Assembly: GCA_029838215.1 (NCBI GenBank)
Contig: JALGVI010000012.1
Coordinates: 30,357-94,356, forward strand
Direction: 5' to 3'
Source of the DNA: Candidatus Helarchaeota archaeon
Lineage (GTDB): Archaea; Asgardarchaeota; Lokiarchaeia; Helarchaeales; RDOG01
DNA length: 64,000 nucleotides
Shown here: piece after piece, positions 1 to 64,000 of the stretch
Numbering within the stretch: position 1 is the stretch's first letter
Layout of the letters: each line of letters starts with the position of its first letter
The notes under the pieces: model-generated
Seen by the model: the letters and a program-made list of their open reading frames with translations, nothing else
What the model was told of the DNA's origin: nothing
Databases searched by the model: none
Made by a program: the position numbers and the translations under genes

Positions 1-534
1 ATCTCAAAGAAGTTTCCAAAACTTTGGAATTACCTGCTCACCCATGGGGAACGTCTGGACCGCCGGAAGTCCGTAATTTATGAGAAAAGACCACGTTTTT
101 CAATTTTTGGCATCGGAGACTATGCATTCAGTCCTTACAAAGTGGCAATTTCTGGCTTTTATAAGAAACCTAGGTTCTCTCTTATATTTCCGATTAATGA
201 GAAACCAGTAATGCTCGATGATACCTGCTATTATTTATCCTTTAATTCCTTGAAAGAAGCCTTGATCGCCTGGACCTTGTTTAGTACTCCTGAAATTAAG
301 AATTTCTTGAAATCAATTGTATTTTTAGATTCAAAACGACCATACACGAAAGAAAAGCTGATGAGAATAGATCTCTCAAAACTAGTAAACTCTTACTCAT
401 TTAAAGAAACCAAAACGTTTTTTGACAATAATCTAAAGCAATTTTTGGATTATGAAATAACGTCAGAAGATTTCATGGTTTTCAAAAAGAAATTAAATGA
501 AGAAACAGATTCTCTACTCAGATACGTAAAATAA
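1..534 (+). CDS. C-terminal part of an N6-adenine DNA methyltransferase (type II R-M-like); 5' end outside the window
   Basis: Frame is open from base 1 (ISKKFPKLWNYLLTHGERLDRRKSVIYEKRPRFSIFGIGDYAFSPYKVAISGFYKKPRF...), a motif block typical of the C-terminal region of TaqI/Eco57I-like methylases. Confidence 0.7.
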   Translation: MSKKFPKLWNYLLTHGERLDRRKSVIYEKRPRFSIFGIGDYAFSPYKVAISGFYKKPRFSLIFPINEKPVMLDDTCYYLSFNSLKEALIAWTLFSTPEIKNFLKSIVFLDSKRPYTKEKLMRIDLSKLVNSYSFKETKTFFDNNLKQFLDYEITSEDFMVFKKKLNEETDSLLRYVK

Positions 535-716
535 ATAAAAATAAACTTAATATTCTGAGCAGAAAAACGGTTTCTTTTCCCAATCTCGGTTAAAAAAGCA
601 AAGAAAGCCCGTTTATCACGAATTTCAACATTTGATTTGTCGTCAAAGTTTTTAACTAGTTCATCAGATAGAAATCCAACCTATTGATTAGGTTCCAAAT
701 TTACGGAGCTAAGAAA

Positions 717-1892
717 ATGCCTCTAACTTGGAGAACGAGACTTCTAATTTTAGTTGTTGTTGCCTCGTCTGCTATTGGAGCGGCACTTTTAAATCAGGCA
801 CTCATTTTAATTGAGTTGCCGGGTGATCCTAATGCAAAGGAGGCATATTTTTTCCAGACAAATCGATTTGCCACCTATCTTTATGAGGATGGTACCTACG
901 GACATCAAATAACTTTGACCGTGCAAAGCTTATTGGAGAACGCGACACATGCTCACGTTAGAATCCTCATCAGTGGTGCCGAACAGGGTGATTTTTACGT
1001 TGAACCTATCACGGGAATCGTGTACCAGAATGGCGTTTTAGACAATAATTACAGTATCTGGTGGATTTACGCACCAAATCCGATGTTATCCTTAGGTCAG
1101 GGATTAGTACTTGGAACGACGTATAACGTGATCGATCCAACGGGCTTTTTAGGAATCGTAGATCGAACCTACACCATGATCGTTGAGCAAAAACATGTTT
1201 ATTGGCCACATGATCAAGCATTATGGTTCATTTTAGGTGCACAGGCAAGCTTTGACGTGGGACTTTATGATAAGACAAATAACAAGAGAATCTCAACCGC
1301 AACCTTGGATCTAACCTGTGGCGTCATTGAATTGTGGGAAGGCGCTCAAAGCAATCAAATCAAAATGACGTTGACAATCACGGACTTTCCCATCTCTCGC
1401 AATAGAATTAACATATTACCCTGGGTATTTATTTTTGGAGCAGTCCTATGTGCCGTGAGTTATCTCCTAATGAGGAAAAAATGGGAAAATAAAACTCTTG
1501 CACTAATGAACATTGAACCAGAAAAACGAAATGAAGTAACTATTCTAATGATAGCAGGAGTTGGAGCAATTGCCATCGAATTCGTAGACATCTGGTTTTA
1601 TGCACCTTTAGGTTTGGGTGGAAATCTACTCTTGCATTTGGGATATGTGCTGGGTCTGGCCGTAATCATCTATAAATACAAGTATGGTTTTAGATGGTTG
1701 ACTCCCGCAATCTTGGAAATACTCTTTGTTGGCGCAATTAACCTCATCACGAACGATCCGTACGTTCCACACTTGACGGCGTTCATGGGTTCAATGATAA
1801 GCTGGATCTGCCTCCTATTCGTTAGCGGCTACGAGAGAAACTTTGATGAAGGCAACAACATCGTCCAAAAAATAATTTCAAAATTCATCTAA
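717..1892 (+). CDS. Hypothetical membrane protein (N-terminal TM/signal, extracellular domain, C-terminal multi-TM region)
   Basis: ORF 684..1892; ATG at 717 preferred; hydrophobic segment at the N-terminus and about 5 at the C-terminus. Confidence 0.7.
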   Translation: MPLTWRTRLLILVVVASSAIGAALLNQALILIELPGDPNAKEAYFFQTNRFATYLYEDGTYGHQITLTVQSLLENATHAHVRILISGAEQGDFYVEPITGIVYQNGVLDNNYSIWWIYAPNPMLSLGQGLVLGTTYNVIDPTGFLGIVDRTYTMIVEQKHVYWPHDQALWFILGAQASFDVGLYDKTNNKRISTATLDLTCGVIELWEGAQSNQIKMTLTITDFPISRNRINILPWVFIFGAVLCAVSYLLMRKKWENKTLALMNIEPEKRNEVTILMIAGVGAIAIEFVDIWFYAPLGLGGNLLLHLGYVLGLAVIIYKYKYGFRWLTPAILEILFVGAINLITNDPYVPHLTAFMGSMISWICLLFVSGYERNFDEGNNIVQKIISKFI

Positions 1893-3268
1893 TTTTTTTT
1901 TTCGTTCTTTTCCAGAATTTTGCCTGCTCGTTCAGTCAAGAGCTGACTAATTTTTGCACGATCCTTATCGAAAAATAACAGGATAAAAAACCAACTCACG
2001 ATCCCGGGAATACCAAATAGAAGTCCTAAAGTCATTGAAAGTTGAAAATTCCCACTCGTGAGAAGGAGAAATATCCCTGCAAGAAATGGACCAAATCCGT
2101 GTCCAATGGCTTCCAGAAATCGATTGATGGCATATGTGGTTCCTCGACTTTCGGGCAAGTTCAGCATTTCCATTATTGGTGCTTGATTGATATCCCACAA
2201 TGAGCCAACAATCGTGACTGCCGCCACTATGCCACCAATCATGAGAATTCCAGGATTCAGGAATACAAAAAAGAAATTCCTTCCTTGCGATTCGGTCATT
2301 GGGATGATTGGAATGTAAATCAAGATCAACATGAAAATAAAAGTTGAAATGAGCATGAAAATGATGAGACGAACGCGATTCAATGGTTTATTCTGAGCGA
2401 CACGATCGGAAACGCGAGAAAGAAAAGTTACTCCAAAGATCGTTGCTGGAAATGAAAAAAGTATCATTACCAGCGATGCCATCAACGATGATAACCGTCC
2501 TGCTCCAGTTTGAAGAAATGGAAACAACATCGTGCTGAAAAGACCCCACATGATATAAGAAGAAATTCCCTCGACCAATATAAAGATAATTGAACGTGTT
2601 TTGGATAGAACCCGTAGCGATTCCAAGTTAAATTTATGTCCGTACTCCATGTCTTTTACCATGACCTGTTCGAGCTCTTTTTCCTTGGAGCCAATTTTAA
2701 AATTCACGCCGAAAAACACGTATAGAAATAATATGAAAACCGAGATGAATCCAAGAATGAGAAAGGAAAATTGCCAGATATATACCAGTATAGAGCCGTA
2801 AAGGAGCCCAACATTGTATCCAAGATAGACGGCTACCGCAATTGACCCGAACACCTTTCCTTTTTCTTCTTTCCGTGTTGCATCACCCATGATGGCTTGA
2901 GCCACCGGTATGAATCCGCCTTCCGAAAATCCCAACAAAATTTGACTTAATAATAATTGAAAATATGAGTATGAAAATCCTGCAATAAAAAGCCCGATTA
3001 CCGACAAAATTAAAGTGACACACACGATCTTCTTACGTGAATAACGATCAGCCAAGATGCCGAAAATTAAACAAGAAACCGCAAAAGCCCAAGAATGAAT
3101 GGCAAGCATCATGGTAATTTCTAAGGCGTGGAAGGGCTGACCTGGCCAAAAATAAAGTGAATACTGAATCTGATTCGGAATGATCATGACTTGAGTGATC
3201 TGTCCAAAGAAAAAAATAAAAAATATTAAATACAACGTCAGTGAATTGAGAGAGGATTTCAGGTTCAT
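1889..3268 (-). CDS. MFS transporter
   Basis: MFS motif A (GILADRYSRK) and about 12 TM helices. Confidence 0.9.
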   Translation of the reverse strand: MNLKSSLNSLTLYLIFFIFFFGQITQVMIIPNQIQYSLYFWPGQPFHALEITMMLAIHSWAFAVSCLIFGILADRYSRKKIVCVTLILSVIGLFIAGFSYSYFQLLLSQILLGFSEGGFIPVAQAIMGDATRKEEKGKVFGSIAVAVYLGYNVGLLYGSILVYIWQFSFLILGFISVFILFLYVFFGVNFKIGSKEKELEQVMVKDMEYGHKFNLESLRVLSKTRSIIFILVEGISSYIMWGLFSTMLFPFLQTGAGRLSSLMASLVMILFSFPATIFGVTFLSRVSDRVAQNKPLNRVRLIIFMLISTFIFMLILIYIPIIPMTESQGRNFFFVFLNPGILMIGGIVAAVTIVGSLWDINQAPIMEMLNLPESRGTTYAINRFLEAIGHGFGPFLAGIFLLLTSGNFQLSMTLGLLFGIPGIVSWFFILLFFDKDRAKISQLLTERAGKILEKNEKKN

Positions 3269-3417
3269 TAAAATTCCCTACGATGAGGATTTCAGGAAGA
3301 CTGCGGTCCGAAAATTCATTTGCCAACTTATTAAAAGTTATAAACGACCGTCATCTTTTAAAAATATCCTGATGAAAATTTATCAGATCAATCAATGGAT
3401 ATTAGGAGTTTTTTCCA

Positions 3418-4281
3418 ATGAACGTTCTGACATGTAGTAAGTGTTCAGCTGATGCGGTGCCGGTCAAGATCGTTAATAAGTTAGATTATTATGCGTTGGT
3501 TTTGTTCTGTCCTGAATGTCACAAAAAAACTAATACGGAATTGAGTTTTAACGTCCAAGATTGGATCAAGGACGTGGCTGCAAGTTATTTTCTTTGTGAT
3601 TATTGCGGTTACGATAACAGGGATAATTGGCGTTATAAGGATGAATTGGCACCATCAGTAGGGATCGCGCCAGTATTCATGCCATATCCTCGACCTTTCA
3701 GAGGACCGAGACCACCATTTCGGCGTCCTTTTCATCCGTATTGGGGACCAAGACCGCATTGGCGAGTTCATCCGATGCCGTTTTTTGATTTTCATCATAA
3801 CATGGAGCGGGTCAAAATCGTGTTTAAATGCCCAAATTGTGGAAAGAAACGTGCGAAAGTGGCAGACAGGAAACTCTGGCCCCAGATCTTGCGAATAAAT
3901 AAATTCAAAGAAATACAAGAAACGGTTGAAACGCGCGAACAACAAGAAAAACTCCAATTCGAGTGCGAACAGTGTGGCACCATTCTGAATGAAGACGACA
4001 CGTCATGTCCTAATTGTGGTGCATTCCTAAGGTGCACGTGCGGTGCTCCTATCGTGCCAAATGCAATTTTCTGCCTGAAATGCGGACAGAGATTTGAAGA
4101 TATCAAACCGCCAATAAAGGAACTAGAATGTCCGTGCTGTGGAGAACCCGTTAATGAAGACTTGAGTTTTTGCCGACGGTGCGGGCAGGAAATCAAGTGC
4201 GATAAATGCGGAAATCCAATAGTCGAAGGATCGAATTATTGCATCGTCTGCGGGGACCCCGTACAAAAAGGAAATAAGTAA
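3418..4281 (+). CDS. Multi zinc-ribbon protein (double-zinc-ribbon repeats) with Pro/Arg/His-rich insert
   Basis: About 12 CxxC/CxC knuckles; DZR-like C..C-x10-C..CG units in the C-terminal half. Confidence 0.8.
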   Translation: MNVLTCSKCSADAVPVKIVNKLDYYALVLFCPECHKKTNTELSFNVQDWIKDVAASYFLCDYCGYDNRDNWRYKDELAPSVGIAPVFMPYPRPFRGPRPPFRRPFHPYWGPRPHWRVHPMPFFDFHHNMERVKIVFKCPNCGKKRAKVADRKLWPQILRINKFKEIQETVETREQQEKLQFECEQCGTILNEDDTSCPNCGAFLRCTCGAPIVPNAIFCLKCGQRFEDIKPPIKELECPCCGEPVNEDLSFCRRCGQEIKCDKCGNPIVEGSNYCIVCGDPVQKGNK

Positions 4282-4423
4282 AGCAAGACAAATTTACTTA
4301 CAAGACGTAAAAAATGAATTTCTTTGATTGACGAAATCATATAATAACATTATTATAATTAACATCTAGTTAGAAATGATAGAAGATTTTTAGAATTCAA
4401 AGTTGATATAGGAGACTGATCGA

Positions 4424-4651
4424 ATGGCAATTGCTCAAGAAAAAGTTAAAGAAGCGATCGATAAGATTCGACCCTCCCTTCAAGCCGATGGTGGCAATAT
4501 CGAGTTACTCGGTATTGAGGGCAACAAGGTAAAAGTTAGACTTTTAGGTGCGTGTTCGGGATGCGCCATGTCGCAATATACCTTAAAAATGGGAGTGGAA
4601 CGATTTCTTAGAGAACAAGTTTCTAAAGATATTGAAGTAATTACGGGTTAA
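4424..4651 (+). CDS. nfu: NifU/Nfu C-terminal domain Fe-S scaffold protein
   Basis: IRPSLQADGGNIEL...GACSGC motif. Confidence 0.9.
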   Translation: MAIAQEKVKEAIDKIRPSLQADGGNIELLGIEGNKVKVRLLGACSGCAMSQYTLKMGVERFLREQVSKDIEVITG

Positions 4652-4742
4652 TTTGAAAGAAATCGTTAGATTAGATCAAACTTCTTTTTATTCCATTTTT
4701 TTCCTTTTAATTTCCAAGATTAGTTGGAAATTTCTCAAAAAA

Positions 4743-5087
4743 TCATTCGTTTATCGGGACTTGATATTCTTCTTCACGTGTTTCACGGGTTTTTTCTTTG
4801 ATCAGGTCGCAGCCTGCCACGTGCAATACGACGCGATTTTCTTCTTTGATAATAACGGGATTATTTTTTGCGATAAAAGCAGAAATAAATCGCCCGGATC
4901 GCTCTTTTAAAATTTTATTGATATTTGTATTCGTCAGGTACTGATCTTGAAGTCCCAAGAAGTTTAAACCGAGGACTTTTTTCACTTCAGTTTCGAGTTC
5001 GGCAGTAAGACTTGCCATTTTTGTATCTAGAAACCGAGAAAGTGCCTCTCGATAGCATTTACATTCCTTAATTCTCATTTTTCTCAA
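4743..5087 (-). CDS. Hypothetical protein
   Basis: 114-aa ORF, same strand as and downstream of 5135..6238; no recognisable motif. Confidence 0.5.
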   Translation of the reverse strand: MRKMRIKECKCYREALSRFLDTKMASLTAELETEVKKVLGLNFLGLQDQYLTNTNINKILKERSGRFISAFIAKNNPVIIKEENRVVLHVAGCDLIKEKTRETREEEYQVPINE

Positions 5088-5134
5088 GTTATCATTGGAT
5101 CACGGCAATAAAAATCTACGGATCGAAAAATTGC

Positions 5135-6238
5135 TCAACGATAGACGAAATCCTGACGTGTTTCAAGTATGATTCTATAGATTGCGTTTGGATTTTTATC
5201 TTCGCGGGTTTTCTGAAGGATTCGAGTCGTGATAGGCGTGGCAATGCCATGAGCAGCCATTGCGATCACTGCAATCTTGCCATAATCGAGAAGTTGCGTG
5301 GCAGATTTTTGCGCTTTTTTAAAATAGGCGGATTCTTTCTTTGATAATCTCTTGCCTTGGTTTTTCTTGTGAAGTATCTTTCGAATCTCGTGATCATCCA
5401 AAGTAAATACGGCAAGAAAGCGTGAACCGCAATTGACACATGTTGGATGTTCGGGCATGGTCTTCACCATGTAGGTTGCTTCCCATTTTTGGCAGTAAAG
5501 ACAAAAAAGACGGAATACTTTATCCTTTAGCATCTCTTTAACTTCTTCCATGTCTTTTTCAGAAATCTTAGGTTTCTTTGGACGAATCCACTGTATGGTT
5601 GGAACTATCACGTCTTTCATCTGAGAACGTGTCGTTCTTATGAGTTTCATGTCGCCCTTATTAATCCGCCTTCGTATTTTTTCGCTCTTCAAGGCTTGAA
5701 AATCGTCCAAGTCAGGAATGTTTGATTTCAATTTTTTTAGCCTGCGTTCCACAAAAGAAACGTTTTTGAGCATTTCGACCTTCTGGTCCACGTTTGAGAC
5801 GTGTTCTTGTAGATAGTTTTCAAGTTCTTTTACCAATCCCTTTTGATTAATGAGAAGATAGACTTGGTCTTCCAGATCGTTTAATTTTTCCTGTTTCGAA
5901 AGTTTGCGTGGTCGAATCGGCTTATTTTTCATTTCTTTTAAGAGGATCTTGTCATCCTTCAGAAACTCTTGGTCCAATTCCTCGAGGAGTTTTTCTTCTT
6001 CGATGTCTCGTTTAGACTTTATTGGAGGCAGAACATAAACGACATCATCAAGATCCGAATCCCTTGCCACTGCGGCTTTCTCAAAATCATCTATCCTTAC
6101 ATTGTCATCAAGAAAAACAAACTCAGGTTTACGCTCAAATAAGGAGCTCGAAATAGACGTGGAAACATCTTGAAGAAGTCTTTTGTATTCGTCAAAAGAA
6201 ATTATTCTTTCTTTCATTTTGTATTCGTTTAATTCCAT
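5135..6238 (-). CDS. Charged helical N-terminal region fused to the C-terminal Zn-finger domain of archaeal Lhr-like helicases (no helicase core)
   Basis: LFCLYC...HPTCVNCGSRFLA...KSATQLLDYGKIAVIAMAAHG...ILE matches the archaeal Lhr C-terminus; no Walker A or DEAH motif. Confidence 0.7.
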   Translation of the reverse strand: MELNEYKMKERIISFDEYKRLLQDVSTSISSSLFERKPEFVFLDDNVRIDDFEKAAVARDSDLDDVVYVLPPIKSKRDIEEEKLLEELDQEFLKDDKILLKEMKNKPIRPRKLSKQEKLNDLEDQVYLLINQKGLVKELENYLQEHVSNVDQKVEMLKNVSFVERRLKKLKSNIPDLDDFQALKSEKIRRRINKGDMKLIRTTRSQMKDVIVPTIQWIRPKKPKISEKDMEEVKEMLKDKVFRLFCLYCQKWEATYMVKTMPEHPTCVNCGSRFLAVFTLDDHEIRKILHKKNQGKRLSKKESAYFKKAQKSATQLLDYGKIAVIAMAAHGIATPITTRILQKTREDKNPNAIYRIILETRQDFVYR

Positions 6239-6262
6239 TTTTTAAATATGGGAGAAAAACGC

Positions 6263-6430
6263 TCATTCTTCGTCTTCTTTTTCCTTGCCTATCAAAATAT
6301 AAGCCATGATTAGAATGATCCCTAAAAACACCAACGATAGAACGCCATAATAGATAGTCTGGTACTGATCCGATGTCACGGACAGCAGATAAATTGCATC
6401 TGTAAGGATCATCGCAACACCACTTAACAA
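6263..6430 (-). CDS. Small two-TM membrane protein (55 aa), not in the ORF track
   Basis: TTG start; LLSGVAMILTDAIYLLSVTSDQYQTIYYGVLSLVFLGIILIMAYILIGKEKEDEE*; fills the gap between same-strand genes. Confidence 0.55.
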   Translation of the reverse strand: MLSGVAMILTDAIYLLSVTSDQYQTIYYGVLSLVFLGIILIMAYILIGKEKEDEE

Positions 6431-6453
6431 CTTTTATGATTTCGATTTTTATA

Positions 6454-6834
6454 TTAAATATTTCGCCATTCTTTCATTAAATTTTTATAATTTTCATCAG
6501 AAACTTCATAGACTTTAAAGAGATTCAACGGCTCTGCTAGAAGGCGGGCAAGCAGGTGATAACAAATTTCGCTCTTTTTATTCATGACATTCATGTAAAA
6601 ATCATCACAATTACAATATTTGTTTTTAATCGTGAGATAGTCACGCTTTTTTCCAAGGACAATCCATACCACGCGATTACTCGGATGAAACATGTATTTT
6701 AACACACGCTTCTCCAAGATCACCCGAAATGCCTTGAAAAATCTTTCACCGTAATGTTCTGTTAATTCGTTCAATAACTTGCCCGATATTGTTTCATCTT
6801 TAATTTGAGGGAGAACTTCATCAATGAATCTCAT
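6454..6834 (-). CDS. SWIM zinc-finger protein
   Basis: YCNCDDF...ICYHLLA (CxC...CxH). Confidence 0.85.
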   Translation of the reverse strand: MRFIDEVLPQIKDETISGKLLNELTEHYGERFFKAFRVILEKRVLKYMFHPSNRVVWIVLGKKRDYLTIKNKYCNCDDFYMNVMNKKSEICYHLLARLLAEPLNLFKVYEVSDENYKNLMKEWRNI

Positions 6835-6943
6835 GAAACTCGTTCCTAAATAGAATTTAATTTTAACGATATTATTAAAAGAATTTGAGTTGATTGCTTT
6901 CTAAATTCCACTTCCTCATTACATTAAAAATTTAACTTTAATA

Positions 6944-7111
6944 TGGTGGGAGATGCGTGATTTTCGCACGCCCACGCAAGTAAATAAAACGTGAACGTGA
7001 TTCGAACACGCGATCCCTGGTTGTTTCGCGCAGAATGCGACCCGAAACCAGAATCCTAGCCAAGACAAGAAACATCTCTTGTCATTCATAGCCAAGCTAG
7101 ACCAATCTCCC
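6944..7111 (-). tRNA. trnP: tRNA-Pro(CGG) with three introns (22/23: 7056-7087; 37/38: 7023-7040; 59/60: 6961-7000); CCA encoded
   Basis: Removing 32+18+40 nt gives a 78-nt cloverleaf: GGGAGAU/AUCUCCC acceptor stem, CUGGU-UUCGGGA-ACCAG anticodon arm, GCGUG-UUCGAAU-CACGC T arm, ACCA end; each intron is bounded by a bulge-helix-bulge. Confidence 0.9.
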
Positions 7112-7222
7112 ATCAGGAAACAAATTTTTTCTTATGAGAAGATTCGGTATCTCGAATCATAATTATGTATTAAAAAAATTTATTAAAATTTAATGCAAGT
7201 AGTATAACGTAAGAATTTTCGG

Positions 7223-7627
7223 ATGGATGAGGAATTGACGAAAAAGCTCTCAGGAATTACCGCAAAAGAGTGCATGATTAAAGATCCGATGACGATCCCA
7301 TCAACTGAGCAAATTGCCGCAGCAGATCTTTTAATGCTCCGCAATAATATAGGTGGATTACCTGTAGTTGATGACGGCATTCTCGTAGGGATCTTGACCT
7401 TACGGGATATTCTCATTTCACGGTTCTCGCATTCTATTGGTGGAATCAAAGTTAGAGATCTCATGACGAAAAATCCAATTACAGTCACGCCTGACACGCC
7501 TCTCAAAGAGATTCTAAAGATTTACACGGAAAAAGGGATCGAACGACTTCCAGTAGTCAAGGACGGGGATGTCATTGGAATCGTGGTTCATCGAAAAATA
7601 CTTGAAAAAATACATGATAACATATAA
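7223..7627 (+). CDS. Stand-alone CBS-pair protein
   Basis: Two CBS repeats (GLPVVDDGILVGILT; RLPVVKDGDVIGIV). Confidence 0.9.
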   Translation: MDEELTKKLSGITAKECMIKDPMTIPSTEQIAAADLLMLRNNIGGLPVVDDGILVGILTLRDILISRFSHSIGGIKVRDLMTKNPITVTPDTPLKEILKIYTEKGIERLPVVKDGDVIGIVVHRKILEKIHDNI

Positions 7628-7924
7628 CAAAGATTCTTTTCTTTTTATCATTTCGGACTAATTGATCATCCCTCCATTTTAAATTTCATCAACAAATTTG
7701 ACTGGCAGCATTCAAAATCTAAACATTTTAAAGAAGGAAAATTAATCTATCAAAGGAATTTATGAATTATGCCTATAAATTCTTCCTGAATAATGAAATT
7801 AAGGAGATCTAAATAAGGAAATCGAGCTTGCGGGGAAGTATTTCTCAAGTTCGAGCAGGATTTCTAATAATTACAAAAAAATTCAGGGCGAAGGAAGAAA
7901 GTAAGATCATTTAGGTGATATGTC

Positions 7925-9139
7925 ATGAGCGTTATTCCGATGCATGACTTTTTTGAAGAAATTAAAGAAGAAAAAACATTGACGATGACGGGAAATTATG
8001 CGGTGGCAGGCGCAGTTACGCAGACAGAGCCAGATGTTATTTGTGCTTTTCCCATTACGCCTCAGACACAATCAGTAGAAGGACTAAGCGACGTGGTTAA
8101 TCATGGACGTTTAAAAGCGGCATTTGTGAATGTCGAAAGTGAACTGGCAGCCATTTCATACATTACTGCCGCCGTTATTGCAGGAGCTCGCGGCTTTACG
8201 GCGACGGCTTCTCAAGGATATCTATTAATGCACGAAGGACTCCCCATGGCAGTTGGATGGCGAGCACCGATATACATGCTCATCTCAAACCGCGCGTGGA
8301 ATGCCCCTAACCTGAGTATTTGGAACAGTTGGGAAGTCACGCTGGCAGATCACGGCTGGAACAAGATTTTTTCAGAAAACGTCCAAGAAACTTATGATGC
8401 AGCAATTCTTAGTTGCATGATATCAGAAAAAACACTTTTTCCGACCTGTTTCTGTCATGATGGGTTTATCATTTCCCATTCGGCACAAAAATTCAAGGCA
8501 ATCCCTGACGAGACCGTGAAGAAACTCACACCTCGCCGACCCAGGCATACCGTGCGAACGGATAATCCCGGCTGTTGGGGAGGTATAGTCACACCGGATT
8601 ACTTCATGGAACAACGTCGCGCCTTGGATTTGGCAAAGAAAGATGTCCCTAAAGAAATCGATGCAATGTTTGACCTGTTTGCGAAGGAAACGGGAAGAAA
8701 ATATTCGTCAATTGAAACCTTTAACATTGAAAAGGCGAAAACCGCAATAGTCACGATGGGTTCCATGTGCGGAACGATAAAACAATGGATGCGAAATGTT
8801 CCCGATATCGGACTCATCAAGATACGAACTTATCGTCCATTTCCTAGCGAAAGACTACGAAAAATTATTGAAGATAATAAAATTGAAAAATTGATAGTGC
8901 TTGAGAAAAATGATGCACCGGGCGCGCCCGTACCTCAAGTCACGCAAACGATCCTCCCCGTAACTTATCCGCTCGGCACGATCGTTCATTCTTTTATACC
9001 CGGGCTCGGTGGAAGAGACGTGACTGTTGATGAGCTTAATGCTGCAAAGAAACGAATGGAAAAGATTAACGACATGAAAGGAGACCTGTACGAATACTTG
9101 GGTGTCCGAATAAAACAAGGAGTGATTGAAGGAGAGTAG
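7925..9139 (+). CDS. porA: 2-oxoacid:ferredoxin oxidoreductase alpha subunit (PorA-type)
   Basis: GNYAVA, AFPITPQ, ESELAA, TATASQG motifs; GGTGA SD at about 7915. Confidence 0.92.
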   Translation: MSVIPMHDFFEEIKEEKTLTMTGNYAVAGAVTQTEPDVICAFPITPQTQSVEGLSDVVNHGRLKAAFVNVESELAAISYITAAVIAGARGFTATASQGYLLMHEGLPMAVGWRAPIYMLISNRAWNAPNLSIWNSWEVTLADHGWNKIFSENVQETYDAAILSCMISEKTLFPTCFCHDGFIISHSAQKFKAIPDETVKKLTPRRPRHTVRTDNPGCWGGIVTPDYFMEQRRALDLAKKDVPKEIDAMFDLFAKETGRKYSSIETFNIEKAKTAIVTMGSMCGTIKQWMRNVPDIGLIKIRTYRPFPSERLRKIIEDNKIEKLIVLEKNDAPGAPVPQVTQTILPVTYPLGTIVHSFIPGLGGRDVTVDELNAAKKRMEKINDMKGDLYEYLGVRIKQGVIEGE

Positions 9140-9143
9140 AACA

Positions 9144-10250
9144 ATGTCTTTAGAACAAAAATTTAAAGCTCGAGTCATTAAAGTCAAGGACATCCTTTCT
9201 TGGAAAACCAATAACTACCTGCTTTATTTCAACTATGATAATGAAGCATTCATGAACACGGGGATTCAAGAATCCGGTTCGACACCCTTTGGAGCTTCCA
9301 CGACAACAGGACCTGCAGGAAAAGCCATTCCGGGAAAGATTGGCATGAAACAAGACATCATAGAAGGATTTGCTTTTCTCGGCATGCAATCTGCATTCCT
9401 TGCTACGGCCTCAACCGCTTATCCTGCAGATTTTATCGGAAAAGTCGTCGAAGCATTAAAAACACCAGGAGCCGCTTTCATTCAGGTCTTGGCATCATGC
9501 GACCGCGGATGGCGCCATCCGATTAACATCTCCAATAAGGTGAACAAGCTTGCAGTAGATTCTGGTTTCTGGCCTTTATACACGATTCGCGTTAAAAATG
9601 GGCGTCCCACGTATGCACTGAATAAAAAGATAAATTATGATACGATGGAAGAAAAACTCATTGAATACTTGAACCTCATGGGACGTTTCCGTCACTTGGT
9701 TAAACCTGAATTCAAGGAACAAACAATACCTTTAGTTATTGATGCAGTCAAGGCGCGTGCTGATAATGTCATTAAACTAGTTAATACATTCGGTAATCCA
9801 GAACATCAACTAGAAACATACACCGTGAACTTCAAGGAGATTCCGCCACAAGAGATCTTGAATCCAGGACATGGACTATGTCAGGGCTGTGGGTGCGGCA
9901 TGGCTTTAAATCAATTATCTCTTGCAGCTCATTGGGTCGCAGGAAAAAATATCATCGTGACCAATAACACGTCATGTTCTGAAGTCTCATTCTCGAAAGA
10001 TGATGTTCCTAATTATAAAGTGCCTTGGGTTCACCACTTGTTTGAAACATGTGCCACGACCGGCGATGCCATTGCAACAACATACAGGATCTTAAAAGCA
10101 AAAGGTCTCTACAAAGGAGAAATCCCAAGAGTGATCGCCATTGGTGGAGATGGCTCCACTTATGATATAGGATTTCAATTTCTAAAAGCAGCACTTCATC
10201 GAGCCGGAACATTTGGCATCATGAACCCACTCATCAAGGACATTAGCTGA
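9144..10250 (+). CDS. porB: 2-oxoacid:ferredoxin oxidoreductase beta subunit, circularly permuted
   Basis: The YDNEAFMNTG...QVLASC half precedes the GHGLCQGCG...NNTSC...GDGSTYDIGFQ half, the reverse of the canonical order. Confidence 0.88.
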   Translation: MSLEQKFKARVIKVKDILSWKTNNYLLYFNYDNEAFMNTGIQESGSTPFGASTTTGPAGKAIPGKIGMKQDIIEGFAFLGMQSAFLATASTAYPADFIGKVVEALKTPGAAFIQVLASCDRGWRHPINISNKVNKLAVDSGFWPLYTIRVKNGRPTYALNKKINYDTMEEKLIEYLNLMGRFRHLVKPEFKEQTIPLVIDAVKARADNVIKLVNTFGNPEHQLETYTVNFKEIPPQEILNPGHGLCQGCGCGMALNQLSLAAHWVAGKNIIVTNNTSCSEVSFSKDDVPNYKVPWVHHLFETCATTGDAIATTYRILKAKGLYKGEIPRVIAIGGDGSTYDIGFQFLKAALHRAGTFGIMNPLIKDIS

Positions 10251-10261
10251 AAATCTGTCCA

Positions 10262-10287
10262 TATTTTCATTTTTTTTCCTTTTTCTC
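10262..10287 (+). terminator. Oligo-T tract after porB, probable archaeal intrinsic terminator
   Basis: ttttcattttttttcctttttctc directly after the stop codon. Confidence 0.4.
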
Positions 10288-10671
10288 TTGGTTTTATCAT
10301 TCAATAAACTTAAAATCCTAGATAGTGGCATATTTCTTACTAGTTCAAATCAGATGTTCCGGTTAGGAGGATTGAGACTTTTGCCGTTCGTGAGAAGAGG
10401 TCGAAAAATTAGCGTTGGATCGCATCACCAACATTTACTGTTAGACATGAGCGATAAAAGAAATTGGAAATTTCTACTGAAATTACATGAGCTTGGACAC
10501 ATCATAGTGACTTACTTTGACTACGATGCAAAAAAAGAAATCTTAAAGGATCTTTATCTTTCGGTGACGATTCATGGCGAAACTTATTGGACATCTCAAT
10601 TTAAGAAAAAAGAATTGAAGGAGTTCATTGATTTCCTAAAAGCGAACGAAATAGATCTCATATACATCTAA
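10288..10671 (+). CDS. Hypothetical protein
   Basis: 127-aa ORF; start uncertain; no motif recognised. Confidence 0.55.
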   Translation: MVLSFNKLKILDSGIFLTSSNQMFRLGGLRLLPFVRRGRKISVGSHHQHLLLDMSDKRNWKFLLKLHELGHIIVTYFDYDAKKEILKDLYLSVTIHGETYWTSQFKKKELKEFIDFLKANEIDLIYI

Positions 10672-10686
10672 CAAGGAAGATTTTCA

Positions 10687-11964
10687 ATGAATTTCGGTCA
10701 AGACGAACAAATAAATAAAAAACAAATACTTGATTTTGCCACGAACCTGAGCTTTCCAAGAAGGAATGGCTCCGAAGGGAATCTCAAAGCACGAGAATTG
10801 TTGAAGTCTTGGTTTTCGGATCTCGGTTTCAAGAACATCAATACAGAATCATTCAAATGGAATCCTCGAATTCGGCCATTATATTTTCGTTTTTTTACGG
10901 TCCCTTTAACCATTCTAATGTTCGTGGAAGTCATTACCATTATCGAGTTGATTTTTCTCCTTGTTTTCTCGGGGATTTTTACCATTCAATTAATTTGTGA
11001 GTTCACAACGGGTTGTACCATCATGATCTTGATGATAATCCTGTTTTCATTCGGACATGTTCTCACGAAATTGGCTTTTCTACACCGCGAAAGATATTTT
11101 TCATCGAAATTACGGGATGCCCAGAACATCTCAGTTGAGATTGCGGCAGAGGAAAAGCCGAAATCTAGATTGGTCATCATCGGCGCGCATTATGATAGCA
11201 TAAACACGCGTTTCGGAGATATGACGAACATAATTTTATATTTGGGTAGGTTTGCGGGTGTTTTTTTTGTTTCAATTCTCACGTTAATCTTGCCATTCGT
11301 AACGATGATCCTGCAATTCTTCCAGTTGATGTCCGTTTCCATCATTCTCAACACGATTCTTCTCATTATCGTCTTATATGCCGGATTCTCATTAATGGTG
11401 AGTTTTTTCAACACTCTTCATAATAAAAGTGAAGGGGCCATTGATAATGCATCTGGAGTTGCAGTCGTCCTAGGCTGTGCAGCATGGTTAAAGAAAAACC
11501 CACCAGCAACCGTAGACGTGATTTGTGTCCTATTTGATGTTGAAGAAGAAGGGTTGATCGGTTCGATGCATTTTGCAAGCAATAATTTGAATAAATTCGA
11601 GAAATATGGCATTGAAAAGGTTCACATGATTTGCTTGGATGGTCCTGGCTCGAAAGGAAAGCTTGGATTTTCCGGCTCCTTTGGTTTCCCGATCAAAACT
11701 ACGACAGACCGCGGAATTATCAATGAATTACAGCAAGAGGCCAACAAACTTCGGTACCAAACGAGAAAAATATGGTTTCCTTATGGTGGCTCCGATCACG
11801 TTCCATTTGGCATGTTGAAAATAGACTCCTGCCATTTCTTCTCCACGTCCATCGTCTCGAACACCATATCTGATAAAAAAGAGCTTCTTAATGAGGAAAA
11901 CCTGTTTCGTGCAACTAACATCGTGATCAATTACATTAGAGAACTGGATTCAGGCGAAATTTAG
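10687..11964 (+). CDS. Membrane-embedded M28 family metallopeptidase
   Basis: GAHYDS, GAIDNASG, DVEEEGLIGS, LDG and SDHVPF motifs, interrupted by two TM hairpins. Confidence 0.85.
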   Translation: MNFGQDEQINKKQILDFATNLSFPRRNGSEGNLKARELLKSWFSDLGFKNINTESFKWNPRIRPLYFRFFTVPLTILMFVEVITIIELIFLLVFSGIFTIQLICEFTTGCTIMILMIILFSFGHVLTKLAFLHRERYFSSKLRDAQNISVEIAAEEKPKSRLVIIGAHYDSINTRFGDMTNIILYLGRFAGVFFVSILTLILPFVTMILQFFQLMSVSIILNTILLIIVLYAGFSLMVSFFNTLHNKSEGAIDNASGVAVVLGCAAWLKKNPPATVDVICVLFDVEEEGLIGSMHFASNNLNKFEKYGIEKVHMICLDGPGSKGKLGFSGSFGFPIKTTTDRGIINELQQEANKLRYQTRKIWFPYGGSDHVPFGMLKIDSCHFFSTSIVSNTISDKKELLNEENLFRATNIVINYIRELDSGEI

Positions 11965-12098
11965 CCAATAAACGCGCATTTTAATCAACAAATAAAAAAT
12001 TCGAGAAAAAAAATATATATCATGCAAGGCAAAAGATTTTCTGAAAGATTTTCTGATAATTAAAAAGAAATAGAGTCTAAAAAGTCGGTGAGTTTTTC

Positions 12099-12890
12099 AT
12101 GCCCGTACAAAGTAATGGTTTCATATTTCTGGTTCATTTTCCCATCATGATAGTCGAATTAATAATATCCATAATGTTTTTCGCCCTTTCTTTCATAATC
12201 CTTAATAAATGGAGAGAAAGGAGAACGGTAGCGACGCTTTATTTGTCTCTCGCACTATTCGCGTTGTCGGCTGCAATTTTTATTGCTTTTACAGGATTAG
12301 CAAGTTGGTATTTTACGTGGGTATTGGCTCTTTATTCATACGTGCCGAGCACGATTTATTATCGGATGAGCCTTCCTCTCGGTTACACGTTAGTCATCGT
12401 CTATGATGCATTTCTATTCCTATTTACCATCCAAATTTTCCTTGGTGGGAGGCAAAAGCTTGCCATTCCTGTCTTGATTATTGGGGTTCTTTTAATCATG
12501 CTACTTTTCCTGCCAAATAACTATTACGGTGTTGAACGGCTCCCTACAGATCCGCCATCGATCCGCACCATCGTTCAAGGTTTATACTTGCTCTACAACG
12601 TTGCGATTTTCGGTATCTTGGGTTTAAAATCATATAAAGCATCCAGAGATGCTGGAGAGAAAGTAAGTCGCGTGGGTTTCCAAACCATTGCAATGAGCCA
12701 GGTGATAAACATATCGATTTTTGTATTTTTCCTGATGGATGCCATCGTGATCCTCTTGATTCCCTTTAGTCCGGGATATTCCTTTTTCATTTATCTCGCT
12801 TGGATTTTCGCCTTTATTGCAGGATTTTTCGTATATTTAGGCTATATCCTTCCTCCGTGGTTTAGAAAATTGATCTCGAAAGAATCTTGA
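12099..12890 (+). CDS. Multi-TM (about 7 TM) membrane protein, HisKA_7TM-like without a kinase domain
   Basis: Seven hydrophobic segments, no soluble domain. Confidence 0.65.
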   Translation: MPVQSNGFIFLVHFPIMIVELIISIMFFALSFIILNKWRERRTVATLYLSLALFALSAAIFIAFTGLASWYFTWVLALYSYVPSTIYYRMSLPLGYTLVIVYDAFLFLFTIQIFLGGRQKLAIPVLIIGVLLIMLLFLPNNYYGVERLPTDPPSIRTIVQGLYLLYNVAIFGILGLKSYKASRDAGEKVSRVGFQTIAMSQVINISIFVFFLMDAIVILLIPFSPGYSFFIYLAWIFAFIAGFFVYLGYILPPWFRKLISKES

Positions 12891-12955
12891 AGAATGAACT
12901 GAAAAGAATGATTTCTTAGTCAGTATATTTTTATACTATAGAATACTAGTAAATC

Positions 12956-13246
12956 ATGATGTCCGTTGTCAAGATAACAAAAAAGAAAAATTTAGAGAAA
13001 TTGCTTGCAAGGATAACTCTGCGTCTTGGACGAAAGCCAACGCAACAAGAAGTGTTAGATTATTGCGTGGAATTGGGCGAGGAACATATTGAGGAGCTCA
13101 TTCAAAAAATTAGTCCGGGTCCAATCCTTGACGATGAAAAGATTGACAGGATTGTAAATTTAAGAAAAGAATTGGCGAAACTGGAGTGGCAAAAGCCAAA
13201 CAGTGAAGAATTTCTGAGTGAAGATGATGCTGATTTATACTATTAA
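12956..13246 (+). CDS. Putative VapB-type antitoxin
   Basis: Small protein with an acidic C-terminus, 5 bp upstream of a PIN toxin. Confidence 0.7.
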   Translation: MMSVVKITKKKNLEKLLARITLRLGRKPTQQEVLDYCVELGEEHIEELIQKISPGPILDDEKIDRIVNLRKELAKLEWQKPNSEEFLSEDDADLYY

Positions 13247-13251
13247 AGTGA

Positions 13252-13683
13252 ATGACCATGGGAATCTTTTTGGACACAGGATTTTATATTGGGTTGGTCG
13301 ATCCCAAGGACAAGCATTATCATCGGAGCTTGGAGCTGTTACATGAGTTAAAATCAGGAGAATACGGACAAATTTATACATCAACCCTTGTCATGGGAGA
13401 AACAGCGACTTTAGTTGGAATTCGAACAAATCGACACCCTAAGGCAATGAACTCAATTCGAAATCTCTTTTCAGGATCCGAGAAGCTTGCTATTATCTTA
13501 AGGTTTGGAGATGACCTTGAAGAAGACACGTGGAAATTATTTCACAGGATAAATACAACCAAAAAATCAAAATTCGTGAGCTTTGTAGATTGTGCAAACA
13601 TAGTAACTTGCAAACGATATTCAATTGAAAATATAATAGCTTTTGACGAGCATTTTGATGGTTGGTTGACAAGAATTCATTAA
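13252..13683 (+). CDS. vapC: VapC/PIN-domain toxin
   Basis: IFLDTGFYIG, VMGET, SFVDC, IAFDEHF PIN motifs. Confidence 0.9.
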   Translation: MTMGIFLDTGFYIGLVDPKDKHYHRSLELLHELKSGEYGQIYTSTLVMGETATLVGIRTNRHPKAMNSIRNLFSGSEKLAIILRFGDDLEEDTWKLFHRINTTKKSKFVSFVDCANIVTCKRYSIENIIAFDEHFDGWLTRIH

Positions 13684-13830
13684 ACGTGGTTAATTTTACG
13701 AAGATTGTGTGCGATTTCATCGATTACTTCTTTTTTTTTGATGCAAGTATTTGTAGAAAACTATTTGAAGAACGTATCATATTTAAACTAAAATGAAAAT
13801 TAAATGAATTTTACAAGGAAATCTTTGAAA

Positions 13831-14403
13831 ATGAGTTCAATCAAGGACCGCATTGGAAAAATCGTATTGCCCGGTGAAAAAATCGGGGTGATCGAGCAAT
13901 TTCTTCCGGGTGAAGGCACGTATGAAGAAGATGGAATAATATACGCTAGTTTAATCGGATCTCTCAAATTAAATAAACGAGAGCGTGTTGTAAGCGTTGA
14001 GCCCGAAAAGGATACACCACTTCCAAGGGATGGGGATGTCGTTATTGGTCGCGTGGATACGCTGAAAAAACAATCCGTGGTGGTGTATGTAAACGATGCT
14101 CGGAGCTTGCAACCGCGAGCTAATTATGAAGCATCCATACACGTGTCAAATGTTTCCAGGGATTACATTGAGAATATATCTGATGCTTTTAAACCGTACG
14201 ATCTAGTGCGTTGTCGGCTAATACGAACGGATAGCTTTCCATTTCAGGCCGTCACCGATGAAAAAAATCTAGGCGTCATCCTCGCATTTTGTAGCATTTG
14301 TGGTGAAAAACTGGCATGGAAAGGCAATCGTCTCGTCTGTTCAAATTGTAGAAATATTGAACAAAGAAAAGTCGCAAGCGATTACGGAAGGATGCAATTA
14401 TAA
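13831..14403 (+). CDS. csl4: Exosome complex RNA-binding protein Csl4
   Basis: VLPGEKIG...EEDG N-terminus, S1 domain, C-terminal CSICG...CSNC...EQRKVA Zn ribbon. Confidence 0.92.
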   Translation: MSSIKDRIGKIVLPGEKIGVIEQFLPGEGTYEEDGIIYASLIGSLKLNKRERVVSVEPEKDTPLPRDGDVVIGRVDTLKKQSVVVYVNDARSLQPRANYEASIHVSNVSRDYIENISDAFKPYDLVRCRLIRTDSFPFQAVTDEKNLGVILAFCSICGEKLAWKGNRLVCSNCRNIEQRKVASDYGRMQL

Positions 14404-14439
14404 GGAAAAATACGGCTTACGGGATTTTGCAATTTGGAT

Positions 14440-15798
14440 TCACCCAATAAGGCGTCCTGTAAAAATGTTATTTTTGGTTCGCTCGATTTTAATGCGCACC
14501 GTGGAACCGACCTTCTTTTTTCCGTCAATGATCTGAATTATTCGATTTCGGGCAACTGCAAGTATTTCTCCTTTGATTCGACCGAGAGCTTTTATTTCTG
14601 CCATGACGACTTCACCTTTTCGAAAAGGTTTGGGCAATTCCTTGCGTTTTACCATGTTAAAATCTCTTTTCTTATCAAGGATTAGGCTTGAAATTGCGTG
14701 TTTTTGTTCCAATTCGTGCAAGAAATCGTGAAATTCTTCCCACGACCATGGCTTGATTCCTTTAACTTTACGTGAAAGAGGATAGATGAGATAATTTTGG
14801 ATACCAAGAGGTGCTTTATAGAAACGTCCTAGCCCCATTTTTTTTAAATATTGGATGATTTCATTCATATCATCCACGTTCACCCTCGGAACCACGATAG
14901 GAGAAACATGAAGCTTAATCTTCGTTCTTAAGATGATATCAATTAATTTTTTCACGTGTTCGATGTCGTAGTTGGAAGTTCCAGCTAATGCTCGTGCCTT
15001 TCTGGGATTTAAACAATTCAAACTCAAATTTATTCGTGTCAAACCTGCTTTTTCGAGAGCCAGCACGCCATCTTCATCAAGAAGGATGCCATTTGTCTGC
15101 AATGAAATTTCTTCAATACCTTCAATCGAGTTTAATCGCGTGATTAATTCCGCCAAATAAGGATATGTTGTTGGTTCTCCTTGTCCTGAAAGGTGAATTT
15201 CTAAACCACGTGGTCCAAGAAACTCAACGATTTTTTGAACCTCTTGGAATAAATAATCCGGATCAACCAAATAGTCCATCTGTCTTGATTTAGAATTCTT
15301 TCCCTCATCAACTGAACAAAAAATGCATTGTAGTGGACAACCCGAAATGGGACGGACTTCAATCACGTTTGTACCTCTGACAATAATACCAAAAGCCGTG
15401 TGACCAATGAGCGGGATGCCCGACTTCTCATGAATGTACATCATTGGACGACCCGTATGCGCATTCCACATTCTAGCATTCATTAGCTCTGAAAGAAACC
15501 TCTTAAAAACGGAAATTATCTCTTCTTCACGGAACACCGAGCCTGCAAGGTCAAATTTTAGAAAAAAATCATCGTTTCGCATCTCAACATCAAAGTTAAT
15601 TTTTCCGTGACCGAGTTCCTTCTTTAACCTTCGTAGAAAATATCTTTTATCGACCTCAGTCTCCATTACGTCTTTATATGTAAATCTTATCGTTTCGTCT
15701 AACGAAGCCGTGATTGGCATTGCTTTGGACAGGTTAATCTCGGTCTCATCATTTTGATCTTGAGTTGATTTTTCAGGTTCTGGCATTTTTCTTTCCAA
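14440..15798 (-). CDS. Radical SAM protein with C-terminal TRAM domain (COG2100-like)
   Basis: GCPLQCIFC, GQGEP, LQTNG motifs; C-terminal TRAM-like beta domain. Confidence 0.88.
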   Translation of the reverse strand: MERKMPEPEKSTQDQNDETEINLSKAMPITASLDETIRFTYKDVMETEVDKRYFLRRLKKELGHGKINFDVEMRNDDFFLKFDLAGSVFREEEIISVFKRFLSELMNARMWNAHTGRPMMYIHEKSGIPLIGHTAFGIIVRGTNVIEVRPISGCPLQCIFCSVDEGKNSKSRQMDYLVDPDYLFQEVQKIVEFLGPRGLEIHLSGQGEPTTYPYLAELITRLNSIEGIEEISLQTNGILLDEDGVLALEKAGLTRINLSLNCLNPRKARALAGTSNYDIEHVKKLIDIILRTKIKLHVSPIVVPRVNVDDMNEIIQYLKKMGLGRFYKAPLGIQNYLIYPLSRKVKGIKPWSWEEFHDFLHELEQKHAISSLILDKKRDFNMVKRKELPKPFRKGEVVMAEIKALGRIKGEILAVARNRIIQIIDGKKKVGSTVRIKIERTKNNIFTGRLIG

Positions 15799-15907
15799 AA
15801 AATGAATCTTGTTTAATCATTCATCGCGAATTCTGCGACTTACAAGTAAATCTCGAATTTCATGTAGAAAAAACTACTCATCGGTTTTGAAAACACGACA
15901 ATTGACA

Positions 15908-16327
15908 TCAGGAATGCAATTCTAATAAATTGGAATTCGTCAAGATCCAAATTACTTGCGAAAATAATAATGTCTTTAGCCAGTTCACGCGGATGTTGTG
16001 GACTTCTAGGTTCTTTTTGATGATTTCACCAAATAAAGATCTTTTTCCGTCCAAGATATCAATCCAGATGTCCTTTGGACCGATTATGGTGAAATCGGAC
16101 GCTGCCGAATAGCCTCTAAAAAATTTTTGGACATCCTTTGTAATGAATAATGAGAATTCTTCATTTTTAGTCCCGTTTATGACCTTGATATTAAGCAGGA
16201 ATAAGAAGCTTGTAAGGGCTTTAGGGAGAGTTTCGAGCAATCGCAAGTTCTGTGTTTTCTTGATGATGTTATAGAAACGTTTTAATTTTTTATTCAGGAG
16301 CATGAGACGCTCTTCGATCTCACTCAA
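15908..16327 (-). CDS. Possible SCP2 sterol-carrier-like domain protein
   Basis: SDFTIIGPKDIWIDILDGKRSLFGEIIKKNLEV resembles the SCP2 C-terminal half. Confidence 0.45.
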   Translation of the reverse strand: MSEIEERLMLLNKKLKRFYNIIKKTQNLRLLETLPKALTSFLFLLNIKVINGTKNEEFSLFITKDVQKFFRGYSAASDFTIIGPKDIWIDILDGKRSLFGEIIKKNLEVHNIRVNWLKTLLFSQVIWILTNSNLLELHS

Positions 16328-16425
16328 TTCATTTCCCTACAAGTTTTTTTATAGTCCTTTATGGAACAAGATGAAATTCAATCGCCTAGACTTTATTATC
16401 TGAAACATAAATTTAAAATATCTGA

Positions 16426-17508
16426 TCAAATTGAGAATCGTAATAATGCTGCAATGCCACCCAATTTTTCGAGTTGTTCTCCTGCAGGATGGTGAACGCT
16501 GATGAATACAGGTTGTCCTCCACTTTTTTCTACGTTTATTATTAAACTTTCAATTCTTCTTCGATCTTCATCAGTACCTTTTCGAAATCGAGTATCGGTC
16601 AACAATATTTTATCCACAGCACCATAGTTAATGGCTCGCTCGACATCAGCAAGTCCATAAGTCACGTCATTTTTTTCCTTGCTAATTCGTTTTATTACTT
16701 CTTCCATTAGAGCATTTTCTTGCCCTATCCTGAAATTGTCCACGAGTTTTGATACCTTTCCTTTTTTAATGATTTCATATATTGCAGACTTCGTGCCACT
16801 TGAGGCATCTTCCAATTTCACGATTCCAGCAATTTTGGGCGAATTCTTTTTGAGAAACGTTAAGAAATGTTCTTTCACGCTTCCAGGTCCACCGAGAATT
16901 ATTATCTTGATATCTTCTCGAGAAACGTGTTCATCCATAACTTGAAGCACGTTCTTGAAAAAGTCTTGAAGGGCCTTGTCGTGATATGATACATTATACC
17001 GTTTTCCCGGAATATTTTCCGTGATTTTTGCAACTACATTTATTCCCGTGTCGCTAACCGTTGCAATGCAAGATTCTCCTTTATCCATCGTAATAATTAG
17101 GAATTCAGGTGTCTCAGATGATTTTAATGCACGATCAAGTCTTCGTAAAAAATAAGGCGTCCATTCTTTTTTTACGATGGTTATTTCTGAAAGAGGTTGG
17201 AGGTTAAACGTGTGATGATCATGGAGAGAAACTAAATCTTCAGGTCCGAAAATGATTTTTCCCGTCACGCGAAGCCTTGTTGTAAAAGGATGGAACTCAA
17301 ATTTCTCAACTTCTATTCCTAAAAAGACTTTTACACGTTCACCACTATCGGCACGTTCTCTTTCATTTTCTTTTCGAATCCTGCGAACTGTTTTACCATA
17401 GATGCGGTCAGAAGGCATTAAGATATTGTACACGTGCCATAAGTCATCAATGTTTTCAAGCTGTACCTTGATCTCTTTCTTTTTCAGGTCTTGTTCAAGA
17501 ATTTTCAT
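16426..17508 (-). CDS. pelA: Pelota/aDom34 ribosome rescue factor
   Basis: DDLWHVYNIL, RLRVTG, HHT, HPAGEQLEKLGGIAALLRF. Confidence 0.95.
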   Translation of the reverse strand: MKILEQDLKKKEIKVQLENIDDLWHVYNILMPSDRIYGKTVRRIRKENERERADSGERVKVFLGIEVEKFEFHPFTTRLRVTGKIIFGPEDLVSLHDHHTFNLQPLSEITIVKKEWTPYFLRRLDRALKSSETPEFLIITMDKGESCIATVSDTGINVVAKITENIPGKRYNVSYHDKALQDFFKNVLQVMDEHVSREDIKIIILGGPGSVKEHFLTFLKKNSPKIAGIVKLEDASSGTKSAIYEIIKKGKVSKLVDNFRIGQENALMEEVIKRISKEKNDVTYGLADVERAINYGAVDKILLTDTRFRKGTDEDRRRIESLIINVEKSGGQPVFISVHHPAGEQLEKLGGIAALLRFSI

Positions 17509-17598
17509 GTTATTGCCTTCATTCCAAAAAAAATGATGTTTTCTGAAGATATTTTTCCGTGATTTTATTTCAGCTATTGAATTTCAAATTTTTAAATC

Positions 17599-18090
17599 AT
17601 GATACAAGATCGATCCTTGATAAAAGATTTCGTGATCATCGTGAAAATAGATAAACAAGTTCAAATCAGGCGAGCAGTTGAAGCCGATTTATCCAAAATG
17701 CATGACATAGAAGTTAAGTCTTTCTCACATCCTTATGGCAAGGACTTTTTTCGTTATCTTTGGAAGCAAAAGACGACCCGATTTTTCGTGGCAGTATCAG
17801 ATGGGGAAGTCATTGGATATATTATTGGGTTAAGGCGTGATGAAAGAGTGGGACACGTGGTTTCTATCGCAGTTACTCCCGGTCAACAGGGCAAGGGTAT
17901 TGGAAAAAGCTTGCTGAATCGAGTGGTAGAAGACCTCGGTTCCGAAGAGATTTGGCTTGAAGTTAGCACTGAGAATGAAAAAGCACGTAATTTTTATGAA
18001 ACGATGGGGTTCAGATTTAAGGAACATCTTCCACGTTACTATCAAAGTGGCGAAGATGCCATTCGAATGGTCCTATTTATTGCCAAATAA
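17599..18090 (+). CDS. rimI: RimI/Ard1-like N-acetyltransferase
   Basis: GHVVSIAV, QGKGIG, LEVSTENEKA, YYQSGEDA GNAT motifs. Confidence 0.9.
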   Translation: MIQDRSLIKDFVIIVKIDKQVQIRRAVEADLSKMHDIEVKSFSHPYGKDFFRYLWKQKTTRFFVAVSDGEVIGYIIGLRRDERVGHVVSIAVTPGQQGKGIGKSLLNRVVEDLGSEEIWLEVSTENEKARNFYETMGFRFKEHLPRYYQSGEDAIRMVLFIAK

Positions 18091-18113
18091 AAAAGGAGTT
18101 CATTTTCAAAAAT

Positions 18114-18893
18114 TTAGTTGATCAAGTCAAATAATTGATTTATTATAGTAGTATCAACTTTTGGGTATTTCTTTTGAAATTCTTCAAAAAGCATCTCTGC
18201 TTCTTCTTTGAACTCCACGTATTTCGATCGGTGAGTCTCAGCAAAACGACCCCTTGAAGTCTCGTAATAGAATTGAGCTTGAAAAATCTTGTTTCTAATC
18301 TTTAAAAGTTCCATTTCGATTTGTGACCGAACTTCAAATAGACCAATTGCATACGTGATGTATTCACCAACCCGATTTGAAACTTGGATCAAGCGGGTGA
18401 ATGCCTTATTGAGATATGGGGCAAATTTCTTTTTTACATCTTCAATGGGCATTGTTTCATAATACAAGCTCAGCTCATAATTCGTAAAATCTTCACCAAT
18501 GGTCTCCACGTCAAACTCATCATCAGGACCTTGCTTGCGTAAAACATCTGGCAATACTAAATGCTTTATTTGCAGGTAGACGTCTTCTAAGATACGAGCA
18601 TAATCTTCATTTGAAAACCGGTTTTCAATATTTTTCGCCATGTATTGAATTGACCGCTCGATTATGGTTGGAGTATGTTGAAAAGTTACCGAGAATTTAA
18701 TTCTCTTTCTTTTCACGTCTAAATGAACAATGGCAGAGATTCGTTCACCTTTTTTATATAGAACTCTGACCGTGAATGGGTCTATTTCCTCAACCAGTCC
18801 TTGAGCTTCTTTTTCCGTTAATTCCTCCTGAATTACGGATTCAATGGTCGGTTCTTCTTCTTCCCAGATATCATCTAAATCCATGGAGGTCAC
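18114..18893 (-). CDS. Hypothetical protein with acidic N-terminus
   Basis: 259-aa ORF with coding-like composition. Confidence 0.7.
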   Translation of the reverse strand: MTSMDLDDIWEEEEPTIESVIQEELTEKEAQGLVEEIDPFTVRVLYKKGERISAIVHLDVKRKRIKFSVTFQHTPTIIERSIQYMAKNIENRFSNEDYARILEDVYLQIKHLVLPDVLRKQGPDDEFDVETIGEDFTNYELSLYYETMPIEDVKKKFAPYLNKAFTRLIQVSNRVGEYITYAIGLFEVRSQIEMELLKIRNKIFQAQFYYETSRGRFAETHRSKYVEFKEEAEMLFEEFQKKYPKVDTTIINQLFDLIN

Positions 18894-19193
18894 GATAAAA
18901 ATTCAATTAATTTTAATGCTTTGTTTATTCTCCGCAAGTCATAATTTAAACTTAATTGAAAGCATGAGTCAAGTTCATTCCTATAATGAGCATGGCTTTC
19001 TGGATGCGATTTTTTCCATTATAAGTCAATTCTAGCGGCAAGATGCTGTCTAGTATTAACGATTTTCAATAAAAGACTTTAAATACCTGTTATTCATTGA
19101 AACAATCGAATGAGAGTTGATGCAGGTCAAAACTCGAGTTTACAAGCTCATTTCTCGCTGAATTCGACTTGAGCTATTATTACACGATTTAAA

Positions 19194-20624
19194 ATGAACG
19201 ATTTAAAGGATAGGTCTTTCATGGACAAGCAAAAACTTCTTGACGATTTAACAGGGATAGTTGGAAAAAGTAATGTATCGATTGATGAAGCCGTTCTCTT
19301 TCTTTACTCATCAGATGTAGCATTTGAATCGGATATTTTCCCCGACATTGTTGTTCGTCCGTCGACTACGGAGGAAGTCTCCCAGATCGTGCGTTACGCA
19401 AATGATAACAAGATTCCCATCACGCCAAGAGGTGCGGGAAGCGGTGCGTCAGGTAGTGCCGTTGCAGTAAAGGGCGGCATCCTTCTCGATCTCACGCGCA
19501 TGAATAAAATTCTTGAATTGGACACGGATAATTTCATGGTCGCGGTTCAGCCAGGCGTTGTATTAGTAAACTTGAATGAATATCTCAAGCCACATGGATT
19601 GTTTCTACCCGTTGATTTGGGTAGCGCCTCAATGGCAAATATAGGTGGAACCATTGCTAATAATGGTGGAGGGTTGCGAGCCGTAAAATATGGCGTGATG
19701 AGAAATTACGTCATGGGATTGGAAGTCGTCTTACCATCAGGGGAAATCTTGGAAACAGGCGGAAAAACGCGTAAAAATGTCGTGGGTTATGATATAGTGA
19801 GCTTATTTACAGGCTCTGAAGGCACGCTCGGTATCATTACAAAAGCAATCTTGAAGATTATTGCAATTCCAAAACACGTTGGAGTCGTTTTTGCAGTTTA
19901 TGATGACTTGTATAAAGCAGGAAAAACCGTTCCGGCAATATTTAAATCTGGAATCTTGCCCAGTGCAATAGAAATCTTGGATCAAACCGCAATTTTAGCA
20001 ATAAATAAATATAGACCCGATGTTAACTTGCCACAATCTGCAGAAGCAATCCTATTGTTTGAAATCGATGGACCGATTCCCATTGAACGTGAAATCACCA
20101 TTATTGAAGAGACGTGCAGAGAACAAGGTGCAATAGAAGTGAAAAAAACTACTGATGAAGCAGAGCGAACACGCTTGTGGGAAGCACGAAAATTGGTCGG
20201 TGCCGCATCTACTCGAGTGCGGGAGGGATATTCACGCGTGTATGAAGGAGAAGATATCACGGTAACACCAATGGACATTCCCGATGTTCTCCTAGAATTA
20301 AGAGCACTCTCAAAGAGGTACGACTTGCCAATTGTCGTATTCGGTCATATTGGAGATGGTAATTTACATCCTGCTATAACGGTCCGAAAAAAAAATCCGC
20401 AGGACCTCCTAAAGCTTAAACAGTTAGTTGATGAAATTCATGAATTGGCACTCAGCAAAGGCGGAGTAGTTACAGGCGAGCACGGTATCGGCGTGCAGCG
20501 TGCCAAGTATTTAAAGAATAATCCGCTCAATTTACATGTCATGCGATTAATCAAAAAAGTATTAGATCCAAATAACATCATGAACCCGGGAAAAATGGAT
20601 TTAGACCCAATTTACGAAGCGTAG
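19194..20624 (+). CDS. glcD: FAD-linked oxidase, GlcD/D-lactate dehydrogenase family
   Basis: PRGAGSG, VQPG, FGHIGDGNLH, TGEHGIG, NIMNPGK. Confidence 0.93.
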   Translation: MNDLKDRSFMDKQKLLDDLTGIVGKSNVSIDEAVLFLYSSDVAFESDIFPDIVVRPSTTEEVSQIVRYANDNKIPITPRGAGSGASGSAVAVKGGILLDLTRMNKILELDTDNFMVAVQPGVVLVNLNEYLKPHGLFLPVDLGSASMANIGGTIANNGGGLRAVKYGVMRNYVMGLEVVLPSGEILETGGKTRKNVVGYDIVSLFTGSEGTLGIITKAILKIIAIPKHVGVVFAVYDDLYKAGKTVPAIFKSGILPSAIEILDQTAILAINKYRPDVNLPQSAEAILLFEIDGPIPIEREITIIEETCREQGAIEVKKTTDEAERTRLWEARKLVGAASTRVREGYSRVYEGEDITVTPMDIPDVLLELRALSKRYDLPIVVFGHIGDGNLHPAITVRKKNPQDLLKLKQLVDEIHELALSKGGVVTGEHGIGVQRAKYLKNNPLNLHVMRLIKKVLDPNNIMNPGKMDLDPIYEA

Positions 20625-20633
20625 ATGAGGACA

Positions 20634-21821
20634 ATGGAAAAATTAAAAGATTTAGAACAAGAAATGCTGAAATGCGTGCGTTGTGGTAAGTGCCGCGACA
20701 CTTGTAGAACATTACTTGAAACAGATGAAGAAGGAGATTTAGTTCCAACGTGGGAGTCAAGAAGCTCTCGAGGACGAGTCCGCATGGCTTTGGGCTTGGT
20801 TCAAGAAAAAATACCATCAACGCCTCGATTGATTCAAGATTTTTATAATTGTCTATTATGCAATCGATGCGTGTCTACTTGTCCAAGTGGTGTTGACGTT
20901 CCGAAAATCATTGAAGGCGTCCGTGGATTCATCGTAGGTGAAGATCTTGCGCCTCCCAATGTAAAAGCACTCCTTCAAGCACTTGATGAGACACGTAACA
21001 TATTCGAAATGGATCAAGATGAGCGGCTCATCTGGACGGAAATGGAAGCAGAAGAAATAATGGAAGACAAGGTTTTGAAGGAGGCAGACCTATGCTTTTT
21101 TGTGGGTTGTCAGGCATCTTTCAAAGGATCTCTTGCAGGCATCCCTGAAGCGATTGCCTTGATCTTGGATTCCCTTAACATCAATTTTACCGTTCTTGGC
21201 GAAGAAGAATGGTGTTGCGGTAATCCATATTTCCTTCTCGGACTTGAGAATGAAAAGGCCAAGGAACTGGTATCACACAACATAGAAAAAATGCAGGAAC
21301 TCAAGGTAAAGCAAATCTTAACCACCTGTCCGGGATGCTTTCGCGTGTGGACAAAAATCTATCCAAAAATTTGGGGCCAACCATTACCCTTCGAGATCAT
21401 CCACTCCACCCAATTCTTCTCGGAATTGATTGACAAAAATCACATCAACATTCCTAAAAAACTCCAGCAAATCGTTGGATATCAAGATCCTTGCGAGTTA
21501 GGACGTCATTGTGGGATATATGAAGAACCCAGAAAGATATTGAACCATCTTGCAGGCTCAAATTTTAAGGAACTCCCATTAAATAGAGACGACTCCAACT
21601 GTTGTGGTGGTGGCGGATTAGCCAAAGCCGTAGCTGAGAAGATGACATTAGAGATTGCTAGATTCAAATTACATGAGTTCCTCGATATTGGAAGCAATTT
21701 GTTAGTTACTGCTTGTCCTGCTTGCTATGAAAATTTGATGAGAGGATTGGACCAGAGCGAAGAAAAAATTGAAATTAAAGACGTGAATCAACTGCTGGCA
21801 GAATTACTCGATCTCTCATGA
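20634..21821 (+). CDS. Fe-S protein with 2x[4Fe-4S] and two CCG domains (GlcF/HdrD-like)
   Basis: CVRCGKC, CLLCNRCVSTCP, WCCGNP, TCPGC, CCGGGG, ACPAC; GAGGA SD before ATG 20634. Confidence 0.9.
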   Translation: MEKLKDLEQEMLKCVRCGKCRDTCRTLLETDEEGDLVPTWESRSSRGRVRMALGLVQEKIPSTPRLIQDFYNCLLCNRCVSTCPSGVDVPKIIEGVRGFIVGEDLAPPNVKALLQALDETRNIFEMDQDERLIWTEMEAEEIMEDKVLKEADLCFFVGCQASFKGSLAGIPEAIALILDSLNINFTVLGEEEWCCGNPYFLLGLENEKAKELVSHNIEKMQELKVKQILTTCPGCFRVWTKIYPKIWGQPLPFEIIHSTQFFSELIDKNHINIPKKLQQIVGYQDPCELGRHCGIYEEPRKILNHLAGSNFKELPLNRDDSNCCGGGGLAKAVAEKMTLEIARFKLHEFLDIGSNLLVTACPACYENLMRGLDQSEEKIEIKDVNQLLAELLDLS

Positions 21822-22477
21822 AAACGTTTTGCTCCTCTCAGGACTTCTTTTATTGCACCGCTCTCGCCTTTTTCTAATAATTTTTTCTTTCTTTTTATGT
21901 CACCGACGGCGTTAAAATATAAGGCAAAGAAAACACCAACCAAAAATAGTGATATATCAACGATCCAATAAATCAAGTCTATCGGAATTGCCGGCTGTAG
22001 CAAATACCGAAGAAATAACTGTTCCAGATAAAAATTGATGAAGGCGATATTACTAAGCTCACCACTGAATTGAGGAAATATCGGATAACACAAATATACC
22101 GTGTGAAAGATGGAGAACAATGTCCCAGCCAAATGAATAAGTGGTAAGGTAGCTAAAATATATTGTTGCCGATCTTCTTTAAGTGCAATTATGATAATGA
22201 AAATGACAATGCAAATCACGCCAATGATTAACAGGTTATGGCTGTATTTCATTGCATCCGAAATGATGAGATTCCCCTCAACGAAGATCATCGTTGAATC
22301 AAAATCAACGAGAAAGTATGGAATGAAACGAAGATAGTTTAAAATGTCCAAGGAGAACAGAAGCAAAGATAATAGTATGAAATCCGGAAGAAATATGAGA
22401 ATAAAAATCAAAATAAGGCTCAATTTTTGAAATTTTGCTTTCAGGACAACTGCAAGACCTATCAAGGCGAAAAACAT
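21788..22477 (-). CDS. Membrane protein (weak YdjM-like metal hydrolase resemblance)
   Basis: Several TM segments; LPD...SHNL...HL residues. Confidence 0.55.
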   Translation of the reverse strand: MFFALIGLAVVLKAKFQKLSLILIFILIFLPDFILLSLLLFSLDILNYLRFIPYFLVDFDSTMIFVEGNLIISDAMKYSHNLLIIGVICIVIFIIIIALKEDRQQYILATLPLIHLAGTLFSIFHTVYLCYPIFPQFSGELSNIAFINFYLEQLFLRYLLQPAIPIDLIYWIVDISLFLVGVFFALYFNAVGDIKRKKKLLEKGESGAIKEVLRGAKRFHERSSNSASS

Positions 22478-22488
22478 GTCAAATCACT

Positions 22489-22932
22489 TCATTGTTGCAT
22501 GTGTAGATTCATCAAATAATGACCAAAATAAGCAAGAACAACGACGAATGCAGAAAGAAATATTATCAGACCCACTACTTGTGAAACCATGATGACAATC
22601 ACATCCGTTAGCATGGTTGGAGGAATTTCATAATTTAATAAAGTACTCAGCAACATCGTCAGGATGTTCCAAATAAGGAAGCATAGATTAATGACAGTAA
22701 ACGTTAGAAGAGCATGAAAGAATCGGGTTCGATGTGGACTTTCCATCCCGGTACAAACAGTTCGAAACATTAGTGGAATGGCAATGAAGAGAGATAAATA
22801 ATATGGCACGGAAATAATGATCAAAAACGTGAGTAGTTCTATTAACATGAGTTGATCCCAGCTCAGCAGTTTATAAAGTGCGTCGCAAAGCACAAAGACA
22901 AATCGTCTTACAGAATTCAATGATTTTTTCAC
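22489..22932 (-). CDS. Hypothetical 3-4 TM membrane protein
   Basis: Hydrophobic ORF; start uncertain because it overlaps the next gene. Confidence 0.55.
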   Translation of the reverse strand: MKKSLNSVRRFVFVLCDALYKLLSWDQLMLIELLTFLIIISVPYYLSLFIAIPLMFRTVCTGMESPHRTRFFHALLTFTVINLCFLIWNILTMLLSTLLNYEIPPTMLTDVIVIMVSQVVGLIIFLSAFVVVLAYFGHYLMNLHMQQ

Positions 22933-23866
22933 AATTATCTAATATAATTTGAGATGTTGTTTCTGGAGTCTCTTCCTTATCAATCGCCATCTCTACTTTT
23001 CGTTTTTCCTCTTTCGATGGCTCGATCTTGTTCAACACGTCAATTGCTTCTTTTGTCTTATTGAATAAGAAAGATGAAATGGAATCAGAGAGCAACTCGG
23101 ACGTCAATCGAAGAATGGGCAAGGTATCACTGAGTGTTTTAGTAGGTTGGGACTTGATAAAGCTATTTGACATTCGTCCGAGAGTTTCGGCAGCTTCGTT
23201 TATCGTCACGATGAAAAATGCAAAGTCCATGGCATCTTGCGTGTTAATTTTCATCTTCATTAGGATGGAAGGCTGGATCAGACCTTTCCTAAGCTGTCGA
23301 TGAACTCTCAAGTAATAACGATTTATATTATCTCTTGAGGAAAGCACGGCTTGTGCAACGGATTTATCATTATTTTCAACGGCATAAATGAAATTATTCA
23401 TGAGTTCCAAGACATTCCTACTAACCATTTTAATCAATTCGTTCAGTGATGTTTCCTTCAAAGCCATGATGTCTTTGATGATAACCACGTTAGGAGTCTT
23501 GGAAAGAATCTCAAACCCGAGAAGATTAGAAACGAGATTTGATATCTTTATGTACTTGTCTTGCGTGAATGGGGTCTTAGTTTCAATTTTTATCACGTCA
23601 TTACCATCAAGAAACTTCGTTTGAATGACGTATGACAACGTTTTCATGTCTTGATATTTGTCAACATCAACCGTTGCCAGCATCTTCGATTCTGTTTCCT
23701 CCATGATGAAAGGCATGATTAGTAGAGAACCATCAGGATTTTCAAATACCTGAACTTCATTTTCTTCATTTAAACCGTGTTTTTTAGTCCAAGCCCGCGG
23801 AAGGCTCATTATTAATGTCTTTGACGATCCCCATTTGACAAGTTTTCGGGTTTCTCCGATTTTCAC
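22871..23866 (-). CDS. phoU: AbrB-PhoU phosphate uptake regulator
   Basis: RKLVKWGSSKTLIMSLPRAW AbrB N-terminus followed by two PhoU helical repeats. Confidence 0.88.
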   Translation of the reverse strand: MKIGETRKLVKWGSSKTLIMSLPRAWTKKHGLNEENEVQVFENPDGSLLIMPFIMEETESKMLATVDVDKYQDMKTLSYVIQTKFLDGNDVIKIETKTPFTQDKYIKISNLVSNLLGFEILSKTPNVVIIKDIMALKETSLNELIKMVSRNVLELMNNFIYAVENNDKSVAQAVLSSRDNINRYYLRVHRQLRKGLIQPSILMKMKINTQDAMDFAFFIVTINEAAETLGRMSNSFIKSQPTKTLSDTLPILRLTSELLSDSISSFLFNKTKEAIDVLNKIEPSKEEKRKVEMAIDKEETPETTSQIILDNCEKIIEFCKTICLCALRRTL

Positions 23867-24106
23867 GTCTCCAACCTCTCGGAACTTCGCAACATATTCG
23901 TTTATTCTTGAATTTTATTTAGTTAGTTCGTTTATAAATTATAATAATTTTGTGACTAGTTTATAAATATACATAAAAATTATCCAAAAAAACAAGCGGA
24001 AAAAAAAACAAGCATTTTTCTTTTTCAAGTTACCGATTGTATCCGTAAAAAAAAGAGGATCCGTGTTGGATTTGGATCCGGAAAGAATAAAAGAGGGATG
24101 AATTTA

Positions 24107-24274
24107 TTAAGAGTAACCGAAAATCTCGGTAAGCAAGCTTGATAATTTCTGATTTAATCCATATACGGAATTTGAATCAATGATGATTTCATCATGATTA
24201 GTCTCGTTTGATAGCTCGAGCCGAGCAAAATATCCTGCTCCATCGCTCCACTTTTTAATCCGCACGTTAAACAT
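24107..24274 (-). CDS. Possible 55-aa small protein, not in the ORF track
   Basis: ATG...TAA ORF MFNVRIKKWSDGAGYFARLELSNETNHDEIIIDSNSVYGLNQKLSSLLTEIFGYS in a 750-bp gap. Confidence 0.35.
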   Translation of the reverse strand: MFNVRIKKWSDGAGYFARLELSNETNHDEIIIDSNSVYGLNQKLSSLLTEIFGYS

Positions 24275-24637
24275 TTAGCTCAATTCTCCAATTTTTATGA
24301 TCGACATCTTGCGATAATTTATCTCTCTTTAATTTTTAAGAGAGTTGAGGAGATCAAGAAATTCATGAAAAATTTCGTAATCCAATTTTCCAGTTTCCGA
24401 CTTATTTTTATTAGAATTCAATAAAATTTGAAGTAATATCGGAGCACTATTGAATGAATTTGTAGGAACGATTAGAAAGAGTTCCGAGCTTTAAAAAAAT
24501 GGCGACGACACGATTCTATTGGTCTTGAGTTTGATTAGAATTATCGGTTCATTACGTGAGAAAAATTTTTTAACCCTTTTCATTTTTTATAGATAAAGTG
24601 AATTTTTGTCAAAACACGGAAATGATTGTTGATATTC

Positions 24638-25093
24638 ATGACGACTGTCTACGATATTCCTGCTGATGCTTTTATTGAAGCCATGGCTAAAGAATTAAAA
24701 GAGAAACATGAGGCAGTTAAGCCTCCAGAATGGTCTGAGTATGTTAAAACGGGAGTTTCAAAAGAAAACATACCTGAGAATCCTGATTGGTGGTATGTTA
24801 GAGGAGCTTCCATCCTGCGTAAGATTTACATTAGACCAAATGTTGGCGTGCAGCATTTGCGGAATGCTTACGGAAGCCGGTATCGCCGCAATAAGATGCC
24901 CGCCCATTTTAGAAAGGGAGCCGGAAAGATCATTCGGAAGCTCCTGATTCAAATGGAAGAAGCTGGTCTTGTAGAAAAGTCAGAAGGTAAGGGTCGCAGA
25001 ATTTCCCGCAATGGGAGATCTGTAATGGACAGGGTGGCACATTCCGTGAAAAAATCTCTCGAAAAAGAAATTCCCGCTCTTCAAAAATATTAA
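24638..25093 (+). CDS. rps19e: 30S ribosomal protein S19e
   Basis: VYDIPA, PPEWSEYVKTG, WWYVRGASILRKIY. Confidence 0.97.
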   Translation: MTTVYDIPADAFIEAMAKELKEKHEAVKPPEWSEYVKTGVSKENIPENPDWWYVRGASILRKIYIRPNVGVQHLRNAYGSRYRRNKMPAHFRKGAGKIIRKLLIQMEEAGLVEKSEGKGRRISRNGRSVMDRVAHSVKKSLEKEIPALQKY

Positions 25094-25108
25094 TGGAGTG
25101 TAATTTCA

Positions 25109-25453
25109 ATGTCAGATGAAGAATTGGAAGAGATTCGACGAAGAAAAATGGCACAGCTCCAAGCTGAGGCTCAACAGCGAGCCGCGGTACAAGAGCAACA
25201 TGAAAAAATAGAAGCCCAGAAGACGGCTCTTCTTCGAACGATCTTGACACCTGAAGCTCGCACCAGATTGAATAGCATTAAAATGGTCAAGCCCCAATTC
25301 GCAGAAGGCATTGAATTGCAGTTGATCCAACTTGCACAATCTGGTCAATTATCTCGAATGGGCATTTCAATTCCCATAACGGACGAGCACCTGAAAATGA
25401 TATTATCAAGAGCTCAGGGGAAAAAACGGGACATGAAGATTCAGCGAATATAG
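25109..25453 (+). CDS. PDCD5/TFAR19-like DNA-binding protein
   Basis: ELEEIRRRKMAQLQ, ILTPEARTRL, KPQFAEGIELQLIQLAQSG. Confidence 0.95.
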   Translation: MSDEELEEIRRRKMAQLQAEAQQRAAVQEQHEKIEAQKTALLRTILTPEARTRLNSIKMVKPQFAEGIELQLIQLAQSGQLSRMGISIPITDEHLKMILSRAQGKKRDMKIQRI

Positions 25454-25462
25454 GTGAAAGAT

Positions 25463-25612
25463 ATGGTAAAAAGCTTGCCAAAAAAGATACGACTTGGAAA
25501 ACGTAACAAGGAAAATAATAGCGTGCCTGCGTGGATCATCGTGCGCACGAAAGGAAAAGTCCGAACGCATCCGAAGAAGCGACGTTGGCGGGCAAGTAGG
25601 TTAAAAGTATAA
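25463..25612 (+). CDS. rpl39e: 50S ribosomal protein L39e (below the ORF-track size cutoff)
   Basis: MVKSLPKKIRLGKRNKENNSVPAWIIVRTKGKVRTHPKKRRWRASRLKV*. Confidence 0.95.
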   Translation: MVKSLPKKIRLGKRNKENNSVPAWIIVRTKGKVRTHPKKRRWRASRLKV

Positions 25613-25617
25613 AAACA

Positions 25618-27087
25618 TCATGTTTTTTTAGGTTTTTTATGTTTTATAGGTTGGACGTGGTCGTGCTTCATCAATTTTGTTAAATTTTTTCCTAAATCCA
25701 TGAGTGCACTGCTCAATCCTTCCTCGTAATCCTTGATATCATCGAGCTTTGAACCGAAATCAGTCAATTCTCGCGTTATACTGGAGTTATAGCCCTTCAA
25801 ATCGGCGATCTCGCTCTTTATTTCCAATTTAAGATTTTCAAAATCGTCTTGTAAAGTCTTCACGGCAACCAGAACATCATTAAAACCATCAATGATCAAT
25901 TGCAAGTCATCCGTGGTGAGGGATCCTTTACTCACGGCAGGCAAAACGGGAAGTTGAAATTTCGAGCCTTTTGCTTTGGGATCACCAGACTTGGCACCGA
26001 CTTTTGCCATACTGGTTCTTCCCATAACAGCATTGATAAAATCAATGGTTTGAATCCACCGATGATCCTTGTGCTTTTCAATTGCCCATTCGATCATGCT
26101 CATGAATAGCTTCTCGTGATAGAACCATTTCAGGACTTTGTTCCTGAACATTTCCCACGACCCAATGCAGATCACTTTTCCCAATCCGACTTCTGCAACA
26201 GCCATCACGCAGGCATTGGTTGGATCAGCGATGGCATCAGCCCAAGCAACAGGCCTTGCATTTCCAGCAATTTCCAAACTGCAAGCAGAACGCAAGCAGA
26301 CTTCTTTCACGCCTTTCACGGCAGGATGATCAGCAAACTTGGATATCATTGGCAGGGTAGGAATTCCATTATTATTTACTTCATCAGTCACCTGATTGTT
26401 TTGGAACGTTATGCCAAATTCACGTGAAAGCGCATTTAGATTGGTACCCCTACCATGATCCCCGCCAGCGTTACTTAATAAAATAAGACTTCCACCATTC
26501 TTCACGTAACGAACGAGATTCTTGATTTCTACGGGATTAAATTTTGAATGATCAGGACAGGCAAATATCACGACATCATAGCGAACCAATCGTGGTTGAA
26601 CCATTACATCATTAAACTCGAAGCATTTGAATGCGTAGTCTTGAAGAAGCCTTGTCAAATCTTGGAATGAGTCTTGGAGTTTTCCCCGTTCATTCAAATT
26701 TCTATCAAATGCGATATAGGCTCTCCAAAGATGTTTTTTCCGGGGACGACTTTCTGACCTGTCTTTCGGGCTAGTAGTACTGCTGGACTCGAGTAACTCG
26801 CCTTTTTCCGTTGAATCTTCCTTCGGCGAAACGATTTCTTCAGATTCATTTGATTCATTTGATTTAATCTCTTTTTCAGGTTCAGGTGTTGCATCTTGAA
26901 TAGCAAGCTGGTCAAAACTGAAACCATCATGTGATGTCTCTGTCGAAACCGTGTTACCAACGGACTCTTTTGCGGCTTCCAATTCTTTTTCAAGTTCTAA
27001 CTTAAGATCTGTGGGTTCTTCAACAGGAAGTAAAAGATTTTCATCCGTGCTTTCTTCTTTTTTTGCTTTCTTTTTCGGTGGTGTCAA
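25618..27087 (-). CDS. GIFT (GldG/IFT52-like) domain protein with acidic N-terminal region and C-terminal coiled coil
   Basis: KFNPVEIKNLVRYVKNGGSLILLSNAGG...TNLNALSREFGITFQNNQV...GKVICIGSWEMF. Confidence 0.7.
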   Translation of the reverse strand: MTPPKKKAKKEESTDENLLLPVEEPTDLKLELEKELEAAKESVGNTVSTETSHDGFSFDQLAIQDATPEPEKEIKSNESNESEEIVSPKEDSTEKGELLESSSTTSPKDRSESRPRKKHLWRAYIAFDRNLNERGKLQDSFQDLTRLLQDYAFKCFEFNDVMVQPRLVRYDVVIFACPDHSKFNPVEIKNLVRYVKNGGSLILLSNAGGDHGRGTNLNALSREFGITFQNNQVTDEVNNNGIPTLPMISKFADHPAVKGVKEVCLRSACSLEIAGNARPVAWADAIADPTNACVMAVAEVGLGKVICIGSWEMFRNKVLKWFYHEKLFMSMIEWAIEKHKDHRWIQTIDFINAVMGRTSMAKVGAKSGDPKAKGSKFQLPVLPAVSKGSLTTDDLQLIIDGFNDVLVAVKTLQDDFENLKLEIKSEIADLKGYNSSITRELTDFGSKLDDIKDYEEGLSSALMDLGKNLTKLMKHDHVQPIKHKKPKKT

Positions 27088-27345
27088 GGATATTTTCTCC
27101 TTCCAGTTTGCAAGTTTTGAGATCTTCTTGCCTTATTTTCCATTTATTATTAAAATACACTGCGGCGTGAAAGTCTTTAAAAAATTCTAAATTGCTGGTT
27201 TTTATATGAAATGAATTTATTTTAATTTCCTACTAAAGTTTTGCCGTTCAAATGAACAATTTTAATAAGCTTAATTGAATTTTATAAATACAATTTCATT
27301 AATGATTTGGGAATTGACGGAAGTCAATTTTTTGAGGTTTCCACG

Positions 27346-27846
27346 GTGAGTACAAAAAAACCGAAAAAGGCAAAAAAAGCAAAAAAAGCGGAGGAAAAGC
27401 CAAAAGTCAAGGAAGAAACACCCGAAGCCATCGAGGATGATGAGGATGAACTCATTACTGATGAGTCTCTTGAAGAATTGCCTGAAGATGAATCTCTCGA
27501 AGATTTAATTCAGCTCGAAGAGAAAAAGGGTGAAGAGCCTGAGCTTGAAGAATTATTAAAAAAGAAGGCTGAAAGGCGGGAAGCGGAACCAATCATTGAA
27601 GAACGGCTTTATACGGTTCCACTGGGTCGAACACGGAATGTGCCTCATTATAAACGGTCAAAAAAAGCCGTGACCATATTACGAGAATTCCTAATGCGCC
27701 ATTTAAAACCCGAAGAACTCGTCATCGCACCAGAACTTAACGAATACATCTGGTCCAGAGGCGTGAAAAATCCACCACGTAAAGTAAAAATTCGGACCAC
27801 GAAAACGGCAGAAGGTCTCGTTACGGCATATCTCATTAAAAGTTGA
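27346..27846 (+). CDS. rpl31e: 50S ribosomal protein L31e with long Lys-rich then acidic N-terminal extension
   Basis: EERLYTVPLG...KRSKKAV...LNEYIWSRG...PPRKVKIR; GTG start with GAGG SD. Confidence 0.95.
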   Translation: MSTKKPKKAKKAKKAEEKPKVKEETPEAIEDDEDELITDESLEELPEDESLEDLIQLEEKKGEEPELEELLKKKAERREAEPIIEERLYTVPLGRTRNVPHYKRSKKAVTILREFLMRHLKPEELVIAPELNEYIWSRGVKNPPRKVKIRTTKTAEGLVTAYLIKS

Positions 27847-27901
27847 TTTCATTCTATATTCTAATTTCTATTCTTTCATTCATGTCAAAACGTGAAAAAT
27901 C

Positions 27902-28654
27902 ATGTTTAGTGCACGTCCTAAAAAAGTTATCACGCTTTTAAAAGATCCACTCATTTTATACATTCCGGAAAATACCATGCTTGATAGTAACGTGTACCTA
28001 ATCGGTCAACAGGGAAATCTCTTGATGATCGATTCTGGTAACGGATTGAGTTACAAAAATATTGTCAAGGCCTTGGATAATGCAGGATATCCTGTAAAAG
28101 ACAATTTAAAAGCAATCTGTCAAACACACCAACACGTAGATCACATATTAGGGCTATATAAGTTTAAGAAAGATTTTCCAGAAATTCAAGTATTTGCATC
28201 TGAAACGGAAGCCATGGTGATTGAGAGCGGGAAACGAGATCTCATCGTTCCTGATATGGGATTCGGAATGTCAAGCATGATTTTTAACATGATGAAATCC
28301 ATCGGACTTGAAATTTTTCCCATCAAGGTGGACCAAAAATTCAAGGATGGAGATATTTTTACGTGGGAACCATTCAAATTTGAAGTTTTAATCACTCCCG
28401 GACACACACCCGGTGGTTTATGTCTTTATGATAAGGAACACAAGGTCTTATTCTCAGGAGATACCGTATTTCCGGGAGGATCAATGGGACGAGTCGATTT
28501 CCCTGGTGGAAGTTCAAGACTAATGCGGGATTCATTAAATAGATTGGCAAATCTTGACGTGGAGATTCTATGCGCTGGACACATGCCTCCCGTTGAAAAG
28601 AACGCACGAGACCAAATTAAAATGTCTGCAGGCATGTCGCAATACATGTTATAG
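27902..28654 (+). CDS. MBL-fold metallo-hydrolase
   Basis: THQHVDH, TPGHTPG, FSGDT, AGH. Confidence 0.92.
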   Translation: MFSARPKKVITLLKDPLILYIPENTMLDSNVYLIGQQGNLLMIDSGNGLSYKNIVKALDNAGYPVKDNLKAICQTHQHVDHILGLYKFKKDFPEIQVFASETEAMVIESGKRDLIVPDMGFGMSSMIFNMMKSIGLEIFPIKVDQKFKDGDIFTWEPFKFEVLITPGHTPGGLCLYDKEHKVLFSGDTVFPGGSMGRVDFPGGSSRLMRDSLNRLANLDVEILCAGHMPPVEKNARDQIKMSAGMSQYML

Positions 28655-28734
28655 AAATGAAAGAAAAAATCGAAGTTATTTTCAAATAAAAAATAGAATT
28701 CTTTGACACCATCAAATGGTGTCATGTGGAACGT

Positions 28735-28986
28735 TTATCCGCCTGCCTGTGTTGCCATTACTGTTATGACATCTTTTTTTGGAAACACGCCAAGACTTGC
28801 AAAACGAACGTTATCTGGAAGAACTTTTCCTTTATGAATGAATTGAATTGTCAAGATCGGATTTAATTTATATGCTTTCCGCACGAGCTTCTTGGCTTCA
28901 GCTACATTTTGATTTACGTCAATGTCTACAGTTTTGACGGCTTGATCAGGAGGCACTCCTGTGAGCCTAAATCGGTACTCAACCAT
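28735..28986 (-). CDS. Ubiquitin-like protein (beta-grasp fold, C-terminal GG)
   Basis: 83 aa; IQFIHKGKVLPDN resembles the ubiquitin LIFAGKQLED region; ends ATQAGG*; GAAGTGA SD. Confidence 0.85.
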   Translation of the reverse strand: MVEYRFRLTGVPPDQAVKTVDIDVNQNVAEAKKLVRKAYKLNPILTIQFIHKGKVLPDNVRFASLGVFPKKDVITVMATQAGG

Positions 28987-29358
28987 GATAATCACTTCAG
29001 AACATGTTTTTTCTTAAGAAGTCCTATATTATTCTATTCGAAAATCCAATTTAAACAATTTGTCAAAAAGTTGTTTATATTCTTTTTTGCGTGTCGAAGT
29101 TGTTTTTTAAGGATTGGCAAGCAAGGACAAATTACCATGAATATTTTTCATTTAAGACCGAATATCAAGCTTTAACTTGATGATATTTTCATGTATTCTT
29201 CAAATGAGCCGACATGTATTTAAAAAAATTCTTAGGATGGTGAATTTTAACATGAAATCCCGTGGTTGAAAAAGATCTCACGTTTCTTTGAAGTTTAATT
29301 TATATTTGATGATGTCCAATATATTAGTGAATTAACGGCTTTTCGGAGTCCACCGATC

Positions 29359-30240
29359 ATGTCAGTAACAGTGTTAAATTTTAACCAGATATTGGATGAC
29401 TGGGACGTGTTTGAGTCCATATTGCTCGAATTAAATGACTTTGATTCGGTAATTGAAGTAAAGCAAATCTCTCATCCAGAGGATTTTCTAAGCATCGAGC
29501 GAATAAATGATAATGGATACAAGTTGACAACGAGTTTCACGATTCTGATTCTTAGTGAATACCAGTCTTTGATTCAAAATGCACGGCTGGCACTTTTACA
29601 TGAATTGGGATTTGTTTTGGATGATGATGTTAAATTTTCTCAGGAAAGCAAGGCAATTTGGTTGAAATGTCAAAAAATCGTAAAAACACCTGAAGAAGCA
29701 ATTTCGACCTTGCAGGATTTGGGAAAAAGACTCAGGTCCTTTCGCGTGATGGTTGAATTCAAGGAAGGTGCCACGTACTTTTACTCTGATGGCATGCTTC
29801 GTGAAATGTTTCCGGGTCTGGAGATGGGTAAACATCCACAGAATCACTTGGTGAAATCCATCGTGGATACTCTTATCGAATCATATATCAAAGATTTTCG
29901 TCAAGGCGTTCCGGAGTTCGATTGTGGAAAGAGAGTAGCAGCACGACTTGTTGAGGACTTGGAAAAACACGAAAAGATGAAATCAGCCAAGGAGCGCATC
30001 TCTTGGTATCCAGAAAAACTCTACCGCATGTTGCGAGAGGACAAGAAACTAAAGAAATATGAACGGATCTCAAACGAATTATATGAATTCATTTCCATTG
30101 TGCCTTACACGGGTCCTGGAAAGAGAAAAGAGGGTGCAACGTGTGGCATGGCATATCAAATCAAGAAAGAAAATAAGTACATAATGACAAAATTAAAAGA
30201 AAGTGGAATAAACCTCCGGATTATTTTTCCAGGAGGATGA
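29359..30240 (+). CDS. Hypothetical protein ending in GG
   Basis: 293-aa ORF divergent from the Ubl gene. Confidence 0.7.
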   Translation: MSVTVLNFNQILDDWDVFESILLELNDFDSVIEVKQISHPEDFLSIERINDNGYKLTTSFTILILSEYQSLIQNARLALLHELGFVLDDDVKFSQESKAIWLKCQKIVKTPEEAISTLQDLGKRLRSFRVMVEFKEGATYFYSDGMLREMFPGLEMGKHPQNHLVKSIVDTLIESYIKDFRQGVPEFDCGKRVAARLVEDLEKHEKMKSAKERISWYPEKLYRMLREDKKLKKYERISNELYEFISIVPYTGPGKRKEGATCGMAYQIKKENKYIMTKLKESGINLRIIFPGG

Positions 30241-30248
30241 AACAGCTG

Positions 30249-33143
30249 TTACTGAGCTGCTTTCTTTAGACGATCAGTCCAATCTTTTATTTTTTGATGT
30301 AATCGGTCGTGATATTGGTCTTCAAGCTGAGAGTCTAAACCCATTTTTTTCAAATTTCGAACCCAACTATTCATTTCATAAATGCTAACGTGCCAGCGGA
30401 GTCGTGCGCTTATCTCTCGTTTACACTCTTCCAGAGCGTCAATTATGTCAATGACATTTCTAGATTCAACAGCTTTCAGTAGAAGATTCATTATATCATC
30501 GATGCTGATGGTTTCGCTTTCAGCCTTTTCGGGCTCTACAGTCATAGGTTTTTTTACGGCAGGAGTTGGTCGGGGTTCTGGTGGTGGCTCCGTGCTGATG
30601 ATCACCTTACTACCCTTAAGCCAACAATCTTCAAGAATTGGCACGAACATTTTTTGGTGCTCTCCCACCACGCTTGCAATCCCTGCCACGTCTCCTGCTT
30701 CAGATACGGCTCCGATTAGGACTTCTTCATTTTCTCTTGCAATTCCCCAAATGTTTTCATCCCGATAATCTCTTAGTTCTAATCGATCAAGACCCGCAAG
30801 TCGTTTTAACAACTCTTTACATTCAGAAGTATTCTCGATGTGCGTTGCAATGCGAACGGCAATATGCTTTTTAATCTTGAGTAAATTAATGATTGGGAAA
30901 AGATCGATATCTCTGAGCTTTGGGGCAATAATTAAAAAGCGTGCCTTGACTCTGCTTGCCGTTTCATTTATTTGTGCAATGGTTGCCTCGCGTCCCATTA
31001 CAAACCACACGTCTTGGAACCGGTAAGTCATTAAACTTTTAGCCTGCTCCCACAATGCCATCATGGTTTCTTGGGAATTGGTAACGCGCTCTTCGACATT
31101 ATCCAAGAGACTTCGCAGGCTTTCCACCACGCGTTCACCATACATCTTTCGCATGTTTTCAATACTTTGTGTCATGGTCTGGCTGGCACTACCCACTTTC
31201 GCTTCTACTTTCTCTAGGGTTTCTCGTGCCGTTTCCACGACATCACGTTCGAGTTTTTCTCTTAACTGCGTGAAGCTGGTTGTCATGACTTGAGACGCTT
31301 CATCAACTTTTGATTCAACGTCAGATAAAATCTTGACCACTGCCGTCACAATGTCCTTGTTTAGCCAAGCTCCCAGTTCTTTGAATTCATCTTCAATTAT
31401 TTTAGTTCCTTTTCCTGCACTCTTTTCGACTTCATCAAGAATCTTTTTCATTTCTTCGATAATCGAGCTTGAGAACCAAACTTTCAGATTATCCAAACCT
31501 TTTTCAAAGGATTCTGCAGATTTTCGTGCACCACCTTCGACTTGTTCGAGTGCTTGCGTGAATTGGTTGATCACTTCAGCTTGGAACCATTCATGGAGTT
31601 TCTTGATTCCTGTTTCAATGTTCTCATTAGCCTTTTTTGCACCCTGGTCAATGACATCTAGAGCCTTCGTGAGGTTTTGCACGACTTCTTCTTGAACCCA
31701 AGTGCCCATTTGTTTGACACCTTTTTGTACGGCTTTTGATGCATGTTCGGCACTAACTTCGACTTCAATTAGCGTGTTCTTGAACCCTTGCAAGACTTCT
31801 TCTTCTAACCATTGTTTCACGCGTTGAAATTCTTGTGTCACGCTCGTGCTTGCATTTGTAACCTGATTCAATACAGTATCAAGAAGACTTTCTGCAGCAG
31901 ATAATACGATTCCTTCAAATGAAACGCGAAGTTTTTCCAGCTCTTCCATGACGGCTTCATTTATGAATGAATTAATAAATTCACCAAAAATATCACCCAT
32001 TATTGCCATCCATTCGCCAGATTGAGCATTTGCCGTGGAATATATTTTTTCCTTTAATCCCTGGATTTCATCTTTAAACTTATCAAATTGCGTTCCTAAA
32101 CGTTCGGGTAATTCCTTTTTCATCTTCACGAGAAAATTTCGAAATGTTGAGAGTTCACTTACTTTATTAATTTGGTCCTTAAACCCTTCAAATTCCTTCA
32201 TTAGCCGGTTTGGGACATCGAATTGCAAGCCCGAACAGAATTTTAATAAGTCATCGACACCGCTCACTTTCATGATGGAATCTTCTATGTTCTTGAATTG
32301 AGCTTCAATCTGAGAAGGGATTTGTTCTTTAATTGATCCCGTGAATTTACTCAATTCATCGATTCCTGAAATGCCGCGAAACTCATTTTCTATTCCCTTT
32401 AATCGATCCATTAAAGCCCTCGGTATCTCTTCCTTCGCCTTCTGGGTGAAAGATAACAAGTCTTCAATTCCGCTTACTTGTTTTGTTTGCGTTTCTATCC
32501 CTTGAAACTCGTTTGCAAGACGCACCGGGACTTCTTCTTTTAATGATCGTGCGTATTGCTTGAATTCATTCAAGCCAGATATTGAAAGGATCTCATCTTC
32601 AATGATTTTAAAACGTTCATTCAGGCGTTGTGGGATTGTTTCTTTTTGTTGAGAAATAAATGCTCCAAAATCTGTTAAAGCAGAAAACTTCTCGAATTCT
32701 TCTTCAAATGCCTTGAACTGATTTATGAGAGCATTCGGAACTTCATCTCGAATCAACTTAACATATTTGAGAAAATCGTCCAATCCCGTGAGTTCCCCAA
32801 CTTGATCCACGAAATCGTTGAATTGAGAATTCAACTGGGGAGGAACCTCTGCCTTCAGGTCTTGAATCATGGTATTGAATTCATCTAACTGTTTCAACAA
32901 TGCTGAATAAGGAGGAATTGCTTGATATCGCGCTTGAAGGCCAGGAATGGTTTTAATTAATCCCAACGTTACTAGCTTTTTGACAATAACCTCTGCGTCA
33001 TCTTCAGGAACCTGCGCGTGTATGGCCACTTCTCCAACAGAAAAAGGTCCGCGTCCCGTCACGCTCATGTATGCTTTTGCTTCTATGTCAGATAAACCCA
33101 ATTCTAAAAGAGCTTTTGAACTGACATCTTTTTTTTCAGTCAT
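30249..33143 (-). CDS. TrmB-like HTH protein with about 600 aa of helical repeats, a PLD-like TrmB effector domain and a C-terminal helical domain
   Basis: LGLSDIEAKAY...RYQAIPP TrmB N-terminus; repeat arrays; FLIIAP...WGIARENEEVLIG effector-like domain. Confidence 0.8.
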   Translation of the reverse strand: MTEKKDVSSKALLELGLSDIEAKAYMSVTGRGPFSVGEVAIHAQVPEDDAEVIVKKLVTLGLIKTIPGLQARYQAIPPYSALLKQLDEFNTMIQDLKAEVPPQLNSQFNDFVDQVGELTGLDDFLKYVKLIRDEVPNALINQFKAFEEEFEKFSALTDFGAFISQQKETIPQRLNERFKIIEDEILSISGLNEFKQYARSLKEEVPVRLANEFQGIETQTKQVSGIEDLLSFTQKAKEEIPRALMDRLKGIENEFRGISGIDELSKFTGSIKEQIPSQIEAQFKNIEDSIMKVSGVDDLLKFCSGLQFDVPNRLMKEFEGFKDQINKVSELSTFRNFLVKMKKELPERLGTQFDKFKDEIQGLKEKIYSTANAQSGEWMAIMGDIFGEFINSFINEAVMEELEKLRVSFEGIVLSAAESLLDTVLNQVTNASTSVTQEFQRVKQWLEEEVLQGFKNTLIEVEVSAEHASKAVQKGVKQMGTWVQEEVVQNLTKALDVIDQGAKKANENIETGIKKLHEWFQAEVINQFTQALEQVEGGARKSAESFEKGLDNLKVWFSSSIIEEMKKILDEVEKSAGKGTKIIEDEFKELGAWLNKDIVTAVVKILSDVESKVDEASQVMTTSFTQLREKLERDVVETARETLEKVEAKVGSASQTMTQSIENMRKMYGERVVESLRSLLDNVEERVTNSQETMMALWEQAKSLMTYRFQDVWFVMGREATIAQINETASRVKARFLIIAPKLRDIDLFPIINLLKIKKHIAVRIATHIENTSECKELLKRLAGLDRLELRDYRDENIWGIARENEEVLIGAVSEAGDVAGIASVVGEHQKMFVPILEDCWLKGSKVIISTEPPPEPRPTPAVKKPMTVEPEKAESETISIDDIMNLLLKAVESRNVIDIIDALEECKREISARLRWHVSIYEMNSWVRNLKKMGLDSQLEDQYHDRLHQKIKDWTDRLKKAAQ
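31035..31922 (-). repeat. Eight 37-aa protein repeats (aa 408-703), five beginning with Trp
   Basis: WLEEEV, WVQEEV, WFQAEV, WFSSSI, WLNKDI at an exact 37-aa spacing, with flanking units in the same register. Confidence 0.88.
32058..32792 (-). repeat. Seven 35-aa protein repeats (aa 118-362) with an invariant Pro at position 19
   Basis: LTGLDDF..VP, FSALTDF..IP, ISGLNEF..VP, VSGIEDL..IP, ISGIDEL..IP, VSGVDDL..VP, VSELSTF..LP, each exactly 35 aa. Confidence 0.9.
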
Positions 33144-33347
33144 ATTCTTTCACATCCGCCTTCTTTTCCATTTCCTTTCTAACATGGGTGAAAAATTCCA
33201 TTCTCAAGTCTAAATAAAAGATCATTCAGTAATTCAATTCGAAATTCTACTTTGATTCAAGAAGTTTTTATTTTTTTCCCTCAGAATTTTTTAATTTTTA
33301 ATCAAACTTGACCTAAAATGAAAAATTCACCAACTCTCGTGAAATAA

Positions 33348-33533
33348 TCATTGATTATTATCCTTAAGTCCCATCATTCGTCGTTTTATCCTTCTCCGGT
33401 AAATTCCATATTTATCTTCCAAGGAAAATTTAATAGGTCGAGGATTGGCGGTCGGTGCACCACAGAATGGACAGATTTTCTTTCTCATCGTATATTGATT
33501 GCATTTCGTGCATTTCTGAAGGATCTTTCCCAC
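33348..33533 (-). CDS. nop10: H/ACA RNP protein Nop10
   Basis: KCTKCNQYTMRKKICPFCG...PIKFSLEDKYGIYRR. Confidence 0.93.
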   Translation of the reverse strand: MGKILQKCTKCNQYTMRKKICPFCGAPTANPRPIKFSLEDKYGIYRRRIKRRMMGLKDNNQ

Positions 33534-33674
33534 TTGAAATTCACCAGACCGGAATAATGAATATTTTTAGATATTCCTAAAACTAAATAAATAATATTAT
33601 CACCGAAATTAAAATTTTAAATAGGATCATTTGGTAAATCGTTAGAGGAAAACAGCTTACGGGGCTTTTGTCCA

Positions 33675-34781
33675 ATGGCACGAGGAATATCTGTAATCAA
33701 ATGGGATGATAAAATAGGAGCGTTTTTAACCTTCCAACATCCATTAGATTTCGAAATAAGTGTCGATGATGTGATGTCGATTTATAACATCCACCGACAA
33801 AACACGTTAGAACCTAATTTTGGCACTCTTTCGAAAGGTAACATTCGCGTGGCAAGTTTTTTCACGGGATTGAAGACAACTAAATATTTGGGTGCTCCGA
33901 ATTTCACGGTGAGTCTCTTTTTAGATAGTACCGAAAATCCAGTATCATATAGGAAATCACTTCCTAAAAAAACAGTCGAATTCATCAAAAAATATAGTGA
34001 AATCTTGCCTGCGGGCTTAGATAAGATACCCGAAGCAAAGGGGCTAGTAATAGTCCAAAAACAGGCAGATACAAAACCTTTTATAATGATGAGCACTTAT
34101 GCGGAACCGCTCAATTTGACCCAGCAAATGCTCAGTAACATCTACGAACAAACAAATGGAAAGTCAAAACCATATTATTTCAAAGCTGAAATGGGTGAAT
34201 ATCTATTCGCCTGTTATTTCACGGGAAGAGGAAATAAAAAGATCATCTTGGACAGTGCTATCTTAGTCTACATACTTGACAAAAAATTCTCGGCAATGTC
34301 CGATATGAAATCACACGTCCCACAGATTTCTTTTGAGATTCTGATGAATTTTTCAACTCTTCTTGCAGAAACTCTTAACCAAATTAATGAATCCGAATTA
34401 CAATCCATCATGACGGAGTTTCAGGATTTTGGCGACATTAGCATTACTGAAGAAAAGGAAGAAACGGAAGAGATCTCACTCGGTGACATGGTCGAAAAAT
34501 TAGAACTGAAATCACAGGTAGAAAACCTGGAAACGCAATTGGACGAAACCCTGAAGGAAAAAGAAAAGAATGTCATGATGCTTGAAGGAACAAGAGAAGC
34601 AACGGAACATTTAGTAGAACAAATCACGAAAGTTCAAGGTGAACTGATTGAATCCATGAGCACGATTCAAGCCCAAAAGAATGAGATCCTAGACTTGAGA
34701 ACCAAGCTTCACGAAAAAGAAGAACAGATTCGCAAGTTATTAGCCATAATTCGTTCGTTGCGGAATTACGTGTCGTATTAA
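33675..34781 (+). CDS. Tandem longin/uDENN-like domains plus C-terminal coiled coil
   Basis: Two internally similar ~105-aa domains sharing xG...IY...P...(F/Y)FTG; heptad-rich tail. Confidence 0.6.
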   Translation: MARGISVIKWDDKIGAFLTFQHPLDFEISVDDVMSIYNIHRQNTLEPNFGTLSKGNIRVASFFTGLKTTKYLGAPNFTVSLFLDSTENPVSYRKSLPKKTVEFIKKYSEILPAGLDKIPEAKGLVIVQKQADTKPFIMMSTYAEPLNLTQQMLSNIYEQTNGKSKPYYFKAEMGEYLFACYFTGRGNKKIILDSAILVYILDKKFSAMSDMKSHVPQISFEILMNFSTLLAETLNQINESELQSIMTEFQDFGDISITEEKEETEEISLGDMVEKLELKSQVENLETQLDETLKEKEKNVMMLEGTREATEHLVEQITKVQGELIESMSTIQAQKNEILDLRTKLHEKEEQIRKLLAIIRSLRNYVSY

Positions 34782-34847
34782 AAAAATATAACTTGGGAGA
34801 TGTTTAGAAGGAAAGATTTTCTCCACTAAATCCCAGTATTTTTCAAC

Positions 34848-35132
34848 TCATTTTTTCTTTATCGTTATTTCTATTGCAGAAACGGAAAAATTACCACGAT
34901 CTCTACTTTCGATTGTTTCGGTGCTAATGTCGATCTTATCAATGGCAATTTGATCTTTCATGAAACGATTTTTTAGAATCTCGCTGACATCTACTGCCCT
35001 CGAAATAGAGCGACCTCGAGCTTTTAAAATGACCTCTGTTGCATCTCCCTGAAATAGGGTAATGCAAGCCATTACGTAGTTCATGGTATCCTTTCTACCT
35101 ATGAAAATGACGTTATCTTTTTCTTCAGACAA
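34848..35132 (-). CDS. albA: DNA/RNA-binding protein Alba
   Basis: VIFIGRKDTMNYV...LKARGRSISRAVDV...VSAIEI. Confidence 0.96.
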   Translation of the reverse strand: MSEEKDNVIFIGRKDTMNYVMACITLFQGDATEVILKARGRSISRAVDVSEILKNRFMKDQIAIDKIDISTETIESRDRGNFSVSAIEITIKKK

Positions 35133-35308
35133 ATTTTAACACCCCTTTTTTCGTTTTTCCCGTTATCGTGTTCAAATTAATGTCGTAGTCTGTCATTGTT
35201 CATGAGTAAGACATGAATATTTAAAATGACAAGAGATAAAAATATTATCAAAATTTACTTGTCTTGAAATTGATAAATAGGTACCGAATAAGTCGTGTTA
35301 AGGGATTT

Positions 35309-36091
35309 ATGATGGACTTGAATCTAAAAAATAGAATAGTTCTTGTCACTGGTGGTGCGAGTGGCATAGGAAAACGAATATGTCTTGATTTTGCATCAGA
35401 AGGAGCAAATGTCGTTATTGCAGATATTAATGAAGCAGGTGCAAAAGCAGTTGCAGAAGAAGTTCGAAATAGTGCCGTGAAAGCTATTGCAGTTAAGTGT
35501 GACGTGACAAAAACGGATGAAGTAAAAAATGCCGTCAAGAAATGCATTGATGAATTCAATCGATTAGATATTCTCGTCTGCAACGCGGGTATCATTCGGG
35601 ATGCAATGATCCACAAAATGCCCGAAGAAAACTATGACCTCGTCATGGACATTAACCTAAAGGGTTATTGGAGATTTTGCAAGGAAGTTGTTCCAATAAT
35701 GAAAAAGCAACGGTATGGCAAGATCATCATGATAAGTTCAATGGCATACCTTGGCTCGCGTGGACAATCAAATTATTCGCCAGCGAAAGCAGGCGTGGTT
35801 GCGTTATGTAAGACCTTGGCCCAAGAAGTAGGTTATGTCGGCGTCAATGTCAATGTAATAGCACCAGGTTTAATCGTAACACCATTAACTGAAGAATTTG
35901 CAAGCAATAAAGAACAAAGAACACGAATAGAAAAAGGATTAGTGTTGCAGCGGCAACCAGAACTCGGTCCAAAATTAGGGACTCCCGAGGATATTTCTAA
36001 TTTGACACTGTTCTTAGCATCTGATCGAAGTTCATACATCACGGCGGACGTTTTTCACGTCAGTGCAGGGCGAAAGATCGCAGGTGCTTAG
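35309..36091 (+). CDS. fabG: Short-chain dehydrogenase/reductase (FabG-like)
   Basis: TGGASGIG, CNAG, YSPAK, VNVIAPG. Confidence 0.9.
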   Translation: MMDLNLKNRIVLVTGGASGIGKRICLDFASEGANVVIADINEAGAKAVAEEVRNSAVKAIAVKCDVTKTDEVKNAVKKCIDEFNRLDILVCNAGIIRDAMIHKMPEENYDLVMDINLKGYWRFCKEVVPIMKKQRYGKIIMISSMAYLGSRGQSNYSPAKAGVVALCKTLAQEVGYVGVNVNVIAPGLIVTPLTEEFASNKEQRTRIEKGLVLQRQPELGPKLGTPEDISNLTLFLASDRSSYITADVFHVSAGRKIAGA

Positions 36092-36184
36092 CCGCTCTTT
36101 TTTTTCATATATTCAATCGTGAAAAAAACACCAAATGAGTAATTTTAATTAGATGACTTGTAGAGATTTGTTCAGGTTTGTTAG

Positions 36185-37768
36185 ATGAAAAAGAAGATCA
36201 TTATTCCCGAACCATTAGATTCTGAAGCAATTGAAGAATTTAAGCACAGAAATGGTTTTGAATTGAAGATTCTCGATAGACCAAGCCGAGACGTGCTCAT
36301 GAAAGAGATTCGTGATGCAAGTGGCTTGATCGTGCGAAGCAAGACCAAAGTGGACAAAGAATTGCTTTCAATTGCAGAGAACTTGGAAGTTGTTGGTCGC
36401 GCGGGAGTGGGTACGGATAATATTGACGTTGATTTTGCAGAAGCGCGGGGCATTCTTGTCATAAATGCTCCAGAGGAGAGTTTGGATAGCGTGGCTGACC
36501 TGACATTGGGCTTAATTTTGGGTATTTGTCGAAAAATTAACCTTGCCATATTTCGAACGTGTAAGGGCGATTTTAATCGTAAAGGTTTGGTAGGGTTTGA
36601 GCTTCAAGGTAAGACTTTAGGCATTCTCGGCTTTGGAAGAATTGGTCGAAAGGTCGCCCGCCGAGCAAAAGCATTCGGGTTGAAGATCATCACTCATGAC
36701 CCTTATATCTCCGGTAAAATACAGAGAACACCCGGTGTAGAATTTGTTTCGTTTAAGGAGCTCCTGCAGAATTCGGACATTATTTCCATTCACGTTCCTT
36801 TGAACAAAAAAACGAAACACTTGATTTCTCATGAAGAATTCGCTCTCATGAAGGATGGCGTGTTCATTATCAACACTTCCCGTGGAGAAGTCGTGAACAC
36901 GGACGCTCTCTTTAGTGCTTTACAATCGAAAAAAGTTGCAGGTGCAGGTCTTGACGTCGTGGAAGAAGAATCAGAAAGATGTATCTTGATCGACCATCCA
37001 AATGTCATTATCACGCCACATATCGGAGCCTCCACATTTGATGCTCAAAAAAATGTAAGTTGGAAAATACTTGAAGGAGTATTTGACGTGTTGCACGGAC
37101 GTGAGCCAGTATATCCTGTGAATTTCCCAAAATTGTCTGAAGACATCAGGCAGATTTACACACCATTTAGAGAACTCATAATCATCCTTGCTCGGTTATT
37201 AGTGGTTCTGAATCAGGAGGCTTTTAATCAGATCCAATTAAATTTTCCTGAGGCACTTCCAACAGACCTCATTCGAACACTTTCAAGGGATTTTCTTGCG
37301 ATTTTCTTGGAACCGCTGGTAAGCACGCGAATTAATGCCATAAACTCAATGAAGATTGCCGAGGATAGGCAGATCCAGATCGTTGAATCAATCAGGATCG
37401 GAAAGGATTTCGAGAAGGAAATTAAAATTCAAGTAAAGAATAACAAGAAATCAAACACGCAAATTGCCGGAATGATCGATTCTCTAAATAACATTCACAT
37501 CACGATGATTGATGAGTTTATGCTTGATTTCATTCCTCGAGGTAACATATTTCTCATCCATTATGAAGACATGCCGGGAATGATTGGCAAATTCTCCACA
37601 TTTTTGGGGAAAAATAACATAAATATTGCTGAACTACAGGTCGCACAAAATAGGGCATTAAAGACTCAATTAATGATGTTGAAAACGGATGAAAAGGTTT
37701 CCGGGACAATCATAGATGAAATGAAAAAGATAGAGGGAACCAGATTTCTTTCCTACTATGAATTATGA
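36185..37768 (+). CDS. serA: D-3-phosphoglycerate dehydrogenase with ACT domain
   Basis: GRAGVGTDN, GFGRIG, NTSRG, TPHIGAST; C-terminal DMPGMIG ACT domain. Confidence 0.93.
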   Translation: MKKKIIIPEPLDSEAIEEFKHRNGFELKILDRPSRDVLMKEIRDASGLIVRSKTKVDKELLSIAENLEVVGRAGVGTDNIDVDFAEARGILVINAPEESLDSVADLTLGLILGICRKINLAIFRTCKGDFNRKGLVGFELQGKTLGILGFGRIGRKVARRAKAFGLKIITHDPYISGKIQRTPGVEFVSFKELLQNSDIISIHVPLNKKTKHLISHEEFALMKDGVFIINTSRGEVVNTDALFSALQSKKVAGAGLDVVEEESERCILIDHPNVIITPHIGASTFDAQKNVSWKILEGVFDVLHGREPVYPVNFPKLSEDIRQIYTPFRELIIILARLLVVLNQEAFNQIQLNFPEALPTDLIRTLSRDFLAIFLEPLVSTRINAINSMKIAEDRQIQIVESIRIGKDFEKEIKIQVKNNKKSNTQIAGMIDSLNNIHITMIDEFMLDFIPRGNIFLIHYEDMPGMIGKFSTFLGKNNINIAELQVAQNRALKTQLMMLKTDEKVSGTIIDEMKKIEGTRFLSYYEL

Positions 37769-37792
37769 GTTAATGAATATCTCCACAAGCAA

Positions 37793-38572
37793 CTACATCT
37801 TAATTTTTTCCTTTATTTCGCGTATTGCTTTCATGTAATCCGCGTCTGGATTGAAATCAATCGGAGCAACGCCATTCAAGTCGGCTTCGACCAATTCGTG
37901 GCTGTATGGAATGATTCCCAATACTTCTAAGTCAAGGGATTTTGCCATTTTCTTAATAAAATTCGCTTCAACTTCGCCTGCGACCTTATTTCCTACCAGA
38001 AATATCCGTTCAGGTAGTACTTTTAATTCCAAAGCCAATTCTTTTATTCGCTTGGCTAATTGTACAGACCTTGAACCAGGCTCTACAACAATTATTACCA
38101 TGTCAACGTGTTTAGTAGTTCCTCGCCCTAGATGTTCGATGCCTGCGACCATGTCCATGATGACAATATCTTTTACATCCAAAACCAGATGTGCCAATAG
38201 TGCCTTTATGAATGCATTTGCCGGGCACATGCAACCTCCTTCCCCTTTTTCAACAGTGCCGATTTTAATCAGGCGGATCCCGTCAGGACCTTCCATTTTA
38301 AACATTTCGGGAATGTCATCAACCTTTGGGTTCAATCGAAACATGCCTCCAGGTAATCCAGCACGCTCTTCAATCAATTTTGTCTGTTCGGAGATGGGTT
38401 TGAATTTTTCAAATTCCTCCTTGGAAATACCCAATGAAGTATAAAGATTCATTGCAGGATCGGCATCAATGGCTAGGACTTTTGTCTCTTTGGCAAATAG
38501 TCTTGCTAAGGTTCCTGCCAGCGTGGTTTTTCCCACGCCTCCTTTACCCGTGACGGCAATTTTTAATCCCAT
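37793..38572 (-). CDS. cooC: CooC-type Ni-insertion ATPase (CODH/ACS maturation)
   Basis: GKGGVGKTT, DADP, GCMCP, DMVAGIEHLGRGT. Confidence 0.92.
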   Translation of the reverse strand: MGLKIAVTGKGGVGKTTLAGTLARLFAKETKVLAIDADPAMNLYTSLGISKEEFEKFKPISEQTKLIEERAGLPGGMFRLNPKVDDIPEMFKMEGPDGIRLIKIGTVEKGEGGCMCPANAFIKALLAHLVLDVKDIVIMDMVAGIEHLGRGTTKHVDMVIIVVEPGSRSVQLAKRIKELALELKVLPERIFLVGNKVAGEVEANFIKKMAKSLDLEVLGIIPYSHELVEADLNGVAPIDFNPDADYMKAIREIKEKIKM

Positions 38573-38724
38573 GTTCGAAACTTCCTCAATTTTTTAAACT
38601 GTTTTCAAATCAACGGCAATTCCTCTTATTTGATAATGAAATTTAAAAGTTATTGGCGAAAAACCGCATTCTCACGTCGATATCTTGCGTGTTTCCTTGA
38701 AAAATAAAGAAAAATGAGAATTTT

Positions 38725-39606
38725 TTATTGAATTGCTCCGCATTTCGAACAAATCTTGTCATCCTTTTCAAGTATTGCATGACAATTCTTGCAAAAATGA
38801 ATTTTTTCCAGTTTTTTACCGCAATGCGAACAAAATTCAGCATCGATGTCGTTCATTCGCCCGCAATCAGGACATTTTACCTGCACGGGGTTCTCCGTCA
38901 AAACAGATTCTTCTTCAGTAGAGATTTCTCGTTCGGCTTCAAAACTTATTGGCTCTGGTCTGGCAACAGATGGTTCTTCCCGTGGAATAACGATACCATT
39001 TTTCGGTTTAGAGCCTCTTCTTGAAATATAGATATAAAGAATGATAATACAAACAGGGATGAAGAGCCAGATTATTGATAGAAAGGCAAAAGGCGTGGGC
39101 AGAAAGGATTGCTGAGCATTTATGTCTAGATCATAAACATCAAAGCTTTCAGCAGGGATCGCCGTATTGTTCGTAACAACGATGTAATAATTACCGCCCA
39201 CCGTGACATATGACGTGAGGTTGTTCAATTCAATGCGCTGTCCGCTTGGAATATCTATAGAGCTGACAGCAATGGATGGTAAACTTGCCACGTCCTCATT
39301 CCAATTTAGATAATTTTGTTCCGCTAAAATGAATATCTGAACGGCATAAACGTCAGACTGCACGGTCAAGGAGATGGAGTTATAAAAATAGAACGGTGGT
39401 TGAAGGTGAGTAAATTTAATTGTTTCATCGTTATAGAAGCCACCCGTGTGATTGTTGATTTTTAACGTATCGGGAATTATTGCAATGGTCGGGTCATCAT
39501 CGTAATACTCGGGCGTTAGAGGAATAAACGGTGATATAATGAAAAGGACTCCGACAATTATGAAAAACGAACACGTTACTCCAAGAATGGTCTTTTTTGA
39601 ATTCAT
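38725..39606 (-). CDS. Two-TM protein with extracellular domain and cytoplasmic double zinc ribbon
   Basis: N-terminal TM, second TM at about aa 172-195, C-terminal CPDC/CSHC/CKNC/CSKC. Confidence 0.75.
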   Translation of the reverse strand: MNSKKTILGVTCSFFIIVGVLFIISPFIPLTPEYYDDDPTIAIIPDTLKINNHTGGFYNDETIKFTHLQPPFYFYNSISLTVQSDVYAVQIFILAEQNYLNWNEDVASLPSIAVSSIDIPSGQRIELNNLTSYVTVGGNYYIVVTNNTAIPAESFDVYDLDINAQQSFLPTPFAFLSIIWLFIPVCIIILYIYISRRGSKPKNGIVIPREEPSVARPEPISFEAEREISTEEESVLTENPVQVKCPDCGRMNDIDAEFCSHCGKKLEKIHFCKNCHAILEKDDKICSKCGAIQ

Positions 39607-39714
39607 CTAGCATCCCATCCATGATTTCAATTGAGAAAAATATGGATTCCATTTCATATATTAATATAACGACACGTGTATATTCTTAAAACTAATTATT
39701 CTCTCTTTAACCGA

Positions 39715-40233
39715 TCAGTATTGAGCAGGAGGCATCTCAGAAATCAATTCATTCAATTGTTTCATTATTTTCTCCAAATCATCAATAAAACTTTGCGACT
39801 TGACGATTTCTTGTTCAAAATTCTCTTTCACGGCTATGAGATTTAAAAGTTTCTCATATTCTTTCACGTCAAATTGCTCGCTAAGCTGAGCCTGCAGAAA
39901 TTGGTCAGTCTGAGCAAGTGTGGAAAATGCTTGATTAACAAAAATCTTCGTGCACATCTCATCCTCGCATTCTGCCGCCACTTTCAGGCAACCGAGAAAG
40001 TGCTGTTGCAAGATATTCGCATTCACCTTGATTTCCATGAGTCGCATGATCGTTTCTAACATTCCGTTCAGGTTTTCTTGTATTTCCCTGAGCGAATCTT
40101 CTTCATTTTTCAACTGATCTAAGACGGCATCAATAGATTTATTTTTAGGAGCCAAGTGTTCAATGTAACTACTTATGTAGTTGTCCAACTCGGCTTTTAT
40201 GGTCGCAAGCTTGTCTTTGATCATGTTCCTCAT
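39715..40233 (-). CDS. Hypothetical coiled-coil protein
   Basis: 172-aa helical ORF. Confidence 0.65.
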   Translation of the reverse strand: MRNMIKDKLATIKAELDNYISSYIEHLAPKNKSIDAVLDQLKNEEDSLREIQENLNGMLETIMRLMEIKVNANILQQHFLGCLKVAAECEDEMCTKIFVNQAFSTLAQTDQFLQAQLSEQFDVKEYEKLLNLIAVKENFEQEIVKSQSFIDDLEKIMKQLNELISEMPPAQY

Positions 40234-40588
40234 CAGATGAGTGTCTTGGTTAAGTACACGAATGATAAAAATTTGAACTTTATAAGTGTTTAACTTCCTT
40301 TTATATTTTTGAGGGCTTCGATATATTACCTTTTTGCCAGAAATTTCTTATTTAAAAAGCGGAGTCCCTGCGAGTAAGTCTAAGCCATGTTTTTTTGCAC
40401 CGTGTTTTCTCAAGCATTAAATAGAACGTTGAGAAAGTATCATACTTTTGATAATTACTTGAGAAAAAAATCAAAAATTGAAAACAAGGAGAAGAAATTC
40501 ATGCGAATTGATTTTTGCACGTGATTCTTCAACACGGACAGAATTCGAATATTAAACTTATAAACAGAAGTCGATTTATTATCACTAA

Positions 40589-41707
40589 TTGGTGATTCAG
40601 TTGGAAATTAAAAACAGTCCTGAATACCTTCAGATGAGCCTTGCAGCAGCAATGACGTTAAATTTCAAAAAAGGTAAGTTTTATCGTGATGCACGTCTAT
40701 ACTGCGTGAATTTATTATTAACATATGAAAATGGTTGCAGGGCGGGATGTGCTTATTGCGGCTTAAATAGAAACCGAGAAAGCAACGCGAATCCTTCCGA
40801 TAAATCTTTCATTCGTGTAGAATGGCCGATATATTCAACGGAAGATGTAATAAACGCCTTAAATTCTGGACATGCTTCTCATGTTGAAAGAGTTTGCATT
40901 TCAATGATTACGAATGCCCGGAGCAAGAAAGATACATTAATTATTGTAGAGAAAATTCATGAAAAAACCGATAAATTGATTTCCGGCTTGATCGCTCCGA
41001 CCATCATTGATGCACGTTGGCTTCATGACCTGAAATCCGCAGGTGCCGATAAGGTAGGAATTGCAATCGATGCAATAAACCCCGAGTTATTTGATAAATA
41101 TCGAGGTTCAGGAGTCAAGGGTCCACATAAATGGGAAAAATACATGCAAATACTTGAAGAGAGTAGAAAAGTTTTCGGACCTGAAAACGTTAGCGTTCAT
41201 TTAATTGTTGGACTCGGTGAGTCAGAGGAAGAAATGGTTAAACTTTTCCAACACCTTCAGGACATGGGTGTTCAAATTCATTTATTTTCATTTTTTCCCG
41301 AACCCGGTTCGAAACTAGAGGAAAGAGAGCAACCAGGAATCGGAACATATCGACGGATGCAATTAACCCGTTATCTCCTTGCAAGCAATCTCACGCATTA
41401 CGAGAAAATGATTTTTAATGAAAAATCACAGGTAATTGACTTTGGTCTTTCAGAAGCAAAGCTTGAAGAAGTAATTAACGAAGGTAAGGCGTTTATGACA
41501 TCAGGGTGTTCTGGAAAGACCCTAGAAGTTGCGTGTAACCGACCATATGCAAACTGCACGCCATTTCAAGCTTACATGGGTGAAACCCGCAATTTTCCTT
41601 TCCTACCCACGCCCAAAGACATTGAACTTATTAAAAAACAATTGAAGAATTACCAAGATATCTACATTAAAACGATTGATAAGGCCGAGGCTTTCATCAA
41701 CGAATAA
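40589..41707 (+). CDS. lipS2: Radical SAM lipoyl synthase subunit LipS2-like
   Basis: CRAGCAYC; C-terminal TSGC...ACNRP matching the LipS2 TxGCP..C(N/D)RP motif. Confidence 0.8.
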   Translation: MVIQLEIKNSPEYLQMSLAAAMTLNFKKGKFYRDARLYCVNLLLTYENGCRAGCAYCGLNRNRESNANPSDKSFIRVEWPIYSTEDVINALNSGHASHVERVCISMITNARSKKDTLIIVEKIHEKTDKLISGLIAPTIIDARWLHDLKSAGADKVGIAIDAINPELFDKYRGSGVKGPHKWEKYMQILEESRKVFGPENVSVHLIVGLGESEEEMVKLFQHLQDMGVQIHLFSFFPEPGSKLEEREQPGIGTYRRMQLTRYLLASNLTHYEKMIFNEKSQVIDFGLSEAKLEEVINEGKAFMTSGCSGKTLEVACNRPYANCTPFQAYMGETRNFPFLPTPKDIELIKKQLKNYQDIYIKTIDKAEAFINE

Positions 41708-41718
41708 CATCCAATTAC

Positions 41719-42726
41719 TTGGTGAACATGCAAGCAATACCACAAAACATCTGGAATAAAACAGAACGATGTTTTCAAGAAATGCAAAAAGAAGCATTTC
41801 AATTAAGGTTAAAACGATTCGGAAATGATTTATGGTGTTATTCACCCGCAATGATCTACTATGGCATTGAACAACATGAGCACCAAGATCGGCACAAGTT
41901 CATTTCTGTTAGCATCACAGGTAGTGCCTGTCAATTAAATTGTGAACATTGCAAGTCGAAAATTCTGGAAACAATGCATTTCGCACGAACACCCGAAAAA
42001 TTATTGGACCTTGCAAGAATACAGAAGAATAAGGGCTGCGAGAACATTTTACTTAGCGGAGGGTCAAACAAGGACGGGTCTGTTCCACTATCAGGCTTTC
42101 TAGAAGTCATTGATAAAATAAAAAACGATTTGGAAATGCATGTTTTTATTCATAGCGGTTTAATTACAGAGGAGTTCGCTCAAGAAGTTTCTAGAATTAA
42201 TATCGATAACCTCATGTTTGACGTGATCGGGGACGACGATACCATTTCCAAGATCTATCATCTGGATAAAAAAGTAACGGATTTCGAGAATTCCCTGAGA
42301 CTTGTAAAAAAATACAACATACCGCATGTCCCTCATATCATTCTCGGTCTAAATTATGGGCGATTTAAAGGCGAACTCAAGGCACTTGAAATGATAAGAG
42401 ATCATCCACCTCAGGCTTTGGTCTTGGTCGTTTTGAAACCGTTGGAAAATACGCCAATGCAGGACGTTACACCTCCACCCATTCATCAGATCTCACGTTT
42501 TTTCATTACGGCTCGATTTAGCCTGCCCGATACTCCAATCACGTTGGGATGTGCCAGACCAATAGGAGATTACCGTATAGCTTCAGACATTCAAGCAATT
42601 GATTCAGGACTAAACGGGATTGCATTCCTTTCTCAAGAAGGAGCAGACCATGCAGAAAGTAAGAATCTGAACTTGAAATTCGTGGACACGTGTTGCTCGA
42701 CTATCAATGCTAAAATGTTTTCGTGA
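41719..42726 (+). CDS. lipS1: Radical SAM lipoyl synthase subunit LipS1-like
   Basis: CQLNCEHC; LGCARP (GC(M/A)R) and terminal CC motif. Confidence 0.8.
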   Translation: MVNMQAIPQNIWNKTERCFQEMQKEAFQLRLKRFGNDLWCYSPAMIYYGIEQHEHQDRHKFISVSITGSACQLNCEHCKSKILETMHFARTPEKLLDLARIQKNKGCENILLSGGSNKDGSVPLSGFLEVIDKIKNDLEMHVFIHSGLITEEFAQEVSRINIDNLMFDVIGDDDTISKIYHLDKKVTDFENSLRLVKKYNIPHVPHIILGLNYGRFKGELKALEMIRDHPPQALVLVVLKPLENTPMQDVTPPPIHQISRFFITARFSLPDTPITLGCARPIGDYRIASDIQAIDSGLNGIAFLSQEGADHAESKNLNLKFVDTCCSTINAKMFS

Positions 42727-42738
42727 CGACGTGATCTC

Positions 42739-43545
42739 ATGAACGAATGGCGCATCATCCGTGATTCTCAACGCCCTGCCTGCCTGAACTTGGCAATCGA
42801 TGAAGTTCTTTTAAGGCTTTGTGATTCAGGACAAGCATCTCGAATTCTAAAATTTAATTACTTCAGTCCGCCTGCCGTAATTTTAGGAACTAATCAGGTC
42901 GCTTCAGAAATTAATTTAACATACATAAAGAAAAATGAGTTTGATTTAAATCGAAGGCTGACGGGAGGCGGTGTCATTTTAATCGGTTTTCCCAACCATA
43001 CTTCTCAGATTGGAATATCCTTTATCACGCCTTTAAATCCTGAGATTCCCTCCAAATTGTCCCGAATTTTTAAACATTTCAGTAATATCCTCTTGAAATC
43101 ACTGACAGATCTCGGACTTGACCCTTTCTATCAGAGAAATTCGGACATTTTTGTAAACCAAAAGAAAATAATCGGCAATGGCATTTACATGATGGAAAAT
43201 GCTTTCATATTCCATTCCGTCATCTTGTACGATTTCGTTCCCGCTGCCATAGTCGACCTATTAAATACATCGCCAAACGTTGATCGACAGGTCTTGTTAA
43301 AAAAAATTAAAGCATCTCATACCAGCCTGAGAACAGAAGTCCATTCGGAAGTCACCACGAAAGATGTTGAGGATCTGATCATCAAGAACATGGAATCCAC
43401 GTGGAACATTACAACTCACGATAAGCCATTAACAGAAACAGAACTAACGATGGCACGATCTTTAAATGACCAAAAATACGCCACATCAGAATGGATTCTT
43501 CAAGAAGATAAAGATCTTTCGCAATTCGGTTCCTGTTTTATCTAA
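42739..43545 (+). CDS. Lipoate-protein ligase family protein (catalytic domain)
   Basis: NLAIDE, RRLTGGG, KIIGNG motifs. Confidence 0.88.
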   Translation: MNEWRIIRDSQRPACLNLAIDEVLLRLCDSGQASRILKFNYFSPPAVILGTNQVASEINLTYIKKNEFDLNRRLTGGGVILIGFPNHTSQIGISFITPLNPEIPSKLSRIFKHFSNILLKSLTDLGLDPFYQRNSDIFVNQKKIIGNGIYMMENAFIFHSVILYDFVPAAIVDLLNTSPNVDRQVLLKKIKASHTSLRTEVHSEVTTKDVEDLIIKNMESTWNITTHDKPLTETELTMARSLNDQKYATSEWILQEDKDLSQFGSCFI

Positions 43546-43626
43546 ACGAAACTTTTTCCAAGTAAGTTTTTTAAGATTCTTGATGGAATAATAAAAATGA
43601 TCTAATATTTTTTCGAGGACTTACTA

Positions 43627-43989
43627 ATGGAAACAACACGCCAATACCCACATTCAAAAGAGGTAACCATAAAGGCTCTTCGCAAATTAGAAGACGATCA
43701 ACCCAACCAGAGATATTCCATAATCGGTAAAGTAGGAAAAATGGGCACCGACTTCTTCATTTTGGACGACACGACATCAAAAATAGGCATTCGAATGAAT
43801 CAGCAGACAAGCCTCTTTCCTGAGGGCTTAAAAATCATCGAAAATGAACTTTACCGCGTTTATGGCAAGATCGAAAAAACTCCGGACGGCATCCTTCAAG
43901 TCCAAGCAGACATCATCCAAGAAATGAAGGGAATTGACATTCAGACCTTTTTAAAGGTCAAGCAGAAGAAACATAAAATGGTCAATTAA
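43627..43989 (+). CDS. Single OB-fold protein, RPA small-subunit-like
   Basis: IIGKV...FILDDTT...LYRVYGKI...QADII pattern; directly upstream of PCNA. Confidence 0.6.
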   Translation: METTRQYPHSKEVTIKALRKLEDDQPNQRYSIIGKVGKMGTDFFILDDTTSKIGIRMNQQTSLFPEGLKIIENELYRVYGKIEKTPDGILQVQADIIQEMKGIDIQTFLKVKQKKHKMVN

Positions 43990-44163
43990 ACAAATAGATA
44001 ATTCTCTCAAGATAATTAATAAAAATTCAGTTTCCAATAGTGATTAAAATCTACAAGCAATTGTTAATTTGTAAATTAAAAGATTACCGACAAAAACATC
44101 GTGAATGACTTTAAAAAGGATGTTTTTAACTAAAAATAAAGACGTAGAGGAGATATTTCCAGC

Positions 44164-44988
44164 ATGTTTAAATGTTATTTAGAATCAAATGCTCTATCAA
44201 CATTTCGAAGCATCATTGACGTGATTAGTACCGTAACCGATGAGGCAAAATTCATTGCAACCCAAAATGGGCTGAGCATGCAAGCAATAGACCATTCAAA
44301 TATTCTTCTGGTCGACTTGTTTATCTCGAATGGATTCTTCAAGGAATACCAGTGTGATGATGAAGTAATCATCGGCTTGCGCATCCCTGATTTGAATAAA
44401 CTCTTGAAAAGGAGTTCCTCCGAAGATGCCGAAGTCAAGTTAGAAGAAAAGACGAATAAAGTAAGTTTCAAATTTCTCGGTAAAGTCAAAAGAACCCACA
44501 AGTTAAAACTATTTGAGATATTAGAAGATAACAAGATCCCACCAAATTCCATCCAAAAAATCGAACCACAACTGGAAAGCGCCGTTGAACTGTTTGCAAA
44601 TGACGTGAAATTCATCACGGGTGATGCCGCATTATATAGTGATGCTTTGATTCTCACCCTTAACAGTAAGCAATTTTTGGTTCGGGCAAGTGGAGACGTC
44701 GGAGAATACGACCTCGAGATCGATCTGACAGAAGACCACAACGTGGACGTGAAAGGAGAAACGACCTCAACATACGCACTCCAATATTTCACGAACGTCC
44801 TTAAAGCCGCAAGCCTTACCGATAAAATCAAGGTCAAGTTCTCTTCAAATAAACCGATCCTTCTCGAATTTCCATTCGAAGAAGCCAGCCACATCAAATT
44901 CTTACTTGCACCTCGCGTGGAAGAAGAAGACGAAGAAGATTTTGATGACGATATTAATGATGCAAACGATGATATCGAGTTCGATTAA
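44164..44988 (+). CDS. pcn: PCNA sliding clamp with acidic C-terminal tail
   Basis: QAIDHSNILLV, YALQYF, KFLLAPRVE. Confidence 0.95.
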   Translation: MFKCYLESNALSTFRSIIDVISTVTDEAKFIATQNGLSMQAIDHSNILLVDLFISNGFFKEYQCDDEVIIGLRIPDLNKLLKRSSSEDAEVKLEEKTNKVSFKFLGKVKRTHKLKLFEILEDNKIPPNSIQKIEPQLESAVELFANDVKFITGDAALYSDALILTLNSKQFLVRASGDVGEYDLEIDLTEDHNVDVKGETTSTYALQYFTNVLKAASLTDKIKVKFSSNKPILLEFPFEEASHIKFLLAPRVEEEDEEDFDDDINDANDDIEFD

Positions 44989-45032
44989 CGAACATGACTG
45001 ATGGTCTGAATTGAAAAGCTCTTGACCATCAT

Positions 45033-45128
45033 TCAGATCTTTTTATTTTTTAAACCAACCAAGATAATAGTAAATCACGTATATTCAACGAAGAATCCTG
45101 AGGATTCTATTGCTTCCGTGTAGCCGTA
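45033..45128 (-). pseudogene. Degenerate duplicate of the last ~29 codons, stop and 10 nt of 3' flank of gene 45984..46769 (direct repeat copy 1)
   Basis: 96 bp matching 45974..46070 with 3 substitutions and a 1-bp frameshifting deletion. Confidence 0.9.
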
Positions 45129-45287
45129 GAGTTCAATGATAAATAGAAAACGGATTTTTGACTAATAAAAAAGGGGAGCATTAAATCTCATTATTTGGTA
45201 TTATATGATAGAGTAAAATAAATAAGAAGCATTAGTATTTTAAAATTTTAAGAAATTCGAGGAAATAAAATAAGAATTTTTTATTTT

Positions 45288-45527
45288 GTGATAAGCATGA
45301 CAAGTAAGATGGATGGTAAAATCATAGAAGACCTGATAAACACGAAGTTACGGGTATTGGATGAAAAGATAGGTAAAATTCTCAAGAAATGGAAGGTTAA
45401 TAATGTTAATCAATTAATAAATGGTGCAAGATCTGGGGAGATTGAAGAAGCGGAGTCAGATGCAATCGAGCTCCAAAATTTGGTTGCCAAACGTGAAGAG
45501 ATTGAAAAACTTTATCAATCAATGTGA
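45288..45527 (+). CDS. Putative antitoxin (TumA-like partner of the DUF6516 gene)
   Basis: Small helical protein 6 bp upstream of a DUF6516-like gene. Confidence 0.6.
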   Translation: MISMTSKMDGKIIEDLINTKLRVLDEKIGKILKKWKVNNVNQLINGARSGEIEEAESDAIELQNLVAKREEIEKLYQSM

Positions 45528-45533
45528 AATGGA

Positions 45534-45905
45534 ATGAAATTCGAGGATTCGATTCAAGACGCTTTAGATGTCATGCAAACGGAACTTAAAGGACACATAA
45601 TCAAGACCGAATTAGATTTTGACGCTGGAAGATTAAAATTCACTCTAAAAAATAGTGTTATTATCTATATTCGGTATAATAATTATCAGCAATATTCTTA
45701 TGTAATACAATTTTCGTTAAAACAAGATGATCGTGTCAGGTTTGATAATTTTGATGCAAGGTGGAATGTTAGCTCTTCTCCTCATCATTGTCATCCGAGA
45801 TTTAGAAGGGATGGTGTAGAAAGCATCTTTTCAGGTCATCCAAGATCTGATCTTCCAGTTTTATGCAAAATGATAAAGAATAAAGAAATCTTTAAAATTA
45901 AATGA
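45534..45905 (+). CDS. DUF6516/TumE-like putative toxin
   Basis: YSY...RFDN...PHHCH motif order typical of DUF6516. Confidence 0.7.
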   Translation: MKFEDSIQDALDVMQTELKGHIIKTELDFDAGRLKFTLKNSVIIYIRYNNYQQYSYVIQFSLKQDDRVRFDNFDARWNVSSSPHHCHPRFRRDGVESIFSGHPRSDLPVLCKMIKNKEIFKIK

Positions 45906-45973
45906 TATACACGAATAAAATTTGAGTGATAATTAAGGAAATTGCCATAAATTGAAAAAACTCTGGGCACTAC

Positions 45974-46070
45974 TCAGATCTTTTTATTTTTTAAACCAAC
46001 CAAGATAATAGTAAATCACGTAGTATCCAACGAAGAATCCGGAGGATTCTATTGCTCCCGTGTAGCCGTA
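45974..46070 (-). repeat. Direct repeat copy 2 (intact gene 3' end)
   Basis: 97 bp, tcagatctttttatttttt...tgtagccgta. Confidence 0.92.
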
Positions 46071-46769
46071 CATTATCAAGATTTCTAAGAAGATGTTTGT
46101 TCGATAATATGCAAATCCGTTAAATATTTCGATGTAACGCAATCCAGCCACGTGAAGCGGAATTGCCATTGCAACAGAAATTATCATTAGTCCCAAGTAA
46201 TAGTAAAGGAGCCCCATCTTTCCTTCTTTTGGGATTTTTTTCCAAGGAAGGATTCCTACGAATGCGATTCCGTACATCACCACCAGAATGATGATGCTAC
46301 CGATGGAGAAGAGATCTCGTCTTGTAATTTCCAATGCGGCAGGATTCACCAGCAATGTCTTTTGAATCAGTACTGCACCGGGAATTTCGATCAAAACCAT
46401 TATGCTACACACTATCACGAAATACCAAAGCGAGAATTTATCACGAAATAAAACAGCTCTCATGAAAAGAAGTCCTGATAATCCTACCAATCCTCCTTCA
46501 AAAAGTCCAAGAATGATTGGAGTGAACGGGTATGAGATGGGAATGATGCCGAATAACAGCGTGCTCTCGACGACTCTTGCACCCACGCCTTCAGCCAGCA
46601 ATTCCATGCACGTGTGAAATCCTGAAGTTGCAAGAAAAACCCACAGCGGTATTTTATCTTTTTTCAAAATTGCCACGATTGCACAGCTTGCTAAAATTCC
46701 AAGTGAAAAAATCAATTCAAAAGTATAGAGCAGTTGAGTAACGTATCGGGTCATGATGATGACGAACAT
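45984..46769 (-). CDS. Hypothetical multi-TM membrane protein
   Basis: About 7 hydrophobic segments. Confidence 0.75.
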   Translation of the reverse strand: MFVIIMTRYVTQLLYTFELIFSLGILASCAIVAILKKDKIPLWVFLATSGFHTCMELLAEGVGARVVESTLLFGIIPISYPFTPIILGLFEGGLVGLSGLLFMRAVLFRDKFSLWYFVIVCSIMVLIEIPGAVLIQKTLLVNPAALEITRRDLFSIGSIIILVVMYGIAFVGILPWKKIPKEGKMGLLYYYLGLMIISVAMAIPLHVAGLRYIEIFNGFAYYRTNIFLEILIMYGYTGAIESSGFFVGYYVIYYYLGWFKK

Positions 46770-46881
46770 GCAGAAATCATCTCGAATTTTTTGATATAAA
46801 TCAGATTTTGGATTAAGGATTATAAAGATTATTTCCGCACGTTAAAATCAAAAAAAATGAATGGAAATCAAAAAAAGGAAT

Positions 46882-47364
46882 TCATACGGAACAAGCGAGT
46901 TTTTGCAACTCTTTAAACAGAGTTTGCTTGTTTTTGGGATTTATGGCGACCATTCCTATTGTTTTCACGCCGAGGTGTGATTGTATCACTTCGGGTGGCA
47001 TTGCACCAGGAAGATCCTGTTTATTTGCGATGGCAATCACGTGAGCGTTGTTGTAGGACTTGTATTTATTAACCAATGCTTTTGTTTGAGCGACATTTGC
47101 AGGAGTGGAATCAGTAATGAAACACATTACTTTTGTGCCCGGCAAGAATGAATCCCACAAGAATCGGAATTGTTCCTGTCCACCGAGATCATGAACGCTG
47201 ACTTTCACGTCGGGTTGAACCTGAATTGTTCCAAAGTCGATGCCAACTGTTGGATCATGCGGTCTTTTCAGTTCGTCTTCCGATGCACCTTTCAGGAGTT
47301 TCATTAACGTGCTTTTTCCGACACCCGGATGGCCCATAATGGATGCTTTTACTACTTTAGGCAT
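46882..47364 (-). CDS. Small Ras-superfamily (Arf/Rab-like) GTPase
   Basis: GHPGVGKST, PTVGIDF, DLGGQ, NKQD. Confidence 0.92.
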   Translation of the reverse strand: MPKVVKASIMGHPGVGKSTLMKLLKGASEDELKRPHDPTVGIDFGTIQVQPDVKVSVHDLGGQEQFRFLWDSFLPGTKVMCFITDSTPANVAQTKALVNKYKSYNNAHVIAIANKQDLPGAMPPEVIQSHLGVKTIGMVAINPKNKQTLFKELQKLACSV

Positions 47365-47755
47365 AAGACCTCCACCAATATTTTTTTCAACCGTTTAAAT
47401 TGATTCAGTTTTAAGACATACAAGGCTGGAAACAAGATAAGTTCATGGAATATCCTAGTCATCCTTGCATGCATGCGGTGATGTCATCTTGATCTAGATT
47501 TTAGAATTGCAAGAAACAATGCTGAGGACAGGGATTTTGTTTTAGGATTTGATTATTGGGGAAGGAAGTCAAGACGGGAATGTTTCAAGTTAGAAAGCAA
47601 GCAAAAGGTCGTTTAGAGAGAAAAATTTAAAAATTGATAAGATTTATAAATGCTAATTCAACAAACCATTTACCAAGTTCAAACTTTAATCTCTCATAGA
47701 TTAACCAATGATGAACCTGAAGTAAGCTACACTGAAATAGTTTGGTGATACGTGA

Positions 47756-48094
47756 ATGGAATTTTGTCCAGAATGTGAATCATTGCTATATCCCCAAAAA
47801 AATTCTAAGGGAAAGATGGTGCTCAAGTGCAGGAAATGCGGCAAGGAAGTTGCACTAAAAAAAGATGCAAAAATTGAGCGTGTTAGTATTAGGGAAGAAT
47901 TAACTCACGAAATAGAGGACATTCCTGTCATAGAAGACGATATTGATACGCTTCCAACAAGACGAGAAATTTGTGAAAAATGCGGTAATGACGTTGCGTT
48001 TTATTGGCAAGTTCAAACCAGAAGTGCTGATGAAAGCATGACGACATTCTTCCGCTGTAAGAAGTGCAAACACACGTGGCGTGAATACGAATAA
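47756..48094 (+). CDS. tfs: Transcription factor S
   Basis: FCPECESLL; C-terminal QTRSADESMTTFFRCKKC with the acidic DE hairpin. Confidence 0.94.
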   Translation: MEFCPECESLLYPQKNSKGKMVLKCRKCGKEVALKKDAKIERVSIREELTHEIEDIPVIEDDIDTLPTRREICEKCGNDVAFYWQVQTRSADESMTTFFRCKKCKHTWREYE

Positions 48095-48172
48095 GAGCAC
48101 CAATGAGTAGGTGCATTGCATGAACGATTTTGACTTACCGTCTGTTAAAAAAAAAGATCTGTTCGGGAGATA

Positions 48173-48544
48173 ATGCAAGATAAAGGTCTTGCAAAATTAG
48201 GGGATAATCTCGTCAATTTACTTTATTCTATTGCGAAATCTCGTGCTATTGGTGAACCAACAGGCTGGAAAGTATCCGCAAAAGTGCTAAGCACCGCATT
48301 AAAGCAATCGCCTTTTTATAAAGTCATTCCCCGTCGGGCTTCAATGCACGATCTCGGAGACTTTTTTGAAGCATTATGTGCCCATGCTTGGTTGACTAAA
48401 GCAATGACACTCAACGAAATGCAAGAAATTTTATACTTGACAATGAAAGAAGGGAATTTTTCAACTCGTAAAAATGAAGAGATCGTAGCAGGAGAAGCAT
48501 TCTTTCAATTACTTAATGGCTTGAGAAAAAATTATGATTTTTAA
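48173..48544 (+). CDS. Archaeal RNase III-like (Mini-III-like) domain protein
   Basis: DKGLAKLGDNLVN...GDFFEA. Confidence 0.8.
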   Translation: MQDKGLAKLGDNLVNLLYSIAKSRAIGEPTGWKVSAKVLSTALKQSPFYKVIPRRASMHDLGDFFEALCAHAWLTKAMTLNEMQEILYLTMKEGNFSTRKNEEIVAGEAFFQLLNGLRKNYDF

Positions 48545-48846
48545 CTCTTTGGTGCTTTTTCGTGGGCCTTCTTGAATTTATCTTCAAAATCATCAAGTTG
48601 AGATAAGAGTGATTCACATGCTTTTTTCAGGGCTTCCCGGGCTGATTCCTTGCCGTTAGTCTTAACATATAATTTAGGATTGGGCGAAAGGGGATGTTCA
48701 ATAGAATATCCTGCAGTTACAACATTTTCATCCTTGAATAGTTCTTCCCGCAAGCCAACCATGAGGGTATGTCCTTCACCAAAGACTTGAACTTCTAAAA
48801 TATCATTTCCTTCTTCCGTGATGATCTTTACATCCATCTGCATCAC
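48541..48846 (-). CDS. rpoL: RNA polymerase subunit Rpo11 (RpoL)
   Basis: GEGHTL...AGYSIEHPL. Confidence 0.95.
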   Translation of the reverse strand: MMQMDVKIITEEGNDILEVQVFGEGHTLMVGLREELFKDENVVTAGYSIEHPLSPNPKLYVKTNGKESAREALKKACESLLSQLDDFEDKFKKAHEKAPKS

Positions 48847-48958
48847 TCAACGTCATCAAAAACGAAGATCTTTTATTAAGATAATAAACGGCTATTATAA
48901 ATATTTTCACGGAATTATTGAAATCATAAAAAATCAGAAACTTACAGGGTATCTTTTC

Positions 48959-49180
48959 ATGGCTAGGACAACCACGAAAGAAATAAGCTTTTTTATTGAA
49001 AATCCAACAGAGCAAGAAGCCTTCCTAAAAGAAGTTAAAAAGAAGATTAAATTTATTGACCTTCAAATATCATTCAAACATCAAAAAATTAACATTACCT
49101 TAAGAGGTGCTCGTGAACGCGTCTTGTATGCAATGAGCATGATAAAGAAAATCCGAGAAAATATCGGGTTTGCAAGTTAG
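48959..49180 (+). CDS. Small hypothetical protein, weakly DUF2067 N-terminal-like
   Basis: ATG 48959 within ORF 48818..49180; SFFIENPTEQEAFL...INITLRG; next to rpoL. Confidence 0.4.
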   Translation: MARTTTKEISFFIENPTEQEAFLKEVKKKIKFIDLQISFKHQKINITLRGARERVLYAMSMIKKIRENIGFAS

Positions 49181-49314
49181 ATATAAATTAAAAGACGAGG
49201 GAAAGCCACTGGAGCACCCAATATTTCGGTGAAATATGATAAGGGATCTACCAATTCTTCTTTTTGTATTTCTCCCGAAATCGTTGAAAAATCTTGTAGA
49301 GAAAAAATGAAGAA

Positions 49315-50406
49315 TTATAATGGAGAAAAAGAAATTCTTTGACGATTATTATTCGGTAGTTCTTCCACTAAGCCACATTTAAAATTCAATTTTTTCAAGT
49401 CTTCAGCTAATTCTGTCAAAACTTCCCAAGCTACTTCCACACGACTTTTGTTCTCATTTTTAAAAATGAGATCATCAGGGACTTGATATTCTTCTTGAAG
49501 CAGTCTTATTATTTCGTCCATTTCTGCTGAAGATACGTCTTCTATAAGTCCAAAATATAACAAGCCATCGGTTGTTACTGTTTCATGAGGCTTCCGGATG
49601 ATCTTAGCCGTTCTGAGCATTCTATTTTTAAATTGAACTGAGTCTTTAAGTGCAGATGGACAATAATGGATGATGACTCCGGTGTTTAATCTTGCCCATT
49701 CCAAAATTCTAAGAACCAGTTCTTCGGAACCCGCGGCACCTGCAATGGAATCATCCTTTAATACAAAACCACGTTTTTTCAAGCTTGATGCATTGGGTTC
49801 ACAAATTTCTAATTCATTGATGTTTAAAAACGCACCATCGATTTTATCTAAAAAGAGAATCAATTTTTTCAAGTATTCTTCACGAATTGCAGGCACTTCA
49901 GCTCCCACACGAAGACCCATTTCACGAGCAACTTGAATGTTTTTCCACATTGTTTCAGGTAAGTGGAACCGAATCTCATCGAGTCCCGCTTCTTTCAGTT
50001 CCTTGAATAAAGATGCTTTCAGGTGAGGACCGGCACTGGTATAAAGATGCACGTGAAATTCGGAACCGAATTCGTTTTTTAATAAAGAAAGGTAATGGAG
50101 TACCAAGTCTTTTCGAATTAATGGTTCTCCACCTGTAAAACCCGCTCCCAATGCATTCATTCTCCTGACCTCTTGAATCACATCGTCATCGTTCAACACG
50201 AGCCGATCATTTGCAAGAGTTATTGGTTTATCTTTTCGGTTCTCTGAAAGGGGACAATAAAAATTACAAAAAGAAGGATTGAAACATCGTCCCGTGATGA
50301 ACAAGACCATTTTCGCACCTTTGATGCATAGTTGGCATCCGAGCGGTAGTTCTTTCCCAACCAGAAGCGAATTGCCTTCGGTTGTCTTGATTTCTCTCAT
50401 CGGCAT
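49315..50406 (-). CDS. Radical SAM protein (COG2108-like)
   Basis: LGCQLCIKGAKMVLFITGRC...CNFYCP, TGGEP, LDEIRFH. Confidence 0.88.
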   Translation of the reverse strand: MPMREIKTTEGNSLLVGKELPLGCQLCIKGAKMVLFITGRCFNPSFCNFYCPLSENRKDKPITLANDRLVLNDDDVIQEVRRMNALGAGFTGGEPLIRKDLVLHYLSLLKNEFGSEFHVHLYTSAGPHLKASLFKELKEAGLDEIRFHLPETMWKNIQVAREMGLRVGAEVPAIREEYLKKLILFLDKIDGAFLNINELEICEPNASSLKKRGFVLKDDSIAGAAGSEELVLRILEWARLNTGVIIHYCPSALKDSVQFKNRMLRTAKIIRKPHETVTTDGLLYFGLIEDVSSAEMDEIIRLLQEEYQVPDDLIFKNENKSRVEVAWEVLTELAEDLKKLNFKCGLVEELPNNNRQRISFSPL

Positions 50407-50420
50407 CGAATATTCTTTTT

Positions 50421-51566
50421 TTATAGAAAAACCGTGTTTCGTCCGACTCCCATTGAAATGATTTTTGATTTATCCAACTTTTGAGGTTTGGTTTCGTGGT
50501 TCACGTCAAGGTAAACGCCTTTTAGAAATTCGTCGAACGTAAGGTTTAAATCATCCGGTTTTACAAAATCACCTTTGGGATATTTCTTCTTAAATCGGAT
50601 GTTTGGATCTTTCTTCCTTATGTTCGGAAATTCACAATTTAATGTCTGATTTGGAAATGGAACGCCTTCATTCAAGATTTGATCCTTGTATATGTTAACA
50701 ACGTGGGGTGCACCATTTCTCAGGATTTCAAGATTTCGCGGTTCAAAGGGTTGCAAGTAGAAAGCCATATTTGTTGATAATGAAGCTAATTTTGAAATAA
50801 ACGTGGATCGACCTTGATAGAAGAATAAATTGAATGCAGACGGATATGGATGAATTACAAATGTATAATCGGGCAAACCGTATTTTTCCTTACTTGCCCA
50901 ACCATCATATGTCTCTCCAATGCCTTCATAATTGCTGGGAATCCACATCAAGTTGATAGCCCAACTCGAAATGACCGTGGCGACATAATAATCTGAACCG
51001 GACCATTGAGGTGTGCGTTCGTTTCGCATGTCACGACACACGTCTTCAAGGTACTTGGCCGCTTTTCCTTGATCTTTGACGCGACGTGGTATTTCTTTCA
51101 ATTTATAACCGAGTTTCAGGTGTCGTCTGTCCAAGATTTCATCGTTTTGACGGATCATGTACCAATCAACGGGAATACCATCTTCAATATGGACATTTAG
51201 TAATAGAAGAAGCTCGGAGTTATAATCATGAAGTACCGCAAACGTGAAATCGACACTATCGCCTCCGAGTAATTTTTGCATTCCTATAACTAGGTCGCTA
51301 CGAATCACCAAAGATGGAATGGCCGCAGAATAAGAAAGAACCTTTTCAGGTGGTGAGATTTTGCCTTCAATGACATCTTTTACCGTGTAGATTGATTCGT
51401 TCAATCGAGTCTCGAAAAAGGCGAAAATCGCATCGTCGCCCATGACATCGTAATTGTCCACGCCTTCCCATCCTAATTGTTCATATACTCGCCATAGGAA
51501 CGAAAAAAGCGGCAAGTATGGTTTTACAAAAAGGTCGTCAGGCATTTCACCATAGGTATGAACCAT
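50421..51566 (-). CDS. Hypothetical protein, third gene of the FixC/FixX-like operon
   Basis: 381-aa ORF, 55 bp downstream of the ferredoxin on the same strand. Confidence 0.75.
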   Translation of the reverse strand: MVHTYGEMPDDLFVKPYLPLFSFLWRVYEQLGWEGVDNYDVMGDDAIFAFFETRLNESIYTVKDVIEGKISPPEKVLSYSAAIPSLVIRSDLVIGMQKLLGGDSVDFTFAVLHDYNSELLLLLNVHIEDGIPVDWYMIRQNDEILDRRHLKLGYKLKEIPRRVKDQGKAAKYLEDVCRDMRNERTPQWSGSDYYVATVISSWAINLMWIPSNYEGIGETYDGWASKEKYGLPDYTFVIHPYPSAFNLFFYQGRSTFISKLASLSTNMAFYLQPFEPRNLEILRNGAPHVVNIYKDQILNEGVPFPNQTLNCEFPNIRKKDPNIRFKKKYPKGDFVKPDDLNLTFDEFLKGVYLDVNHETKPQKLDKSKIISMGVGRNTVFL

Positions 51567-51621
51567 TTACTCACTTTCCTTACATATTATGATCATTCTC
51601 AAACTGAAAACCGTTTTCGCG

Positions 51622-51894
51622 TTAACCATTCAAATACACGACACCTGTTCCACCTGCGGGATACGAGAAATTTATTGCCCCAGCTTCACACACCGAGTAA
51701 CAGGCTCCACACTCAAGGCATTTTTTCTTATACTCATTGATAATGCTGGCAATGCCTCCACGCAGTCGCCACAAATTTACAATACAAACCAATGCACACT
51801 TTCCGCAGCCAACACACTTCGTGGTGTCTATGCTTATGAAGTCTCCAGGATCTCCAGGAGCTCTTTGACTGATTTCTTCTAATTCTATTTTCAT
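51622..51894 (-). CDS. FixX-like 2x[4Fe-4S] ferredoxin
   Basis: CVGCGKCALVC, CLECGACYSVC, YPAGGTGV. Confidence 0.9.
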   Translation of the reverse strand: MKIELEEISQRAPGDPGDFISIDTTKCVGCGKCALVCIVNLWRLRGGIASIINEYKKKCLECGACYSVCEAGAINFSYPAGGTGVVYLNG

Positions 51895-51908
51895 TCTTTA
51901 TTCGCTCC

Positions 51909-53309
51909 TTATTTTTTCTTTTTGGGCTGTAAATTTTCCAACATCTTTGTTATGAATGGTAGCATTGCAACATCCTCTCCAAAAATGTCAGTCATTAGCG
52001 GCATCCCGTATTTTTGCATGAATGGTAAGATTTCATGTAAACGATCTTGAACTGTTTTAAAAATCTGCCGAAAACGAACGATATGCGGTTCGCTCCAATC
52101 ATAGCCACCACCCCGAATTTCTATCCATAAGGGGATAAACCATTCCATGTTATTTTTCTCTGCCTGAGTGCTAAAGAATAGATTTCTCCAGAGCGTTTGC
52201 AGGCTTTCTCCTGCTTCAAACTCCACGCCGACTGATGATTTTTTCCATTTATCTTCATAGAGTTTTAATGCTTGTTTCGAAGTATCTCCATCTGCAATCG
52301 TTTTTATCGCGGTTTCGGCAGCAAGCTTGCCCGTTTCCATTGCAGGGAATACACCTTCAGCTTCCAGTGGGCAGGGAAATCCTCCTGCATCGCCAACAAG
52401 CAAAACATTATCCGTATATGTTTTTACGGGTTTAGCAGCCCAAGGCAATAAATGTGATTGTATTTCTCGCGGCTTTGCATCAATTGCCTTCATCATTCGC
52501 TGAAATGGTTTTGATGCGACTAACTTGTTTAAATGACTGATCGGATTCTTCGTCCATTGACCTAACCAGGAGCCCAAGCCAATGTGAAAACCATCGCCAA
52601 AGATGACTTGATATGCGGAGGGAAAATCAACGCCCCACCAGCATGCATCAGCAGCATCGGCGAGCACGCCATCGGGACCGTATATTTTATCAATTTTATC
52701 GCGATCAGCAGAAAAGTCGTATTGAGGAACAAGTGTAACTTGATTCGGAAGCCATCGCGGATTTAAACCCGACTTTTTACCTACAATCGAAAGCACGCCA
52801 TCAGCACCGATTATTATCTTTCCGAGTATCTTCTCACCTTTATCCGTTTGCACTCCAATGACCTTGCCTGCATCATTTTTTACCAAATTTTTTATTAGAA
52901 CAGAAGCCCTTAACTCGGCTCCTGCATCCGTTGCAAATTTTGCAAGCCATGGGTCAAACTCGGAACGATAAGCATTCATTGTAATGAACTGTTTTGCAGG
53001 TTCATATGTCACTGAGTCTGTCGGATAGTACATTTCAATGGCTCTTTCCCTCATGTCCTTGTCTAAATAATGATTCACCACGCATCCTGCCATTCGCATG
53101 GAAGGGACATTTTCAGGTGTTAATTCCTTCATCATTTCAGGAAATGTTCGCCACATTCGCGGTCCAAGTCCGCATCCCGACGCATTCTTTTCTCCAGGTT
53201 TGCGACCACGTTCGAAAAAGACCGTTTTTAAACCTGCTTCTGCGGCGACTTTTGCAGCCACAGATCCACCCGGACCTGCACCAACAATTATAACATCATA
53301 TTCTGTCAA
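51909..53309 (-). CDS. FixC/geranylgeranyl-reductase-family FAD oxidoreductase
   Basis: GAGPGGS, RSEFDPWLA, GADG, VGDAGG...AEGV. Confidence 0.88.
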   Translation of the reverse strand: MTEYDVIIVGAGPGGSVAAKVAAEAGLKTVFFERGRKPGEKNASGCGLGPRMWRTFPEMMKELTPENVPSMRMAGCVVNHYLDKDMRERAIEMYYPTDSVTYEPAKQFITMNAYRSEFDPWLAKFATDAGAELRASVLIKNLVKNDAGKVIGVQTDKGEKILGKIIIGADGVLSIVGKKSGLNPRWLPNQVTLVPQYDFSADRDKIDKIYGPDGVLADAADACWWGVDFPSAYQVIFGDGFHIGLGSWLGQWTKNPISHLNKLVASKPFQRMMKAIDAKPREIQSHLLPWAAKPVKTYTDNVLLVGDAGGFPCPLEAEGVFPAMETGKLAAETAIKTIADGDTSKQALKLYEDKWKKSSVGVEFEAGESLQTLWRNLFFSTQAEKNNMEWFIPLWIEIRGGGYDWSEPHIVRFRQIFKTVQDRLHEILPFMQKYGMPLMTDIFGEDVAMLPFITKMLENLQPKKKK

Positions 53310-53522
53310 ATAAATCCTCCTATTCTATCTTTAATTGTGAATTCGAAAAAATTCAAATAGCGGAATTTAGAATGCTCGTGTAGATTGAATATTTTATTTT
53401 TGATGTACTTCTTTTTAAGAACTAGGCTTCAATTGAAATTATCATGGTAATTTTTTATTCTGTTAACTTCATAAATATACAGGGACTAAGTTATTTATCA
53501 AAAAACTCATGAAAAGAGGAAC

Positions 53523-54275
53523 GTGGATCCATTTCCCATGAAAGAGTCTCATTTGGACGATATTAAAAAAAGAATGAGGGCAGTAGATCTATTAAGATTA
53601 CTAAAAAATTCGGGACGAACGTATCAATTTTTATCGGAGATAACGAATCTTCCCGTTACAGTCCTAAATCGATATGTGAAAGGTCACGTCCTTCCCAGCA
53701 CGGAGCGTTCTGCTCAATTAATGGAGCTTTTTAACAAGAAATTTGATTTGCCAAAGCTCGTAGAAGACACGATAAGCTTTGATAAAAATGGGCATTTGAA
53801 CAACATTGATTTACTGTCAAACGTTGATCTTTTGGGAATAATTGCAGAGTATGTTGCTCAGAAATTCTCAAACGATGGAGTAAACAAGATTCTTTCCGTA
53901 GCTGTAGATGGGATCCCAATTGCAACGTTAATAGCACGCGAAATGAAAGTAGAATTGGTATTTGCCAAGTCCAGAAAAGAAGTAGGGATCTCAAAATACA
54001 TGGAAGAAACGTATGCCCCTCGATCGTCGGGAGTCTTGACCACGTTTTATCTTCCAAAGAAGTCACTTGATAAGAAATCACGCGTGTTAATAGTCGATGA
54101 CATAATTCGTTCAGGCTTGACGCAACAATTATTGATCAACATGTGCAGGCGCGTGAATTGCGAGGTTGTTGGACTTTTTTTTATAATCTCAATTGGGTCT
54201 GAATGGAAATCAGTATTAAAAAAAGATGAAAAAACGAAACTTGAAATTCTCTTGGAATTGCAAGAGCCAAAATAA
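53523..54275 (+). CDS. HTH plus phosphoribosyltransferase (archaeal adenine PRT/PurR-like)
   Basis: N-terminal HTH (LNRYVKGHVLP); VLIVDDIIRSGLT PRPP-binding loop. Confidence 0.88.
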   Translation: MDPFPMKESHLDDIKKRMRAVDLLRLLKNSGRTYQFLSEITNLPVTVLNRYVKGHVLPSTERSAQLMELFNKKFDLPKLVEDTISFDKNGHLNNIDLLSNVDLLGIIAEYVAQKFSNDGVNKILSVAVDGIPIATLIAREMKVELVFAKSRKEVGISKYMEETYAPRSSGVLTTFYLPKKSLDKKSRVLIVDDIIRSGLTQQLLINMCRRVNCEVVGLFFIISIGSEWKSVLKKDEKTKLEILLELQEPK

Positions 54276-54278
54276 AAT

Positions 54279-55328
54279 TTATGGCATGATTTTTTTTATA
54301 TTTTCTTCATAGGGAGGGTAAATAATTCCACGTTCAGTTATTATTGCAGTTATCAGTTCAGGTGGTGTCATGTCGAAGGCAGGATTAAGCACGGGAACAC
54401 CTTTTGGAACGATTCGCTTGGTCACGCCCGGCATGAAATAGACTTCCCTTGGATCCCGGTCCTCGATTATGACTTCATCATAACTTTGCTCAAGATCAAA
54501 AGTGGATGTTGGAGCGGCCACGTAGAATGGTATGTTTCCGTGATATTTTGCCAGAACGGCAACAGAATAAGTGCCGATTTTATTGAAAACGTGTCCTGTT
54601 CGGACGATGCGATCTGCACCAACGATTATTTTATCGATCTTACCCTGAGCCATGAAGTGTCCCGCCATGTTATCGCAGATAACGGTCACGGGAATACCGT
54701 CATATTGTAATTCAAATGCCGTGAGTCGACTTCCCTGGAGTTTGGGTCTGGTTTCATCAGCAATGACTTCAACATGTTTTCCTTCATTCCACGCTGCACG
54801 AATAACGCCAAGAGCAGTCCCATATTTTACAGTTGCCAGACCTCCCGTATTGCAATGCGTTAAAACGACATCACCATCCTCAAATAGGATTTTTCCATTT
54901 TCACCAATGCTCTTATTCACACGAATGTCTTCATTTCTCATGTAATTTGCTTCTTCGATTATCTTTTTGCGTTTTTCCGTAATCGAAAGATCCATTTCGA
55001 CAATTGACATGATTCGATCAATTGCCCAAAAGAGATTGATTGCTGTTGGACGGGTCTTTCGTAGTCTGGCGGCGGCAATCTGCATTGTCGAATCAAAATG
55101 TTTATCGCCTGCTTGTAATGCGGCAAGTGCCAATCCCATTGCGGCTGCTACACCTATGGCAGGTGCTCCACGTACAGATAAATGCTCTATGGCAACGGCG
55201 ACCTGCTCCCAATTCCTACATTTCATGTAAGTTAATTTTCGAGGCAATTTGTTCTGATCAATTAATAAAACTGATTTAGATTTCTCATTCAGTGGAGAGA
55301 TGGCAGATAATTTGGAAAACTTTTCCAT
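54279..55328 (-). CDS. mtnA: S-methyl-5-thioribose-1-phosphate isomerase (eIF2B-alpha family)
   Basis: VRGAPAIG, TRPTAINL, LTHCNTG, ETRP..QG, NKIGTY, NPAFD; GGAGAGG SD before ATG 55328. Confidence 0.92.
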   Translation of the reverse strand: MEKFSKLSAISPLNEKSKSVLLIDQNKLPRKLTYMKCRNWEQVAVAIEHLSVRGAPAIGVAAAMGLALAALQAGDKHFDSTMQIAAARLRKTRPTAINLFWAIDRIMSIVEMDLSITEKRKKIIEEANYMRNEDIRVNKSIGENGKILFEDGDVVLTHCNTGGLATVKYGTALGVIRAAWNEGKHVEVIADETRPKLQGSRLTAFELQYDGIPVTVICDNMAGHFMAQGKIDKIIVGADRIVRTGHVFNKIGTYSVAVLAKYHGNIPFYVAAPTSTFDLEQSYDEVIIEDRDPREVYFMPGVTKRIVPKGVPVLNPAFDMTPPELITAIITERGIIYPPYEENIKKIMP

Positions 55329-55697
55329 TTTTTTTTCCTCTCCTTCAATATATTCTTGAATTAAATTCCATTCCGAAGCCAAGAATGATATGAATTTTGA
55401 TGCTAGAATTATATTTCATAATTTTAATAAAAACATGTTGTTTTTTTATTAAGATTATAACGGAATTATAAATTCTGCTAAAGACGTGTTACAAGGATGT
55501 CCGTGTTTTTTACATTCTGGACGGACAGACCTGACTCAGATCACACCCAAGCAATATCCGAGTTTTCTTTTGAAGAAGATTTATCATTAGTAGTGCCTAT
55601 CAAAAATGAGATTATTGATAAAACAGTTATATTTATATATTTTCGTTAATCATGGCAAATTAAAAATTCTTGAAAACTCACAATCTGGAATCTAAAA

Positions 55698-56630
55698 ATG
55701 ACCTACGATAATTTTTTCAAACAAGTCCTCTCAGATTTTTTATGCAGGTATGACATACATCAAGATGTTTCTGTCGGGAAGCTCCCTTTAAAGATCGATT
55801 TGGTCGTAAAACGTTTAAAAAATCCTCAAAAAGAAATGACGATTCCTTTGTTAGAAAGATATTTTAAGGATATTAACCTTATTGAATTTAAGAGCAGTCA
55901 TGACCGACCAAAAAAACAAGATTTAGCAAAACTTATTGGATATCTGGGCTTGTATTGTAATCAATATGGTCTCGGAATCGAGAATATTTGCACGCAATTC
56001 ACTCTTTGGTATATTTCGGCCCGACAACCATCATTTTTCAAGGAGCTCATAAAAAAGAAAATTCTTCTTAAAATGGATTATTCTGGATTTTATAGATTAC
56101 AGGTTTCTTTTCCATGTCCGTATTTTTTGTTGATAATAAATGAATTAAAGATTTCCGAGCAAAATTTACCTTTACTACTTCTTTCTTCGGGTGATACTTT
56201 AAAAAAGACCATCAGGCTAATGGTTCGAGAAGGAATTATCCAAAGATCTCCTCTCGAAAAGTATTTAAGCCTTGTATTTCTTATTAATTATAAGGAAGTG
56301 TGCGAAATGACCGAAATTAAAAGCAGGTTACCCGAAAGCGTGAGAGAAAACATACGGCTTGCTATAAAACATATTGGTATTAAAGAAGTCATCAATAAAC
56401 TCGGCTGGGATGAAATTATAAAGGAAGTCGGCTTGAAAGAACTGATCAAGGAAATCGGCTTGAAAGAACTGATCAAGGAAGTCGACTTGAAAGAACTGAT
56501 CAAGGAAGTCGACTTGAAAGAACTAATCAAGGAAGTTGACTTGAAAGAACTGATTAAATCCATTGGAATTGATAAAATAGATTCTATACTTGGTGAATTG
56601 AAAGAAGACTTAGAAGCAAAAAGAAAATGA
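55698..56630 (+). CDS. Rpn/YhgA-like PD-(D/E)xK nuclease with C-terminal tandem repeats
   Basis: YDNFFK, KIDLVV, LIEFKS catalytic pattern; repeated IKEVDLKEL. Confidence 0.65.
   Translation: MTYDNFFKQVLSDFLCRYDIHQDVSVGKLPLKIDLVVKRLKNPQKEMTIPLLERYFKDINLIEFKSSHDRPKKQDLAKLIGYLGLYCNQYGLGIENICTQFTLWYISARQPSFFKELIKKKILLKMDYSGFYRLQVSFPCPYFLLIINELKISEQNLPLLLLSSGDTLKKTIRLMVREGIIQRSPLEKYLSLVFLINYKEVCEMTEIKSRLPESVRENIRLAIKHIGIKEVINKLGWDEIIKEVGLKELIKEIGLKELIKEVDLKELIKEVDLKELIKEVDLKELIKSIGIDKIDSILGELKEDLEAKRK
56421..56555 (+). repeat. 5 x 27-bp tandem repeat (9-aa unit KE(V/I)(G/D)LKELI)
   Basis: aaggaagtcg(g/a)cttgaaagaactgatc units starting at 56421, 56448, 56475, 56502 and 56529. Confidence 0.95.
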
Positions 56631-56835
56631 ATTAATCAATGAAAAATTGCTTTATTCGAACACCTCATTGCTTAACAAAGAAACACATATTTCACTTCTT
56701 CTTGGGTTTGTTTGACCGGCGGTCGAATCTCTTCTATTGGGAGATAATTTTTTAAAAATCAAGAGCAAGATCGTAAAATTAACAAGTAGGATTAATAAAT
56801 TTCTAGTAAATCGAATTTTTCATGTTGAATTAATC

Positions 56836-57396
56836 ATGAATGAGAGTAATGATGTCCAAAAAGAAGAAATTGAACAAATACAGGTCACTTACGATGGAGA
56901 TACGTTAAGAATAACGGATCCTGAGAAGGCGGAAGCATTTTATAAAAAGGGTTTTTATGGAAACCTCCAAGAAGATGGACAACTAGTCCTTAGCATGGTT
57001 GAAACCCTTTTGAACCTTGAAAGACAGCGAATCTTCATTTTGGATGATAAAACAGGTGAGCCGCAAGGTTTTCAAGACATCGTAAAGAAATTTGTGAAGA
57101 AAGACAAAAATCTTTGGACAAAATATTTAGTATATAAAGATTTGAGAAACAGAGGATATGTCGTCCGCGAGGGTTTTTTAGAAAATACTTATCGCATTTA
57201 TGATCGTGGAGCTAAAGTAGGGGAAAAAACCTCAAAGTTCTTGGTATCGATCATTCTTGAAGGATTACCGCTGAAATTAACGGATCTCGAACAAATCGTG
57301 AAATCCTCCAAGAGCATGCGTAAGAATCTCGTGCTTGCAGTGATTGATCGACAAGGCGAGACGACATATTACAAGTGTTCTTCGGTAAACCTTTAA
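56836..57396 (+). CDS. endA: tRNA splicing endonuclease subunit, probably the structural (beta) subunit
   Basis: VYKDLRNRGYVV, RIY, MRK, LAVIDRQGETTYY; Thr at the catalytic His position. Confidence 0.85.
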   Translation: MNESNDVQKEEIEQIQVTYDGDTLRITDPEKAEAFYKKGFYGNLQEDGQLVLSMVETLLNLERQRIFILDDKTGEPQGFQDIVKKFVKKDKNLWTKYLVYKDLRNRGYVVREGFLENTYRIYDRGAKVGEKTSKFLVSIILEGLPLKLTDLEQIVKSSKSMRKNLVLAVIDRQGETTYYKCSSVNL

Positions 57397-57411
57397 TGGG
57401 GAGGAATTTGG

Positions 57412-59025
57412 ATGAAATACGTGCTTGATACGAGTGTCATCGTAGATCAGACAATATTAAATCTATTAGATGCTAAGAAACTCGAGGCACCTATTGAAAT
57501 TCTCGTTCCTAATGTTGTAGCAAGTGAAATTGAATACCAAGCCAATAGCGGCAAGAAAATTGGCAGGGATGGCATTAAAGTTCTCAATGATTTGCGAATG
57601 CGGGTTGAAAAAATTGAATATATAGGGAATCGTCCGACTTTAGAACAGATAAAATTGAGTGCATCAGGCGAACTCGATTTTTTGATCAGGGAAGTGGCTA
57701 AAGACCTCGGTGCTACTTTAATCACTGCAGATCACGTCCAAGCGTCCATGGCAAAGGCTGAAGGAATTAAAACATTTTTTATTCGACATGAAGAGTTAAA
57801 AATTTCGAAATATCATATTGAAGATTTCTTTGACCAACACACGATGTCCGTCCATTTAAAAGAAAAGATCAGGCCGATGGCGAAAAAAGGTAATCCCGGA
57901 CATTGGAAACTCGTACAACTTGCAGAAGATATCGTGCTCCCTAAAGATCTTCACGATTTTGCCATGCATTTAATTTATGAGGCAAAAAAAAGCACCGATG
58001 GATTTTTGGAAATTGATGAAAAACACGCAAAAGTGATCCAGCTACGTGATTTTCGCATCGTCATCACGTTCCCTCCTTTCTCAGACGGTTTAGAAATTAC
58101 AATCGTGAAACCAATAAAGAAATTGACCATCCAAGATTATGGACTCTCACCACGACTTCTTTCAAGATTTGAAGGCATAGCAGAAGGAATTCTTATTTGT
58201 GGACCACCTGGTTCGGGAAAATCGACTTTCGCAGCCGCACTTGCGGAATTTTATTCTTTAAAAGGTAAAATCGTTAAGACAATAGAGCGTCCACGAGACC
58301 TTCAAGTAATAGAAGAAATCACGCAATATACCGCCCTCGATGGAGATTTTGAGAAAACCTCTGACATACTCTATTTAGTTCGACCTGATTACACCATCTT
58401 TGACGAAGTAAGAAAAACTAGAGACTTTGAAATTTATGCTGATTTGAGACTTGCTGGCGTGGGGCTTGTCGGCGTTGTACACAGTAATGGTGCAATTGAA
58501 GCCATTCAGCGAATGATAGGTCGCGTCGAACTCGGGTTGATTCCTCAAATTATTGACACCGTCATCTTCATTAGTGAGGGAAGGATCGAAGAAAAGAATA
58601 TAAACCTCTTGAACTTGGTCGTGAAAGTTCCTAGTGGGATGTTTGAATCCGATCTTGCCCGACCTGTTGTTGAAGTGCGGAACTTAGATGGCGAACTCGA
58701 ATATGAAATTTATTCTTTTGGAGAACAGGTCATCGTGGCTCCCGTTGGTCAAAAGCGAGTATCTCGATCAGAAAAACAACTCGTAAAAAATCTTTATAAA
58801 GAAATTTCCAAAATTCTTCCCGCAGGGTCCTTCCAGATTGAGTCAACTCCTCGCCCGAGTCATTATCAAATTTTCGTGGATGCTCTTGACATACCCATCC
58901 TTCTCGGTAAAAAAGGGAAGACCATTGATCGACTTGAAAACATGTTTTCCGTGTCGCTTGATGTTAAAGAATCATCAATGCAAAATAAGAAACAGAAAAA
59001 AAGAAGAAAGAAGAGAAAAAAATGA
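57412..59025 (+). CDS. PINA-type PIN-ATPase-KH protein
   Basis: PIN (YVLDTS), Walker A GPPGSGKST, FDEVR, KH motif GKKGKTI. Confidence 0.9.
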   Translation: MKYVLDTSVIVDQTILNLLDAKKLEAPIEILVPNVVASEIEYQANSGKKIGRDGIKVLNDLRMRVEKIEYIGNRPTLEQIKLSASGELDFLIREVAKDLGATLITADHVQASMAKAEGIKTFFIRHEELKISKYHIEDFFDQHTMSVHLKEKIRPMAKKGNPGHWKLVQLAEDIVLPKDLHDFAMHLIYEAKKSTDGFLEIDEKHAKVIQLRDFRIVITFPPFSDGLEITIVKPIKKLTIQDYGLSPRLLSRFEGIAEGILICGPPGSGKSTFAAALAEFYSLKGKIVKTIERPRDLQVIEEITQYTALDGDFEKTSDILYLVRPDYTIFDEVRKTRDFEIYADLRLAGVGLVGVVHSNGAIEAIQRMIGRVELGLIPQIIDTVIFISEGRIEEKNINLLNLVVKVPSGMFESDLARPVVEVRNLDGELEYEIYSFGEQVIVAPVGQKRVSRSEKQLVKNLYKEISKILPAGSFQIESTPRPSHYQIFVDALDIPILLGKKGKTIDRLENMFSVSLDVKESSMQNKKQKKRRKKRKK

Positions 59026-59077
59026 ACCACGATGAAATTTCTTTTCTCACGTGAGAAAATGAGAAGAAATTGAAGAA

Positions 59078-60925
59078 TCAATTCTTTTTTAAATATTTAA
59101 TGAAAAATACAAGACCAGTGATAAAGCCGATCATGGAAATGATGAGCTTTACGTTGTCCACAAATGCCAAGAATAGTTTTATTTGACTCAACGGAGGCGC
59201 ATTCGGAGAAAGACCAAGTCCGATATAAAAATTCGTGACTGTTGCAAGGTACAATTGTAGAAAAGAATATATTGCTATCGTGCCGATGAAAAGAGCAACA
59301 AGACCAAAACCAAGAATGATCCGGGATTTATAAGAACCGCTTCCAGATAAAAGTCCCATTTCCTCTTTATCAGTATCTTTTTTCTCATCGTCTATTGTAA
59401 GGTTGTATGCCGTTCGAAAAGCAGAATATACCATCAATGACATGGTTATTAACATGGAAATCGGAAACCTAAAATCAAAAGTATAAAGAAATGCGACATC
59501 GGCGAAAATAATTGCACCCCGTCCGAGTGCTCCAAGAATTGAGAACATTTGTCCGGAAAAGACTAGTCCAATTGTAACGAACGCCGCTATATAATCATTC
59601 CAATAGAATATGATATAATAACCAATTATCCAAATACACAAGGCAGCGATTGTAAAAACCAATCCCGTGATTTTTATGAATTTCTTCCAAGATCCCTTTT
59701 TTTTCGCAGCATAATCTCGAAACATTCGGTAAATGGATTTAATAATCAGAATTTGAAAATATCCAAAAAGAAAAAATGGCGGAATCAAGAATAGAAAAAA
59801 CCAATAATAAAAATAGCCAAAGCCGAGAAATATTTCTACGTGAAAAGAGGGTACCGATAAGGCGAGAAGGTTTATAAAATTCAAACCAAATGATAGCGTC
59901 TGAAATATGAAGGCTGCAATAATGGCAAGACCGACACCGATTACCCTGTGGTGCTCCTGTCGATCAAAAACTTTGATAATTACAGGAATGAAAATTAATA
60001 CAGCAAGCCAAATAAAATATATTGGCTGGATGGGAACCATTGTGGAAAGATCTCTAGCATAAAGGAGCTGTTTTATGAGGAGATTATAAAAAATGAATAC
60101 GGATGCTAATGCTTGAGTAAAACCAATCCCGAGACACATTAAAATATTTTTTTTCGTGCCTTTTCCATACCACAAGATCAACGTTATCGTCCATGCAATT
60201 AAGAATAATAAAATGGGAAACATCAATGTCCAAAGACCGATAACCTGAATAAAAATGAGTGATAGGGCATTAGTCCCAATGATCATCAGGACTAAAAATG
60301 ATAGATTTATTATTAACTGAACGAACGTTGAAAGAAAGAATAGAAATGGTAAGAATATGATGAGTGGAGCGATTTTTTGTTTCTCCACGTCATCATGAGA
60401 AAGTGCCGCCCAAAGAAATAAAAAACAAAAAATGGGAGGACTGATGATGACAAGAAAGAAAATCAGGAGTGGTACGAATGATCCCGAAAACAAAACGAAA
60501 GAAAAAAAGCCGGTCGTTTTTACAGATAAATTGACATAAAATAATGGAGTAAAAGCATATAATATCAATGTAATTATGATTCCAAAACATATCATGTAAA
60601 TGAACCTAAGAATGGCGGTGAGTCCCGAGCTAATTTTCTCATCATTTATTGGGAGTAAATAACGCAACAAGGAATTAAACAATTTCATGATTTTATTGTT
60701 AGAATAATGGACGATAGACAATGCAAGAGATATCGAAATATACAGGATTACCACAACACAAGCCAGTATCCGAAGTATTATATTAGCATAATATGATGTG
60801 TAAAGAACTATTCCGATAATAGATGCAATGCTTAAGCCGATGGTCAAGTACAAGTATTTCCTACTTGAAGATTCATCTTCTTTTGTCATGGAATCTTGAG
60901 TTCCGACTTTTTCCTCGTTCATCAT
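59078..60925 (-). CDS. Large polytopic membrane protein of unknown function
   Basis: About 14 hydrophobic segments. Confidence 0.75.
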   Translation of the reverse strand: MMNEEKVGTQDSMTKEDESSSRKYLYLTIGLSIASIIGIVLYTSYYANIILRILACVVVILYISISLALSIVHYSNNKIMKLFNSLLRYLLPINDEKISSGLTAILRFIYMICFGIIITLILYAFTPLFYVNLSVKTTGFFSFVLFSGSFVPLLIFFLVIISPPIFCFLFLWAALSHDDVEKQKIAPLIIFLPFLFFLSTFVQLIINLSFLVLMIIGTNALSLIFIQVIGLWTLMFPILLFLIAWTITLILWYGKGTKKNILMCLGIGFTQALASVFIFYNLLIKQLLYARDLSTMVPIQPIYFIWLAVLIFIPVIIKVFDRQEHHRVIGVGLAIIAAFIFQTLSFGLNFINLLALSVPSFHVEIFLGFGYFYYWFFLFLIPPFFLFGYFQILIIKSIYRMFRDYAAKKKGSWKKFIKITGLVFTIAALCIWIIGYYIIFYWNDYIAAFVTIGLVFSGQMFSILGALGRGAIIFADVAFLYTFDFRFPISMLITMSLMVYSAFRTAYNLTIDDEKKDTDKEEMGLLSGSGSYKSRIILGFGLVALFIGTIAIYSFLQLYLATVTNFYIGLGLSPNAPPLSQIKLFLAFVDNVKLIISMIGFITGLVFFIKYLKKN

Positions 60926-60946
60926 CCTTTGCCTCTTTTCACGCGA

Positions 60947-61954
60947 TTAATAATCTCCATCGTCATAAGTCTCTTCATAAGTAGGTTCTGAACGATCCTC
61001 GATAGCTGCAGACAGCTTGTCAAAGAAAATACTAATCTGAGAAGCAATTTTTTCAGGGAGCTCTTCATGCGGTAAGGGCCACAAGCGCCGTCGTTCTGCG
61101 AAATAACCCCCGAAATATCCCGTAAGAATTATGGATACTACTTCGAATGGCAACATAAGGACAAAGAAAACGAAGATATTTAGCTGGTATGACGGAAATA
61201 TGTTGACATTTTCAATTATTAACGTGATCACAAACGTCACGATGACAATGAGCAGGCTGCCCCACAATCCCTTACGTCGTGACCCCGAAATCACTCCCGA
61301 TACGAAACCCGGAAGTAGAAAAGAAGTAGATAACATCACCATTATGGCACCGATCCCACACGCAACGAGAGTTTGGATGTTTATGAATTCCGTTGGGTCG
61401 ATGCCATCTGTCAAATCTATTATGAAACCGGGGATTGATATATGCGATAAAGTCTGAATTCCTCCAAGTACACCGATGGTTGTCTGATAAATGAAAAATA
61501 CGGCAAGAACGGCTAAAACAAGACCTGCCGCCGGTCCCAAAAACCAAAGCGAGCGATCTGAAACTTTACTTTTAATCGTCTTATCCAAGAACTTTTTAAA
61601 ATCTTCGTCCTTGTCTGTAATGCTTTTAATCTGGGGATCGTTTATTTTTGGAAAACTATGATAGAATTCAATTAAAATGACTTGCAAGAGATTATTAAGC
61701 AACGTGAGATTATCTCTCCGATCAGCAATAAAAACTCCAATGATTGGTACCACGCCGTGCCGTCGAATGACCATTTGTTGATTTCCTGCCATTTGGAGAG
61801 CTTGGAGATCTTCACCCATGGCTTCAAGAGCAAATGAACCCAAAGCCGTGATGAAACCGGAAAAAATTTGACTGTCAACGTCTTCGAGCTTGCTGTAATG
61901 ACGTTCGTAAATACATGAACCGTGTTCATTGATTACAAATACTGATTTTATCAA
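60947..61954 (-). CDS. Longin-like domain fused to four TM helices
   Basis: TTG 61954 with GGGG SD; VFVINEHGSCIYER...IFSGFITALGSFALE longin signature; 4 TM segments; acidic tail. Confidence 0.75.
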   Translation of the reverse strand: MIKSVFVINEHGSCIYERHYSKLEDVDSQIFSGFITALGSFALEAMGEDLQALQMAGNQQMVIRRHGVVPIIGVFIADRRDNLTLLNNLLQVILIEFYHSFPKINDPQIKSITDKDEDFKKFLDKTIKSKVSDRSLWFLGPAAGLVLAVLAVFFIYQTTIGVLGGIQTLSHISIPGFIIDLTDGIDPTEFINIQTLVACGIGAIMVMLSTSFLLPGFVSGVISGSRRKGLWGSLLIVIVTFVITLIIENVNIFPSYQLNIFVFFVLMLPFEVVSIILTGYFGGYFAERRRLWPLPHEELPEKIASQISIFFDKLSAAIEDRSEPTYEETYDDGDY

Positions 61955-61994
61955 CGTGATTTCCCCTTTTCTATTCTTTAAAGTCAAGTTAGAG

Positions 61995-62093
61995 TGGCGG
62001 ACTCGCTGGGATTTGAACCCAGGACTACAAACTGTCTCCAATGTCATGGCATGTTAGGAGGCTTGTGCCCTATCCAGGCTAGGCTACGAGTCC
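61995..62093 (-). tRNA. trnR: tRNA-Arg(CCU) with a 21-nt intron at 37/38 (62034-62054); CCA encoded
   Basis: GGACUCG/CGAGUCC acceptor stem, CAAGC-CUCCUA/A-GUUUG anticodon arm, CUGGG-UUCAAAU-CCCAG T arm; CUCC/GGAG central helix. Confidence 0.92.
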
Positions 62094-62815
62094 GTAATAG
62101 TAACTTGTCCGCTTTTTTTATCTTTTACTCTTTGTTCAACGGAATTCTCCTTTCCGATCAAGACAACGTCTGTCATGTCAAGGAATAATCCATTTTCAAC
62201 GACACCTGGGATGAGATTTAAATCGCGTTCCAGTGTTTCGGGATTAGATATGGCATTGAATTTGGCATCAATGATGAAATTTCCATTGTCCGTAACAACA
62301 GGTCCCAACTTTCTTGAAGCCAAACGAATTTTAACATCTTGCGTGTATTTTTCCTTGATAGCTCGCAAGACTGTTTCGTGGGCTTCGGGAATGATAGCAA
62401 TGGGTAAGGCAAATCGCTCTCCTAGAGTCTTGACCAATTTGGAAGGATCAACAATGATAATGAGGCGTCTTGCCGCAAAATCTACGATTTTCTCCAAGGT
62501 TAATGCCGCCCCTCCGCCTTTGATCAGGTTCAAGTTCGGATCAACTTCATCTGCGCCATCAATTGCCACATCCACAATTGGATGTTCTGCCAATGTCGTG
62601 ATGGGAATGCCATTTTCAATTAAGAGAAATCTAGTCTCATATGAAGTCGGTATTGCCCGAATGTCAAGACCATCGCGTTTCATGCGTTCTTTCAAAAAGC
62701 CAATGGCATATCTAACGGTTGAGCCTGACCCTACCCCGATAATTCTATCAGAATCGTGAAGCAAGTCAATGGAACGTCTCGCCGCAAGTTTCTTTCCTTG
62801 CTCTTGGTTTGTCAT
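62084..62815 (-). CDS. rpiA: Ribose-5-phosphate isomerase A
   Basis: GVGSGSTV, DGADEVD, IKGGGAAL, TDNGN, GVVENGLF. Confidence 0.96.
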   Translation of the reverse strand: MTNQEQGKKLAARRSIDLLHDSDRIIGVGSGSTVRYAIGFLKERMKRDGLDIRAIPTSYETRFLLIENGIPITTLAEHPIVDVAIDGADEVDPNLNLIKGGGAALTLEKIVDFAARRLIIIVDPSKLVKTLGERFALPIAIIPEAHETVLRAIKEKYTQDVKIRLASRKLGPVVTDNGNFIIDAKFNAISNPETLERDLNLIPGVVENGLFLDMTDVVLIGKENSVEQRVKDKKSGQVTITDS

Positions 62816-62955
62816 TTATCGCACCAATTTTATTTTTATGAGAACAAATTTTGAGTAATTTTATAAAAAAGATTCGAGGAAAATTTGGAAAAAAGGAATT
62901 AACCAAAAGAACGATATATTATTTTTTGCCATATGTGATTTAGACTTATTTCCTC

Positions 62956-63441
62956 TTGAAAATGAACCCGTTAATCAAAGTGCCTTCCATGGAAGATCGT
63001 GAAGAAAATTCTCAAGTAAAAAAAGACGATATCGAGAAAGATATAAATGATCTTGATGAAGATGTCGATTTTTCGGAAGTAAGTGTCGAGATTCCTGACG
63101 GTAAAGATGCAGAGAAACACACGGATTCGCTTGCAATGTTCTTTTTCTTGGTGTTTGGTCTCGTCGTCTCGTATTTAGTACTATCATCAATATATGGTTT
63201 TTTTCCATTTACATTCGAAGGACAGTGGATTGGTAGCCCACCAATTTTTGTAGGTAGTGGTGAGCGTATTCTAGTCTTCCCTCAATTTTTCTTCTTCCTC
63301 TATTGGGTCGGCGTGGTCTTCTTGGTTTTAGGCATCATTCGCTATACGAAGGATTTTTACGTCATTGGCTCTTTTGTTGGAGCAGGATTCATTGTTTTTT
63401 TCATGTTAATAATAATATTTTTTTATTTAGTCAATCCCTAA
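62956..63441 (+). CDS. Membrane protein with acidic N-terminus and 3 TM segments
   Basis: ORF hydropathy. Confidence 0.65.
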   Translation: MKMNPLIKVPSMEDREENSQVKKDDIEKDINDLDEDVDFSEVSVEIPDGKDAEKHTDSLAMFFFLVFGLVVSYLVLSSIYGFFPFTFEGQWIGSPPIFVGSGERILVFPQFFFFLYWVGVVFLVLGIIRYTKDFYVIGSFVGAGFIVFFMLIIIFFYLVNP

Positions 63442-63481
63442 AAGAAAAAAAGAAGAAAAATAAACACCACATGGTGCTTTT

Positions 63482-63982
63482 TTAGTAAAGATCTCGTCTC
63501 TCTCTTATTTTATTAATTAATTGCCAAGCAACTCCGCCAGCCGTTCCCGAGATTGTTAGAAGTATTAAATTTGGCAATGCCATTAAGAGAATTGCAGCCG
63601 CGGCGATATATAGTCCCCCATATAGCAGTGGCCCTGTGAAAAGAAGACCCTTTGTGATGATGACAAGCATTACCAAAACAACGTCAAAGAAATACACCAT
63701 TATTCCGGTTATTGCAGCAGTTTCGAGGGCGCCGAACCATTCCTTTGATAAGATTCCAACGACAATACCTGTAGAAATCCAAGTGATCGTAGAACAGACT
63801 ACTATGGGAATATAACTTGCTTGAGTTATCCCCGCCGTCATCATGTATTCCATGAAAAATAAATTGCTCCAGAGAAAAGCCGTTGGTGCAATTAAGCTGA
63901 TAAATACGATTTCGAGTAGGATCAAATAAAGGATGTCAAAAGGATTGGTAATGCTTAAAGCCCCTAATACCATTTGAACCAT
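63482..63982 (-). CDS. Four/five-TM membrane protein
   Basis: Hydrophobic ORF with small-residue GxxxG-like motifs. Confidence 0.65.
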   Translation of the reverse strand: MVQMVLGALSITNPFDILYLILLEIVFISLIAPTAFLWSNLFFMEYMMTAGITQASYIPIVVCSTITWISTGIVVGILSKEWFGALETAAITGIMVYFFDVVLVMLVIITKGLLFTGPLLYGGLYIAAAAILLMALPNLILLTISGTAGGVAWQLINKIRERRDLY

Positions 63983-64000
63983 TTTAATGGCAGTCCCGCC

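Follow-up and report, generated by a model that had tools for sequence, protein, structure and literature searches.

Heavily interrupted tRNA genes have already been published for Asgard archaea, and the tRNA-Pro(CGG) gene described here is one more example. In three Asgard genomes 92-95% of the tRNA genes are interrupted and over half have several introns (Valentin-Alvarado et al. 2024, PMC11291895). Up to five introns per gene have been reported in a more recent preprint (10.64898/2026.10.13.758758), which notes that D-arm introns are missed by tRNAscan-SE and that Asgard tRNA introns are without the transposition-type families, in contrast to those of Thermoproteales. In Thermoproteales, intron sequence families common to different tRNA genes have been described and read as transposition (Sugahara 2008 and Fujishima 2010, as cited in the papers on Asgard archaea). 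A two-subunit EndA with an L1 loop occurs in Asgard and TACK archaea and has been tied to cleavage of relaxed motifs (Kaneta et al. 2018, PMC5829648). An earlier note on this DNA, made from its letters, held that triple-intron tRNAs are known mainly from Thermoproteales; that statement is outdated, such genes having been published for Asgard archaea (PMC11291895; 10.64898/2026.10.13.758758; PMC5829648).

The gene runs from 7111 to 6944 on the minus strand of the window, by which we mean the whole 64,000-nucleotide stretch of DNA that was analysed. Its 168 nt comprise four exons and three introns, all read on the minus strand. We put at about 0.88 the probability that it is a working gene whose transcript is spliced three times. 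Exon 1 (7088-7111, 24 nt) holds the acceptor 5′ strand GGGAGAU, U8, G9, the D-stem 5′ strand, the D-loop and U22. It is followed by a D-arm intron of 32 nt (7056-7087) at site 22/23. Exon 2 (7041-7055, 15 nt) supplies G23-U26, the anticodon stem 5′ strand, U32 and U33, the anticodon C34 G35 G36, and G37, and ends at an 18-nt intron in the anticodon loop (7023-7040) at the canonical site 37/38. Exon 3 (7001-7022, 22 nt) carries A38, the anticodon stem 3′ strand, the variable loop GGAUC, the T-stem 5′ strand and U54-A59. The third intron, 40 nt in the T-loop (6961-7000), lies at site 59/60, and exon 4 (6944-6960, 17 nt) completes the molecule with U60, the T-stem 3′ strand, the acceptor 3′ strand AUCUCCC, the discriminator A73 and a CCA end encoded at 6944-6946.

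Joined, the exons give a 78-nt RNA that ARAGORN calls as tRNA-Pro(cgg), in keeping with the claim that cutting after the second base of each bulge would leave a clean tRNA. The RNA has a normal cloverleaf with U33, G37, A73, G1-C72 and the encoded CCA; all 21 stem pairs are intact except 13-22, and the conserved bases are all in place. The anticodon CGG, G37, A73 and the G1-C72 pair have a role in recognition by ProRS. This is the sole proline tRNA gene with a CGG anticodon that our genome-wide search found, and the codon CCG occurs about 7 times per 1000 codons of long open frames.

The unspliced gene is not called by ARAGORN, either in the window or in the whole genome with intron mode, nor is it matched by the Rfam tRNA covariance model in the window at the gathering score or in a whole-genome search. 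With E values up to 10 allowed over 6700-7400, Rfam gave no tRNA signal, only chance snoRNA and miRNA matches. That standard scans would miss the gene thus holds for ARAGORN, with and without intron mode, and for the Rfam tRNA model. Our own search looks for an acceptor stem, CCA and U8, then for the D, anticodon and T arms, allowing one insert of 10-130 nt per arm; each insert is penalized and motif quality earns a bonus. A version of the solver without the motif bonus misplaced anticodon-loop introns and picked another D-arm register, and the motif-aware version was used instead. Applied to the 3.6-Mb genome, the search yields 35 distinct tRNA genes with scores of 59-74, tRNA-Pro(CGG) scoring 67.8 with the same three pairs of junctions as in the earlier note.

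The exons can be checked against an intronless tRNA-Pro(UGG) of the same genome (G000:C75:7016-7093, minus strand, 78 nt with CCA). This paralogue, with no introns and anticodon UGG, has the same length as the spliced form of the three-intron gene with anticodon CGG, and 66 of the 78 bases are identical. Identity extends from U8 through position 28, covering the whole D-arm with U22, and the variable loop and T-stem are likewise identical. The acceptor stem differs by two compensatory pair changes (positions 6-7/66-67), and the anticodon stem also differs by compensatory pair changes. The match with the paralogue settles U22 and the 78-nt product without use of the splicing motif. U22 is also found in the tRNA-Pro(CGG) orthologues of three relatives (G001, G002 and G004).

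Every one of the three inserts has all four central pairs of a bulge-helix-bulge motif and 3-nt bulges at its junctions. We describe each motif by the base pairs of its central, inner and outer helices, counting flanking helices to 4 at most. The intron at 37/38 has parts 4,4,4: outer helix CUGGU/ACCAG, central helix UUCG/CGAA, bulges GGU and ACA, and inner helix CGCA/UGCG. Parts 4,4,4 are also found at 59/60, where the outer helix is the T-stem GCGUG/CACGC, the central helix is again UUCG/CGAA, both bulges are AAU and the inner helix has 10 bp. Both are strict motifs, since both flanking helices reach the 4-bp counting limit. At 22/23 the parts are 4,2,1: the central helix is GGCU/GGCU with two of its four pairs G-U, the bulges are AUG and AGG, and the inner helix consists of AA/UU, a 1-nt bulge and then the stem GACAAGA/UCUUGUC. 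This motif is relaxed because its outer helix has at most 1 bp. The description given in the earlier note, of two perfect motifs that reuse a UUCG/CGAA core and a relaxed one in the D-arm, therefore stands in each of its parts.

The 168-nt precursor folds at -66.8 kcal/mol (z = -5.0 against shuffles). In the minimum-energy fold the 59/60 motif is present exactly and a near-equivalent pairing stands in for the 37/38 motif. In the D-arm the register of the central helix is kept, lengthened to 8 bp with the 3′ cut site inside the helix; the GACAAGA/UCUUGUC stem also has 8 bp in this fold, its closing G-U pair included. A fold with all three motifs enforced lies 6.8 kcal/mol above the minimum. The buried 3′ cut and the cost of enforcing the motifs point to the D-arm site as a relaxed substrate, and they count against the triple-splicing reading. 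Because of short repeats, cutting at 22/23, 23/24 or 24/25 yields an identical product, and the same is true of the eight positions between 57/58 and 64/65 inclusive; it is by the motif alone that 22/23 and 59/60 are chosen as the junctions.

The best surviving alternative keeps the gene and excises the D-arm insert in another register, with the intron's UUGGCUA copy serving as D-loop and leading to G22, or with a shorter D-loop. A G22 would give U13 a partner, U13-U22 being a mismatch, and the solver without the motif bonus favoured a 34-nt D-arm insert and a 76-nt product. We nevertheless consider this register improbable: a D-arm with U22 is what the intronless tRNA-Pro(UGG) and the three orthologues have, the alternative junctions have poorer motifs, and 22/23 wins once the motif is scored.

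Triple splicing calls for an endonuclease that accepts the D-arm site, and the genome encodes two EndA paralogues. EndA alpha, a 190-aa protein (G000:C168:14184-14756), has its closest match in 3P1Z_B, the catalytic subunit from Aeropyrum pernix (E 5e-48). The alignment covers its Crenarchaea-type loop, where GKPLGIRKPKNAEF stands against GQPLDVEKPRGADF of 3P1Z_B, and the active-site Tyr, His and Lys are kept. The second paralogue lies within the window (56737-57396, plus strand) as a 219-aa open frame, the protein likely being shorter; it can be aligned with Methanocaldococcus jannaschii EndA, a Thr occupying the position of the catalytic His, and is presumably the structural subunit of a two-subunit enzyme. 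Judged by homology, the host endonuclease should be able to cut relaxed motifs. An RtcB ligase is present (577 bits), as is a full-length actin match (440 bits); the latter and a two-subunit EndA with an L1-type loop are consistent with an Asgard host. A Pfam search for profilin gave no match, nor did its controls, and a search for related loci with a protein of the window gave distant archaea only (at best 54% identity, Thermococcus).

From these parts we infer transcription, cleavage at the three sites and use of the tRNA in translation. The gene would be transcribed as a precursor of about 168 nt. A two-subunit EndA, pairing a catalytic subunit whose Crenarchaea-type loop would allow relaxed substrates with a His-less partner, would cut after the second base of each 3-nt bulge, at a relaxed site in 22/23 and at strict sites in 37/38 and 59/60. 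Ligation of the four exons by RtcB would then complete the 78-nt tRNA, its CCA end already in place.

A BLAST search of the whole precursor against 40 relatives gave only exon-1-sized matches to proline tRNAs, so orthologues were sought with short exon patterns. These located tRNA-Pro(CGG) in five genomes of the same order (G001-G005), here set beside the studied genome (G000). G000 belongs to family f1, and its introns were listed above: 22/23 (32 nt), 37/38 (18 nt) and 59/60 (40 nt). The other f1 member, G001, has introns at 17/17a (27 nt) and 37/38 (18 nt). Family f2 is represented by G002, with introns at 37/38 (17 nt), 46/47 (30 nt) and 59/60 (29 nt), and G004, with introns at 37/38 (18 nt), 46/47 (31 nt) and 59/60 (31 nt). 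In family f3, G003 has introns at 6/7 (27 nt), 37/38 (23 nt) and 59/60 (31 nt), and G005 has one at 37/38 (21 nt). CCA is encoded in the orthologues of G000 and G001 only.

This survey of intron positions, proposed in the earlier note as a check, shows a constant 37/38 site, a widespread 59/60 site and a varying third site. The 37/38 intron occurs in all six genes (17-23 nt, with a 3′ end of GCGAAAY or GCGGAAY), and from these sequences the six introns look orthologous; since the intron is present in every same-order orthologue, it is probably old. An intron at 59/60 is present in three of the five relatives (G002, G003 and G004), with no sequence in common beyond the motif. The third intron of the relatives is at 6/7, 17/17a or 46/47, or is missing, and the 22/23 intron is absent from all same-order orthologues examined (G001-G005), being present only in G000. 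The D-arm intron is thus a probable lineage-specific gain, with 59/60 widespread. With the canonical intron fixed, the T-loop one widespread and the third shifting, the pattern agrees with repeated gains; repeated, lineage-specific intron gains have been described for Asgard archaea (Goswami et al. 2026 preprint, 10.64898/2026.10.13.758758).

The orthologues bear also on a second alternative, that the gene is decaying or silent, with its inserts, or at least the D-arm one, left unspliced and CCG read by tRNA-Pro(UGG). Where a U34 isoacceptor exists, its C34 counterpart can be dispensable, and tRNA-Pro(UGG) might read CCG by wobble, in which case the gene may be non-essential and tolerate decay. 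A clear promoter motif was not found in the region upstream of the gene, and none is common to the upstream regions of the genome's tRNA genes either; this and the relaxed D-arm motif are what such a reading would draw on. We rate it a shade below the register alternative. A decaying gene would hardly keep its conserved bases and every stem pair save 13-22, which is unpaired in the paralogue too, nor would all inserts be expected at motifs whose 4-bp central helix is complete, and interrupted yet intact orthologues are spread across three families.

Non-tRNA or chimeric matches in our search score at most 41. That the locus resembles a tRNA by chance and holds no gene is by far the least credible reading, and the decoy and the paralogue already refute it: three removable segments do give the search freedom, but the best score in the reversed-genome decoy is 38.1 against 67.8, the D-arm and T-stem of the exons are identical to those of the paralogue, and orthologues exist.

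The three-intron tRNA-Pro(CGG) gene has company in its own genome. Twenty of the 35 tRNA genes found by our search are interrupted, by 28 introns in all; about 10 expected tRNAs are not among the 35, so the true intron burden is higher. By site the 28 introns divide into 18 in the anticodon loop, six in the D-arm and four in the T-loop. Two genes have three introns each, tRNA-Pro(CGG) and tRNA-Leu(CAA); the latter (G000:C115:11460-11634, minus strand) has a D-arm intron of 19 nt, an anticodon-loop intron of 38 nt and a T-loop intron of 31 nt. The proline set runs from no introns (UGG) through one, at 59/60 (GGG), to three (CGG). The window's only tRNA matched by the Rfam model is tRNA-Arg(CCT) (61995-62093, minus strand), which has a canonical 21-nt 37/38 intron and an encoded CCA.

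CCA is encoded in 34 of the 35 genes of this census; it is absent from Ala(CGC), an extra gene taken from the Rfam and ARAGORN lists. The proline tRNAs of G001, from the same family (L135), likewise encode CCA, and the proline tRNA genes of the order's other families (L106, L107, L115; G002, G004, G005) end mostly in TTA or TTT. Encoding of CCA may be a trait of the family of G000 and G001. Without the CCA requirement, a second search that started from T-arms brought in few further candidates: Ala(CGC) and three others. The latter, putative interrupted tRNA genes that lack an encoded CCA (scores 53-56), lie at G000:C86:37906-38021 (plus strand) and at reverse-strand offsets 26278-26443 and 26631-26785 of C75. 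In the closest relative about 20 tRNA genes, several with introns, are packed into 4.3 kb (G001:C3:627507-631783), an array that is unusual for an archaeon and possibly lies on a mobile element.

Two of the tRNA-Pro(CGG) introns resemble the exons beside them. The D-arm intron ends in CTTGGCTAG, resembling the exon sequence CTTGGCTAT. The T-arm intron opens with TCACG, as exon 4 does; its end, GCGTG..AA, nearly repeats the T-stem 5′ strand of exon 3. We compared, in register, the 18 bases around the 5′ junction of each intron with the 18 around its 3′ junction. Both introns have 12 of 18 positions identical (binomial p 2.6e-4 each), where a null of 756 cross-pairs has a mean of 4.55 and a maximum of 11; the other 26 introns of the genome average the null value. 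The near-copies of adjacent exon that the earlier note saw at the ends of the 22/23 and 59/60 introns are accordingly real at this level (p about 3e-4).

Further tests narrow the signal. An anchored-similarity test gives p = 0.007 for the D-arm introns of Pro(CGG) and Phe and 0.05-0.16 for the other four D-arm introns; the six values, all 0.17 or less, combine to about 5e-5 (Fisher's method, by hand), and the same test finds no signal in canonical introns. Part of the D-arm repeat has a structural origin: G-U pairs let UGGCUA pair with its own copy, and about 1 in 16 of its pairing partners would be identical to it. Identical central-helix strands are not enriched among introns with a full central helix (2 observed, 0.88 expected). 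In free local alignment of each intron with its own mature tRNA (28 tests), only two are notable, the Pro(CGG) D-arm intron (p 0.04) and that of Arg(CCG) (p 0.01), and neither survives correction for 28 tests. The strongest direct similarity of an intron to its own exons is that of the 47-nt intron of tRNA-Arg(CCG) (G000:C89:33231-33355, minus strand; score 22, p about 0.01).

The earlier note proposed that such introns arise by local duplication or transposition. The second half of this proposal finds no backing. Among the 28 introns the best intron-to-intron score is 21, against a shuffled-set maximum with mean 18.7 and 95th percentile 22, and BLAST of the D-arm intron against the genome gives chance matches only. 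Since no intron resembles another beyond chance and the D-arm intron finds only chance matches, transposition, or copying between tRNA genes of the Thermoproteales type, is unsupported. Duplication fares better in part, with two introns at 12 of 18 and none of the other 26.

A possible course of events starts from a self-complementary word in each loop: the D-loop has UGGCUA, which pairs with G-U pairs included, and the T-loop has UUCGAA. Were either word copied nearby, the copy would pair with the original and so might form the central helix of the splicing motif at once; the junction repeat would then decay as the intron ages. The 59/60 introns of relatives, at the same site, are without such copies, which speaks against this course. 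The idea that the D-arm and T-loop introns originated as local duplicates of the adjacent exon is tentative and, in our view, considerably more likely wrong than right; it is a lead for these two introns and not a general rule. Were it true, local duplication would be an arrival route for Asgard tRNA introns, a route left open in the preprint, where local duplication is not addressed (10.64898/2026.10.13.758758). According to a 2025 paper, every intron has direct repeats nearby; the paper's archaeal examples number four, and the span it allows is a loose 40 bp. The junction repeats of the two introns may help, in a small and testable way, to explain the origin of such introns.

For annotation, the genome's only tRNA-Pro(CGG) escapes ARAGORN and the Rfam tRNA model, and with about 10 expected tRNAs still unfound, tRNA counts for such genomes understate the real set.

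As in this genome, tRNA genes of Thermoproteales can have as many as three bulge-helix-bulge introns, at non-canonical sites, and their EndA is heterotetrameric with broad specificity; unlike theirs, the 28 introns here form no sequence families. The published Asgard cases are closer. Their focus is on Atabeyarchaeia, Freyarchaeia and Jordiarchaeia, whereas the genome studied here is from another lineage, and its burden, 28 introns in the 35 genes found, is lower than theirs. The in-register junction repeats of two introns are not treated in PMC11291895, PMC5829648 or 10.64898/2026.10.13.758758. Otherwise tRNA-Pro(CGG) resembles the published Asgard multi-intron tRNAs: it has several short protein-spliced introns at canonical, D-arm and T-arm sites, a weaker D-arm motif of the kind that annotators miss, and a host with a two-subunit EndA with an L1 loop; as in those cases, intron positions vary among related lineages and no intron families are common to different genes. 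With it, the Asgard archaea known to have multi-intron tRNAs extend to a lineage beyond the focal families of the published work.

Follow-up and report, generated by a model that had tools for sequence, protein, structure and literature searches.

A circularly permuted PorB-type 2-oxoacid:ferredoxin oxidoreductase beta subunit in Lokiarchaeia

Can the cofactor-binding motif of a 2-oxoacid:ferredoxin oxidoreductase (OFOR) be divided between the two ends of a chain, and would the gene still encode a working subunit? In canonical OFOR beta subunits, the motifs CxxC, C, GDG-x~25-DN and C follow one another in one chain, and GDG...N binds Mg-TPP (Mg-ThDP). An open reading frame (ORF) at 9144–10250 of the window, the whole 64,000-nt stretch of DNA analysed here, had been described in a first-pass annotation as a functional natural circular permutant of such a subunit (PorB), cut inside the cofactor loop.

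The ORF was read on the + strand from an ATG at 9144 to a TGA at 10248–10250, and encoded 368 aa. Upstream lay a gene (7925–9139, + strand) for a porA-like alpha subunit of 404 aa. It matched POR_N and PFOR_II of Pfam (E = 2.4e-51 and 1.5e-15), which we take to be domains I and II and the partner of the permuted beta. The porA stop (TAG, 9137–9139) and the beta ATG were separated by 4 nt. A T8 tract (10270–10277, + strand) and a T5 tract (10280–10284, + strand) were found 20–35 nt past the beta stop, and are likely to be an archaeal oligo-T terminator.

The NCBIfam PorB profile (NF008819) matched the protein in two stretches of swapped order. Residues 23–192 (9210–9719, + strand) corresponded to profile positions 118–283, the canonical C-half of the PP domain, with an E-value of 7e-43 when this half was scanned alone. 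Residues 230–354 corresponded to profile positions 5–118 (E = 8e-22 with this half alone). We assigned residues 230–353 (9831–10202, + strand) to the canonical N-half, which also matched residues 5–116 of 9bt4_C. The two halves jointly spanned positions 5–283 of the 300 in the profile. A phmmer search against the PDB gave the same picture, with two swapped stretches aligned per residue on 9bt4_C (E = 1e-42); the match to 5c4i_C had an E-value of 2e-42. Pfam TPP_enzyme_C placed only its second half (profile positions 75–151), at the N-terminal residues 26–115. These swapped similarities were far beyond chance. The whole protein scored 220 bits against PorB, for which the cut-off is 405.

Three segments lay outside the profile matches. 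These were an N-terminal extension without PorB profile match (residues 1–22; 9144–9209, + strand), a linker from the old C-terminus to the old N-terminus between both matches (residues 193–229; 9720–9830, + strand), and a C-terminal extension past the end of the match (residues 354–368; 10203–10247, + strand).

The motifs followed the same swapped order. D32 and N33 (nt 9237–9242) were near the N-terminal end of the protein, and this C-half contained the DN strand and the NYDNEAFMNTGIQES motif (nt 9231–9269). The fourth cluster cysteine, C119 (nt 9498–9500), was also in the C-half. The N-half contained CxxC (C246 and C249; nt 9879–9890), C278 (nt 9975–9977) and, at the C-terminal end of the protein, G335-D336-G337 (nt 10146–10154), with the crossover helix ending at R353. 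C246, C249, C278 and C119 aligned with the canonical CxxC, C and C of the proximal [4Fe-4S] cluster, the first three visibly to 9bt4_C and C119 to the conserved cysteine of the canonical consensus. Homology therefore covered the whole PP domain, with the Mg-ThDP ligands and the four cluster cysteines present. A contiguous GDG-x(about 25–28)-DN collinear with the family model was absent from the permuted beta, its two parts being at opposite ends. The ORF thus encodes a PorB-type OFOR beta subunit (Pfam PF02775; NCBIfam NF008819/TIGR02177) in which circular permutation is genuine. The first-pass annotation had thus been right about the swapped halves, on which the separate scans and phmmer agreed, and about the places of GDG and DN, the four retained cysteines, the new extensions, the own ATG 4 nt past porA and the T-tracts past the stop.

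An unusual order of this kind could arise if the contig were chimeric or a tandem copy had been joined wrongly. The odd order itself was the only feature in favor of such an artefact, together with the lack of reads over the junction. Among the sequencing runs, no RNA run was listed as a match. A hydrothermal vent metagenome DNA run shared a 0.07 fraction of the sampled words, and no read contig in this matching run spanned the internal junction. One contig of 166 nt from the run was identical over 9134–9265, which covers the porA end, its stop and the beginning of beta; the other pieces were short conserved-motif matches from other organisms.

A word-indexed search, on the other hand, recovered more than 100 full-length homologues (about 362 aa, 53–87% identity, 96–100% query cover) from NCBI, JGI, ENA and Logan assemblies of Asgard archaea. 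Most of those in NCBI were labeled 'hypothetical protein'. The permuted beta was present in 130 of 400 sampled Asgard genomes, among them 128 of the 160 from the class of the window and in 1 of the 240 outside it. It was nearly always single-copy, also in single-contig genomes. The named carriers were Helarchaeota, Promethearchaeota/Lokiarchaeota, Ca. Harpocratesius and Ca. Sigynarchaeum. Over 100 protein clusters and 130 genomes had the same continuous ORF, the genomes coming from many groups and assemblers, and the junction (the linker) was under purifying selection (see below). Because homologues from independent assemblies, rather than being collinear with canonical PorB, had the same swapped order, the permuted beta is not an artefact; this explanation, to which we give next to no weight, is effectively refuted already. 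The arrangement is natural, as had been claimed.

An exhaustive HMMER search of 1.84 billion representatives (50% identity clusters) returned one full-length permuted representative plus fragments. The remaining matches listed were canonical in the order of their best stretch, and most of them matched in two stretches. When the motif order was checked in 312 retrieved proteins, it was permuted in 118, all of which belonged to the permuted clade.

A few contigs carried labels from elsewhere and are probably mis-binned. Two of them, labeled Bathyarchaeota (L028) and Nanopelagicaceae bacterium (L089), contained a Lokiarchaeia-type operon of gamma-delta, alpha and permuted beta with 56–61% identity to the window; binning error is a more probable cause here than gene transfer. 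In one Helarchaeota MAG the permuted beta was called as two adjoining pieces (P0297, 223 aa, and P0298, 104 aa), likely from a frameshift, a sequencing error or a pseudogene.

Conservation was examined in an alignment of 47 sequences. GDG, C119, C246, C249, C278 and the NYDNEA…NTGIQES segment were invariant. Between N30 and Q42, only positions 36–37 varied, and these were conserved in more than 90%. The linker contained two invariant residues (L212 and Y226) and two others conserved in more than 90% (R205 and F216), and L18 of the N-terminal extension was nearly invariant.

Selection was estimated from 18 independent pairs by the Nei-Gojobori method. The dN/dS of the permuted beta was 0.059 overall, with 0.049 in the C-half core and 0.051 in the N-half core. 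The values were 0.076 in the linker, 0.168 in the N-terminal extension and 0.058 in the C-terminal extension. Every segment of the permuted beta is under purifying selection. The low ratios in the linker and extensions indicated that the parts made by the permutation are constrained too.

For the phylogeny, the permuted sequences were re-ordered for alignment only, and the tree also included 42 canonical relatives and 3 outgroups. In this tree, the permuted sequences formed a monophyletic clade (SH-aLRT 100). Its stem was long, at 1.12 substitutions per site, and its internal branches were short. The clade was nested among PorB-type sequences, and its named neighbors were 'pyruvate ferredoxin oxidoreductase beta subunit' of Bathyarchaeia. 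The two canonical PorB/VorB-type genes of the window genome were placed apart from it. The permutation arose once, and strong selection maintains the swap throughout one archaeal class.

A structure model was generated with AlphaFold2 from the 47-sequence alignment (pTM 0.87, mean pLDDT 81). The GDG strand (329–334), the crossover helix (342–356) and the DN strand (26–32) were all kept, and pLDDT was about 90 or more at the DN strand and its flanks. Only the loop after DN (35–68) was modeled with low confidence, yet its sequence was highly conserved. The linker was mostly one long helix (188–216), in a block with pLDDT 83–97. The N-terminal extension formed a strand (9–13) and a short helix (14–18) with pLDDT 81–97, and the C-terminal extension a helix (358–365). 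GDG and DN would converge on one Mg-ThDP site, for which the pTM and the retained strands and helix give indirect support.

The comparisons by Foldseek and VIA-align were sequential and covered about one half of the permuted model at a time. The best matches were beta domains of PFOR and OOR (oxalate oxidoreductase), with 1b0p_A (Z 12.1), 5exd_F (Z 11.1) and 9bt4_C (Z 10.9), the last with an rmsd of 3.2 over 175 residues.

The breakpoint was located between the crossover helix (…AALxR | …) and the DN strand. In the usual alpha/beta topology, the loop between a crossover helix and the next strand is at the sheet end remote from the cofactor, and the break loop is therefore a plausible permissive site. 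The earlier description of a cut inside the cofactor loop holds for the sequence, in that the break is inside the GDG...DN motif. As wording it was loose, since the loop itself is at the sheet end away from the diphosphate and Mg.

In the ESM Atlas, no permuted cluster was found among the representatives of large clusters, where hits covered only model residues ~4–267. One bacterial cluster there, rich in Acidobacteriota, consisted of 239-aa 'hypothetical' proteins collinear with model residues 23–267, a stretch made up of the C-half, the linker and the first part of the N-half (TM 0.75 by hit length). They may represent a shortened PP domain or one with another arrangement.

The partner genes were compared among the relatives. 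The usual order was gamma-delta fusion, alpha and permuted beta, found in 62 of the 66 loci whose upstream sequence was long enough to show it. The fusion was about 285–315 aa (domain III plus a two-cluster ferredoxin domain V) and alpha about 405 aa. Alpha immediately preceded the permuted beta in 74 of the 75 related loci that reached far enough upstream. The window locus belonged to the minority, with a CBS-domain gene instead of gamma-delta upstream of porA. The alpha and gamma/delta partners of a PorB-type enzyme were both encoded, but gamma-delta was unlinked here. A gamma-delta orthologue was found alone near a contig end (C103:25439–26269, − strand; L011:1477–2421, − strand). This orthologue was convergent with an unrelated 378-aa ORF. 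It shared 60% identity with the operon-linked copy of the closest relative and no more than 32% with the other gamma paralogues of the window genome. The operon is thus split in the window genome, since gamma-delta, the first gene in most relatives, stands alone.

The genes flanking the pair in the window were a tandem-CBS-domain gene upstream (7223–7627, + strand) and an M28-family peptidase gene downstream (10687–11964, + strand), the product of which has a long, hydrophobic N-terminal half. Neither was an operon neighbor in the two relatives examined (L009 and L010). An N-terminal extension of porA was considered as a co-adaptation and rejected, its length being ordinary compared with the canonical alpha of the window genome. 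An apparent alpha-beta' fusion in another genome (G258) was a 715-aa frame that ran through the Ns of a scaffold gap.

We consider it likely, and are fairly confident, that the gene encodes a working, permuted beta subunit (PP domain) of a pyruvate-type OFOR. In such a protein, the chain would start at the DN strand and run to the old C-terminus. From there, a helical linker of ~37 residues would lead into the former N-terminus (CxxC…C), with the chain ending just past GDG and the crossover helix. The two chain ends would be side by side in the folded protein. The C-terminal GDG and the N-terminal DN would rebuild the normal Mg-ThDP site, and C246, C249, C278 and C119 the proximal [4Fe-4S] cluster site. 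The subunit would act with the adjacent PorA-like alpha and the gamma-delta fusion, which would supply the CoA-binding domain III and the two-cluster ferredoxin domain V. A small 2-oxoacid would be oxidized to acyl-CoA and CO2, with reduction of ferredoxin. Folding to the canonical three-dimensional domain, complex formation, activity and substrate are what we infer here. Function, as claimed in the first-pass annotation, is made probable by invariant cofactor residues, a dN/dS of 0.06 and operon conservation.

The reading closest to this one keeps an active, permuted enzyme and gives it another substrate or role: another 2-oxoacid, a CoA-free reaction as in OOR, or a new partner interface, with the permutation and the long stem marking the shift. 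Several observations leave space for it. The stem of 1.12 substitutions per site is long enough for a functional shift, and the new termini and linker are themselves constrained. Beta was below every equivalog cut-off (PorB, 220 of 405 bits; VorB-type, 192 of 405; OOR beta, 183 of 590), and the best NCBIfam match of the window porA, PorA_Arch, reached 307 bits against a cut-off of 550. The scores of alpha and beta were well below the equivalog cut-offs, and pyruvate is therefore a putative substrate. PorB is the closest family, as the first-pass annotation had it, but the name proves no substrate. The window genome also contains two canonical PorB/VorB-type enzymes. Finally, the three-subunit delta-alpha-beta layout is that of the Moorella OOR. 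On the other side, the best matches of all three subunits were Por-type, the nearest canonical neighbors in the tree were annotated as pyruvate ferredoxin oxidoreductase beta subunits, and in one relative a gene for an ADP-forming acyl-CoA synthetase was near the operon, which fits a CoA-dependent reaction. The OOR equivalogs (NF045790–NF045792) were not reached either, with 183 of 590 bits for beta, 144 of 500 for alpha and 95 of 230 for delta, all below the Por-type scores. We regard this change of substrate or role as possible but on balance doubtful. That the protein has lost catalysis and retains only the fold, as a scaffold or a regulatory paralogue, is very improbable. The unusual layout would suit such a protein, but all Mg-ThDP and cluster ligands are invariant class-wide, dN/dS is about 0.05 in both cores, and the alpha subunit, with which beta is presumably co-transcribed, is 64–81% conserved. 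Beta is a real OFOR subunit and very probably a functional one.

A further step from the working pyruvate-type subunit would be that the permutation was not neutral. In this case, it would have given rise to a Lokiarchaeia-specific oxidoreductase with a changed property, fixed in the core metabolism of the class, and to the first natural ThDP motif split between termini. We think this unlikely and put it forward as a speculation. The property may be substrate range, partner docking, electron path, assembly, or oxygen or redox control, and it may come from the moved chain ends together with the constrained N-terminal strand-helix, linker helix and C-terminal helix.

Among characterized systems, PorB of the Methanosarcina acetivorans PFOR (PDB 9bt4, chain C) has a homologous PP domain, with about 31–33% identity in structural alignments. 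Both proteins contain the same GDG, DNEA(F/Y)MNTGIQ and four proximal [4Fe-4S] cysteines, and both are encoded directly after a PorA-like alpha. The permuted beta differs from PorB by the swap at profile position 118 and by the addition of ~22 N-terminal residues, ~14 C-terminal residues and a linker of ~37 residues. The permuted system also differs from the four-subunit PFOR in having gamma and delta fused in one gene.

This three-subunit composition, with domains III and V fused, is shared with the OOR of Moorella thermoacetica (5c4i, 5exd and 5exe), in which the gene order is delta-alpha-beta. The fold of OOR beta matched that of the permuted beta with Z of 11.0–11.1, but OOR beta is collinear. 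OOR is CoA-independent; the permuted system gave no evidence of the same property.

In ThDP enzymes, the PYR and PP domains are reordered or placed on separate chains (transketolase, pyruvate decarboxylase and OFORs). The permuted beta resembles these whole-domain rearrangements in that modules were reshuffled and the cofactor site was kept. It differs in that the break is inside the PP domain, and the ThDP motif itself is split. No description of such a permutation was found in the open-access literature on OFOR, PFOR, ThDP enzymes and Asgard archaea, which is consistent with the earlier remark that no example had been described.

An ancient natural permutation inside a cofactor motif, maintained by selection, means that the GDG…DN motif of ThDP enzymes need not be contiguous. 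It provides a ready-made test case for the tolerance of Rossmann-like cofactor sites to changes in chain topology. For engineering, the breakpoint suggests a place where OFORs may tolerate being split or re-circularised. The permuted gene is also a clean molecular marker of one Asgard class. Lokiarchaeia are central to models of eukaryote origins and, to our knowledge, the class of the window includes the only cultured Asgard archaea. Because the permuted genes score below the family cut-offs and are labeled 'hypothetical protein', metabolic reconstructions of Lokiarchaeia may miss or miscount an oxoacid oxidoreductase.

Traces of the origin of the permutation were looked for in several ways. 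Relics of a duplication (…ALERGHD-strand-DNE) in the two extensions were sought by profile Smith-Waterman against the 42-sequence canonical alignment. Shuffled sequences scored at least as high as the real ones in 122 and 115 of 500 (positive control, 0 of 100), and such relics were rejected. Intein remnants in the extensions were not supported: of 8 comparisons, one of them made with a C-terminal intein fragment by mistake, 2 were nominally low, and these were discordant between inteins of the same site. Four candidate split-gene intermediates turned out to be truncated gene calls. Two of them were without a start Met (P0191 and P0236), and the other two began within 10 bases of contig ends (P0195 and P0241).

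Inteins were found in canonical-order PorB. Seven such proteins of other organisms (P0123, P0131, P0145, P0158, P0171, P0187 and P0263) contained LAGLIDADG inteins of about 345–550 aa where measured. Their two insertion sites were inside GDG…DN, one directly after GDGG and the other just before CYDNE, and the breakpoint of the permutation falls between them. An Atlas cluster named 'Intein splicing/LAGLIDADG … TPP_enzyme_C', with 115 members, confirmed the existence of intein-bearing proteins. Like the permuted beta, the intein-bearing PorB of Altiarchaeales (P0123) is interrupted within GDG…DN, but it becomes canonical after splicing.
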